A stretch of 60,465 nucleotides of DNA, filler included, from Sphacelaria rigidula (lineage: Eukaryota): assembly GCA_964200075.2 (NCBI GenBank). It is 8 parts of 8 records of this genome, joined end to end, with 100 filler letters (N's around TTAATTAATTAA, not from the genome) between each part and the next. Parts side by side here need not be neighbours in the genome. Positions count along the whole stretch, not along the records: positions 7,572 to 15,042 come from CAXNAA020014776.1; 7 more parts are not named here. One strand, given 5' to 3'. The translations under genes and the position numbers were made by a program. Numbering within the stretch: position 1 is the stretch's first letter; every line of letters starts with the position of its first letter. The notes under the pieces were generated by a model. That model did no database searches. It saw only the letters and a program-made list of their open reading frames with translations, and was not told the DNA's origin. Of the stretch, positions 1 through 60,465 are shown piece after piece.

Positions 1-294
1 GTGTCGTCCTTATTTGTGGGTTTGCTTGAGCGTTTCACCAGTGAGCACGGGCCCCGTTGGAGGGGGGAGAGGGGGGGAGAGGGAGGGGGTATTACAACGG
101 AGGTACAATTGTGACGCGCGATGATACAGCACATACCCTTCTTTTCACGAGAGAAGACGGCTCATGCGTGCGTGAGAACCCTTCTGGTAACACATGAATC
201 GCTGTGCATGTTCGTCGAACCTTCTTGTTCCATGTACAGCGGGTGTGCTCAATCTCGGATTTGTAGGGATGCGAAGTCAATGGTCTCATGCCTA

Positions 295-841
295 CAGTAG
301 TGGGCGATCTATCTATTCATTTTGTGGCATTTTGTGATTTTTTCGTAATTGGTGATTTTCTTGGGCTCTTTTCGCTTGCCACCGCTGATCGCGTTGGGAA
401 CCTAAAGATATTTGTATCCGCTTCATATTGCAAAAACAAAATCCTTTGCTCTCAATATTGAGTGACGTACGGGCTGACCGGTCATCGGGGGTCCTGCCAC
501 GTTTCAGCCCAGATTCTTACCCTTCGATATTTTCGGTCGATCGAGCCTGTTTCGATCATATTTGTGAAGAAATGTACAGCTTTATTTTTCCGAAATTATA
601 CCTATTCATTGCACTAGAGCCGAAAAACTGTGTTTAACGGTCAATAACATCCTCCTGAAAAACGGGGGTTTCACTCGTATTGCCCGATAACACCAACTAA
701 TACTGACTGAGGCACTGTGTTTCGTGGATGATTCTTTATTGCACCAAAATTTACTGACGCTAGCAGTTTCGAGTCCTATCGAAGAGTAGTACGCAAGGAA
801 AACCCCCGAACACCCCTGAATAGTTAGACCGCCCACTACTG
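295..841. mobile_element. Tc1/mariner-type MITE (547 bp), TA target-site duplication (TSD)
   Basis: Terminal inverted repeats (TIRs) CAGTAGTGGGCGATCTATCTATTCA / TGAATAGTTAGACCGCCCACTACTG, flanked by TA at 293-294 and 842-843. It interrupts a short repeat whose empty form is at about 44835-44895 (reverse strand). Confidence 0.8.
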
Positions 842-3800
842 TACGGCATGCAAGATCATGAGTACACCCCCTTCCCTTCACATAATATCGACAGAGACGG
901 TAAACTGCGTGTGAAGACTCGTACGTTTCATGTCGCTACGCCAAATAAACAAATTTGGGAGCCAACTTATTCTGGCGTATTCGCAAACGGAACAGTAATA
1001 CGCGAATGAGAAAGTAATACTTTTAGGACAAAACCTCGGCGACCAGCTTTGATCATCGATGTTGCCAACATGTTGCCGCATATTGGCAACTTTGAACGCA
1101 GTCAGAAAGTGGGAATTTTCAAAGCTCAGTCAAGTGCATACAGACCTGGCAGCTAGACGACTGTCGATCTTGGACGCGGGTGTTTCCATGCGCGATGTGT
1201 CCTTACTCCGACCTGCCGTTGGTGCAACCCTTGACTTGGACGAGACCCTGTGCGATGTTTTTCGGATTTTCACGAGAAAACAATAAACACAAATCGTTTC
1301 ATGTAGTGCTATATATATATATATATATATATATTATCGAAAGCGTGGAACACTCGACCAAGTTTAGTACTCCGAAATATTCACGGTAAAAAGGGAATAT
1401 GTGGCATATGTAGTAGCATCGTTTTAATTTGAACGTCCGGTCTGATGATGCTTGCGTTGCTTCAGGTGTAGTATTACAGAACTATATAAAAAATTGTAGT
1501 TATGTATGTGTAAAATAACATCACTTCTCATGGGACCGAAAATTATACTCTGACCCAAGTGCATAGTTGGCCCTTCGGCAAAGTTGCTGCATACGGAGAA
1601 GCGGTCAGGCAGATATTTCTAGACTTGCTGCGCTCTCCGAGAGGATCCAAGCACACTTTAACAATCTTCGATGCGAGCACTGTTTGACGTCGATACTTAG
1701 AAGAAACAAAAAACAAACTTTCGAAATCGAAATTTCCTTTCCGGATCACAGAACTGCATGTAAAGATGCATGCACTTTCGTCGATTGGGGAAGGTTTGCC
1801 CGATTTGGGACGTTTTTGTTGTTGTTGACCTAGAGTCAAAGCGCACACATCAAAAACTGCCAAGGTGTGTCGGGATCCTCCCAGAGAGTAGACCGAGTAA
1901 TTCCAAGGAGGCATTATCCGCCTGGCCGTTTTTGCTCGCGAAAAACGATGGCAAGAGAGTAAAATTAGCACTTTACTATTAGTTTGTTTTTTTGGTCTCA
2001 TGAATCGTTCTGATATATATGTACATGTATCATTTCACATGTTTCACCACTTTTGCCGAGTTTTCTCTGGCGACAAAGCATTTTTTCCCGCGCTTTCTAA
2101 AGCAGCGCACTAAGAAGGCTCAGCGGTACATTACCGTTCAGGTTTGGGTGTCACCTGACACCTGTGGCGCATGTTCTGGCCACCGAAAGTCGCTTTAAGT
2201 GGCCCGTTTTCGCGGGGTGTCGATCCCGAACGACAAAAGCCATTTCAAGAGAACGGAAAACTTGAAACAAGAACCCGAACTACAAAAGCCTGTTGAAGAT
2301 CATGGAAATCTTCGAACATGATTACTTTTGGCGGGGTATTTTTTCCCAGTGCTTCTCTTTGTCGCGTTTTCGTTAATTTGGGAGCGCACGAACACACCGG
2401 TTATGCCGTCAATGTCACGCGAACATGAAAGCAAAGCAGTTGAAAAAAATTGAACATTGTCTTGGCCTTGGTCAGCAGCAAGCGCGAGACCGTGCAATGA
2501 GCCGTGGGCAAGTTGAACAAGGCACAGCAGCACGGCAGCACAGGAATATTTTGCCGCAAACAACAATCACTCTGTCTTAAAAAAGGGCCCGGTGATGTAG
2601 GAGCCACAGTGATGTACACAGAACATGCCAAGAATGTTCCATGCATTCCAATATTTCGGGAAGTGTCTCCCGCGATCATGTCGTTGTGGCACGAGAGCTA
2701 CTTCGCACTCTGGCACCTCGGAAATACCACACATGTCCTACGCCGGCGGTTCCGCCGTCGGCCTACGTCCGAATTCCCATATTTCCGAACGGTATCCGAT
2801 AACACATGTGATGTTTTGTACAGCCACAATCACTACTGTACATTATGATACACCATCCTCTCTTAACCATATATTCTCGACTTGTGTCACCCCAGAGAGG
2901 CCCGTACCGACCTCCCGAAGGGGAACCTTGTATATGTATATCATTTCCGGGTATCGTTTTCAGACAAAATACGTGAGATGAAATGGACAACATAATCTAT
3001 GGATAACAACATCGCAAACAAAAAACGTGTATGGCGTGTGCTAGATTCCTGCCCTCCGCGGACCACCTTTGATATAAATGTATGCATATATGATGCATAT
3101 CATATCATGTCTCATACCGTACAAATTACAACATATCGCACCACATTATAGATCAACAGCATGACAATACTGTACAAGCACCCCTTAAACAATTGTGAGA
3201 GATTGAAATGGTAGGCCAGGTCGATGACACTAAAAGGTTGCGTTACAATCTGTTTCGATTCTAAACGTGTTTTTTCCATGCACGTTTCTGTAAATAGATA
3301 TACGTATGTTCTTTGAACGACGAAATCATGACATTCACGTACTTGGTGAATCTGATCCGGCGTTTCTGCAGCACCTAAAAGCATGAGATATGGAATGGTC
3401 AGGCAAACATGTTTCGCCTCTCTGAAGCAGAAACGAGGGGCTCCCTTCAAAGCGACTCTCCAGCTTCAAGTTCAGCACTACCACCGTAGCATCTTTATTT
3501 TCCATCATCCCACTTTTTTCATGTCTTTTTGGACATCTAGTATTCAAACTTTGAACAAAATATTTTCGGTTGGACGAGATGTTTTACAGGTTTTTCGGTT
3601 ACCACGACTCATTACGGTTTCTGTATTTTTCCAAGAGACACGAGTTCACGACGCAAGTTTCGACAAAAGAAAAATAATTTACGATCAATTTTGAAGAAGA
3701 GACGGACTTGAGGGTCTTTGGAGATCCTACGGTTCTTAATCTTCGATCTTTTCACTCGACCAAACCGACCCGAATCTATCTAATGAAGAATTATATGTCT

Positions 3801-5208
3801 TCATTTTTCTCTTGTTTCTCGATATCCATTGCGCTATCACCAAAAAAGGGGTGTTTTGGGATCATATGCGGTCGACAAGCCCCTCTCGATGAACAGGGTT
3901 TTACTCCGTATCATTCGAACAACACAAAATTGGGAAATGTAGTCTGAGGACGACCTACCTCTTTTTCCAACAACTATCGACTCTCTTATTCTGAAGTGAA
4001 GGTGACGAATTGTCCGTGAGAGAACCCCGATTGAGTGAATACCATGCTGTAGGGGTTGATTACTCTATCTCGTTGGTCGTGATGTAGGGATTCAACGAAA
4101 ACACACGCGCTTGCATTTCAGAACAAAGGAGAAAGCAACACACCGGCCTGCAAAAAAGTCTCGTATCTAACTCCTGCTCTGCTCCAACTGATTTGTCGCA
4201 CTTACACATATAAAACATTATGCCCATTAATTCACTGTCGGCCTCGGACCCTGCAAACCAGAAGTTCTAGGTGTTTCCGTTTTGGACAGCCGAAAAGGAA
4301 CACGAATACACCGAGACTGGGGGATGACGGTAGTTTTCGTATATAATCGAGAGACCCACCATTTTTCGAATCTTAGCATTACTGCTTGCATCCTCTGTTG
4401 TCGTCCGAAATAGTACTACGACGTGCTGTCAACGGCACGCGGCATTTTTGCCCAAACACAACACGAAAGTATTCGTGCTCTCTCCCTCTCCGATACACAC
4501 ACACGCACGTACCCGAGCGTGAGACTTCCAACGCTCTTGCTGATATGCGGTAACGTCCTTCCAAACGCACCCCCCCCGCCAGTCAGATCTGTGGCGCTAG
4601 TTCCGAGAGCCGAGCCAGCTCCAGAGAGTGACGGTAATCCTGACCCTGAAGATGGCGGTAAAGGTTACATTAGGCGACGCGACGAGGGGGCCACGGTTGG
4701 TTCGTGTCGACGCTAATACTACCATGTTTTGTATGGGGAAGGGGCGCCCCACAATGTACGATGTACAGCTGATTGAGGTCGTTCTACGATAGCTTCCCCC
4801 CCCCCAAATTAGTCGCTGGTTTGGGGAAGCAAAATGTACATGTAAACTGGCATGAAAAAACCGAGCACAACGAGCGGCTGGGAAATCCCAAGCTTGGATT
4901 TGGTTTCGCCAATGTCGCCCATATGAGACGCTTCAGGCAGCCTGAAAGCCAACATCAGGCGCTGTACGATTATCTTCTTCGTGACCGTTGTGCGCTGGTT
5001 TTTTAATTTGGGGGGATAACGTGGAAAGACTCATTGATTGATTGATCGGTTGATTGATGCACATGAGTTTGTCGCCGCGCCCCCGTGGTCTCTGTCAGAA
5101 CAAAGAAAAAAGGGGTACCAGAATACACAGAATTGTCCTTGCGGTAACAGAGAATACTACTCATAGTGTAGGATCATGTGGGCTATCCAAGCAGAAACGG
5201 GACGTGTT

Positions 5209-5501
5209 GGAGGAGGAGGAGGAGGAGGAGGAGGAGGAGATGAGGGAGGTGAGTGGAGGTGAGATGAAAACGTTCGGTACTCCGGAGAATGGCAAGGGAA
5301 CGATGGCTATACTAGGAGATAGGCGGTGGTCACAACGGGCGAAACGGGAAGGGGATAGAATACGTAAAAGGTTCTTGTGTAATGTATGAAAGATACGTAA
5401 TGAGCGCCCAAATATGGGGCGTGTCCCTATTGGAGGAACGGTGCTCCGTCTCGAAAGGGATGCGTGGTCAATGGTGAAATGACCAAGGTAAGCAGCAAAT
5501 G

Positions 5502-5550
<49 letters not shown>
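5209..5550. repeat. (GAG)n and (CA)n microsatellites
   Basis: (GAG)n at about 5209-5239 and (CA)n at about 5505-5550. Confidence 0.9.
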
Positions 5551-5552
<2 letters not shown>

Positions 5553-7471
5553 CTGTGGTCGAAGTCGTAGATACAGCTAGGAACGATATAGAAAGGGATC
5601 GAGCAGGAGCGAAGATGATAGAAGGATGGCCACATACATTACGGTCGTCTAAACGCGGAGCTCGATTACTGACGGGCACAATACGAGGTTGCGGTTTCCT
5701 ATCAAACATTTTTTCATGTCGCAAAAGAGAATCTGCGTGAACACAAATCAGCACGCATACGGTGGAATATATGACTCAGTTACGGCATGCTACATAGTTC
5801 ACTTGGTTGTGATTGACAATATACTCTGGTTCAACGTACGTACAGGAATTATCGTGTTTTGTTACACCTGGGTATTATGGCCTATTCTGACGTTCGCATG
5901 AAAGTAGGCTACTGCACGATTTACCATTGCGAAAATTATGGATATCTTGTTTCTTTCTCATCTCTCCTATTTTTCTGCGTGTAGTGTTTCCCTCGGATGG
6001 CGAATGACAAAAGGGCGGCGAAGACCCTCTCGTGCCGTGATCTACTACCCTACTCTCTGACGCCCCCCCCCTCCCCATCATGAGTACACCCCCCCCCCCC
6101 ATGTTGTTGTTGATGTCGATACTATCCGATGGCGAAGATACAGGAATACCATTAATTCATGTCTTCGGAATGGCATGATACCTTTTTTTTTTATATTTCA
6201 TACACTCTACGATAAAGTTGAAAAGAAAGATCGAAATGGCATGGTACAAAAGAAACACACAACATGAACGTCAACCTGCGATGTCTCTGGCATTACCTAA
6301 GCGTTTTCGTCCCGAGGTTCCACGGGTGGCCCTCACCGCAACGGTCATTCCCGTAGATGGTATTTCCATGGTCTTGTTTGCCAGTTGATCACCCCAGTCC
6401 TGGTTCTCTGGTGGCACCTGGAAGCGGTACGCATATCCGGCTTGAATTTAATCCCTAAAGCGCGCATCATGTATGAGCCCATCTGTTGAATCGGTATTAC
6501 GTTCATTCGAAAATCGAAGGGCCGATTTCGTAATCCGTCCGCCGGGGCTTCCTTACAGTGGGTCAAATCCTACTATAAACTGCGGTCATTTTCGGAACGT
6601 TTTCGTGCGTTGATTTCTACACGCGTTTTTTTTTCGGTTCTGCTTCTGTCGCCATACCATGATATTGTGTAAGCACAACCACACACACACATTTCTCGAA
6701 TACATGGTACGCCAACCCCCCGAGGTGATGATGACGGAGTCGACGAACGTGACTGTATGCAGAACAGGGACTGCGTTAGTGGAGGACTACCGTAAACTCT
6801 TCACGTCTGACCCGTGCAGTCGTCGCAAGCTTACGAGCTTGAAATGGGAAAAATAAGTAAATAGTATCTCCGTCTGACGCCCACGTTTGTAGTTTTCTGT
6901 TCAGCAGGACGAACTTTCGGTCAGAATAGTTCCTTTGAATCTACATATGACCTCTTCAGCACCACGTGTGCAAGCTTCCTCAAGTTCGTGCCCGTGTCCT
7001 TGTTTTTCCCCGGCCGATATACCCTTGAACTTGTCACGACACGTTGCGGTTACCTGGATCATTCTTTGTTGCTTTTTCATCACTGGTCTCTTAAGGTATT
7101 CGTGATGCTGCAGCACCTTCCGCGATAATCGGTGCGTTTATGAAAAAAAGAATTTTAGAGACGCATTTTCGGTCAGCTTCTGATGAAACCAGATTCGGCA
7201 CTTCTTCAATCCTGTAAGCAATTTGTCTAATTGGTGTTGCAGCGTACGTATGCATGTTTGTGGTATCCTGGCCGCATCGAGTTTCGGAGGATATGCATGT
7301 GCGATGCCCGTTGAAAAGGTAGGAAACAACACGTGCCTATCTATGAACATCTGCTGAAATACGGTGGATGACGGGGTACATCACCCCCCCCCCCCCCCCC
7401 CCGCCGCCCCGCCCCCCCGCCGCCCCCCCGCTCCCCCCCCCCCCCCCCCCCCTCCCCGACGCCCCCTCACC

Positions 7472-7571
7472 NNNNNNNNNNNNNNNNNNNNNNNNNNNNN
7501 NNNNNNNNNNNNNNNTTAATTAATTAANNNNNNNNNNNNNNNNNNNNNNNNNNNNNNNNNNNNNNNNNNNN
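7472..7571. other. Artificial 100-bp contig spacer (first of seven)
   Basis: 44N-TTAATTAATTAA-44N. It recurs at 15043-15142, 22614-22713, 30185-30284, 37756-37855, 45326-45425 and 52896-52995. Confidence 0.97.
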
Positions 7572-10500
7572 ACGACCAGAAAAGGTGGTCGGGAAAGCAC
7601 TGTCCACGTGGATGTCGAAGATCACGAGGTCAATGGTCATCCAATTAGGATGTTTGATTGTGCCGGCCAGGTGAGACATTCTGCTCCTATCGGCACGTTC
7701 ACGTGATGTGTCGATGCATTTTTCCATGTGGAGTCACTGTCCCTGATGTTCTTGGGCTCACATCGCGATCAGCTATGGCCGAGTTACCGTCGATGCCTCG
7801 GTCTTGACGGTAAGAAGCAGGAGCCCACGGGCGAATCCGTTGAAGTTCGGTATCATGTCGAGAACGCATCACTCCTGCTAAGTCATTGCCACAAAGGCTT
7901 CCGCCCTCAAACACCGAATGGTGTACGGGATGAATCTGTATCCGGTAGTTCGATTCACTACATTCGGCATTCACCTGACCCTCTCCTTGCGTCTTTGATC
8001 GTCCACTGTCACCATTCGAAAGGTTGCCTACTATGGACTGCTTCAGCTGTTCCTCACCCCTCGTTCTTTATACCTCTTGGTATGGGATGCGGAGAAAGCC
8101 TGCCAGATGAACGAGTTGGACCTTGAAGACCTTGGCATTGCTCCGTGGCTGAGGTATTTGACTTTCCGTGTGCCGGACGCAGACGTGGTTCTTGTGGGTA
8201 ACAAGTGGGACCGTGTCGAAAAGGCCAAGCGCGGAGTAGTGCTTGACGTGGAGCATGAGAGTCGCGAAATACTAGGTTCCTGGAGAGCGAGGGCAGACGG
8301 ATATCGGCCTGGCAGACTGACACTGGAAGAAGGCGTCAGTTGTGTGAGCTGTGCGTGGTCCGTCCCAGGCGTACTGGCATCGATTGGTCTGAGAACGGGC
8401 TGGCCCTGCGACAAGAGCATGCCGGGGCTTTTTCATCGCATTGTGCATATGCCCAGCCAAGTCGGCGATAGTACGGCTGCAGTCGGTGACACGAGGGCTG
8501 TTACGATGTGTATTCCGCAGAGCTATCAATGGGCGCTAGAGATGCTCGAGGAGCTGGCGTTATCCAGTAGGTGAGGTCATTGCGGCCATGTCCATGTCGC
8601 AACTCCGTGCAATTCATGCGATCGTGAAAATATTTCAGTAAACATGCACTGACACGAAGCTTCTCTCGTTCTTGTTGTGGTTTTCGACATCGCGCAACAG
8701 CCTCGAATGCACCTACCCATGCAACTGTGGATGGTGCATTTTTGTGTTGATCTGTCGCATCTGATGGATTCACGGAGTTGTCACCTTGACTGACTGCACC
8801 CGTGTTTCATGTAGGCGTGGGGCCGAACAGCAAACCCCCGGCATCATACCCCAAGGCGCCACAATCTCCGGCATCACTAGAGAGGACTTGGATATAAAGT
8901 GGCAAAAGAAGGTGGATGAGCTGATGGAAGATGGAATGAAGGTTGAAGACCCAGAAGCGGCCATGTCCGGTGCCATCTTGATCAGGTGAGTTCGATGTCG
9001 GCTTCCGTGGATTTGGGGGGTGAAATCAGGGAAAGTGACGATTTCGGTGAGCGCTGTAAGCTCACAGAGTCGGTGAAATGCGCTAAAGAAGTATCTTCCG
9101 AGATTGAGGGCCCGGCTTCGTGTCCTGCAATCCCACTGTCTGCAGGAAGTGGGAGGGAGGACTGGTCGAGTACGGCACCTACATCTTTCTCGACGTTGAA
9201 TGGTTTGCCAGAGTTCTGGACCCATTGTTCAGTCACAAGCGTGATTCAAAGCACAAGGTTAGTCTTGGGGGCAAGAGGGTGAAGAACGAAGCGAGCTTGG
9301 ACCGACTGAACAGAGATCATATTTTGGAGCGGAGACTCGCTGAAGAGTTGTGGGGCACAGATGTCGTGCAGGAACTCCTCTCGGCTTTGGAAAGTGCAGG
9401 ACTGGCGTTTCCCTTGCCGGGAGACGACAACGAGGGTTTGGCTATTCCTCTACGCATGGGCACAGAACACCCACGAGGCTTTGATTCGAGGCTTGAGGAC
9501 GCATGCCGAGCCGGGGAACACGATCTTGTGCTCAAAGTTAAATGCGTGTTCAGAGCAGGGTTGCCCCCTGGCTTCGTTGAGCGTCTCCTTGTGCGGTGCT
9601 GCCACTTGGGTTTTCCGCACCCCGTCTGGCGATACGGAGCTCTGATAGTAGGTGAACGGTTGTTCTCACTGAGCCTAGAGTACTCCGAGGAGCAGAAGAC
9701 TCTTACAGTAGAGGTGCACGGAAACTGTAACGAGGTCCATGCATGGGCAACTCTGTCGAAGGTGCTCTCCGTCACGATCAAGATGCTGTCGGAGTTCCCT
9801 GGTTTACCGTGCAATCCCGCGTTCCTCTGCCCGCGACACGACGAAGAGGAAAACTGGATGCCCATCGTTGAAAATGTGAGCAAAATATAATGTGGGTTTG
9901 TTGGAAAGTCCAAATTTCACTCTTGTCCAAAATACGTTGAAAGCGAACGAGTATGATCCAAATGACGTTGAATGCCGGCCAAAAAAAAAAAGCATGATGC
10001 GAATCGTGAATTGTACTGGTACGTGTTCGGTTATCAAATGTAGTGGGTACACACCACTGGGTTTCAGCGGAACGGACACGAGGATATCTACCAGTCTAAG
10101 CAGCGGCTTATCTACAATGCCCACTTCGTTCACACCCACCGCGCGTGCTGTCGCGGTGGTAGGCACGGCCTGGATCCCGTCTGGTCAAGGAAGGCGACGT
10201 CTGTAGAGCTTGTCCTGATCGTGAGGCGGGCAAGGAGTTTCTGGCAGTTGCTCTACAGGTGGTGGAATTCTCAGACAAGGAGTTCTTTGATGAACAACTT
10301 CGTGAGCAATTTGCCGAAAAGGCCGAGGAGGTGGATCTCGAGGGTCGTGTACCATGGCCGAGAAGCAACCGCGAGGTGGGGGGTCATCTGACTCATACAG
10401 ATGCTATCATGTCCCAGCGTTATGCAGTGCAAAATGTCCGTTTTTACATGTCCTTCACACCCCGAAATTGAAGGTTTGCTCACGCCCACGCGCATCGTCT

Positions 10501-11819
10501 CTTTCCCCGCCTCGCAACCAAAACGATTTTGCACAGATTTCGACTGATCAGGGATCCGTTCGTATCACTCGGAGGAACCAGGTATGTTGAACGTTCTCAA
10601 ATCACGTGCCGTATCACGCACGTACGAGCGAGTTGAAGTTGCAAGCATGAAGTAGGGGCCTTTCGGTCGCGTGAAATTGCAACCACGTACTGCGCAGCGA
10701 GAAAATGGCGCCTTGCCATGAAGGGATTATAGTCTTCGTCTAGAGTACGAGACCTTGATGCTTCCAAGATGTGAGCACGCTCACGCCTACATGAATCATA
10801 TAATAGTTGGACCTTGATGCTTCCAAGATGACCACGCTCACGCCTACATGAATCATATAATAGTTGAACCTTGATGCTTCCAACGTGTAAGCCCGCCCAC
10901 GCCTGCATCACTCGTGTGTTGCCGTTGTCACAACCAAACTGTTTCTGCACAGATTCCTGCTGGTCCACCACCAAACGAGGCCGAAGCACGCAGCGAGGTA
11001 TGATCGCTGTTGTGGTACCACGTACGGTACGAGGAATTCAATGATATACCTGCTGCTTACGGCATATATTTGTGCAACAGATGTCCGAATTTATTTCAAC
11101 TGCTGTTACTCCATGCAGGCAAATCATATTTCAATATGACACCCAACTTTGCCCGCACGTGGTCTGGGTGAACCCCGAGCACGGCGTTGTTCCTCCCGTT
11201 TCTGTCCTAACCATTTAGCTGTACTCCCGTAGCTCGAGTCGGTTGACTCTACCGCCGAAAGCACACTGGAAGGTGATAACAATCATCGCGTGGAATAAAC
11301 GCGCCTCATTAGAGCAATGCTACGAAAGGGATGCACATTTTTCGCGAAGTTTTGTCTGGTTCAGGAGCTCCCAACGATTCTAGACGCATAAGAATATGGG
11401 TCGAGGCATCTCCGTTTCCAGATTTATTCGGGATATCCCCCGCACATTGGAATAGTAATCCTGGCGTACTCTCGCATATTTTTACAGGTGGTGTTTAGGA
11501 TGAGATAGATGGCTCCCAACTTACAAAATATTATTGTACCCCTATCGTATCACTCATTGAGCAGTCGTGAATCCATTTGTTCAACATACAGGTCCGGACG
11601 CAACGGCATGAGGAGGTGAAGAAATGGCTGGTCGTATGCAGTGGGTCCTGTCTCTCCGTCTTTGCGGCCTTCCTTGGAACGGATAGTGGCGGCCCTTTTT
11701 TGTGGGGAGTGTTTCTGGGCTCTGGCATGTTGTTGTTGGGGGTGCTGTTCGTTTTGATTGTCAGAGAGGGGGAAACGACGAGGGCTGAAAACGAACGCCG
11801 AGGTGACGACCGTGTATAG
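7572..11819 (+). CDS. ROCO-family GTPase (ROC-COR), 5'-truncated, multi-exon, with putative C-terminal 2-TM tail
   Basis: Phase-compatible GT-AG exons: <7572-7670 (STVHVDVEDHEVNGHPIRMFDCAGQ, switch I/G3), 8023-8570 (VAYYGLLQLFLTPRSLYLLVWD...VVLVGNKWD, G4), 8815-8985, 9146-9875 (COR: IFLDVEWFARVLDPLF, LPPGFVERLLVR, WRYGALI), 10163-10375, 10537-10581, 10953-10997 and 11592-11819 (two hydrophobic segments, TAG stop). The P-loop and any LRRs lie before the contig start. The last three exons are less certain than the ROC-COR exons. Confidence 0.9.
10752..10910. repeat. Intronic tandem repeat, 57-59 bp unit, about 2.5 copies
   Basis: ACCTTGATGCTTCCAA...CACGCCT units start at 10752, 10811 and 10868. 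Confidence 0.85.
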
Positions 11820-13122
11820 ATTCTGCTACACTAATATGTAAGATGAAGGACAGCTCTCTCGCGTTGTCGCAACAGTAATGGATTGTAGCAGTGTTTGGCA
11901 TGGCTTTCCGCAGCATCTCCTCAGATGAGAGTGCCGAATGGCTCATGTGAGGGTGAGTACTACACGCGAGAATTCATCAAATGTAAGCAATCGGAGAAGG
12001 GTGGACGTGAGGTAGCAATAAGGGATGGGGGAGTTTTACGGCCAGGTGAAGACGTCATCAGGCAAGGAAGAGGAGAGAGTTCGCTCAATTGATTTGATTG
12101 ATGAATGATCTCACATTAGCTAATTGCAACAATCCAGCCCGTGGTCAGGGCAAGAAGCAAGAGCAGAAGAAGAGCAGGAGAGGAGTAGACAACATCCCAA
12201 CTCATCAGAAACAGGAAAAATTTAGAGAAGGATGAAAAATGATATAAATATTGAACGCAAATGTAGAGAAAGGAAAAGAGATGGATGAGGAGATGAAAAC
12301 GAAACAAACACAACGTTCCATGTATCTGGCGTAGACAATGATCGACGGTATGATGGGTGGGACGTCACGGCGTCCCAGCACTATCCTCGGTAGCATTAGC
12401 CGGTCGACAAAATCGTATGCCTTCGTGCGGTGGACAAATCATTCCATGGCCTTGACTTTCGACCGAGGAAAAGAACAGGAGAAAGTCTGAAGTGTAGGCA
12501 ATCGCCAAACGATGCGCAGGACTCGTTACAATCGGAAATGTCAACTCTTGGAGGGTGTCGCAGTGCAATGCCCACCCCACACCACCTCCCACCGATACTG
12601 GGGGAGATAGTCAAACTCGGCGATCTTACATCATTAAATAATGAGCGCAGGATGTCCTGGACTACGAGCTGTACCAGCCAAGAGTGGGCGCGAAACTCGC
12701 CCAGGCGATGCACGTCGAGACATGAGGAGTTGGACGGTGAAATTTTAGCAGCAGCGTTTTATGATCAAGATATACAAGATCACGTGAGCATCGACGTATT
12801 CATTGGAAATAAGGAAGTTATGAGCTGGGCCAGCCTAAATACAGATTTGAGCACTAGAAGCAACTCGTGACACAGACGGATTGGTTCGTGATCCGTATAT
12901 CTTTCTCTCAGGGTTACCTGATGATTATCTGGGGCAAAAATACAAATGTGCCGGTGGTGGTGGTCCGTCCCTTTTCAGTCGACGGGGCAAACCCTTGTAC
13001 TTTTGAAAATCAAGTGCCCTTCCCATTGAAACCCACCCCATTGAACATCTACAGGCACTGTTCCGAAGCACACGAACTTTCACGTCAGTTGGCCACCCCT
13101 GTGCTGAGTATGACCGTGGGCT

Positions 13123-14345
13123 GTGAGGCCTGCTGCTGCTGTGATTGCAGTGCGTCGCAGGCGGCCATGCGACCTTCTCCGTTCAATCCAAATGCGGCGA
13201 CGGCCATCTACCAAAACCTATGAGCGTTTCAAATACTGCAAGGCTTTCGAAACGGACGACCCATCATTATATTCGATCCCCAGCTGGCGGCTGCGCTTCC
13301 CTACGTTCCAACCTCCAACGACGGTGTGTCTGAAAGATCACACACACACAGACAAGAACCTCGGAATACTGGTAGTCGCCGGGGGGAACAGAAATCATTC
13401 TTCGCCACTACTCCTGTTGCTTCCAACAAGGCATCAGAACTCATCGCACTCGGTAGTCCTCGTCGTCAAACACGGCACTCGGCAGTCGGCGGTCGCTCAT
13501 TCACGTCTAGGCCTTCCCGAGAGAGTTTACGTCGCCTGCTGCTGCTGTGATTGCAATGCGGCGCAGCCGGCCAAATGACCCTCTCCGTTCAATCACACTT
13601 CGACTATGGCCGTCTACCACAACCTATGAGCGTTTCGAAAACTGCAAGGGTTTCGAAACGGACGACCTACCATCACATTCGATCCCCAGCTGGCGGCTGC
13701 GCTTCCTTACGTGCCAACCTCCAACGACGGTGTGTCGGAGAGATCACACACATACGGACAAAAACTTCGGAATACAAGATCTCCGCCAATACCCAACCAA
13801 GATGAACGTGTGACACTTCTAACGAAACATCTTGTTCATTAGCATTACATTAATACCATTGCTGTTGCTTCCATTGCCTACGCGGGTACAAATCGTGGCA
13901 AAAACGTTGTAGGGGCTACGCTACATGAAATTCGTATACCAGGTAGAACCTCTATTCGAAATTTCTTATTATTTCCGAACCTGTCTTTAGTCCGAGAAGA
14001 TCAACCATGTTTTCAAACACACCGGCGTCGACTTCCACCAAGCTCACAACACCTACAGGCGTGCCGAGCATGCCGGACATCGTGCGGGTACTTCTCCTAC
14101 TTCTCGCTGTCACAACGAGGGTGCGAAATTCAAATGCAAACAACGGCGAAATACCCCGGTCACGCGGCAGACCGTCTGTCCGTAGTCGCCGGGGGGAACA
14201 GAGATCGTTCTTCGCCACTACTCCTGTTGCTTCCAACGAGGCACCAGAACTTATCGCACTCGGTGGTCCTCGTCGTCGTCTAACACGGCACTCTGTCGGC
14301 GATCGCCCATCTACGTCTACGCCTCTCACCCGAGAGAGTTTACGT
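13123..14345. repeat. Mosaic local duplications
   Basis: About 13125-13370 resembles 13535-13775, and about 13372-13532 resembles 14182-14345. Confidence 0.8.
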
Positions 14346-15511
14346 CTGGAGCGAATGTCTCTCATGGTTCCGCAGCAAGATTCTTCAAACACTGGTCAGC
14401 GTCAGCTAGAGAGTCAACAAAACGCCAGGGATCGCCGAAACGCTAACCGTCGCACAAGGCGACAAACACTGAGGTATTTTATCCTTCATACGTTCATTCA
14501 TTTGATATTGTACACAGCACACGCAGACGTACAGGTCTTCAGTTTACAGAATATTGATCCTACGAAATTTCCAAAATGTTTCCAAAATTCCAACTGAAAA
14601 ATTCCCTCCACATCCTCCGATGTTCCACTTGCCTGTTCATCAATCACAGCGATGCCGACCGCGACAGAGCCAACGATACGCGTAGACAGCAGAGAGCTGC
14701 CATGAGGTATGTCATTCCTCTGTTCATAATCAAATATTTTTAATGCTCGATTACACACATGCACTGCTGCTAAATTAGCTGTATTCTACCATGATGAGCT
14801 CTTTTTTTTTTGCTCGATCTACAGTTGATGTGTTTTGAGGCGACAAACATTGAGGTATTTTATCCTTCAAACGTTCATTCATTTGATATTGTACACAGCA
14901 CGCGCAGACGTACATGTCTTCAGTTTACACAATATTGATCCTACGAAATTTCCAAAATGTTTCCAAAATTCCAACTGAAAAATTCCCTCCACATCCTCCG
15001 ATGTTCCACTTGCCTGTTCATCAATCACAGCGATGCCGACCGNNNNNNNNNNNNNNNNNNNNNNNNNNNNNNNNNNNNNNNNNNNNTTAATTAATTAANN
15101 NNNNNNNNNNNNNNNNNNNNNNNNNNNNNNNNNNNNNNNNNNAATAATAATCGTTTGGTTCACCCTGTGTTCTACAAACACAATTACGCCCCCTGCGCGG
15201 GGGGGGGGGGGGGGGGGGGGGGGGGCATCCCGTATCCCACCTCCGAATGTTGTCTTGGAAAAATGTAAATTCAGAACCCTCTACTCGATCGAGTGCGTGA
15301 TACAACTACCTCGGTCACTGCTCAGGGAAGGAGTATGATCACTTCTATATCCACGCTGTTATTCCCGGCGTCGGCACAGATTCAAATACATACCATTCTC
15401 GGGTGCCAGTATGACATACACACACTACAGTATGGCATAGCATACAGTGACACATAGAATTACCTAAAAACTAACCGGGGCCGTGTAACACCTGCACCAA
15501 AACCGTAACAC

Positions 15512-15850
15512 AAAACGGCACCAACGCGTTTTGCTCACACAAAATGTGCGTGCGTGTGACCGCGCACCTTTTTCAACAAATGAGAAGTTGTCAAGCTGTG
15601 TACTGTCATCTCCGACCGGCGTCGACATCCTCCCAGTCACGTCGCCAAGACCCTCTCGATCACCCCTGCTGTCGCCGCTGAGCAAAACGGCACCAACGCT
15701 CTTTGATGACACAAAATATGCGTGCGTGTGACCGCGCACCTTTTTCAACAAACGAGAAGTTGCCAAGCTATGTACTGTAATCTCTGATTGGCGTCGACAC
15801 CCTCCCAGCCACGTCGCCAAGACCCTCGACCACCCCTGTTGTCGCTGCTA
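15512..15850. repeat. Tandem duplication, about 172-bp unit x2
   Basis: AAAACGGCACCAACGC...GTCGCCAAGACCCT unit at 15512 and 15684. Confidence 0.85.
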
Positions 15851-16984
15851 CTCAGCGATTTAGGCGTTCAGGATTCCTCCCATGCCGAAGTGAATTGCAG
15901 TCAGAAGTCCTTTACGCATACGGTCCTCGGTGCTGTACGGAGGGAGCTCCAAGGAGAAGAAGCAGGTGTGACTCACCTAGGCGACAAGCAATATAGCGCA
16001 CGCAGGAGGGCAACCTCAATGGACGGTCATTTGGGGACAAAGTTGCCACATTCCACGAATGGGTCGTATTTCGAACACAGTGTTCGAGCTTCACGGTACA
16101 AAATACAAACACAAACCAAACTGTGTATGGGATCACCGTGTATCAGAGTGGTGAGAGTGAGTGTCAGGCAGTACACCGACTAGAGACGATGAGCTCATTA
16201 CTGTACAAGACAAGACAAATGATGAGTGGAGAAGAACACAAGTTGGTCTGATGCACTTTGAAGAACTGTTACCGGCATTGTGTATCGGAACTGATCATAT
16301 TGAAGCTGCGGTGATGTTGTAAATTCATTGGCAATCGACATCGACCAATACAAACTGGGTCCGGCAAAAAATAAACAAGATCCATCCACCAGACCCTGTT
16401 CATCTTAGTTTTGCCTCCGTGGTCGAGGTGATTCGGTGTCATTCACGACGAGCTGGGCCAGCCTAAAAACGGATTTAAGCTCTAAAAGCAATATCTCATC
16501 GACACNNNNNNNNNNGTGATCCGCATATCGTATTAATCGTCTAATCAAGGGGAAGGTGCACATCTGCTCAAAAGTTTGGGCTCATATTTCCTCGTTGATT
16601 AAACCACATGTCTAGTGATTCCTATACCTAAGGGAGATAGCGCCAATACTAAAATATCTATGAAACTCCCGATCGATGTATTTAGCGGATAGCGACGAAT
16701 TTTGGTGTGGAGAACCACAAAAGAGTGCCGAAAAAAAAAAAAGGACGTTCCATTTTTTTTCATAGGGTAGGGCGTTCTCGTGATATATGTATGGTCTTTA
16801 CCATAGTAGAACGCCCTAAGCCAGTGAAAAAAATTTGAAAAAGACAACCTGAACCACTTTTTTTTGTTAATTATGCCTTAGAGAGTGCCCACACAAAATT
16901 TCAATACACAAAAACCAAACGTGGGCCGGGGAGTGGCCTGCGAAATACTGTTCCGAATTTCGACCGACCCCGTTTTTGGAAGGC

Positions 16985-17250
16985 GAATGCGCCGGCCAAT
17001 ATTTAGAGTTGGAGCGTAAAAATTTGTATGGACAATGCATAGGGAATGAAAAAAGAATAAAGAAGCAACATCATTTTTTTTCGTGAGTTAAGGGCAATAA
17101 TCAGTTTTTAGGTATCAGTTTTCAGGCATCAGTAAAATGCTCTTCACACACCAAAAAGATACTGGTGCTTCTTGAATATACGTCTTCCCCCTCATTAATT
17201 TTTCATACCAAATTTTGGGCTCCAACTCTAAATATTGGCTGGCGTACTCC
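16985..17250. mobile_element. Fold-back/MITE-like element
   Basis: Inverted arms GCCGGCCAATATTTAGAGTTGGAGC / GCTCCAACTCTAAATATTGGCTGGC. Confidence 0.55.
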
Positions 17251-17854
17251 CGTGCAAACTTCAAATCCGCCTCTAGGGCTGGCCCAGCTCGTATATATAT
17301 ATTTTATATATACATATATATATATGCACGAAAACTAAGCGCAAGAAGAGAGGGTATAAAAGCGATGGAATGGACAAAAAAATGTAAGAAAAAATGAACT
17401 TATTGGAGGAAAAAACTCAGGTACATGACAAAAATAATGTGAAAAAACAAGTGGTGTGAGACATGAGAAACAGGAAAAGAAAACGAGAAGACAAGATTAT
17501 AGAGGAAACCGCGGTGGGCGTGTCAACTGGACCACAGTATACTGTCGATGAAACTGAAACTGGTGTTGAATAAAGTGGAACGGGCGACGAGGGTGCAGAA
17601 CTGTCGGGTACTGTATGGGAGGCGTACAACAGAAAAACCGTACCGGCAATCGGGTATTTCTTCAAGAAGAGAGTATACCCGCGCTCCAGATACGGGTAAA
17701 TATTATGTGCATCACTCACAGCACTGTTGTCGGGTGCGGTGAATATGAGGGAAAATACCCTGGGTATAGAGAAAATCGTACCCTACAGAACGCGACTTTG
17801 GAAAGTTTGACAAACAAGTCAACACAATCAAACGTGAATCTGAGGATCGCATTG

Positions 17855-18529
17855 CACACGCGGCCACTTGGTCAACAGACGTTACCAACTGGTCGGAAAA
17901 AATGGTTGAAATTAAAACATACTCGTTTTAGTCTTAGTCGTGGCGATGGATGAAACCAACAGATACAGGTGAGCAGTGGTGGGCAGTAGACCCAGCTTGT
18001 CCAGAACGTTTTTTGTTCCAAAATCGGCTGAAAGGCGTCGATTTGAGCTCTGGCAACGCACACTTTGCCTCGAGAATACTCTGCACCCCCTTGCCCGAGT
18101 GTTCTCGGTATGCCTTGGTAGGGGTTAGGGTTAGGGTTAGCGTTAGGGTTGGCGGCATCTCCGTAGTGCGTCAACAATTTTTTCCGACCAGTTGGTAAAG
18201 AGGCCTCCATTTGGCCACCTCCAAAATTCCTGCAGGTGGGTGAACTTTTCGAGCCTCCAGAGGAATTAAACGCCCCCGGAGGGGTGCGCGGTCCTCCAGA
18301 GGATACTTTTTGGTCCCTCCAGAGAGATTATACACCCCTGGAGGCTAGTTTTTGCCTCTGGAGGGCCGCGCATACCCTCACATTTCTCCGGAGGGGTGCG
18401 CGGCCCTCCGGGTCGGGGGAGTTTGGTGTCCTCCAGAGCGATTGAAGGCCTCCGGAGGCGTGTTTTCCCCCTGGAGGGCCGCGCGTCCTTCCGGAGACAT
18501 TTTGGGGGTTAGCCGAATGGTCGCATGTG
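17855..18529. mobile_element. Non-autonomous CACTA/CMC-like DNA element, 2-bp TSD (TG), carrying a nested MITE
   Basis: TIRs CACACGCGGCCA / TGGTCGCATGTG, with TG at 17853-54 and 18530-31. Many subterminal CTCCAGAG/CTCCGGAG repeats. The empty site CGCATTG|CCCTCGC is in the paralogous repeat at about 55330. Confidence 0.7.
17881..18199. mobile_element. Nested TIR element containing (TTAGGG)-like repeats
   Basis: TIRs TTACCAACTGGTCGGAAAAAAT / ATTTTTTCCGACCAGTTGGTAA. Internal GGGTTAGGGTTAGGGTTAGCGTTAGGG. A related internal sequence lies at about 20160-20320. Confidence 0.7.
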
Positions 18530-19198
18530 TGCCCTCGCAAACCAAACCACACTGTTTCATCCATTGCTGCTCATCAGCTGAGTATGCTGTGCATGATCTC
18601 CCTCAAATCGGTTCAGAATTCAATGAGAAATGATGCTTTGCGTGAGCCGAGCGCACAGCACACGCTCACGAAACAGTCACGACTGCACGTTTTCAATTGC
18701 TATTTGACACGCACGCGGCCGTCTCTCATCCATTACTGACTGGATTTCCGTCAAACGAAGACTGCCGTGTGTAGATGATGGAGAGCTAGCGCTTGAGCTA
18801 GCGCGCGTCAGTGATCGGTGTCTATGCGTGGGTTTTCGTGGCTCGGTGTGTCGGCGCTGTGTTACCTCGTTGCGTCTTGTCCGCAGCAGTGCAGAGATAT
18901 TTGACGAACGGCCGTTCTAGACCCCAGTTTGGTTTTTCACTGGGGACGAGTGAGCAGCTCCGGGTTAGTCCGACTTGATTTTTATATAAAGACCGAAATC
19001 CAGATCTTGAATGGGGCTGTGCTCCAAGCAGCGCACGTTTTTGTCTAGCAAGAAGTGGTCAAGGCACCTCCTTCCAGAACCGCTGCATTTTTGTACCGGA
19101 GTGCAGATCTGGGCTTCGATCTGGACAAAACTGCTTGTCGATAATACTCAGCACCGGTAGTTGTAGGGCAATCACTTCTCCAAAAGAGGTTTAATTAA

Positions 19199-19295
19199 CC
19201 CTCAGACCGCGAGATTAGTCTTCCTGGATCATGCATACTTTTTTCACTTGAAATTGATGCCGATTCGACAGGAGACTAACCTCGCACTCTAAGGG
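19199..19295. mobile_element. piggyBac-type micro-MITE (97 bp), TTAA TSD
   Basis: TTAA|CCCTCAGACCGCGAG...CTCGCACTCTAAGGG|TTAA. Confidence 0.8.
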
Positions 19296-21805
19296 TTAAT
19301 GAAAAGTGATAGTCACTTCCGGTTTAGACCCTCCAGTCAATTGAAGCAGAGTATGTATGTGTGCCGCATGTGTTCGCTGGATATACAACGGTAACACACA
19401 GCATAGGTGGGCCAGCATTGTTGTCACGATATCGACCGTGGCATCATCTTTCACGACAAGGCATTATCATGGAAACTTTACGTCTACGGTCATCATGTGC
19501 TATAATGATGGAGTGTCCTGCACTGTGTTAGCCTAGGGTACCACGGTACGACACTGTTCTCGAAGGAGTATCCGCCGCCTGCCTGCTCGTCGGCTTCAGA
19601 TGCACGCAGTACCACACTCACCCGGAAAATGGCCGTCTGTGTTCGGAACTATTTCACAAACCCGTGGAACAATAAAATGTCTTCTCCCGATTTTGTGTTC
19701 GTAAACACTTTGAAGTATGGACTGTGAATGCCACCGATTTTAAAGAAGTTTGGGCCTCCAGGAAATCGAGACCGTTGCCATCATGAAAGTCTATCTGAAC
19801 ACCGAATTTCGGGTTCTGATGTTGTACGATGTCTATTCAAGATTCTGCGCACTGCATATCGGAAGCATTCATCGACTACCGGTGGTCGTATAGTTGAGGC
19901 ATGTCAAACTCGAGATTGCCGACATATTTCATAGCAATTTTCACATAAATCGAGGATTGCATCCGTTGAACCGCGAGGGTAGTCCATCTCGATAATGCAT
20001 AGTTCTTTCAAGTGAAATTTTACCGACTCAACACATGACCTACTTTTGCGTCTCAGTATAGTCGGACCACTTGGGATGGGTGAGTAGCCCGATGACCTGA
20101 TTCAAGTGAGGAAACGGAAATTCGGATCTTTAATGGGAACATTGCAAGCGTGCTCCTAGGGTGCGGAGAACGCGTTTTTGTCTAAACTGGCGCCTTGGGC
20201 GCCGATTTGAGGTCTGGCAATAACGCACCCTTTGCCTAGGGGAGACTCTACACCCCCCTTGTCCGAGGATTCTCGGTATGCTTTGGTTGGGGTTAGGATT
20301 AGTGTTGGTGTTAGTGTTATTCGAAATCATAAATTTCGGAGCTGCTCATCCCTCGTTAACAAACCTCTATTGTCCAAGGGTCAAACCCAAGGCAAATGTG
20401 AAGACCTCTTCGCTATGCTCTTTGGTATCCTGATCGTTACAAATGTGTGAATGACCGCACGTGCGCTGCTGTTCACCAAAAGTATGGTCAGACATACGCC
20501 GTGACCACCCTCTGCTCACCGCACAAACGTATCTTCGTCTCGATCCAGCTGGCCTCCTCCCCCTCGCGAAATAGTTATAGCGTCGCAGTTATACCAATAT
20601 GAAAGTGAATAATGAATGAATGACCTGGCGAACGGTAACTCGAAGAGATCAGGCGTAGACTCCCCGTGCGACACAACGTGCTGCACATATCAAACGGACA
20701 ATCATTGAGGTAACTTTACCACTTGGTAGGTATTGAATATAGTTCTCGGAAAATTACGCTTTGTGCAAGTAAGTGCTGATTATCATAGTCTGTCACCTCT
20801 TTCGTGACAGTCCCGAACAAATTGCGCCGCTTTCCAGCAAGAGCGAGCACACACACACACACACACACATACACGCACGGACACTGCGCAGCATGCCTGC
20901 TGCCCCTGGACGTGCCAAGGTACTGCAGTGCACCAGCGTGGAAGAGAAGACCTCACTTGATACATACATTATTCTGGCCACATGTGCACGCTTTCGAGTA
21001 CTGTACAACAGTAGCAGTCGCGCAGCACACCTCCCAGCATACCTCCCGCTGCAAATGTTGTGCGGGTGATATAGCGCCGAGGGCAAAGCGACACGGCTCG
21101 ACACAGCTTGATTGTCCATGTTAACGCTGCGTCATCACACCACAGCGAAATTGTGGGCTTGCACCCAAGAGAGGTTGGGCATGGGTAGCAGCGATGGTGT
21201 GTGGTTGAGTGAATTCCATGCTGTACTGGCGGGAAATCATACCGTTCTGGCGGGAAACTACAGCGATAACCGAAACTCCGTCCTCCGTGGAGGAGGCGGG
21301 CTTGTTGCCGAGGGAGTGGACGGGATACCTTCGGCCCGTTTTCTTCGGTCAATACTCAACACACGGGCGACAGCGCTCATCCCCCGACAGTATACTCCGT
21401 ACAATACGATCCTGCGTCTTCTACCAGGCAATCCTTTTGGTTGTAAATGGGTTTGGTTGTTCTGAACCGAAACTGGTCGTTGGGGGCATTCCAAGCGGCA
21501 CTACTGCATCGCAGGATGGGGCTAAACACCAAACGAGACATATCGCTTCTTAGATCGGGGGAAGGGGGGGGAGGCATGGGGGGAATGCTGTCGAGCGGAC
21601 GGTTTATCGGCGGAGGTGGTGGCAGAGGCGGTCGCGATAGGAACGACGCCGGAAGGGGAGGCGGTAGCGTAGAGTTGTGGTTATGTGCAAGGTGCAAGGT
21701 GGTAAACCAGCCATGACCCCATCTTATGAAGCCCCGTGTGTTCAACCGTCCCAGAATACCCGAAGAAGGGTATGATCATGGGGGTATGGGGGGGGAGGGA
21801 ACGGG

Positions 21806-21840
<35 letters not shown>

Positions 21841-22859
21841 GAGCGGCCGCTAGAAGGGGGTTATAGGCAGAAACAGGAGCGGGGACAGGCACGGAGACGG
21901 GAGCGGGGGCAGGCGCAGTGGCAGCGGGGGTAGGGGGGGTGGGCACGGGAACGGGGGCGGCGGCGGCCGCGGTGGCTGGAGGGTGTATGACTCTACGATC
22001 TCTGCGTTCGATGCTTCAGAGGCAAGGCTGAGCATAACTCGTGAGTTCACCCGAGGACTGTACAGTTATGCGCGCCCTTTGCTTGTACTACGTTATTAGC
22101 GCCATCCGCAGTTAAGGGCCGCTTGCCTTGTCCAGCTGGGAAAAAAAATCATAAGCCGCTTTTTGATTCGCCCAGAGGAACCCTTAACCGTCGTCCAAGG
22201 AGCTGTACGTAAAAAGAAACGGTTCAGAATCGCCTCGAATTCGTTTATTTACCGTGCGTGTGAATTTTTCGTATTTTTTTACCTCCTCGGCACTCGATTC
22301 CGTTTCGCCGAGACGGGGAGGCAGGGGGGAAGGGGTACCGTATCATTTACGACACTGTTGGGACAAAAAATCAGGTTGGTTCGACTTGGACATTTCTCTG
22401 CGATGGAAACTTCAACTTGACTGTCTAGGTTCGACCTGAATTTTTTTACGGTAAATGCCGTGGTTGGCGACATATCCATGACACAACAACTGGAACGACA
22501 ACAAGAAAACAAGTGTGTGATGAAGCTCAGAGGCGTTGCAAGATATACTCTGTGCGGGTCTGCTCGTAGACCCTGGATTCCGTAACGCGTTGTTATCGCG
22601 TTTGCTACTGTCANNNNNNNNNNNNNNNNNNNNNNNNNNNNNNNNNNNNNNNNNNNNTTAATTAATTAANNNNNNNNNNNNNNNNNNNNNNNNNNNNNNN
22701 NNNNNNNNNNNNNGCCCCTCCCCTCACTACTACTGTTCCGGGCCCTGTCACCCAACACATTCCAGGACTACAGCACCTACGGGGATACGCGTGACGGTGA
22801 GAGTGCAGAGCGAGTGCTGTCCGGCCGTGAGCCCACGCTGAACGTGTGTGGTGTGGTGT

Positions 22860-22899
<40 letters not shown>

Positions 22900-23016
22900 T
22901 TGTGTGCTTTGCCTCCCGGACAGGAGTGATTTTTAGTGTGACTTCATGTGCAGCCAAACCCCCGATCTTTGCTCTGTTCCACTGGGTGATGGATCGCCTC
23001 CGCCTTCTCACTGCGT

Positions 23017-23235
23017 TGTAATGCGTGAGAGGACCGCGTGCTTGGAGGAATGCATCGGAATTTCAACATCCCTGTTGCTGGGGTTAGGGTTTTAGGGTTA
23101 GGGTTAGTGTTGAGGTTAGGGTCAGGGGCATGGTACCTCCAGGGACTGACCCGATTGGTTTTGAAAAACGTCGATCTTGAGGTATTTGGGACTACAGCGC
23201 GGTCCACTAAGCACGCGGTCCTCTCACGCATTACA
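23017..23235. mobile_element. MITE with TGT...ACA ends and 4-bp TSD (Ginger-like), carrying TTAGGG repeats
   Basis: 27-bp TIR TGTAATGCGTGAGAGGACCGCGTGCTT. GCGT at 23013-16 and 23236-39. Superfamily is inferred from the ends and TSD length only. Confidence 0.75.
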
Positions 23236-25591
23236 GCGTGACAAACAGAGACGCCGTCCCTTCAGTTGAGAGTCTGTTGACACGAATAAAGAGGGGTCTT
23301 GTGGCGATAGTCTGGGAGGAATGATGTTCACGTGTCCAGTTTTTGAAGGACGTGACGAGGGATGTCAGGTGTAACTCGTCGCGCGGCGAAACACTGAAAT
23401 CCGTTGTTTTGAAATACGACGGGTACTCGATCCCGATCGGAATCGATCGGGACCTCGGCTCAACAGTTACCTGGCCCGAAAAGAGAGATCGCGACGCGCT
23501 TGAGCGGTACTGGCGTCATACGTCAACCCATTCTAGTCATCGAGTCATCGAAGTCGCTGGCGTAGGATGTGACCCCCACCCGCCGTGTAGGTGAAGGTTT
23601 TGCAATAAGAGATGGTCGACACACACCCGTATTGACGAGGGCGTTGAGCCCATGATGCGTGGGAGGACCGCGCGCTTTCTTCACCGCATCGTGGACGATT
23701 TTTTACACTTCTCGGTCTGGTCAATACCTGCGAGGACCGCGCTCATGACTTCCACCCCAACAATAACCCTTTTCAGGTGAAGAGAGTATGCGGTCATCCC
23801 ACACACAGAGTCACAGAGCCTGTGCGTTGTGCCTGGCGAGCACAGAAATGACCGCCGTTTATCACTTTCCTTTCGGGATTGATTGATCCACAGAGAGCGA
23901 TCGTCTCGTGGGAGTACACCCGGTGAACAGGATGTTGTTGACGAAGAGGCTGTGCGGATGCGCGGCCGGGATCATCTTCTGCTTGGCTTTTTTCGCACGT
24001 TCAGCTATAGCCGGTGAGTCGCGCACTTTTTGTCGCGAGTTTGACGGCATCTCGCCAACTGCTGATGTAGGCGTGAGGAAGTTGCTGGATCGCGAACGGC
24101 ACACATTAGTGTAGGATGTTGTCCAGATCCTAGACGTCGATCCCGGCGCTTGGTTGGAGTCCACCTTTGCGGCGCTGACTCCGCTGACGCCTCCGGCGTG
24201 CTCTTTCGGTGTGTTGTGTTCCCGGCGCTTGCATGGCCGGGCGATTTTCAGCGCCCGAACCCGATTCATGTTTTTGATCCCACCACTGCCAGGACAAACG
24301 GCCGAGGCGGTGGCACTGCGGGAAGAAAAGGGACCGACAGCCTTGGCCCCGGTGTCTTTTTCTGGAGGCCCCTCAACACGAGCATCAGGGCAAGGTGAGC
24401 CTCTAGGCAGGGTGAGGAGGTTTGGTGGTGAACCCTGGTCGTTGCCGTGTCGTGGACGAGAATCGATGGCGCGATCATGCACGTGGCGTGGTCGAGGAGC
24501 TGCCCGACGTTGGTGCCGCCGCTGACAAAGGCCGCCGGTATCGTGTCCCTAGTCGAGGTCGCTCCGCGCCGCCGTCGTTGTTGCATCGCACCTCCAGGTG
24601 AACAGGATGCCAGAATCCTCCGAAGGAAACGGCGCAGGAGGGGCAGAGGCAGGCGGAGAAGAAGAAGGGGGAGGAGGGGGAGGAGGGGGCGGAGGAGACG
24701 TCGTCGTGGGCGCAGAGGGCGAAGATTCCGTGGTGAGTGCACCGCCGACCGGGCAAATATCCCGTGCGCCACGTGTTACGCGAGGCTGATCAACCTGTCA
24801 CAGTACCTGTAAACGAGGCGAGTGACCTGTTGACATACAAATCACCACAGAGGCTTGTGTATGAAATCCACACTGCTCAACTGTCAGTAGACACGAACAA
24901 TCGGTTCAACTTGTGAACCCAGCCCAATGAGAGCTCTTGGAATTGCCGCTTTATCTGGGCGTCACTTGGATCAAACACACAAAACCCTTGGTTCCTCATG
25001 AAGGCAGAAACAGATGACGAGCTGATGGGCTTGCCTGGGGTGGGTCGCTTTGGAGAGTAGATTGCGTGGGGCTATTCCACTCTCTATTAATGAGACTCTT
25101 GGGCACTGTCCATCCAGACTCTTGGGCACTGTCCATCCAAACTGTCAATACCTCAGACTCTTGGGCACTGTCCATCCAAACTGTCCATCCAAACTCCCTT
25201 CTATTCGACGTATATGCTTATCCTCCTTGGTGTTGCTTACTTCGAATCTGTTTGCTTAACAGTGGTGAGTCTACTACACCCTTGATCCCAATATATCCTT
25301 GATATACGCTGCTGTACGTTGTGAAGACGAGCGCTGTTGTTGCTGCCTCTTACTACGCCGTTGAAAATTGCTATTCTTGTAGAATGTTATCTCCCATTCT
25401 GATCTACTGCATTAGACTTGACCGATGTTATCTCACTTTGACTGCTCCTTCTCTGCTTCCTACGCGAATCCTGGTCTACTTTTGCTCTCTTACCGACTAG
25501 CAGAGCTGTGCCCTGATACTACTGCTGTTGTATCTGTAGACGCTGAGCTACTCGGATCACCCTCATAGATGATTTTCACGCTCACACTCTT

Positions 25592-25993
25592 TCATATCGC
25601 GTTGTCACCAACATTCATTCGCACTTGAAGATCTCCCAAATCAACGTGCGGATCTGCTGAAGAAATAGTATCCACGCCCTTCTTGAGGGCTTCGCAAGGC
25701 GAAAATAAATGCTGCCCTAGTTTGGGTACTACGATGGGTGGCGAACGCACAGACCGCTTGTAGCCGTGGGTATCTACCACTATCGTGTGTAAAACGCCCT
25801 GACCTGTTCCTTGTAGCAGGTGCCCTGCTGCCGTTTTGACACTAAGGGATTGAACTCGACGTAATCTGACATTTTCCACTCTATGCCAGGTGGTTTCATC
25901 ACTGCCCACGCAGTGGGTGGCTGCCCCTACGTCGACTATTAGTGAAAACGATGTTGATATTGCTACTCTTATACTGCTACTACCTGAGGGCAA
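25592..25993 (-). pseudogene. Copia aspartic protease remnant
   Basis: ORF-track peptide LIVDVGAATHC...GTGQG...VVPKLGQHLFS matches the Copia protease pattern (DSGA-H ... VP-L--NLLS). Confidence 0.8.
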
Positions 25994-27370
25994 AAGGTGG
26001 ATCCTATCCCGCTTGTAGTCGAACTATCCACCACTTGTGCCGTTACCTATGATGCACTTGCATGAAGAGCTTGTGCATTTGTAGGGTCTGAATACGTACT
26101 TGTAACCGCGTTTACTTGCTTGTTACATGGATGCTCCACATTGCTATTATCCGCGTCATGTCATTATTACACCCCGTGCCATTGCTCCTATTTTGAATTT
26201 ACACTCTGTATCATCATGGTTGGTTTTTCTGTGCAGTGCACACCACCTTGACTGTCCACCACTATCATTGAACTGCCGTCTAGATCTACATTCACGCGAA
26301 TAATGACCTATTACTACACTTGGAACACCTCATTTTGCGTACTCTTTTCTTCCGAGAATATTCTCCAAACGATGCTGTAATGAATACTGACTCCACCTAC
26401 AGCGTTTTTCTCTGATTTGCTACGAGCAAAACGATATTCCGCATAGTGGATTCGATCTGTGACGGGCTGAAATCAGGATCTCGTTCAGCATCGTACTTGA
26501 TTCGAATATTATCGTTTGTCCTTCGATGACTACATGTGCTAACCGTTCATCACTCACACTCCCATTCATATTAATTCGTCTCTGATTTGGTATGAATTTG
26601 AGAGAAATACATCCGTGTCCTCATCGTGCGACATGGTTGAATTGTCCAACTGCCTCATCAGAATTCGACGTCTTTGTTTGGACGAAATCTGGTACGTTGC
26701 ATTGAGCTTTTTCTACCATCAGCTCTATCGGCGCTCTGTGGTTCCAAACTCCGCAAAAAGCTATTGACAGGTCCGGTTGTAGTCAGGTACGAAATATGAA
26801 ACAGCACTTGATGTGAAACAGCACTTCATGATTGCGATCGTAATCAGGTACCTCCTTTGCATTACTGACATGTCGCACGTGGGCGTCAGTACTTTATTCC
26901 TCATGTAGAATCCTGACTTGATGAGACGGCTACTCTTACTGTCGACATCTCCTTTACAGACGTTTTTGTTCCTGCTCCCGTTGGAAGGCTTCTAGAACGT
27001 GTGGCTACAGGGCTTATCTCGACGTACTTCCAGCACTGGGTTGCGGGATTCCTACATCCCGTCGCTGCCTTGGCTCATGAATTTCTTCGGGTCGATTTCT
27101 GCCGTTGATAATTTCCGAAATTCCCGGGTGTGTCGGTGAGACCACGGCTCGAACGGACCGTTTCCACTCGAGGAAATTTGCTCGTTGAACTTACTGAGAC
27201 TCCCTCATGACTTCTGTAACGGATAGCCGTCCAGATCAATTCATCCGTTACAATCTGTGTTACTTCTGTTCACACCTCATTATTTCTTCCACCTCTTCTT
27301 CGTCTTCGCGACGGAACTACTCTATCCACACCTCATTGTTTCTCTTGACGTCCTAACTGACTGACGGGAC

Positions 27371-27569
27371 TGTAATGCGTGGGAGGACCGCGTGCTTAGA
27401 GGACCGCGCCGTGGTTCGGAACACCGAGGGATTCATGTTTTTCAAAACTAATCGGGACAGTCCCCGCAGGCAACACGCCCCTCACCATAACCCCAACCCT
27501 GACCCCAGCCGTGGGGATGTTCAAATTCCGATGCGGTCCTCTGAGCACCCGGTCCTCCCACGCATTACA
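27371..27569. mobile_element. Second copy (inverted) of the TGT...ACA MITE, nested in the Copia
   Basis: TGTAATGCGTGGGAGGACCGCG...GGTCCTCCCACGCATTACA. The interior is the reverse complement of 23017-23235. Confidence 0.8.
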
Positions 27570-28571
27570 GGCACCACGCTGCTTCCCTGCTGTAGTACGA
27601 CGTCCTCGATGGGGCGTCCTGGCTGCTGGTGCCGAAGACTACCGTACTACACTGTAGTCACACAAAAAAAACCTAATGACGTTGTGAGGCTCTAACCTGC
27701 TACGTGAGGCTGATCAACCTGTCACAGTACCTGTAAACGAGGCGAGTGACCTGTTGACATACACTTCACTATCGTGGCTTGTGTATGAAATCCACACTGC
27801 TTAACTGTCAATAGACACGAACAATCGGTTCAACTTGTGAACCCAGCTCTAACGAGAGAGCTCGCAGAGGCTGCACAGTGTTGGTTGAACACTCGTTTGT
27901 GCGAGAGAGAGGATGCTTGGAATTGCCGCTTTATCTGGGCGTCACTTGGATCAAACACACAAAACCCGTGGTTCCTCATGAAGGCAGAAACAGATGACGA
28001 GCTGATGGGGTTGCCTGGGGTGGGTCGTTTTGGAGAGTAAAGAACGTGGGGCTATTCCACTCTCTATTAATGAGCAGATGGGCACTGTCCATCCAAACTG
28101 TCCATACCTCAGACTCTTGGTACTTGAACTTTCGATATTGTCTCATGTATACGAGCTATACAGTACATGAGCTATTCATGATTCTACGATGGATACCCCA
28201 CACACTGCACTACCTCGGTTATTCGGACGATGTTGACTCTAACGATAAGCCGTTACTGTTTTTCCCGCTAATCGCGAGTAAGTGAATTCGCCGAACTGTC
28301 ATTTTTTGATCTTCCAACACCATGCCGTAGCCAGCGCTGACGGCAGCAGTGCAATTCGTCACTACGTGCCGCGCGTGTAGAGACGAGACGAGCGTCCACA
28401 CGTTCCCAAGATACTATTGAGAAAAGCGGTAGGTGCACCATGTTTGCCGCAGTGGTGCGACACCCCGCAATCCCTCGAGATTTATGCCTTGCCCCCCGTC
28501 CGTTGCTCCCACGTCGACCCCGCGCCATGTTGCCGCTGCGTGTGCGGGAACTCCGTCCACTTCCCCTGCAG

Positions 28572-30184
28572 GAAAAATCAAGTTGCCTCCTACACCAACA
28601 GCGGCCCCGACCGCCACGCCGGCCCCAACCGCCACGCCGGCGCCGACAGCGACGCCGGCGCCGATTGCGACAACGCAGCCAACGCCAGCCCCGTCGGAGG
28701 AAGGCTTCATCATCCTTCCGATTCCTGGTAAGAAAGGAGTGTCGAATGAATCGTTTGTCCCACGGTGATGCCACGTGTCGCGACGAGTAGCGTGTAATTT
28801 GCGGGTTGCGGGAAAACATGATGCCACGCCACCGTCGATCGGTGACTCTGCGTTGGCGATTCCTCCCGCAAAATGCTGCCGTGCCCAGTGATGCTCCCGT
28901 GCCCAGTGACTCCGTTCGGCCCGGTCGCTCGGGGGTGTTCTCGTCCAGCTATAGCCCAGTCGGGGTGTACCGTGTGCTCGTTTTACACAGCTGACCTGGT
29001 GGGAACCCTCTCGCTTCTGGCCGACCGTGTCGTCATTGTCGCTTGCTCATACGCACGGTAGGAATCCCCGGGCTCGCGATCGGCGGCGGAATTATCCAAA
29101 TCGCAGACCTGGTGGTCGGCCAGACCATTGTTGTCCTCCTGGTGGACGCGACTGGAATCCCGGTTGGGCAAGTCACCGTCGTGGTGATTTTGAATCGAAG
29201 GCTGACGGAAACAACCGGAGGAGAGCAAGCCATCTCAGCGGGAAGTGAGGCGTCCCGCGGTCTTCAGCTCCGGGGGGTAATCAATGTGAGCAACGTGGTG
29301 CCCACCGCGGGCTTACCATACGCCAAAAGGATCTCGATGTGGTTTCCTGTCTCACGGGAGCATGTACTGTGGCCCTCGAGCATGGGTTGAGGCCATGTTG
29401 GCGGGACGGCGTGTACAGGGTCTGATAGCTGTGTCGCCGATTTCGTTGTCGTCGTGCACGTTTGCGCGTAGCATGGTGGGCCGCGGTGCCACCTCTTCTC
29501 GTGGGAACTTTGATTGGGGGGACCCAGTACGATCACGAGCGCGAAGAGCAGGGCACAGGTTGGGTCGTCGTTGCTCCCGCTCATCGGTGTCAGCGATTGG
29601 GGACAGTAGCAGCCGTCGAAATGCCTCGTGCTGATGGTGGACACTATTTTGGACTAGCCGAGCACGCCCGACGAAGCAATGGGGAGACAATGATACTAAC
29701 CCCGACTGTTACCGGCCCGCTCACGACTTTCCATCGACGCGAATGCCGCTGTTTTTTTTGTCCACGTATCGCAGGTGAGGATAGACATCGTGAGCGTGAC
29801 AATCTACCGCCGGGGTATGCAGGTGGCCGAATTGAACCCCTTCCTGGTCGCGACCGTCAATGGCCAGGTCGTCCTTCGCACCCCGCCTGTGTTTGGCACC
29901 TTCACTCCCGTGTGGACCCCGTCGCAGACCTTCCCCGTCTTCTGCAGGAGCGCGACGCGCATCTGTGAGGTACAGCTGCTCCTGTTAAACGCGAACCCTC
30001 TCCCGACCTCGGCGCCAACCGCGGTGCCGACCCCGGTGCCGAGTCCGACGCCGATGCCGTCGCCAGCGACCAACACTCCCGGGAATGGCGGTAACAGGCC
30101 CGGGAATGGCGGTAACGGGCCCGGGAATGGCGGCGACGCACCCGGGAACAGCGGTGACGCACCGGGGAACAGCGGCGACGCACC
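28572..30184 (+). CDS. Partial gene: tandem C2-like domains with Pro/Thr- and Gly/Asn-rich insertions
   Basis: Exons 28572-28727 (phase 1-1, PTATPA repeats), 29062-29285 (GLAIGGGIIQIADLVVGQTIVVLLVDATGIPVGQVTVVVILNRRL...RGLQLRGVIN) and 29775->30184 (VRIDIVSVTI...NPFLVATVNGQVVLRTPPVFGTFTPVWTPSQTF...PGNGG repeats). All junctions are GT-AG and in frame. The gene is open at both ends. Confidence 0.7.
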
Positions 30185-30696
30185 NNNNNNNNNNNNNNNN
30201 NNNNNNNNNNNNNNNNNNNNNNNNNNNNTTAATTAATTAANNNNNNNNNNNNNNNNNNNNNNNNNNNNNNNNNNNNNNNNNNNNTTGTTGATTTATGGCG
30301 CCGGTGCGGAGGGGGGGGGGGGGGGGGGCTTTGCATCATCGTGATGATATCAAAACTTGAGAGAAACCTTGCATGGTGCGGACGAATCACCGCCGGTTCA
30401 GATCACCAAATCCACGATTTTTTCAGGCCTAATTGCCCAACAAAGAGAGAAAAAGTTGACCGATGTTCAATCAGAGAGGTCTCCACGCAATTTTTGCGCC
30501 ATTCCACGTGCCTGGGCTGCGCGTTCCTGGGTTGCAATGCTGAAAACAAACCCTGTGGATTGATTCGTACGATACGAATCAGACTAAAATCAAGTAATTT
30601 CCGGACGAATCATTGATTCGTCCGACACTCTTGGAACCTTGCGTCATTATTCTTCATGGTGGACCAGAGACGAAAAGGGAGGCCCCTTACGCTTTT

Positions 30697-33369
30697 TCAA
30701 GATGACGAGGCCAAACGGCGCATATCCTTGTTGTTGAACACTGCCACCTCCTCTTCTGGCTCTGATCCTAGCTTCGACTCCGCGTCTCTCACCATTGCAG
30801 CGGCGAGAGTTTCCGCTGGCATCTGCATCAAGGTGAAAACCGGACACACGCGTTGAGTCAAGACACCCCTTACCTATAGAGGGGCTAAACAAGCGATTCG
30901 TTAGGGCGCCATCACAGGCTCCATCACCTGCGCTAGAACAAGCACTCGCTTAACATAATCATGGACACACCATACAGGCTGCGCCCACGATCAGACCCCA
31001 CAAAGTGCCGCCAGCGATTCTTGAGAGTTGGGACCTGACAAAATGAATAGAGGAGCGAATCGACCATTTGGAGGCCATCCATGCTCGGGGTGTCTTCATG
31101 TTTTCCACATTTTTCAAAGGTTGGGCCTGTTCCTAGGAATACCCGAAATAAATATCTACATTCATCCCTGAAAAAAAACACACACACAGAATAAGTGAAA
31201 ACACCGCTGGGCTTGACCTTCAAATGGTAGGTGTTCTCATCGTGTGAAGTTTTCAGGTCGCCACGCTCACCCCTCGGGTGAATTAAGCAACCGAGATAAA
31301 GAGATTTCCAAGCGCGTGCAAATATCATACATCACAGCAGATGTTTTCCCTGATGTTAGTGTTGGCCATAAGTTCCGAACGGTGGCTGCGAGCGATGAGC
31401 CTACACGGGTGTCGTTATTGCCGCCGTGATGCCAGCTTCATGTTGTCCACCAGTTTTCATCGCAATCAGAACATAATTCGAGTATATATATATATATATT
31501 TAATTTCTTGTACCAAGCCGTCTATGGCTACCACCAGCAAATCGAATCTGGCGTCTCAGGATAATGTGATGAAAATGCGATCTGAGCTACATAGTTACAG
31601 GAAATCTACTTCTCATTCTACTTTCCTCTGTTGCTGTTCGTCCTCGTTGTGCCGGAGACATTTTTTTCAGGTAAAGAAAACTGGAACCACCCTGAAACGA
31701 AAAAGCTCCCTCGCCCACTCGAGATTGAATCTTTTCACTCGCCATATTTCATCAGTGTTACAATCATGGTTTCAACTAAACGCTCGGGCCGCTATATTAG
31801 AGATACGAAAACGACATGGTCACGAGCTCTCATCTTGGGCAGGGTCATGCAACTGACCTATACACGTCATATCGGGTCCCGGTGCGATATATGTAGGAAT
31901 TTGTGTCTGGCTTTTCAAGCACATCCCTCATGTTTTCACACATCGGACAGATCATGATCTGTCTGGAACAACTCATGAAAGAGGACTCTCGAGTCCTTTG
32001 GTCCAAAAACACAAAATATGTGACCGCAGGGTCGGTAAAGCCAAAACGCAACATTTGCACCACTCGGCATGCTCAGCGTCCGGCGCCGTAAAGGGACAAA
32101 GATGAAGAAGGGGGGTCAAATGATCCGGATCAGATACTGAGAAGAAGTAGTTGTCAGACGGATCATGATCTGTTCGAAGTGCGCATGTTTTACTCTGAAT
32201 TTTCCATTCGAAGTAGTGCGATGTTTTACTCTGAATTTTTCATTTGAAGTAGTGCGAGGTATTTCCTTCAGTCGAGGCACTACACCCAAAAAATATTTCA
32301 AGGCGGCATTGACGGGGAGGGGATGGGGGTAATCTAAATCCTAGTTATTTGGCGGTCAGGCGTAAGCAGATCTCTGAAGCTGAAGATGGTTCACCGTGAG
32401 AGTATATTACTAGACCAAGAGCAAGGATGTACACTGTTTTCGAGATTTTGCGACGAGTTGCCCGCGAGTCAGAAACATCGATTCGATGTGATGTGAAGGC
32501 ACCGTTGACGAGGTCGAGTTTTCAGGTTACGTGAAGACCGCAACGGAACGTAACGGGGCGGGGGATAGGAAAATATCCATGCACCTAGTCAGCTAGTTAC
32601 CCACGTACTGTGGATCACTCCTACAGCTAATGCATCTACTTGCCAAGACTTCGAAACTGCGTCATGGTTTCTGTCAATATCTTTCCAAGGCTAAAAAAGG
32701 AGGGGATAGTGCAGACTGAGAGATATGCCACCACTTATTAACCCTTTGGGAACTAGAGAGCTGATTTTTGTTTTGAGGATGTTTGTGAATCGGCATCATT
32801 TTGACTTGAAAATCAACTACGATGTTACTGATTCACAGAAACTAAAATCAGCACTCCCTGTGGGTCTAGTTCCCAAAGAATTACAAGAGGAAGATGACGC
32901 ACGCTTCTTAACCCTTAGACCGCGAGGGTAGGTCACCTGAATCATGCATCCTCTTTCCAAGTGAAATTGATGCCAATTCAACAGGTGACCTACTCTCGCC
33001 GTCGAAGGGTTAACATTCTTAGGCCGTTTCTTGTTCCTTGACAGCAAGTCGAGTCCCGACGACTTATGCATTCATGTGGCATACAGCGCGGGTCTCGTCA
33101 TGGTGCAATCGGCTGCCAACCGCGTATGACCGCACTATTAGGGGACCTCGCACTGTGCTGGTGAATTGCGCATACTTGAATTTAACAGTGTAGCGGCTCG
33201 GAGTTGTGAAGAGCGAAATTGGCCGTACTGTAATGGGACCCCACTGTATCCACCTTACCGGCGTGACGAGAAGACGAGCCATCTTCTCTACCCCTCTCGC
33301 CTTCTCCCCTCTGCCCAGCAGGCCCGGCCTCCAAATGGTGGTGTGTGGGTATCCTGCTTCCTTCACCAC
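30697..33369 (-). CDS. HTATIP2/TIP30-like (atypical SDR, NAD(P)-binding) protein, last two exons
   Basis: Exon 33369-33259 encodes VVKEAGYPHTTIWRPGLLGRGEKARGVEKMARLLVTP. Exon 30822-30697 encodes MPAETLAAAMVRDAESKLGSEPEEEVAVFNNKDMRRLASSS*. Both are phase 0 with canonical splice sites. The RPGLL..R..E and A.AM motifs are typical of this family. Confidence 0.75.
32912..33009. mobile_element. piggyBac-type micro-MITE (98 bp) in an intron
   Basis: TTAA|CCCTTAGACCGCGAG...GTCGAAGGG|TTAA. Confidence 0.8.
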
Positions 33370-33833
33370 CTTTCGAAGAGAGCCACACACACACATATCA
33401 AAAACGAGGGAAGGACCAAAAAACGACAGAAAAAACAGAACGAGGGCAAACGAAGGACAGGACGAAGTTTCCCAGAAAAGATTAGATGAATATATAAATG
33501 TACGCACATTTGCTCATCAAGGAGAAGAAAAAACAGAGACGTTTAAACATTGTAGGGCGTCTGTGATGGGTAGGACAAGAGCATTTTTATTTCAATGAGC
33601 CCCGTAGGTGATATACTTGGATTATAGATCGATAAGTCTTGGAGTGGTGCGTCAATGGCTTTAGCGCGGTGAGCATCCCCAGCACGGTCTCGAACACTAC
33701 TACTCCCCGACGAGCTTCGTCAATATCATGCAGTATGCACGTTGCGCATGATATATATTACGCTCTCACTTTATCAAACACATGAATACTGCATTCTTGT
33801 ACTGCTCCATGCATGTGTGCTCAGCATACTTAC

Positions 33834-34853
33834 TCTTTCGATGCTCTGGGCGCCTACAGTAGCACGCGCTTGAGTTGCATGCCTACTGATCCCTCTACTG
33901 TCGCCGTCCGTAGAATCTCGCTGCCGGGACGGGGTTAGTGAAGGGTCGGATGACTGTTCTTGTCCAGATCGTCCCAACCGTGCCTCATGACTCAAACTAT
34001 CGGAGGGAACGGTGGATTCTGGAGCACGTACAGTACCAACAGAAGAACCGTTCAATGCAGCATGTTCACCAGCTCCAGCATCACCACCCCCAATACCACC
34101 ACCACCTCCACCCTCTGGAGCACGACCCGCGCTCAGCGACGAAGTCTCGACAAGTGGTTTGCGATAAGTACCATCCCCGCCAGCACCCGCATCTGCCCCA
34201 CCACCCAAAGGTGTAGAACATACTGGAGCAACGCCAGTGGTATCTAGAGAGGAACTTTCCATGACTGGATCATGACCAATTCCTCCACCGCCACCGCCAC
34301 GAGATTGACTGCTGCCAGCCCCGCCAACGGGTGAAAAAAGACGAAATCTTCTCGAAGGCGTCGAAGGCGTCTTGTCGGCAACACGAGAAGACACCTCTGG
34401 GTTGTTTCCATGACTACCAAAAGAAAAAGCGCGTAGCGCTCGTCGTAGACGGGAAGGGGTTGGAGGTGGGCGACCCTCAACGTTGGGGGCATGCCCGGGT
34501 TGGCTTTGGGGGGGATTGCCCTCCAAATGTGGGGTAGTGGGCTCTCTGCTTGAAGTTTGCGCGGGCAGGAAACGTAGGCTTCGTCGGGAGGGGGTTGATG
34601 GCGGTCCCTCATTGCGTGGAGTATGACCAGGCAAAAAGCGTAGACTCCGTCGGGAGGGGGTTGTTGGGGGTCTCTCCCGGTGTGGGCTCGGGCTAAGTAA
34701 AAGGTGTAGGGCCCGCCGTGCAGAGGACGGGGTTGAGGGAGGCGGTCTCTCCCTGTGTGGGATATGGGGAGGATGGTCGAGGGAATCGCTCGGAGCAGTG
34801 TCGGCTGGTGCTGCTGCCGATGACGATGCCGATGCCGATGCTTGGGTTTCCTT
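33834..34853 (-). CDS. 1020-nt symmetric (phase 0-0) exon encoding a 340-aa disordered Ser/Pro/Gly-rich segment
   Basis: Acceptor TTCTTCAG|AAG at 34853 and donor AGA|GTAAGT at 33834. The frame has no stops and extends ORF 33774..34634 upstream. It contains repeated P[ST]TPSRR motifs. Confidence 0.6.
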
Positions 34854-36899
34854 CTGAAGAAGGTGTTGAGTACCCGATCAGTCATGGGAGACAAAGAGGT
34901 GAACACAAGAAAACACAAGGCACAGGCATTCAAGAATCGGTGTGTTGTGTTCGTTGTACTTTAGTTTGTGGCTATCTTCCTTGTCCATCTAACCGAACGA
35001 TCAACCATTCTCGGGGCTCCTTTATTATCATTATAGCATCATCATCATCATCATCATCGTCGTGCTTATTTCTCGTGTTCCTTGTGCTTAGCCCTTGGCT
35101 CTCCTTCATGCAGCCAAGTCATGTGCTACCACCTCTGGTACAGAATAATATCACCGACCGCCTCAAATTACATCCCGACACGTGCATGGTCCTGAAGAGA
35201 GTCACCAACGTATCATTGACCACCTGCCTCTGGGAACGACAACCCCGCTTCTTTGACTTGCAACATTTACAACCGTCCCTCCCCCGTCCAAAGTGGTACA
35301 TGCAACACGAATTCGGGCCGACCATGCAGGTTCGATTACCGCAGAATACGCTGTACAGAACCCGTACGTGGTAGACGATGACGCCCCCCCTCCCCTCCCT
35401 GAATGACAACTGATCAAAATTCGGTTGTTGTTGGCTCCATGTCGACATCTACAGTGTTGATTGATTGATTGTTGCACGTTGACTGACGCCCCAGGAATCC
35501 AGCCATGATCATATGATAGACAAGAAGCGTACCCGAGGCAAAACAAAAACTGAAACACTCGCTGAAGAAAAAAGAAGAAGCAGAAAAAGTGGAACAGATA
35601 TTATTAGTAGACGAAGGCATAAAATAGAAAATAAATAGAGAAAGCGAAAGAAGAGAAAAAAATGGTCGGCCTCTGCCACATGGCTTCGGCGGAGAAGGTC
35701 TTCTGCGCAGAACCACACCCATACCCAGTGGTAAAAAACAAAACGCGGCGAAAAAGGAAAAGATTGCGGATCATGTACTCCGATCGCTCTATGTAGAGTG
35801 TGGATCCTCTCATCCATGAATAGGGTACGCAAAATACCACCCCCTCCCGAATACCATCCCCGTATGATGGCTTTTCGGGGCCCCAAAAAATGAATGTCAT
35901 CTACCCAGGGTACACAAAATTCGACTTAACGGTCGACGAGGGAAAGGGACTGCTGAACACCTCTCGCGATAAAAAAAGGGCTGGCACCCCAGAAGGCAGG
36001 TGGAGTACTAACAAAAAAAAAACTGTGTTGACCTTCCTCCTGTGTGACCCCGGCTGGTGCGTCCACATTTACCGAAAGGTGTAGACCGGCGTCCAGAATA
36101 GATGGGACGATAACACACACACACACACACAAACCCGGGATACACACTCATATACACCGTATTCTGCGGTGCCGATTTTGTGCGTTTCCGTCGTCGTTCG
36201 AAAAATGAGGATGCGCGAGTGAGTTGGCGCAACACCTGACAAAAGTCGACGGGCTGCGTGATCTTGCAGATCTGACGCTTTATGGTGCATCAAAAGAGCA
36301 AGGCAACTATCGGAGGGAGAGGGAGAGGGAGGGGGGGGGAAGGGGGGGAAGGGGGGGAAACAGGCCAATACTTCGAGAATACAGAATCGTCCAGAGGAAA
36401 GGGGATAAATTGAACATACGATAAGAAAAAATTATATGTAGAGCAAAATACGGGGGAGTGCACTCCTCCGAGGTCGTGTTCCGTAGGGAATAAAGGCTAA
36501 AATCCGGGCATCTACAGAAGTAAAAAAAGAGGCGTTTTTATTGGTATTGGTCGTTCTGAACCGTAACGGAGTGTTCGGAACACTGCTAGCACGGTTTTTG
36601 AAAAAATCGTTCATCCTGATATTACTGATGGGTCACATGCACACAGAACCCGCACTAGCATAATAAGTAGAAGCCCCCTCGATACCCTGCCGAATCATAC
36701 CAGAATAACCGGTAGACATTTCGGTATGGCACAGGATGCCAACCAAGGAAAAGAAGAAAAAAAAAATCGGGTATACGCTACGGAACACAGCCTTGCACCC
36801 CTCCTCCCCCTTCGAGATAAATTAACCAACCTGGATTTCTTGCGTTGATAAAGTACCATGTACAGGTGCATCTGAAGCAAAGCAGTTCGTAACAGTGAC

Positions 36900-37245
36900 T
36901 CGACAAATCTTGGCGTAGCAAGATCGATGCTACGGTAGGGTTGCACAAATATTTTATGACGCTAGAATTTTTGGGAACCCTCTATATAATCCAAAGCACG
37001 ACTTATGAAATATGCGACAGTACGCCAGGATTACTATTTTAGTGTCCTCGGGATATCCCGGAATTATTTGCTCGACAAATCTCGGCGTTGCAAGAGTGAT
37101 GACGGTAGGGGTGCACAAATATTTTCTGAAGCTAGAATTGTTAGGAGCCCTCTATCTCATCCAGAACACGACTCATGAAATACGTGGGAGTACACCAGGA
37201 TTACTATTCCAATGTGCTAGGTTTATCCCGAAAGTATTTTCAAAC
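36900..37245. repeat. Tandem ~172-bp repeat, family also at about 11310-11490
   Basis: CGACAAATCT...CACAAATATTTT...CCAGGATTACTATT occurs twice. A reverse-complement match lies in a ROCO intron. Confidence 0.75.
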
Positions 37246-38869
37246 GGGCATGCCCTGGCCAATATTATTGTACATCTAGAATCGTTAGGAGACCCAAACC
37301 CGACAAGATTTTGTGCAAAAAGTGCGCCCCCTACCCAGGCATTGCACGCAAAAGTTATCACCGATGTGTAGGACGGAATCCAGGACGAGGACGCTTCCCA
37401 CACGGGAGCACTGCATTCAAACTTAGTACGAATGGGTTGTGGGCAAGAACCAACGTCCTCTCCTTGCGGTAATACTCAACAGGTGGCGACATATATGCGA
37501 GCATAATTTGCGCCGTTCATATAACAAATGCAAACCTTGAACGGAGCAACGTTATGGTAGGAATTGCAGAATTACATCCGTGCAAATGGTGATGAATGAT
37601 TTTCGAATGATTAGTAACTTGCCTTGTACCTTGTGTGAAAACAGTAGTCACCGTGGGAGTAGGAGGGGGGGGGGGGGGGGGGGGCCACCCGCATTCTGCG
37701 CATACTTTCGAGAATGTTTTTTTGTGTTACAAAGAGTTTGGTATCACAAGAAGAANNNNNNNNNNNNNNNNNNNNNNNNNNNNNNNNNNNNNNNNNNNNT
37801 TAATTAATTAANNNNNNNNNNNNNNNNNNNNNNNNNNNNNNNNNNNNNNNNNNNNGTCCTTCTGTCCCTTCCGCTTTTTCCCTATCCATGCGTACTCTTC
37901 AACTTTGCATCCTATTTCTACCCCCGCTTTGGGTGGGGGAGAGGTCAATGTAGTCGGGAACTCTGCATTGCCCTGTCGTGTGCTACACCCTCACCATATC
38001 TGCCATAAAAAAAAGCGAACACCTGCTGCACTGCAGTCAAATATGGCAGAGAACAACGAATTATAAACAGCGAGGTATAGTCAACTGCACAGCATAACAT
38101 CGCACAACAACATAAGTACAGTGCGGCACGATAGAGGTAGACTTCACTATTGTAAGATATACAAGAATCGGACGGGGCCGCCTATCGGCGGCCCCGTCCT
38201 CCACGATAGGCGTGGAAAGGGATTCATTGAATTTGGGAGATGGTAAAGGCAATGACTCCTACCAAGAGGTTGAGCCGAAGATTGGATATCTGTATCGGTT
38301 ATGAAACTATGTTATATGTGATGAGTACAAGATGGAAGATCCGACACGGGTGTAATGTTTGATCCGTTCGTTCGCGCAATTTCTTACCCTTTCAGGGCGT
38401 GTCTTAGGCCAACTCTAATGGGAGCCGTTCAAAATTCCTGCTTAAAACTGCCTTTTGGGCCCCTCGTCCGTCGCTTTAAGCCCGAAAAGAGGGCTAGACG
38501 CACGTTGACGCCTTGGAATGACTTGCTCTACTCGTTGAGGCCGTTCTAGGTCAACTTTGCATTTCCCGCTGGCCGCACTTTCATTTTTGGCCAAATCAGG
38601 CCAAACACGGATGTTCAGTATAAGACGGTCAGGTGATCAAAATTTTCCCCTGTTTTTTTATCGCTTGACTGTCTTTTGTTGAAAATCCGTGTTCGGCCAA
38701 AAATAAAAGTGCCACAAGCGGGAAATGCAAAGTTGCCCTGGAACAGCCTCAATGAGTAGAGCAAGTCATTCCAAGGCGTAAACAGCCGCCTAGCCCTCTT
38801 TTCAGGCGAAAAACGACGGAGGAGGGCCAAAAAGGCAGTTTTGAAGAGGAATTTTGAACGTCTCCCATT

Positions 38870-39170
38870 TTTTTCCCTCACACTCCGACCCCTCCCCTTC
38901 CTCGGGATGAGTCCGTGGTCTCAAGGGATCAACCCGTCTCGCCCCTGGCACGCGCCTTTCATTTTGGTCTCGCGGGTTGGGTCAGCACTCCCGCACTGCG
39001 TCAACTCACGTCACACGAACCCAGTCGACTACTTTGTTTACTCACGTTCCCACGCTTTCCACGGTGGAAATCGTACATTACGAAGAACAAAATCAACGCA
39101 TCGGAAATCGAACCCCCGTTTCTCGACCCCAATGGCGATAGTCGGACCATTACACCACCGGGGCGCGGCA
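38870..39170 (-). mobile_element. tRNA-derived SINE inserted in a MITE TIR
   Basis: The minus-strand head has an A-box TGGTGTAATGG and a B-box GGTTCGATTTCC, with a short A tail. CCATT TSD at 38865-69 and 39171-75. Confidence 0.8.
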
Positions 39171-39741
39171 CCATTAGAGTCGGTCTAGGCCAAAAAGGCA
39201 GTTTTGAACAGGAATTTTTGAACGGCTCCCATTGGAGTCGGTCTCAGACCGACCGACTCCAATGGGAGCCGTTCAAAAATTCCTGTTCAAACCTGCCTTT
39301 TTGGCCCTTCATCGTCGTCTTACGCCTGAAAAGAGGGCTAGGCGGATATGGACGCCTTGGAACGACTTGCTCTACTCAATGAGGCCGCGCCAGGGCAACT
39401 TTGCATTTCCCGCTGGCCGCACTTTCATTTTTGGCCGAACACGGATTTTCAATGAAAAACGGTCAAGCGAAAAAAAACAGGGGGAAATTTTGATCACGTG
39501 ACCGTTTTATACTGGAAATTCGTGTTCGGCCTGATTTGGCCGAAAACAAAAGTGCGGTCAGCGGGAAATGCAGAGTTGCTCTAGAACGGTCTCAACGAGT
39601 AGAGCAAGTCATTCCAAGGCGTCAACATCCGCGTAGCCGTCTTTCGCGAGCGTAGATTGACGGAGAAGGACCCAAAAGGCAGTTTAGAGAGGAATTTTGA
39701 AAGACTCCCATTAGAGTTGGCCTTGCGACGTGTCTTGGCAC

Positions 39742-39896
39742 ACTGGTTTTCGATCTAAAATGTGCGGTGGAGAACAAAAATCCTGATCTGATGGGTCGTA
39801 ATTTCAACCATCGTCGAAAATTGTGAAGATGGTTGAAATCACGACCTATCAGATCGGAATTTGTTTTTCGACCGCACATGTTCGATCGAAAACCAA
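39742..39896. repeat. Imperfect palindrome (fold-back)
   Basis: TGGTTTTCGATC..TGTGCGGT..CTGATCTGATGGGTCGT / ACGACCTATCAGATCGG..ACCGCACAT..GATCGAAAACCA. Confidence 0.7.
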
Positions 39897-41254
39897 TATT
39901 CTAAGACCGACTCTGATGGGAGCCGTTCGAAATATTTGATTAAAACTGCCTTTTCGGCCCTTCTCCGTCGTTTTTCGCCCGAAAAGAGGGCTACGCGGAT
40001 ATTGACGCCTTGGAATGACATGCTCTACTCATTGAGACCGTTCTAGGGCAACTTTTGCATTTCCCGCTGACCGCACTTTAATTTTTGGCCGAACACTAAT
40101 TTTCAACAAAAAACGGTCGAGCGATCAACAAAAGTGGGGAAACTCTGATCACCTGACCGTTTTATTCTGAAAATTCGTGTTTGGCCTGCTTTGGCTTCAT
40201 TGACGCCTTGGAATGACTTGCGGTACCCAATGAGGCCGTTCCAAGGCAACTTTGCATCTCCCGCTGGCCGCACTTTCATTTTTGGCCGAACACGGATTTT
40301 CAACAAAAAACGGTCAAGCGATCAAAAAACAGGGGGGGATTTCAATCACCTGACTGTTTTTTACTGGATTTTCGTGTTCGGTCTGATTTGGTCAAAAACA
40401 AAAGTGCGGTCAGCGGGAAATGCAAAAGTTGCCCTAGAACGGTCTCAACGAGTAGAGCAAGTCATTTCAAGGCGTCAACATCCGCGTAGCCCTCTTTTCG
40501 AACGTGAATCGACGGAGAAGGGCCCAAAAGTCAGTTTCAAATAGGAATTTTGAACGGCTCCCTTTAGAGTTGGCCTAAGACTACCACGCGCTTAGGCCAA
40601 CTCTAAGGGGAGTCGTTCAAAATTCCTCTCTAAACTGCCTTTTGGACCCTTCTCCGTCGATTTACGCCCGAAAAGAGGGCTAGACGCATGTTGGCGCCTT
40701 GGAATGACTTGCTCTACTCGTTGAGATCGTTCTAGGGCAACTCTGCATTTCCCGCTGGCCGCACTTTTGTTTTTGACCAAATCAGGCCGAACACGAATTT
40801 CCAGTAAAAAACGGCCAGGTGATCAAAATTCCCCCCTGTTTTTTTATCGTTTGACCGTTTTTTGTTGAAAATTCGTGTTCGGCCAAAAATGAAAGCGCGG
40901 CCAGCGGCAAATGCAAAGTTGCCCTGGAACGGCTTCAATGAGTAGAGCAAGTCATTTCAAGGCGTCAACAGCCGCCTAACCCTCTTTTCAGGCGTAAAAC
41001 GACGGAGAAGGGTCAAAAAGGCAGTTTTGAACAGGAATTTTGAACGGCTCCCATTAGAGTCGGTCCGAGGCCAACTCTTATGGGGGCGTTTAGAATTTTA
41101 TTGTGCAATAATTTTAAACGCCTCTTTATTTTTTTATTTGCCGTAGTTGTGTATTTTGTGCCCGTCCACCATGATGGTAAAGAAAAAAAAAACTCCTCTG
41201 AAATAGTTGCAAAATAAATTTAAAACGCTCCCATAAGAGTTGGCCAGAGCACTT

Positions 41255-41890
41255 GATTTTTCGATCGAAAAAGTGCGGTCGATTTTTTTTCGCCGATCTG
41301 ATACGTGCACCGCAGTTATGTTCCCAGAAGGCTTCAACTCAAAATTATAATTAGAGGCGTGCGGAGAAGAATGCAACGAGGTGGAAAACAATCGTGTTCG
41401 ATCGAAAACATGCGGTCGAAAGGCGCGAAGCGGCACTTGACTCCTATCTTACAGACCACCACGCCAGATAACACCTGTTCACAGGACCATGCAAACTCCA
41501 TCCAACTCATTCTCAGCTACCACCGCAATCCTGCAGCATAGAGCACGAGTTGAGCCCAGGGATAGATACAATGCAGAAGTTGCGTATGCTTCGTTTATTT
41601 TTGTTGGCGAAAACGTGACTTTGCATATTCTCTCATGGTATGGATCAGCGACGGAACTGCGTGGTACGGTGCGCAACCGAGTTGCGTGCACGCTCATGGA
41701 CAGTGCAGGCAGCACAACGCCTGCACGTTGCTGAAGTCCTCTTTACGTCGCATTGTAAGAAGAGAGAACTGATAGTCCTGAGCTATATGCACTGCACGTT
41801 GCCCGCTTCTCTTCTACGTTGTATATCCTCCTGTACGAAACACGCACACACGCACCCAGGACACTGCAAGCAATGCAGACAGTGCAGACA
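41255..41890. repeat. Dispersed ~600-bp repeat (copies at about 46843-47445 and partial 58510-58880)
   Basis: Shared GATCGAAAAAGTGCGG, CAGATAACACCTGTTCAC, GCAGCATAGAGCACGAGTTGAG and CCGAGTTGCGTGCACGCT. Confidence 0.85.
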
Positions 41891-43609
41891 GAGACAATAA
41901 AATCCGGCTCCAAAATTCACCGAACCGCGGCAAATCGGCTGTTAATTTCACCGAACCCCGAACGCCGGGAAATCGAAGTTTAGGAACACAGAAAGGACTG
42001 CAAACAGGCAACAACGAACACGGCGCCTATGATTTGTTGTTGATCGAAATCACATTGATACGACGCACGCATATGTCGCGCTCACACGATTCAGACGCCT
42101 ATGGTGTAAGGAAATATAAATATAATTGCGTTACCGTTTGAACGCCATGTGCACATATACAATAAAGGCTGCGATTGCCAAATAATAGACAACCCAGAAA
42201 TAGACGAAGAAAGAACAAAAAAACTACGACACTACAGTTCACCGAACTCCAAGAAATTATTCTGCAGTCTGGTGTCACATGTGTTCATCGCGTGTATGCA
42301 TGTACACGTGAAATTTCCGTTTTTCAGAATCAAAGTGTCAAATCCACCACCAGGGCTCCACGTATTGCCTATTACGCGCACACTTTCAGGCACTGACTGN
42401 NNNNNNNNNTCGAAGGTCGAATCTCGCCCTCGTCGAACGTGAACGATGATGAGAAAACATTGCACTATCTCATCAAGCTTTCGAAAATTAAAAATGTCGC
42501 AGGGTGAAGTAGAGCTGAAGGGTTTTGTGATGTGTACTGTATTACGGGTAGGTCTAAGTGACCCGCTTGCACGGAAGCGTTCACACGTAATCATAGTTAG
42601 ACATATATATATCAATAATTTAACCAAAACCCCTCGAGCCACGCAACAAGCATCAATATCAATATCGCCTCCTACCCTATCCCATCACACCCTACCACCA
42701 TCATCCTCGCACAATTTCCTCTTTCCCCTTCTCCACTGCCGCTCACTCACGGCCTGTGTGGACCATGAGATCCGAGTGCCAGATCCAGCTCCCACAAACC
42801 GCCATGAAAAGCGCGCCCGAGACGGCCGCCATTGATGTCCCCTGTCGGATGGCCACTCTTTCCATCCTTCGAGACATCGCTGAGTGCCAGGGAGGCTGCC
42901 TTCCCTTCAGCTTCACCCGCAGTCGATGTCGGTGCTAACGTGAACGACAAATCCAAGTGAAGACACGAAAAAGAAGGGAACGGGGGAACGGGGGGTGTAC
43001 TCATGATATTGCATGCCGCAGTCATATGACCATTGACCTCGCACCCCTAGGGAGGCGGGAGGGGGGTCGCAGGAGGTTTGACGGTCGATGACACGGAATA
43101 CTGTACATCGTTTTTTTCACCCAGGGTATGTAAACAGAGTGCGTTTACATGCCTTGTGATAATGGCGGGTTTCGTCGCGGTTCAGTGAAAGTGCAAATCG
43201 ATTGACTAATATATCGATCAATTAGGTCATATCAATCCATCAATATACCAATCCATCAGATCAAATCAGTTCACCATTGTCGACATGCTTGGTAGCGAAA
43301 TGCGCGTGACATCAACTTGTCTGCTTACTTCCGTATCTATCCATCTAATTATCAATTTATGTGTCCATCTAATTATCCATTTATGTGTCCATCTAATTAC
43401 CTATCTATCCATATTTCTATCTGGTTATCTATCTACTCATCCATCCACCTATCTGCCGATCTATAACTGTTCATTCACCTGTATATCCATCTATGCCTAC
43501 GTATCCACCTATCCATTTTTTTTATGTCGATAAGCTTCCTGGTGGCATACGCGTGCAGAAACAACAAAAAAAAACAATATATATATATATATATATATAT
43601 ATCTTCTCG

Positions 43610-43955
43610 TCACACTTTCTACTTTCATCCATTTCCTTCCTCGAGACGAGTCTGTGGTCTCAAATCACCAAACCATCTCTCCCCCGACACACGCCACACA
43701 TGTCGGTATGGCGAATTGGATCATGACCATCACTCCCGCACCTCGTCGACTACCGCCCAACAAACTCAGCCAAACAGCCTCTTTTTGCTACTCTTGTCCT
43801 CACATTTCCAGCAACAGATATCAGACACTCGTGAGAGGGGTAAATAAATAAATAAAGCTAAACTAGACGCATGTGGTGGGAACCGAACACGTATTTTCCC
43901 CGCCCTGATACGGTGTCAGTTGTACCACTTTAATTTAGAATACCGGGCCGCGACG
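43610..43955 (-). mobile_element. Degenerate tRNA-derived SINE related to 38870-39170
   Basis: Shares the tail TTCCTCG.GA.GAGTC.GTGGTCTCAA and CACTCCCGCAC. The minus-strand head has a B-box-like GTTCGGTTCCC. It abuts (TA)n. Confidence 0.55.
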
Positions 43956-45533
43956 ACTTCTATGACATGAAAACACACATCTTGAGCGTGATCCGAGTTA
44001 TCATGACAGCAAGCTCGACCGTCAAATAATGTTTGGTCCCTAGGTGACTATCAACAGCAAAATCTACGCGGGAAAAAAGGAAAGGATGGGGGGGGGGATT
44101 CAGTCCGCCTTCGTCGTCAATCTTCGCCCAGTTAGGGATGGGTGCTTGCAGAAAACCAGGAAAGAAGCAGCATCTAAGCCAAACCATATATGTGAGGGTC
44201 TAGGCTGAACGTTTGCCGGTCTGAAAAGCTCGACACGTCAAGGCTAAGCTTCTCTCACGCGACCGCTGAGTTCTGCCATGGACCCTTTCCCACGTACCCG
44301 AAAAGAGGGCAACATCCCCGTACAGACAGTAGCAATGCTAGCAGATTCAAAATCCTGACAGTCTAGCAGCCGGCAAGGTAGTTATGGTAGCGTCCAGGTT
44401 GGAGAACACGCATGTTCATGGAGAAGAAACTTTCCGTATCCCCATTAGTGTTGTATGCGGTTGTAAAAACTCTACTGTCCTTCATAAATACCTGGCGGGG
44501 GGACAGGGAAGCCGTCCTCCCTCAGGTCTTGAGAGTCGTTTGAATTGGGTGGACGATACCGGTGCTCATGCCAGAAGTCGAACGAGCAGCAACACTGTAC
44601 AGCCAGACATACCCGATAACTCGTATCAAGCGATGTACACGGTGGCACATTAGTCTGTACAGCACGTGGGCCACCACCGCTGCTCCTGTAGCCAAAGCCA
44701 CCCCTGACGGTACACCCGCCAATACACAAAACTGGACCGCATAGCAACAAACACACGAGGAACAAGCAACGGCCTCCTCCACCCGTACTGTTCACCGTGT
44801 CTGGAGAGACGCGTCCTGCAACTACCGAGGGAGGGGTGGTGTACTCATGATCTTGCAAGCCGTAGTCATGAGACCATAGACCTCCCATCCCCTACAAAGC
44901 GGTTGCGGAGCACGCCAGGTTTTCGCCGGACCAGGCGCGCAATCAATCACCAAGCGCGAAGCGCCGTAATGTGTTTCACCGAGTCGCATGAAGGGTGAGC
45001 TGCACCCTGCTAAGATTGTTCGGCCCGAAGCGTGCTGATTATCTTGCCTATGTAAGACAGCCTGCAATGACTTGTTTCATTTTCTGGTATCGCCACGTCC
45101 AGAGATAGCCGTGGGTTACGCACTGCCTCGTGGATTCATGGGTGTCTCACCAGTTCAATACCACGTAGTGCGACTACCCCCCTTTGCGCGGAGTTGAGAT
45201 CCTCCATCCGAATAATATGGTCTACCTCGATTATCATTATGGTTGCCGCAAGAAAACGCAAGCGAAAACATGCGGTAGCCTGGTTGCCTAGCTTACCCAG
45301 TGAGTGGTCTACAACGTCTTTTCCANNNNNNNNNNNNNNNNNNNNNNNNNNNNNNNNNNNNNNNNNNNNTTAATTAATTAANNNNNNNNNNNNNNNNNNN
45401 NNNNNNNNNNNNNNNNNNNNNNNNNAACGTTTTCCACAACAAGCAGCGACTCGTGTGCTCGAGCCATTAATTTGTTTCAACCCCAAAAATTAGGATCGGC
45501 TGTTAATCATTCCTTGTTGTAAAAACAAATTAA

Positions 45534-45901
45534 TGGCTCGAGCACACGAGTCGCTGCTTGTTGTGGAAAACGTTAGTGACTCGAGCTCACCAGTAATTCC
45601 TGGTTGTGAGAACAAATGAATGACTCGAGCACACGAGTCATTGCTCGTTGTAAAAAAATCAGTGACTCGGGCATAAGAGTCATTGCTTATTGTAAAACAA
45701 GTAATGACTCAAGCACACGAATCATTGCTCGTTGTGAAAAGAATGACTCAAACACACAAATCATTGCTCGTTGTGAGAAAAAATTGTGACTCGAGCACAC
45801 GAGTCATTGCTCGTTGTGAATACAATTAGTGCCTCGAGCACACGACTCATTGCTCGTTGTAAAACAACATCATGACTCGAGCATACGAGTCATGCTCGTT
45901 G
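45534..45901. repeat. Array of nine hairpin-forming 31-bp repeats with 8-13-nt A-rich linkers
   Basis: Consensus TGACTCGAGCACACGAGTCATTGCTCGTTGT, with stem TGACTCG/CGAGTCA. Confidence 0.9.
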
Positions 45902-47629
45902 AGTTTTCATCAAATATCCACGAGTGCGCTCGTTTCGACGAGTAATAACTCATCCGAAGTGTGGAAGTTTCGATATTGGAGAGTTCCGGGAAACGTTTTC
46001 CCGCATATTAGAGTCAGAGCGGAAGGGGGAAAAGGCGGCGACAGTACACATTCCACTCTGAATTATTTTTCAGAGTCTACTTTTCACAGTGAGAGTCCGG
46101 TGTGGAGCACTCAACTGTGAAAACCGATGTGCCTCTTCAAGCTTCATAGCAGAACGAAGAAGAACCACATCCATCCGCCACGGTCACAGCCAGTGCACAA
46201 TCAATACACCCCACCAAGGAACACGAGTCATCGATCAAAACTGTCATGCTCATCACAAGAGACTATTCACGCAGCATAAACGCTTGAGATCGCGGTCAGA
46301 GGACGTCCCTGACGCCGCCAGGGTATAAGCATTCGCTTGCTTGTGTTGCGTGAAATTTGAATGCTCGACGGGTACAAGACGCTGCCTTGGGTACAGCTCC
46401 TCACTCTTATTAGCCTCAGCTGGAAGACGACGGTGTGAACAATCCGTGTTCTACAGTGCACAAGTAGTGCTACACCTGGCTGCATTGCCAGTCCGTTGGA
46501 GGTCATGACGTCTTGCACCCCCGCTATGGGTGGCATGTTGGAAAATCATTGCACTGTGACTCTCCTGTTGTTTGGAAGTCCTGCCGTACTGTCTGTAGGG
46601 TATCGCTGTACTGCAATGTACTGTTGTAGGGTTGTGTATTGCACTGTCTGTGCTGCCCTCTCTGTACACTATTCTGCACTACACTGCAGCACTACAGTGT
46701 CCTGTAGTGCATCGTAGTGCAGTGAAGTGGTGCAAGTGCAATAAGGCGTGGTGTGCGGCACGGTACGGTGCCGCAGGGTATGGTATAACACAGACTCGCT
46801 GGTGTAATTGTACAGTCAGTGCTGTGCTGATCGATGCAGTTGCGATCGAAAAAGTGCGGCCGATTGTTTTCTGCCGATCTGATACGTCCACTGCATTTAT
46901 GTTCCTAGAAAGCTTCAAAATACGCACGGAGAAGAATTTTTCGAAGTGAAAAACAATCGTTTTCGATCGAAAGGATGCGGTCGAAAGGCACGAAGCGGCA
47001 CTTGACTCGTATCTTATAGACCACCACGCCAGATAACACCTGTTCACGGGACCATGCGGACTCTATCCAACTCCTTCTCAGCTGCCACCGCAACCCTGCA
47101 GCATAGAGCACGAGTTGAGTCCAGGGATAGATACACTGCAGCAGTTTGGTGTGCTTTATTTATTTTTGTTGGCGAAAATTTGCGTATCTCTTCTCTCATG
47201 GTAGGGTTTAGCGACGGAACTGCGTAGTACGGTGGGCAACCGAGTTGCGTGCACGCTTATGGACAATGCAGGCAGTACAAGGCTGCACGTTGCTCAAGTT
47301 CTCTTCATGTCGCACTGTAAGCAGAGGGAACGGATAGTCCTGGGCTGTCTGCATTGCACGTTGCCCGCTCCTCTTTCATATCCTCTTGTACGAAAGACGC
47401 GCACACGCGCTCAAGACACTGCTTGCAAGCAGTGCAGACAGTACAGACTGTATGTACTATACTGTAGACCAGTGACAATGTACCGTTTCACGAATTCCAC
47501 TGCATTTTTCTATTGAAAACTTCAAAATACATCTGGACCCAACTGCATCAAAACATGAAAATTTCCCTCGAATCGATTCCTTCACCCCATTTCTTCGATC
47601 GAAAACAGAAGTGCGAAGACACGCCTTAA

Positions 47630-47812
47630 GGCCAACTCTTATGGGAGCGTGTAGAATTTTATCTTGCAATACTTTTAAACGAATTTGTTTTTCTTCTTTG
47701 CCGTGGTTAGTCGTGTATTTTGGGCCTGTTCACTATGATGACAAAGAAAAAAACAAAAATCCTCTGAAATTGTTGCCAAATCAAATTTCAAACACTCCAA
47801 TTAGAGTTGGCC
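47630..47812. mobile_element. Short PIF/Harbinger MITE (same family as 41069-41245)
   Basis: TAA|GGCCAACTCTTATGGGAGCG...TTAGAGTTGGCC|TGA. Confidence 0.8.
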
Positions 47813-48619
47813 TGAAGTTTGAAAAGCTTGTACTCAGAATTTATTTCACTCCAACTCTATGATGCGAAAAATAGATTCCAAAACTCTCGATCACGTCGTC
47901 AATTTTTATGGTGCGATACAGGACCCACAGCCAGCACGATTACTCCTTCTTGTTGTGATATGGAAGAACACCGCTGCTGTATCCCGTGGTCTAAAAGCTA
48001 CTCCAACATCTGACATAGCGGCCAACAGAACACGGGAGAGTTTAGGGAAGTACTGCTGTGCAGCTGACTGCTGTGCTACAGCTGTGCAGCAGAAGCATAC
48101 TGTACCGGCATCAAACACGTCACATTCGGTGGTAGGAGAAAAAAACAACAGAAGAATGGAAAAAAATACAAAACTGCGTGCAACATGTGCTACAGCTGTA
48201 CAGAAACCTACTGAGGCCAACAAGGGTGCGAATCGACCTCACCAATGACAATCAAGAGCCTACATCCCTCCTACGGTACCCAGCAAAAGGCATTATGAAG
48301 ACTGCGGTTATCGGCAGCTACTGCAACTTCACACGAAGTTTGCCATGCAAGTTTACTTCGTTTTTCTTGACCAAAACTCGTTCGTCCACGCCAGCTTGGC
48401 CCTACGGAGATAGCATAACCTAAATACTGTTCGACTATACAGTACGACGACAGACTGCTCGCTGCATTGGTCGTCAACAACAGGAGCTAGAAGAGCGGGG
48501 GAATGGCGGATAGGTGCGTTTCACGAGAATCGGGGTTCGGTTTCAAAGAGTAGTGTGCCAAGCCATTTTGACCTCTCTTTTACCAGAAAATCTTTCGAAA
48601 ATGTCTCTTTGAAACCATG

Positions 48620-50070
48620 GCCCCCAAGGTATCGTGAGTATTCTGACTGACCCCCTATGATAATTTGTTTCCAGGTCCCCCCTGTCCTGAGTAGTTCTAC
48701 ATTTCCCCCTATCGTGAGTATTTTTGCAGATATCCTTTCGTCAGTCTTCTAGGTCCCCCTATCGTGAGTATTTTTTACGCCTTGGAGTATAGATTGCACT
48801 CTCGAAATGTGCTCTGCGTACAGTACGAAATCTGTTCACAACTGCAATACAGTAGCCAGCGCTAGAAGTGTGCGGAAATCGTAATTTCTTCGTTTCTCAA
48901 AGATTTTCCAAATTTGTTTCGCTTGCCACCGCTCATCACAGTGACTGTTGGATGCGAAAAAGTTGGCAACTGTAGATATTTCAATTCTCCTGACAAATAA
49001 TGAAAGAAAAAATACCTGCGATCAATATTGAGTGACTTACGGGCTTGACCGATCTTCGGGGGTCCTGCGAAAGTGCAACCCCAGGTTCTAGCTTTTCGGT
49101 ATTTTCGGTCGACCGACTCAATCCCGATCATCTGAGAGAAGACTCCGAACATATTATTTTTCCGATATTCCACCTATTCATGGCGCTTTAGTCGGAAGAC
49201 TATGTTTTTTGTACCATTCACGGTCGATAACATCCTCCTCATAAACGGGATTTTTACTCCGTATCTCTCCCACAACACCAACTTGGGCCTTGTGCTTTGT
49301 GTATGGTCTGCTTATTTTACCAAAATTATCGGCGCTAGCACTTTCGAGTGCTCATGGGAAATATTACGTGAAAATACCCCGAAAAGAGGCCATCCGCAGA
49401 AAATGCTAGACTGAGGTCTGTGTAGTTTAGGAGGGAAACACGATCTCGACCGTTATTGTGAAGAATTGTATATTTATTCATTTATCTGAATAATTACCGT
49501 TTCGTTGCGGAAGAACTAGAAAACTATATTTATTGAACCAAAAACGTTCAATAACACCCGCCTGATGAACGGGGTATCTAGTCCGTATCGCCCCAAAAAC
49601 GCCAACTTGGGCACTGCAGTTTGAGCGCGGCCTACGCTTTCCCCCTAAATCTACCGCCGGCGCTCGCACTTTCAAGTACTAATGAAGAATAGTAGTCGAG
49701 AAAATTCAGAAACTACGACAACTACGAATTCCGAAGACTTCTGATGCTGACTACTATAGACGCCATACTCGATACTGTACGCAGTGAAATATTGACAACG
49801 TTTTCTATTGTCAAGAGTTTGGCAATTTTACATCACCATTGTCCTGAGTAGTTTTACAGACTCCCTGTCCTGGATAACTATACACTCCCCCCGATCGTGA
49901 GTATTTCTGCAGTCCCCCCTATCATGAGTATTTTCTCACACCCCTTGTCGTGAGGATTTCTTACGATCCCCCTGTCGTGAGTATTTTACAGAACCTCTAC
50001 AGCATCATGAGTTTTGAAGTCCCCCTGTGCAAGTATTACTACAGTCCTCCCTTTCGTGGGTATTCTCACA
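48620..50070. repeat. CCCC(C)T[AG]TCGTGAGTATT repeat tracts flanking a relative of the 295-841 element
   Basis: The motif is repeated at about 48625-48780 and 49840-50070. About 48850-49400 is homologous to about 340-810. Confidence 0.6.
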
Positions 50071-50764
50071 CTGATCATAGGGGGGGGGGGGGAGGGGGTC
50101 TGCGACGCCGGGGCTACGTGCATGCTGCTTCTCACCTCCTTTCGTATCTGACAATATTCGCATCTACGTTCGCCTTACGACGATGCACAGTCATTTTAAC
50201 TTTCGGGGTGAAGGTGCCACCCTGCCTCCTAATCACGGATATGCCGTGCATGATCCAGCCGATCGCGGACAAATTGCGCCCCGGTCTGGTGAAGGATGGC
50301 AGAGCCCCACCCCGTGTTGCGGACGGTGTTGTGTCCATGCCAGCGCTGCAGCACGTCGGTAGCGCCGCGCACGACTTCCTGGACCAGTACACCGTGCGGG
50401 TGCCACTCGGAGGAATCCACTGGGCGTCGACAGCGTCTATGCGGCCTATGTGGATGTGAAGCTATATCTCTGCATCCAAAAGCATATCGACTTTCGCGCC
50501 CTGCTGTTGGATGCTGCTGCTGCTGGCGGGTGGACTGCGAATGGGGTTCAGAGCATGTCCTTTTTGCCCAATTACATTGGCGCGCTTGCCCAGCACACCT
50601 TCATGATCTTCACCGGTAAGGATGCTACGCTATGACTGTCATCGGGATTGTGGTGGAATATGCGGCTTGGTTTGACTAGGCTGGCTGTGCAAGGGTAGGC
50701 GATGGAGGGCGAACATTTGGGTCGGAAAAGCGATGGGGGACTTCCTGCCTGGTTTCTCTCCCTG

Positions 50765-52620
50765 CCCACATTTATTTAATCCCACCGTCGAAATCTTCAT
50801 TTGGTTTTTTCACTACTCCTTCCCAAACTTCCTTCTTTTTCTGCTGTACCATCTTTTCAACGTCCGTTCGAGCTGTAGAATACTCCACTCATCCTCCCCT
50901 AATTTTGCTCGACACCCATCTCGCGTGGGCCTCTCTGCTTACTCTTATAGCCTCTTTCACTTCCTCATCCCACCATTTTACTGATCTGTAGCATACGATC
51001 AGTTTCCTCCCTATGACTTTACTCGCTGTGTTCCTGACCATCTGCTCCCATCCTTTTATGGGCTTCGCTCCTGCCCGAGTTCTTCCCATTTCGGTATCGA
51101 CTGTACCTACGCGGTCCAACAGCTCGGAAAATTCCACTTTATTTTTTGCCATCTCTTTGTGGGACTCTTGCCGTTTTTCTCTCATATCTAGTTTATCGAT
51201 TCTCCATTTGTACAACTTCCTACCCCGTCTATTTGTTTTGGATCTCGTCTGTTGACGTTTTTGTTCATATTAGGCAATGATCTGGGGTTCCCACGCCCTT
51301 CGCGCATACATGTACTTCCATTTCTTTACTCTTCCCATGCTATACCACTAGCTCTATATAGTCAAGAACGGAAAGTTTAACCTTGTTTTTGCACCACCTC
51401 AACTTTGGCCATTGCGCCTTTGGCTTTTATGCTCTATCGTTCAGCATCTTCATCCCGTCATGCTCGCGAAACTTCACATTTCTACCCCATTCGTGTTCTT
51501 CTTACCTTTCCCGTATTGCTCAATGATATCATCCGGTTGACGTGCTCTTCCTGTTCTTGCATTAAAATCTCCCACGTTTGTTTTTGTCCTTGTCTTTTAT
51601 ACCTATGTACATCTACTGCCATCTCTCCACACCTCCGTTGTAAATCGTTCACCCTACGCTTCGATTCTGAAGGCATGTAGATGTTACCTACGAAGACGTC
51701 CTTCGTTCCCCGCTCTCCTGGTACCCTTGGCCATATGCTCTCGTCGAGTTTCGTGTCGTCGATCACTTCTATACTGTCACGCAGATACTCCTTGACCAAG
51801 ATTCCTACTTCCCCGGCTCCCCTGCTCTTGGACCTGTGTCCCTTCCGCTTCTTTCCTATTCATGCGTTCTCTTCAACTTTGCATCCTTTCTCTACCCCCT
51901 CTTTCTCCCATGACCGTTGGATTCCTAGTATATCTAGGTCGTTGCTGCTCACTTGTTGCGCTATCTCTTCTCTTTTGCGCTTGTCTGGGACGAACCCACA
52001 AATGTTCCACGATCCTATTCTTAACTTCCTTTCCGAATCATTATCTTCTCTCGTGTTGTCTACTGTTTCCTCTTCGTTACTTGTACTCTCGCTTTCCCTC
52101 CCTCGGTTGTTCTTCCCGTTTCTGCGTTGGTCTTTGTCTACTTGCTTCGGGCCGCAATGCCCCCTCCCTTTTCCTTTCCAGACACTTACCTGTTCTTGCC
52201 TCTCTCCCTCCGTTTACCCGTTAACTACGTCCTAGGTCTGTTGTTCCATTAGCTATGCATACTCTCCACCCTAATCTTCTAACCCATGCTGACACCTTAC
52301 TTGTCTCTATCCTTTCTCACTCTGTTTTCGCGCTCTGTTTTAGCGTGACTCGGAGTGTTCCCCCTCCCCTTCTATTTTTCCTCTTGCCAAGCAGTGTGGT
52401 CCAACTCCATTGCACTTCATATTAACCTCTATTCTTGTCGTATCGCTACGAACTCCGAATACCAGCACTCCTAGTACTTTACCCGTCCACTCTTTACTTA
52501 TCCATCCGCCCTTCCTTACCGTCTCCCTCTCGATCTCGTCCGAGAAAATCTACAGCTTGTTCGATTCAATTGTGATGGTGGGATGCAGTCAGCGTACTGG
52601 AACATCCCAATCCTAGTACT
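50765..52620 (-). mobile_element. Degenerate LINE: APE endonuclease and start of ORF2, truncated before the RT core
   Basis: Minus-strand LRIGSWNICG...DLDILGIQ..W...GEVGILVK...FVGNIYMP...MGDFNA, then KWWDEEVKEAI, with stops and frameshifts. A small related fragment is at 37856-37930. Confidence 0.88.
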
Positions 52621-54852
52621 CGTTGGGGGTCTGGTGTCTTTCAGTTCTTTTGCTGGCTCATCGAAACTGAATAATGCCTCCAACATGGGCTCGTAGCCTG
52701 AAGCCAAGTTGAACACCTTTGACACAAGTACCCCACGGTTGTGCCAGGCGATTTTCATGGTAAGCCATCCAGACGTCCCACGATCGTATCTTCTATCTTC
52801 TTGCCCCTCAGCTGTACTGGCTACGTTCCTCCAGGGAGGTCATTTTCACCGTTTAAGGTTCAAGAGCGGCTTGCATAACACAAGGTCTTACTCACNNNNN
52901 NNNNNNNNNNNNNNNNNNNNNNNNNNNNNNNNNNNNNNNTTAATTAATTAANNNNNNNNNNNNNNNNNNNNNNNNNNNNNNNNNNNNNNNNNNNNGTGAG
53001 GCCAGTGGATTCTGGAGAAGTCCCTCACTGAATAGCCCTCTTGTCCAGATCGTCTGGCAAAGGCTATAGCTTCATACAGGACTTCCATCATAACCACAAG
53101 CCAAAGCTACACAGCATGGCGGCTGTGTGTACATACATTCGCTATCGGTGTATGAGATTTGAAACCAGTCGAGTTTGATGAGTACTTGGATCCGCATGCA
53201 CAAGATAATATGAAATGGGGGGCAAGAGGATGAGTTCTCAAAGACTTCTGCTGTCTCTCGACTCTCATCCACCGATTCCATGCCGTATGTGGGACTTGAA
53301 CAGCAAAAGCTGCTCGAAAATAAGAGTCCTTTTTTGCCCAATTCAAGGTATTGGTGGGCAAAACGAGGATTTATTTCGAACAGTTTATTGTGGTGTACAA
53401 ATTCCATTTGCGAGTGTATATGGGATTTGCACAGCCTCTGCTGTTGTTCGAAATAAATCATTTTGGCCTGATTCCAATCATTTGGAATCAGGACTTATTT
53501 CGAACAGCTTTGGAGATTCCAGATTTCCATAGCACTTGTGCCTCCAAAAACAACCCAGGGAATTTTGATGTCGACACAGCCCTTCGAGGGCCCCAACATT
53601 GAAAATCCTCTAGAGCATTATCACGAAAACCCAAGATCCTCTAGGGGGGATTTTAAAACGGACGGAACCGAGGATGACGTTTGAAAATTCCTCTACGAGG
53701 TAGCTAGGCTTCAGTTCCGTATGCGCGTTTTTTTCTTGAAATTAAGGTCCGTTTTTTTTTTATATAAGCTTTTTATTTGTTTTTAAGCCCCGTTTTAAGC
53801 TTTCTTAACGCAAATTAGGCGCGCTTTATGCGCCTTATTCCCGTCCTTGTCGTGGCGTTGTGGCAGTATCCCCTCACGAGGCGTGCCTTCTAGCATGAGG
53901 ACAAGACGACAAGCTGGACATTCGAAGTTTTGTTGAATATTCATAATAAAAAAGTGAAACTGTTCTTCAGTTATTATTGAGGTTGGAGATCACAACCTGC
54001 ACACCTACAACCTAACCCACGTGCGGAAACAACAAACGCCACTACACTCACAATACTTGATACAGCAGTACGGCATTGTAGCCTCTACACAAATGACATT
54101 GCAACCTTTGGCCTCTCGCCCGGCAAGCTACAAGCTTCAAGCTACCACCACCCCCCGCATCATCTACCGTCAGTCGAAATTGAAAATCTTGTCGAACTAC
54201 CAGTATCGATTGTACTTCATCATAATGATTGTGGATTCCATCCGGTCACCTAACGCCTTCTCCTACCGGGAGTTCGATCACCCCCTCGAAATCGAAAACG
54301 CTCGCTCCATAGACGCGGACGATGGCTAGCTAAGTACGATGTCTATCGCCACGAGATACCAACTGGGAAGCCTGTTCTTATTGTCATCTCAAAACAACAG
54401 CAAAACGTACTCCGAGTGCGCGCCTGAGGCCGCGACCAAAAAGTCGTCTTTCTCGGACAGTAGGCCCGCCGTGACCTCGTGGGTTACAAACGCTGTCATC
54501 ACTCGATATCACTTCTCTCTGTTGGTGCTGCCGTCACTACTGCATGATGTCTGCTGTGTGCTCTACAACGTACAAGTGTATTGTTTATTTTGTATCTAGT
54601 AACATTTTCGAAAGCAACATAGTACCATGTGTATTAAATATAAATTGGAGCAGTCTGCTCATCAGACCCGCAACAAAATAGGGACACGAAACGTGACCAT
54701 TGAAATATGAAATATTGAGTGTTTGAGCCTGAAGCCTGACGCCTGTCGGCCTGTCTGGTGACGACTTACGCCACATGGAGCACTTGCGAGCAAAACAAAA
54801 TCGCAACTCACTGCGCGTTTTATGCGCGTTTATGCGCGTTTTAAGCAAGTTG

Positions 54853-55131
54853 ACTCTTGGACCGCGAGGTTAGTCTTCTGTTGAATCGGCATCAATTTCA
54901 AGTGAAAAAAAGTATGCATGATCCAGAAAGACTTATCCCGCGGTCTAAGGGTTAATACGCTTTGAGTCGTCTGTTGAATCGGCATCAATTTCAAGTGAAA
55001 AAAAGTATGCATGATCCAGATGAAGCGTATTAACCCTTAGACCGCGGGATAAGTCTTTCTGGATCATGCATACTTTTTTTCACTTGAAATTGATGCCGAT
55101 TCAACAGAAGACTAACCTCGCGGTCTAATGG
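54853..55131. mobile_element. Inverted pair of piggyBac-type micro-MITEs with a partial copy between them
   Basis: About 54860-54962 is the reverse complement of about 55023-55125. TTAA|CCCTTAGACCGCG at 55030. Confidence 0.8.
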
Positions 55132-56365
55132 TTACGCCGATTATAAGCTTTGCGCTACACAGGCCTATTTAGGCTCAAAAAAAACTCTATGCGCGCATAC
55201 GGAACTAAAGCCTAGAGGTATCCGAATGGCCGCGTGTGACCTCGAACGGGAACAACATAAAACGTGCCGTTGACAGGGGCATAACTGGAGGCCTGCCAGA
55301 CAGGTCAACACAATCAAACGTGAACCTGAGGATCGCATTGCCCTCGCAAACCAAAACACACCGCTGTATTCGTTGCTGCTCATCAGCTGAGCGTGCTGTG
55401 CGTGACCTTGCTTAAATCGGTTCAGATTTCAATGAGAATCGATTATTTGCGTGAGACGTGCAGACAGGACACGCTCACAAGCAGTCAGCAACGGCACGTT
55501 TTCGGTTGTATTTGACACGCACGCGGCCGTCTCTCGTCCAATACTGGACGGATTTCCGTCGAACAATGACTGCCGTGTGTAGATGACTGATAGCTGGCGC
55601 TTGAACTAATGTGCATGAGTGGTATGGGTGTCGATGCGTGGCTTTTCGTGGCTCGGTGTGTCGGCGCTGTGCTACCTAGTTGAGTCTTGTCCGCAGCAGT
55701 ACAGAGATGTTGGACTGACGCGGCCACTTTCAGAACCGCCGCATTTTTGTACGTGACCTCAGCTCCCTGACCTTCGATCTGGACAAAACTGCTTGTCGAA
55801 AGGACTCAGCACTGGTCGTTGTGGGTGCAATCACTTGTTATGAATGACTCTATATAAAGTGACAATCACTTCTGATAAGACCCCGCCTGACTATAGAACG
55901 GTCTCCTCGATTTTGAAGAAATCAGGAGAACTCGTATTTGCGAACTCAAAATCGAGATTCGTTGCCGGAAAATAAGTCGGCCGTACAGTATGTATGCAGC
56001 AAAATTTAATGTTTTTCGTGCACCCCGGGGGTACTCGTAGAAAAACATGCCGGAATGCAACGGATATATGAGGGTATAAGCAGGCGTCTCTAAAAATTAG
56101 ATATACGACGCAGCCGCAACGTGGTGAACGGAAACGTAACAATATGCGCACATACGGCGATGAGCAATCAACAACCCGAAACTTGACGCGGGATAACGAT
56201 TATTTTGCTGTATCCTGAAAACCTCCTCGCGGAAGTCTCTTTGCAGTTGTGGGCAGGACCCCTAGACCACCACAAGCTGCATTCGCATTCAAGTGTACAT
56301 GATACCGATTCAATAGACAGGCCCAGCGCCGATCCATTGTACTGGCTCTGATGGTCGTCGGCTTA

Positions 56366-56680
56366 ATTGACCCGTAGACCGCGAGAGTAGGTCATATGAT
56401 ATGTTGAATTGGCATCGATTTCACTTGTGAACAAGGTATGCACGATCCAGATGGACTACCATCGCGGTCTATTTGACCGCGAGGGTAGGTCACCTGCTGA
56501 AAACCGGCATTAATTTTCACTTGAAAAAAGTATGCGTGATACAGATGGACTACCCACACCGCGGTCTAAGGGTTAGACCACGATACGGGTAGAGTCGTCC
56601 ATCTGGATCACCAATACTGTCAAGTGAAATTAATGCCGATTCAGTCGATGGACTATACCCTCGCGGTCAAAGGGTTGAGT
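56366..56680. mobile_element. Three adjacent degenerate piggyBac-type micro-MITEs
   Basis: Repeated GACCGCGAG.GTAGGTCA...TTTCACTTG...CGCGGTCTAAGGGTTA. A further partial copy is at about 60366-60420. Confidence 0.7.
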
Positions 56681-58932
56681 TATCTGGTTCATCTGTCGTC
56701 ACTCGAAGGGTTTTTCAACCGGTCGGCCTCGGAGGGATATTTTTTTAGTCGCTGCATAACAATACATCACCTCTCCGCCAATCGAATTTCGTAGAGGGTT
56801 GCTCGTGAAGTACGGTAATGAACGAAAAACCCTTCGCGTTCGAAGGGTTAATTGATATCCGGCAGGGTCTCACCTGGGTTCTACTTACATTCTTCGAGTG
56901 AAAGTGATACCAATTCAACATGTATGTGATCCTTGGTGGTCAAAGAGAAAACTCGGGGACCCAGGGCAGGTCTGCCGTGGAATCGGCGTGACTTCCAATT
57001 GAATGTAAATGCGCGACCCAGGTGATTCACCCTGGCGGTCAAAGGATTGAGTTTCCCTCCTGCTGTTGACAGTTTAATATTATCGTTGGCCCTAGATACC
57101 AGAGCTATCTTCCGAAATGCACCCAAACACGATCTCTCAGACTCGACATGTTTCGAGCCGTTTCGGAAGAAGAATCGAAATCTCACATCGTTCCCGTTTT
57201 TTCACGACCTTTCGAAGCACCTCCGTCCACAAGATAACCCTTTGTCCTGAGAGAATGTCGTTGTAGTTACACCGAAACTGAAACCAATCCCAATCCAGAA
57301 ATTATCGTATGCGTGGGTATTGATACACCGAGTGTCGTCTCCAGGTGGCAACAGCAGTACAGATGCCACTATCATTTTCCAAGAAGTATGCATTCCGATC
57401 CCAAGATCCAATGCGACCAGATCGCTGCAGATCGAATTTGCGCAACCCCCACCCATCTCGCCACATTCCAGCCTGTGTCCACCGGGGTTATCTGCGACGA
57501 AGCATACACGAGCATCAATTAGACCACCAGCGTCAGGTGAGATTCCTCAATTGTATCACCAGCCAGGTACTTACTTGACGAGCGTATTTCCACAACATGC
57601 TTGATCGTCGCGCAATTGCGCAGTTGTAGTGCAAGCATCAATAGCGTAACGTGAGTGTTCTGTTCCGTTGCGGGTTGCAACTGTTGGTACGGGAGTGATC
57701 ATGGTTGGTGACTGGGTTGTGCGTTGGGAAAGAGACTCGAAGCCGTTTGCATGTTGCAAACAGTGATAAGTATTGCCTGAAAGGCTGGAGGGGGGTGCCC
57801 GGTTTCGACGCATGGATTCTGAGTGCCTGTGTGCTTTGGGTGGTGGTGTTGTATGTAGGCGATCATGCTTTGCGTACGCCGTACACTATATTAGTGTATT
57901 TCCATGACCGGAGCGGCCGAGGGTATTTACCATTTTGATGGTGCGGGCCTTCTGAAACATTGCCGCACCACTGCTGTAGTCGGTGTTTGTGTTTTACCTG
58001 CAGGGTGTCCTTGCTCACATTTCAGCTGACGCTTGCAGGTCAACGTGCGGCCACAGTTTCGTCGTTGCGATCCGATCAATGTTCTGGGTTGAGCTGGGCA
58101 GTTAGTAGCATGTACATGCAGTAGATTCAGCACGCTTCCGAACTGCACGATGTGGCACTGGTTGGGGGTATCTTCAGCCACCCCATATGTTCCGGTCTTT
58201 CGAGTACAGATGACCCGCCGTGACTCACGAAGGATTGGAAGGGGGGGTTGTTGACATACAGATGTAATTGCCTGTGGATATGTTCGACGGTGAGCACAAT
58301 ACGGCACGCCTAGTTTGAGCCACAGCACTCCAGTATTTTTTCTGGTAATTGATTGATTGATTGATTGATTGATTGTCGCACTCTACGTACTTGATTCCCC
58401 AGGAATCCAGCCGTGGTCACATGATCCTTGCAACCATAGACTGCTATCATCGTGCGATGGCACGCGCAGGCAACAGCACAGACATCACGGCACAGTACAG
58501 TACAGTTCAGTACTTCGGGAGCCAAAATGTTGAAATGCCAGATTCCACAGAACCGTGCAAAACCTGCACAATTCATTTTCAGCTGCCACCACAACCCTGC
58601 GGCATAGCGCTCGAGTACTGCAGAGCACAGAGATACTGTAGAAAACTACGATAGTTGGGCATTTAATGTTTTTTGTCAGCGAGGACTTGAGCATCTTCTC
58701 TGGTTGGGGTCGGCAACGGAATTGCGTGGTGGGGTTGGGGACCGACTTGCGTACACGCTCATGGACTGCTAGCAGGGAAGTACCGAACTAACCTTTTTGT
58801 TCAAGCCCTTTTCACGTCGCATTATACTCGCATACAGACTGCAGGTAGTCATGTTCTGTTGGTACTGCACGTTGCTCGCTACTTCTTCATGCCCTACAGG
58901 CTGGGTCGCCGAAGATTCGAACAGGAATGTTG

Positions 58933-59716
58933 AAACGCGAGTCTTGAGCTCGATGTTAGATAGTTTTCGATGAAATTTTGACACAATGTACAGGACGTAC
59001 ATGTTAAGACCCCCGGAAATCCCCCCCATGTTTTTTTCTTCGGGAGTTATCGGCGATTTAGTTTCGAAAAACTGTCATGAAATGTTCAGTCGCAGATACC
59101 TCACGGACAAGAAAAACACACGGGAGGGGGGGGGGTCCGGGATCTTTGCATGTACGTCCTGTACATTGTGTCAAAATTTCATCGAAAACGATCCAAAATT
59201 GAGCGAAGGATACGCGTCATTTGGTCGAGAACGCGTTACTGAAGTATGTGGAGGTGGACCAGTTACGAATAATTCACACCTTGAACAATATATGGCCAAT
59301 AGTTGCAATAGACAAGAAACGTACTGCATAAAGTATAGGCCTATCGTGACTGTTGTCGGCCGGGAAAAGTTACGATAGGCCTATACTTTACGCAGTACGC
59401 TTCTCTATTGCATCTATGGACCATATATTGTCCAGGGTGTGGAAAAATTCAAACGCATTTATGCTGTTCAATTTCAAGCTATTTTCGATGAAATTCTGAT
59501 ACGGTGTACAGGACGTATGTGCGAATACCGAACCTTTCCTCCCTTTTTTTTTTCTTTGTTATTGGCAATTGCGTTCCGGAAAATTGTTCTGAAATGTTGC
59601 GTCGACAATAATAACTCACGAAGAAAAGAAAAAACACGGGAGGAACGAAGGGGTGTTTGCACATACGTCCTGTACATCATGTCTAATTTTCATCGAAAAC
59701 GACTGTGTATTGAGCT
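58933..59716. repeat. Three consecutive fold-back elements
   Basis: Two copies of a TTTTCGATGAAATT..TGTACAGGACGTA / TACGTCCTGTACA..AATTTCATCGAAAA palindrome (about 58933-59217 and 59478-59716) flank a different hairpin at 59275-59441. Confidence 0.8.
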
Positions 59717-60465
59717 CGGGCATTGTGCTACAGCTTGTGCGGCACCACGCGGCACAAAACTGACCGTAACCGGAAATCCACGTTTTATCGGAAAAATGTT
59801 GATCATCAAACTTTTCAAAGAGGATAAGAGACTGATGAATTCAGGGTTGACTGGGTTTTCCGAAAACTCGATTATTTTCAGTAATATTTTCCCCCGAGAA
59901 GTCGCCAGAAAATTCCAATTTTCGATCTGTAAGAAAAAAAAACGCGGTTCCACCCTTGGACGGCGAGAAACAACGCTTTCGTTGGATTGAGAGTAGTAGA
60001 GTGTTGATTGAGAGCGGGTTTTATGATTCGGTTTAATGTGACCAATTTTATATCCTGTGTTTTCTTCGCCTGTAACACTGGTGTGTGCTTCCAGCTACAC
60101 GTCCATATCCACCCCCATCCCTGCCTCCAAATCCACCGAATTTCAAGCTTTAGGAGCTTGAATGCCTTGGGGGTTGAAACGGGAGTAAACGTGGATACCC
60201 CTTGCTGACCGAAACGGTAAAATGCCCGTGATAAGATGCTATGTCCCGTTGTTTTTTGGTCAAGTTCATGTACAGCAACTAAGAACTTCAGTGTCGACTA
60301 CACTAACACTTGATGAAGGCCATGATATCCGGCACATGTACTCTGTGCACTTAATCATGTACCTATTAACCCTTGGACAGCAAGAGTAGGCCACCTGTTG
60401 AATCGGCATCAATTTCAAACAGCCAATCATCTATGTTGAGGATGGTGCTTTTGATTGAGGATGAG

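Follow-up and report, generated by a model that had tools for sequence, protein, structure and literature searches.

The window analysed is a 60,465-nucleotide stretch of DNA from Sphacelaria rigidula. Between 7575 and 11819 on its plus strand lies, with good support, a brown-algal gene for a ROCO GTPase; the gene is expressed, and its 3' half is what the window shows. Eight exons join there into one frame of 2076 nt, which in spliced translation has 691 open codons and a single, terminal stop, and the borders of all introns read GT..AG.

Exons and splicing of the gene's 3' half

The first visible exon (7575-7670; translation, tblastn and its joint to 8023) encodes a partial Roc domain in which the DxxG motif (FDCAGQ) can be read. 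The second half of Roc, with the NKxD motif (GNKWD), and the start of COR-A lie in the exon 8023-8570, assigned by the Pfam Roc profile, tblastn and joints. COR-A occupies the exon 8815-8985 (tblastn, joints on both sides) and passes into COR-B in the exon 9146-9875 (Pfam COR-B, homologue conservation), near the end of which a CPRH motif is encoded (9828-9839). A 213-nt exon in phase 0-0 (10163-10375; joint, conservation and AF2) contributes a CRAC motif (10202-10213) together with the last two helices of COR-B. It is followed by two micro-exons of 45 nt, each of 15 codons in phase 0-0. Together they make up a disordered linker. The first (10537-10581) was placed by its joint, by collinearity with the homologous fragment P0033 and by pLDDT; the second (10953-10997) was placed by loose contig ends and the joint from 10997 to 11592. 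Within the intron between them, Tandem Repeats Finder reported 2.3 copies of a 57-nt tandem repeat (10751-10883). The terminal exon (11592-11819; hydropathy, AF2, relatives) encodes both hydrophobic helices and ends in a TAG stop at 11817-11819. A 3' untranslated region on the same strand extends from 11820 at least to 12100, as contig cover in the runs X1, X2 and X3 continues to that position.

Splicing was followed in transcript-like contigs of these three runs, which belong to one study and whose label as RNA is a guess rather than a matter of record. The joints from 7670 to 8023 and from 8570 to 8815 were present in all three, the joint from 8985 to 9146 in X1 and X2, with only loose ends behind 8986 in X3. 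Exon end 9875 is directly followed by GTGAGC and an AG acceptor lies just upstream of 10163; two contigs in each run connect these two borders. The joint from 10375 to 10537 was found in 3, 2 and 3 contigs of X1, X2 and X3, and that from 10997 to 11592 in 1, 2 and 1. For the micro-exon pair, 10581 to 10953, only loose ends were seen in X1-X3, in which the letters behind 10581 match those that open the exon at 10953, and the letters before 10950 match those that close the exon finishing at 10581. None of the four tail joints occurred in run X7, whose kind is unrecorded and which was taken as DNA owing to its even cover of exons and introns. Unspliced contigs also run across 9875 (9847-10072 in X2, 9847-10192 in X3) at far lower contig depth, and minor alternative joints lead from 9875 to 10044 (X2) and to 10537 (X1). 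With the protein fragment P0033 (264 aa) the spliced model shares 87% identity, and the two are collinear over all four junctions. The four tail junctions predicted in a first-pass annotation are thus borne out, three by joints in X1-X3 and the fourth by matching loose ends, and with the open frame and the collinear fragment its gene model proved right.

The Roc-COR core and a conserved Cys/His cluster

A Roc domain is directly followed by COR, the arrangement that marks the ROCO family. The half-domain of Roc in the window gave a weak Pfam match (E 0.013, 16 bits), whereas the homologue P0007, which tblastn places at about 60% identity to the window, matched Roc with 49.4 bits, the cut-off being 27. 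COR-B was matched in the exon 9146-9875 with E 9.2e-6 and 26 bits, just below its 27-bit cut-off. The exon 8023-8570 was 61% identical to P0007 and P0013 (tblastn). Searching with the COR exon retrieved 32 brown-algal relatives at E<=1e-3, the majority of which have LRR and Roc Pfam domains; the best database matches to this exon are 58-68% identical. In brown-algal LRR-ROCOs the LRRs form an N-terminal array that repeated exons encode. Several database relatives are truncated or read into introns.

In sequence searches, solved ROCO chains were matched by the Roc domain of P0007 only, COR and tail remaining unmatched, and P0003, which contains COR and the Cys/His cluster, gave 0 PDB chains at E<=10 with phmmer. 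By structure, the AF2 model of P0007 superposed on LRRK1 (8e05_A; Z 21.8, rmsd 4.6, 476 residues), LRRK2 (8fo9_A; Z 21.4) and Chlorobium tepidum Roco (3dpu_A; Z 18.0). Over Roc-COR, the matches to these three proteins span Z 17.7-21.8 and 436-476 residues; the COR-only chain 3dpt_A gave Z 14.9, and Foldseek against solved ROCO proteins reached E values down to 7.7e-16. The P0007 model thus shares the tandem Roc-COR fold of LRRK1, LRRK2 and C. tepidum Roco, but the window gene continues after COR with a disordered linker and a hydrophobic hairpin in place of a kinase or WD40 domain. That no kinase follows COR had been noted in the first-pass annotation, and the last exons indeed match no Pfam family at E<=1.

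The same annotation had described a Zn-ribbon-like motif after COR. Its four ligands stand: the pattern C-P-x-H ... C-x-x-C is nearly invariant in the homologue alignment A3, its positions being kept in 30, 30, 29 and 29 of 32 homologues. Its placement does not. In the P0007 model the cluster lies at residues 579-610 and the superposition ranges end at 626-647, beyond it, so that the cluster sits, as judged from this model, within the stretch superposing on COR-B of LRRK1, LRRK2 and C. tepidum Roco and is not an added domain. In the AF2 model of P0033 the segment has a pLDDT of about 90 and forms short strands, with helices in the part encoded by the exon 10163-10375. Zinc-ribbon Pfam families gave no match at E<=1, and in the ESM Atlas the nearest feature clusters to residues 70-165 were partly COR-B, with scores of 0.78-0.87 that serve as leads only. 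The cluster is probably a lineage-specific feature where COR-B ends, and we infer that it may bind zinc as a structural site. A literature search for a COR-domain zinc site or for ROCO membrane anchors returned nothing relevant beyond PMC3341825 and PMC7159879, and such a putative site in COR-B is not described in the papers searched.

Linker and two-helix tail

Between COR-B and the tail, AF2 modelled both P0033 and P0007 with a pLDDT below 50, and the flanks of the two micro-exons are similar in alignment. The linker is a flexible stretch of variable length built from duplicated small in-frame exons.

The terminal exon encodes a basic pre-membrane stretch, a hydrophobic segment of 19 residues (11625-11681), a turn of 6 residues (11682-11699), a second hydrophobic segment of 21 residues (11700-11762) and a charged end of 18 residues. 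The Kyte-Doolittle mean over 19 residues exceeds 1.6 at residues 637-638, borderline for segment 1, and at 659-667 for segment 2 (peak 2.59); helix 1 of the window copy is rich in Ser, Gly and Cys. Two helices were modelled by AF2 in P0033 (194-227 and 235-263, pLDDT 71-85) as well as in P0007 (701-725 and 731-760), in keeping with the two-helix hydrophobic tail first proposed for this gene. A hydrophobic C-terminus was found in 24 of the 32 brown-algal homologues, and the two-helix tail is the normal C-terminus of this gene family. A search with the terminal exon among 1.84 billion representatives recovered relatives at E 3.6e-27 and 2.3e-18. All 11 matches of the tail at E<=1e-3 were ROCO tails or short, likely mispredicted terminal-exon fragments, and with a query of 75 residues against a database clustered at 50% identity the tail was found on no other kind of protein. 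A related tail is present in the Ectocarpus siliculosus ROCO P0027 (E 7.3e-6).

Over 25 sequences, helix 1 mostly measures 17-19 residues and helix 2 21, and 7-30 residues follow helix 2. The loop is acidic (34 basic vs 87 acidic residues) and the C-terminal flank basic (88 vs 45). The turn of most homologues contains Pro and four to six acidic residues; most also have a Glu within helix 2 and a Cys directly past it. None of these three features is present in the window copy, whose loop reads DSGGPF as against K/E-D-D-D-P-R in the homologues. Among close paralogues the identity of the hairpin is 0.54-0.58, compared with 0.64-0.73 for the globular domains; between distant paralogues it falls to 21-27%, compared with 44-57% for Roc and COR. 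A Trp-Gly at the start of helix 2 and spaced glycines are kept.

Probable membrane tethering and competing readings

We consider it likely, at a probability of about three in four, that the product consists of Roc, COR-A, COR-B, the flexible linker and a C-terminal membrane-spanning hairpin whose most likely role is that of a tether. Membrane insertion and topology are what we infer from the features of the tail. The hairpin would hold the protein at the membrane with both ends in the cytosol, so that the cytosolic face would be where the GTPase core acts, along with any N-terminal LRRs, and the short loop would lie on the opposite side. The acidic loop and the basic C-terminal flank agree with the positive-inside rule for membrane protein topology if the loop lies outside the cytosol; together with the helix lengths, these sequence features fit a bilayer-spanning hairpin with a cytosolic Roc-COR. 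Faster divergence of the hairpin between distant paralogues is as expected under looser constraints than those on the catalytic core. Against a plain anchor, helix 1 of the window copy is only borderline hydrophobic, the topology of this copy is less clear because its loop lacks the acidic cluster, and conservation among close paralogues together with the specific kept residues is more than a passive anchor needs.

A tether of this kind matches the published view. Some Ectocarpus ROCOs were described as a group in which one or two TM segments are predicted at the C-terminus, and these proteins were proposed to be probably membrane-anchored with their bulk in the cytoplasm (Zambounis et al., 2012; PMC3341825); that the hairpin arose twice was also proposed in 2012. 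With two hydrophobic segments, and two AF2 helices in the homologues P0033 and P0007, the present protein falls into this TM-anchored subgroup. It shares with the Ectocarpus proteins Roc-COR and a short post-COR region with TM segment(s) proposed as an anchor, and with P0027 a homologous tail; unlike them, it comes from another brown-algal genome and its loop is not acidic. Since a C-terminal membrane anchor was described for Ectocarpus ROCOs in 2012, the gene is an ordinary family member, and the earlier caution that TM-bearing ROCOs might already be annotated was well placed. Apparently unreported are only the micro-exon linker and the conservation of the Cys/His cluster: the text of PMC3341825 has 0 occurrences of "zinc", of "cysteine" and of "micro-exon", and the supplementary file of that paper that was searched held no ROCO-specific TM information.

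Among the alternatives, a hairpin that dips into one leaflet, or one of the lipid-droplet or ER targeting type that does not span the bilayer, is unlikely. The shortness of helix 1 (17-19 residues), its many small residues and a turn that in the window copy is uncharged save for one Asp would suit such a monotopic arrangement, but the four to six acidic residues and Pro in the turn of most homologues would be hard to bury, so that the charged loop argues against a half-buried hairpin, and a helix 2 of 21 residues is long enough for the bilayer.

The pore-type effector suggested in the first-pass annotation found no support and is improbable. In that reading, ligand sensing and COR-driven oligomerisation would gather the hairpins into an ion-conducting or lytic assembly as an immune output. 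In its favour, more than hydrophobicity is kept, namely the Trp-Gly, the spaced glycines and, in most members, an acidic loop and an intramembrane Glu, and so is the hairpin identity among close paralogues. However, neither this loop nor this Glu is left in the window copy, in distant paralogues the hairpin has diverged faster than Roc-COR, helix 2 is followed by only 7-30 residues, and no Pfam family matches the tail at E<=1. SLATT models are included in Pfam, and this search returned none of them, although short TM modules of remote kinship could escape it. Foldseek gave no match of the P0033 model at E<=0.001; the rows for CorA, ZntB and Mrs2 channels were not significant (E 1.4-3.6, prob 0.04-0.07, TM 0.14-0.18). 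A Gly-Met-Asn loop motif is the mark of CorA/Mrs2-type channels, and neither DSGGPF nor the K/E-D-D-D-P-R of the homologues contains it. A wide VIA-align search with P0033 matched residues 184-264 only, in each case to a generic antiparallel helical hairpin at Z<=9, and in the ESM Atlas the tail had no feature match and by structure resembled only generic membrane hairpins.

A precedent by analogy is provided by bacterial conflict systems, in which 2TM SLATT domains are fused to GAP1 GTPases (Kaur et al., 2020; PMC7159879). As described there, these proteins, too, have a two-TM module at the C-terminus of a GTPase and a presumed role in defence, a likeness of design only. They differ in GTPase family and kingdom, and the algal tail is without a Pfam match and has almost no cytoplasmic extension past helix 2. 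It is similarly doubtful that the hairpin is the receptor output itself, with GTP- or ligand-driven association of Roc-COR clustering the glycine-rich second helices. Helix 2 would then, in most members, present its buried Glu beside the acidic loop. Ions would pass through the assembly, or the buried charge would serve to recruit a membrane partner. If this were true, brown algae would have membrane-executing immune receptors in these ROCOs, a case of convergence with the GTPase-2TM design of bacteria.

Least probable is that this copy is a 5'-truncated or decaying paralogue whose tail is transcribed without a working receptor: the piece opens mid-exon, within Roc, at 7572 behind a spacer (7472-7571) that cuts off the P-loop and all upstream coding sequence, a search of 1-7471 for LRR, LRR-Roc linker and P-loop coding sequence was empty even at E<=5, and three features usual in the family are missing from the tail (acidic loop, Glu within the membrane, Cys beside it), but the spacer repeats every 7571 nt, which makes the missing 5' end most likely an artefact of window assembly, all 691 codons are open over eight exons, transcript contigs show splicing of every intron, and P0033 shares the variant tail at 87% identity, which suggests selection.

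For this ROCO, the analysis provides a transcript-supported model of the gene's 3' end, where small exons are often missed or misjoined by automatic predictors. The form with the putative membrane anchor is expressed and, over several genera of brown algae, is the usual one in the clade. With an LRR-GTPase that lies in the cytosol and is tied to the membrane through its hairpin, these candidate immune receptors may well act at a membrane surface.

Exon structure and splicing of the ROCO 3' half

In this window of eukaryotic DNA, the 3' half of the ROCO gene was read as eight exons with GT..AG introns at positions 7575-11819 (+), and the spliced frame of 2076 nt comprises 691 codons with a sole, terminal stop. 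A COR exon (9146-9875, +) with Cys-Pro-Arg-His at its end (9828-9839) is followed by a 213-nt exon (10163-10375, +, phase 0-0) containing Cys-Arg-Ala-Cys (10202-10213), by micro-exons 1 and 2 (10537-10581 and 10953-10997, +) and by the terminal exon (11592-11819, +). Translation of the latter gives a basic stretch, a hydrophobic segment of 19 residues (11625-11681, +), a six-residue turn, a second hydrophobic segment of 21 residues (11700-11762, +) and 18 charged residues before the TAG. All features and coordinates described for this 3' end in the first-pass annotation were recovered in the sequence.

The piece carrying the gene (7572-15042) opens partway through the Roc exon, so that the P-loop is hidden, and a search of 1-7471 with a threshold as loose as E ≤ 5 gave no coding sequence for LRRs, the LRR-Roc linker or the P-loop. 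A spacer of 44 N, TTAATTAATTAA and again 44 N recurs every 7571 nt (7472-7571, then 15043, 22614, 30185, 37756, 45326 and 52896) between pieces of ~7471 nt. This regularity suggests pieces that do not adjoin one another in the genome, and the missing 5' end may therefore be an artefact of window construction. Right before the first spacer, a long C-rich low-complexity run coding for poly-Pro (7380-7471) appears unrelated to the ROCO gene, and two short runs of 10 N are located at 16506 and 42400.

Four public sequencing runs were mapped on 7575-12100: X1, X2 and X3, which stem from one study and whose RNA label is only guessed, and X7, whose kind is not on record and which was taken as DNA because exons and introns were evenly covered. 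In X1-X3 depth was high across exons and about zero across most introns, GT..AG joints were present, and none of these ROCO splice joints was detected in X7; RNA origin is consequently the only reasonable reading of X1-X3. The four junctions proposed from the sequence were all supported in these runs. Joint 9875/10163 was found in two contigs each of X1, X2 and X3, 10375/10537 in three, two and three contigs, and 10997/11592 in one, two and one, respectively. Joint 10581/10953 is too short-sided for the joint listing and was seen via loose ends only, the letters behind 10581 being those of the exon start at 10953 and the letters before 10950 those of the exon end at 10581. Upstream, joints 7670/8023 and 8570/8815 were present in all three runs and 8985/9146 in X1 and X2, with X3 giving only loose ends behind 8986. 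As the main joints splice past 9890 and on to 11592, the main transcripts are not terminated by the TAA at 9890 and do extend to the terminal exon; unspliced and alternative forms are minor.

Position 9875 was crossed unspliced by two low-depth contigs (X2, 9847-10072; X3, 9847-10192), and two further joints, each seen in one run, had very low contig depth. Joint 9875/10537 (X1) is an in-frame skip of the 213-nt exon that would lose the CxxC and the last COR-B helices; 9875/10044 (X2) uses an upstream acceptor and leads to a shifted frame ending without the hydrophobic tail. Compared to the window, X7 harbors an additional GAA behind 9842 that adds a Glu in frame, a synonymous T>C at 10560 is shared by X7 and some of the RNA contigs, and the 3' UTR in the runs lacks 3 nt and carries an A>G change (11830-11834). 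These differences look like strain or allele variation.

The Roc-COR core and its Cys/His cluster

The Roc motifs DxxG and NKxD are readable in the window, where Pfam gave a COR-B match (E 9.2e-6, 26 bits with the cut-off at 27) and a weak Roc match covering half the domain only. The homologous database protein P0007 scored 49 bits for Roc, and its AlphaFold2 model (mean pLDDT 75) matched solved Roc-COR tandems. Foldseek matched it to LRRK1 at E 7.7e-16 and to the Roco of C. tepidum at 1e-13, and VIA-align gave Z 21.8 to LRRK1 (8e05_A; rmsd 4.6, 476 aligned), 21.4 to LRRK2 (8fo9_A), 18.0 to 3dpu_A and 14.9 to the COR-only chain 3dpt_A.

A Zn-ribbon-like motif after COR had been proposed. The conserved cluster of four Cys/His positions stood: the positions are kept in 30, 30, 29 and 29 of 32 homologues, the distant P0028-P0030 included, and are nearly invariant in a sequence alignment. 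Its placement after COR appears not to hold. The Pfam COR-B match ends just past CPxH, yet the P0007 model aligns to LRRK1, LRRK2 and CtRoco as far as model residues 626-647, so that the cluster (579-610) and its helices lie inside. The alignments give only their first and last residues, which makes the superposition of the cluster on COR-B suggestive and not exact. In the AlphaFold2 model of P0033, the best match of the terminal exon, the segment forms short strands and then two helices at a pLDDT of ~90. We read the cluster as a lineage-specific feature at the end of COR-B and not as a separate post-COR domain. Zinc binding is plausible from the conserved residues; the cluster matched no zinc-ribbon family in Pfam.

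The linker and the C-terminal hairpin

Between COR-B and the hydrophobic segments lies a linker that in the window is encoded by the two 45-nt, phase 0-0 micro-exons. It is disordered in both AlphaFold2 models (pLDDT <50) and is the least conserved part (mean pairwise identity 0.37), differing in length among homologues and in the number of short Ser/Gln-rich units. The acceptor-side and donor-side flanks of the micro-exons (10470-10620 compared to 10886-11036) are more similar than the exon interiors, which suggests that they arose by tandem duplication of an exon-plus-intron unit. The intron between them contains a 57-nt tandem repeat (10751-10883, 2.3 copies, 94% matches).

For the tail, 19-residue Kyte-Doolittle means rose above 1.6 in two places, marginally at model residues 637-638 and with a peak of 2.59 at 659-667. 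AlphaFold2 placed two helices around a 5-7 residue turn (P0033, 194-227 and 235-263; P0007, 701-725 and 731-760), and among 25 sequences helix 1 mostly measured 17-19 residues and helix 2 measured 21. Over the 25 sequences the turn is acidic (34 basic, 87 acidic residues), the C-flank behind helix 2 is basic (88 and 45) and the stretch before helix 1 mixed (57 and 52). By the positive-inside rule, the acidic turn and basic C-flank would place both hairpin ends and Roc-COR in the cytosol, with the turn on the far side.

We consider the hairpin to be a membrane anchor, with a probability of about 0.75; the cautious reading of the first-pass annotation is borne out by the predicted two-helix hairpin and by charges fitting cytosolic ends. 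A monotopic or targeting hairpin in place of a bilayer-spanning anchor appears unlikely. The bolder proposal of a pore-type effector is slightly less probable still and unsupported, as family and fold searches gave no match pointing to a pore; its published analogue, the 2TM SLATT domains fused to GAP1 GTPases of bacterial conflict systems (Kaur et al., 2020; PMC7159879), is alike in design and not in kinship.

Hairpin identity was 0.54-0.58 among close paralogues, compared to 0.64-0.73 for globular parts, and 0.21-0.27 between distant clades, compared to 0.44-0.57 for Roc and COR. Most homologues carry a Glu within helix 2 and a Cys directly after it; the Glu and the acidic cluster are missing from the window and from P0033 and P0034, which are closely related to it, and P0034 retains a Cys in the C-flank. 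On a profile of 19 tails, scores were 63.8 bits for the window and 28.7 bits for P0028 (neither reached by any of 300 shuffles), 7.2 bits for P0030 (0/300) and 9.4 bits for P0032 (1/300). Shuffle maxima for the latter three were 4.7-11.8 bits, whole-sequence shuffles being a lenient control for hydrophobic segments. Judging from paralogue identities and profile scores, the hairpin is a true sequence family, apparently under some specific packing constraints, looser than those on the catalytic core.

Distribution and origin of the putative anchor tail

Of 4611 candidates searched with the COR exon, 32 proteins matched at E ≤ 1e-3, with 42-73% identity over the aligned regions (58-68% in the 27 best matches). 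All named relatives are brown-algal (Ectocarpus species, Scytosiphon, Laminaria, Pylaiella and others), and most of the 32 harbor LRR and Roc Pfam domains. Their C-termini share the plan of the window: COR-B, CPxH ... CxxC, two helices, a stretch rich in Ser, Gln and Pro whose length varies, and two hydrophobic helices. A hydrophobic C-terminus was present in 24 of the 32 (two peaks in 20, a single merged peak in four). Of the other eight, four are records marked as partial at source (P0016, P0021, P0025, P0029) and two break off within the linker (P0003, P0031); P0024 has an odd insertion and P0022 a different end.

A search of 1.84 billion representatives with only the terminal exon gave 11 matches at E ≤ 1e-3, and the tail was not found on other kinds of protein. 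The best, the 264-residue fragment P0033, shares 87% identity with the spliced model and stays collinear with it through all four junctions, differing by two residues where 9875 joins 10163. The remaining matches are ROCO tails or short records resembling the terminal exon preceded by translated intron.

ROCOs with a proposed membrane anchor were already published in 2012. Zambounis et al., 2012 (PMC3341825) describe Ectocarpus ROCOs with one or two predicted C-terminal TM segments as possibly anchored at the C-terminus with their bulk in the cytoplasm, and the tail of the Ectocarpus siliculosus ROCO P0027 is related to that of the window. DeepTMHMM was applied to 111 brown-algal ROCOs, as stated in part of Teng et al., 2024 (PMC11378527). 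The words 'zinc' and 'cysteine' are absent from the main texts of both papers and 'micro-exon' from that of Zambounis et al., and zinc in a ROCO COR domain was not reported among the best literature matches listed. The near-invariant Cys/His cluster in COR-B and the micro-exon linker are small additions for which no earlier description was found in the papers searched.

Zambounis et al., 2012 (PMC3341825) also state, in one passage, that the C-terminal anchor may have been recruited twice. P0028, P0030 and P0032 belong to distant ROCO clades with 42-46% identity in COR, and their hairpins still score on the near-clade profile. In contrast to the two independent recruitments proposed, the tail sequences hint that the anchors of these ROCO clades share one origin.
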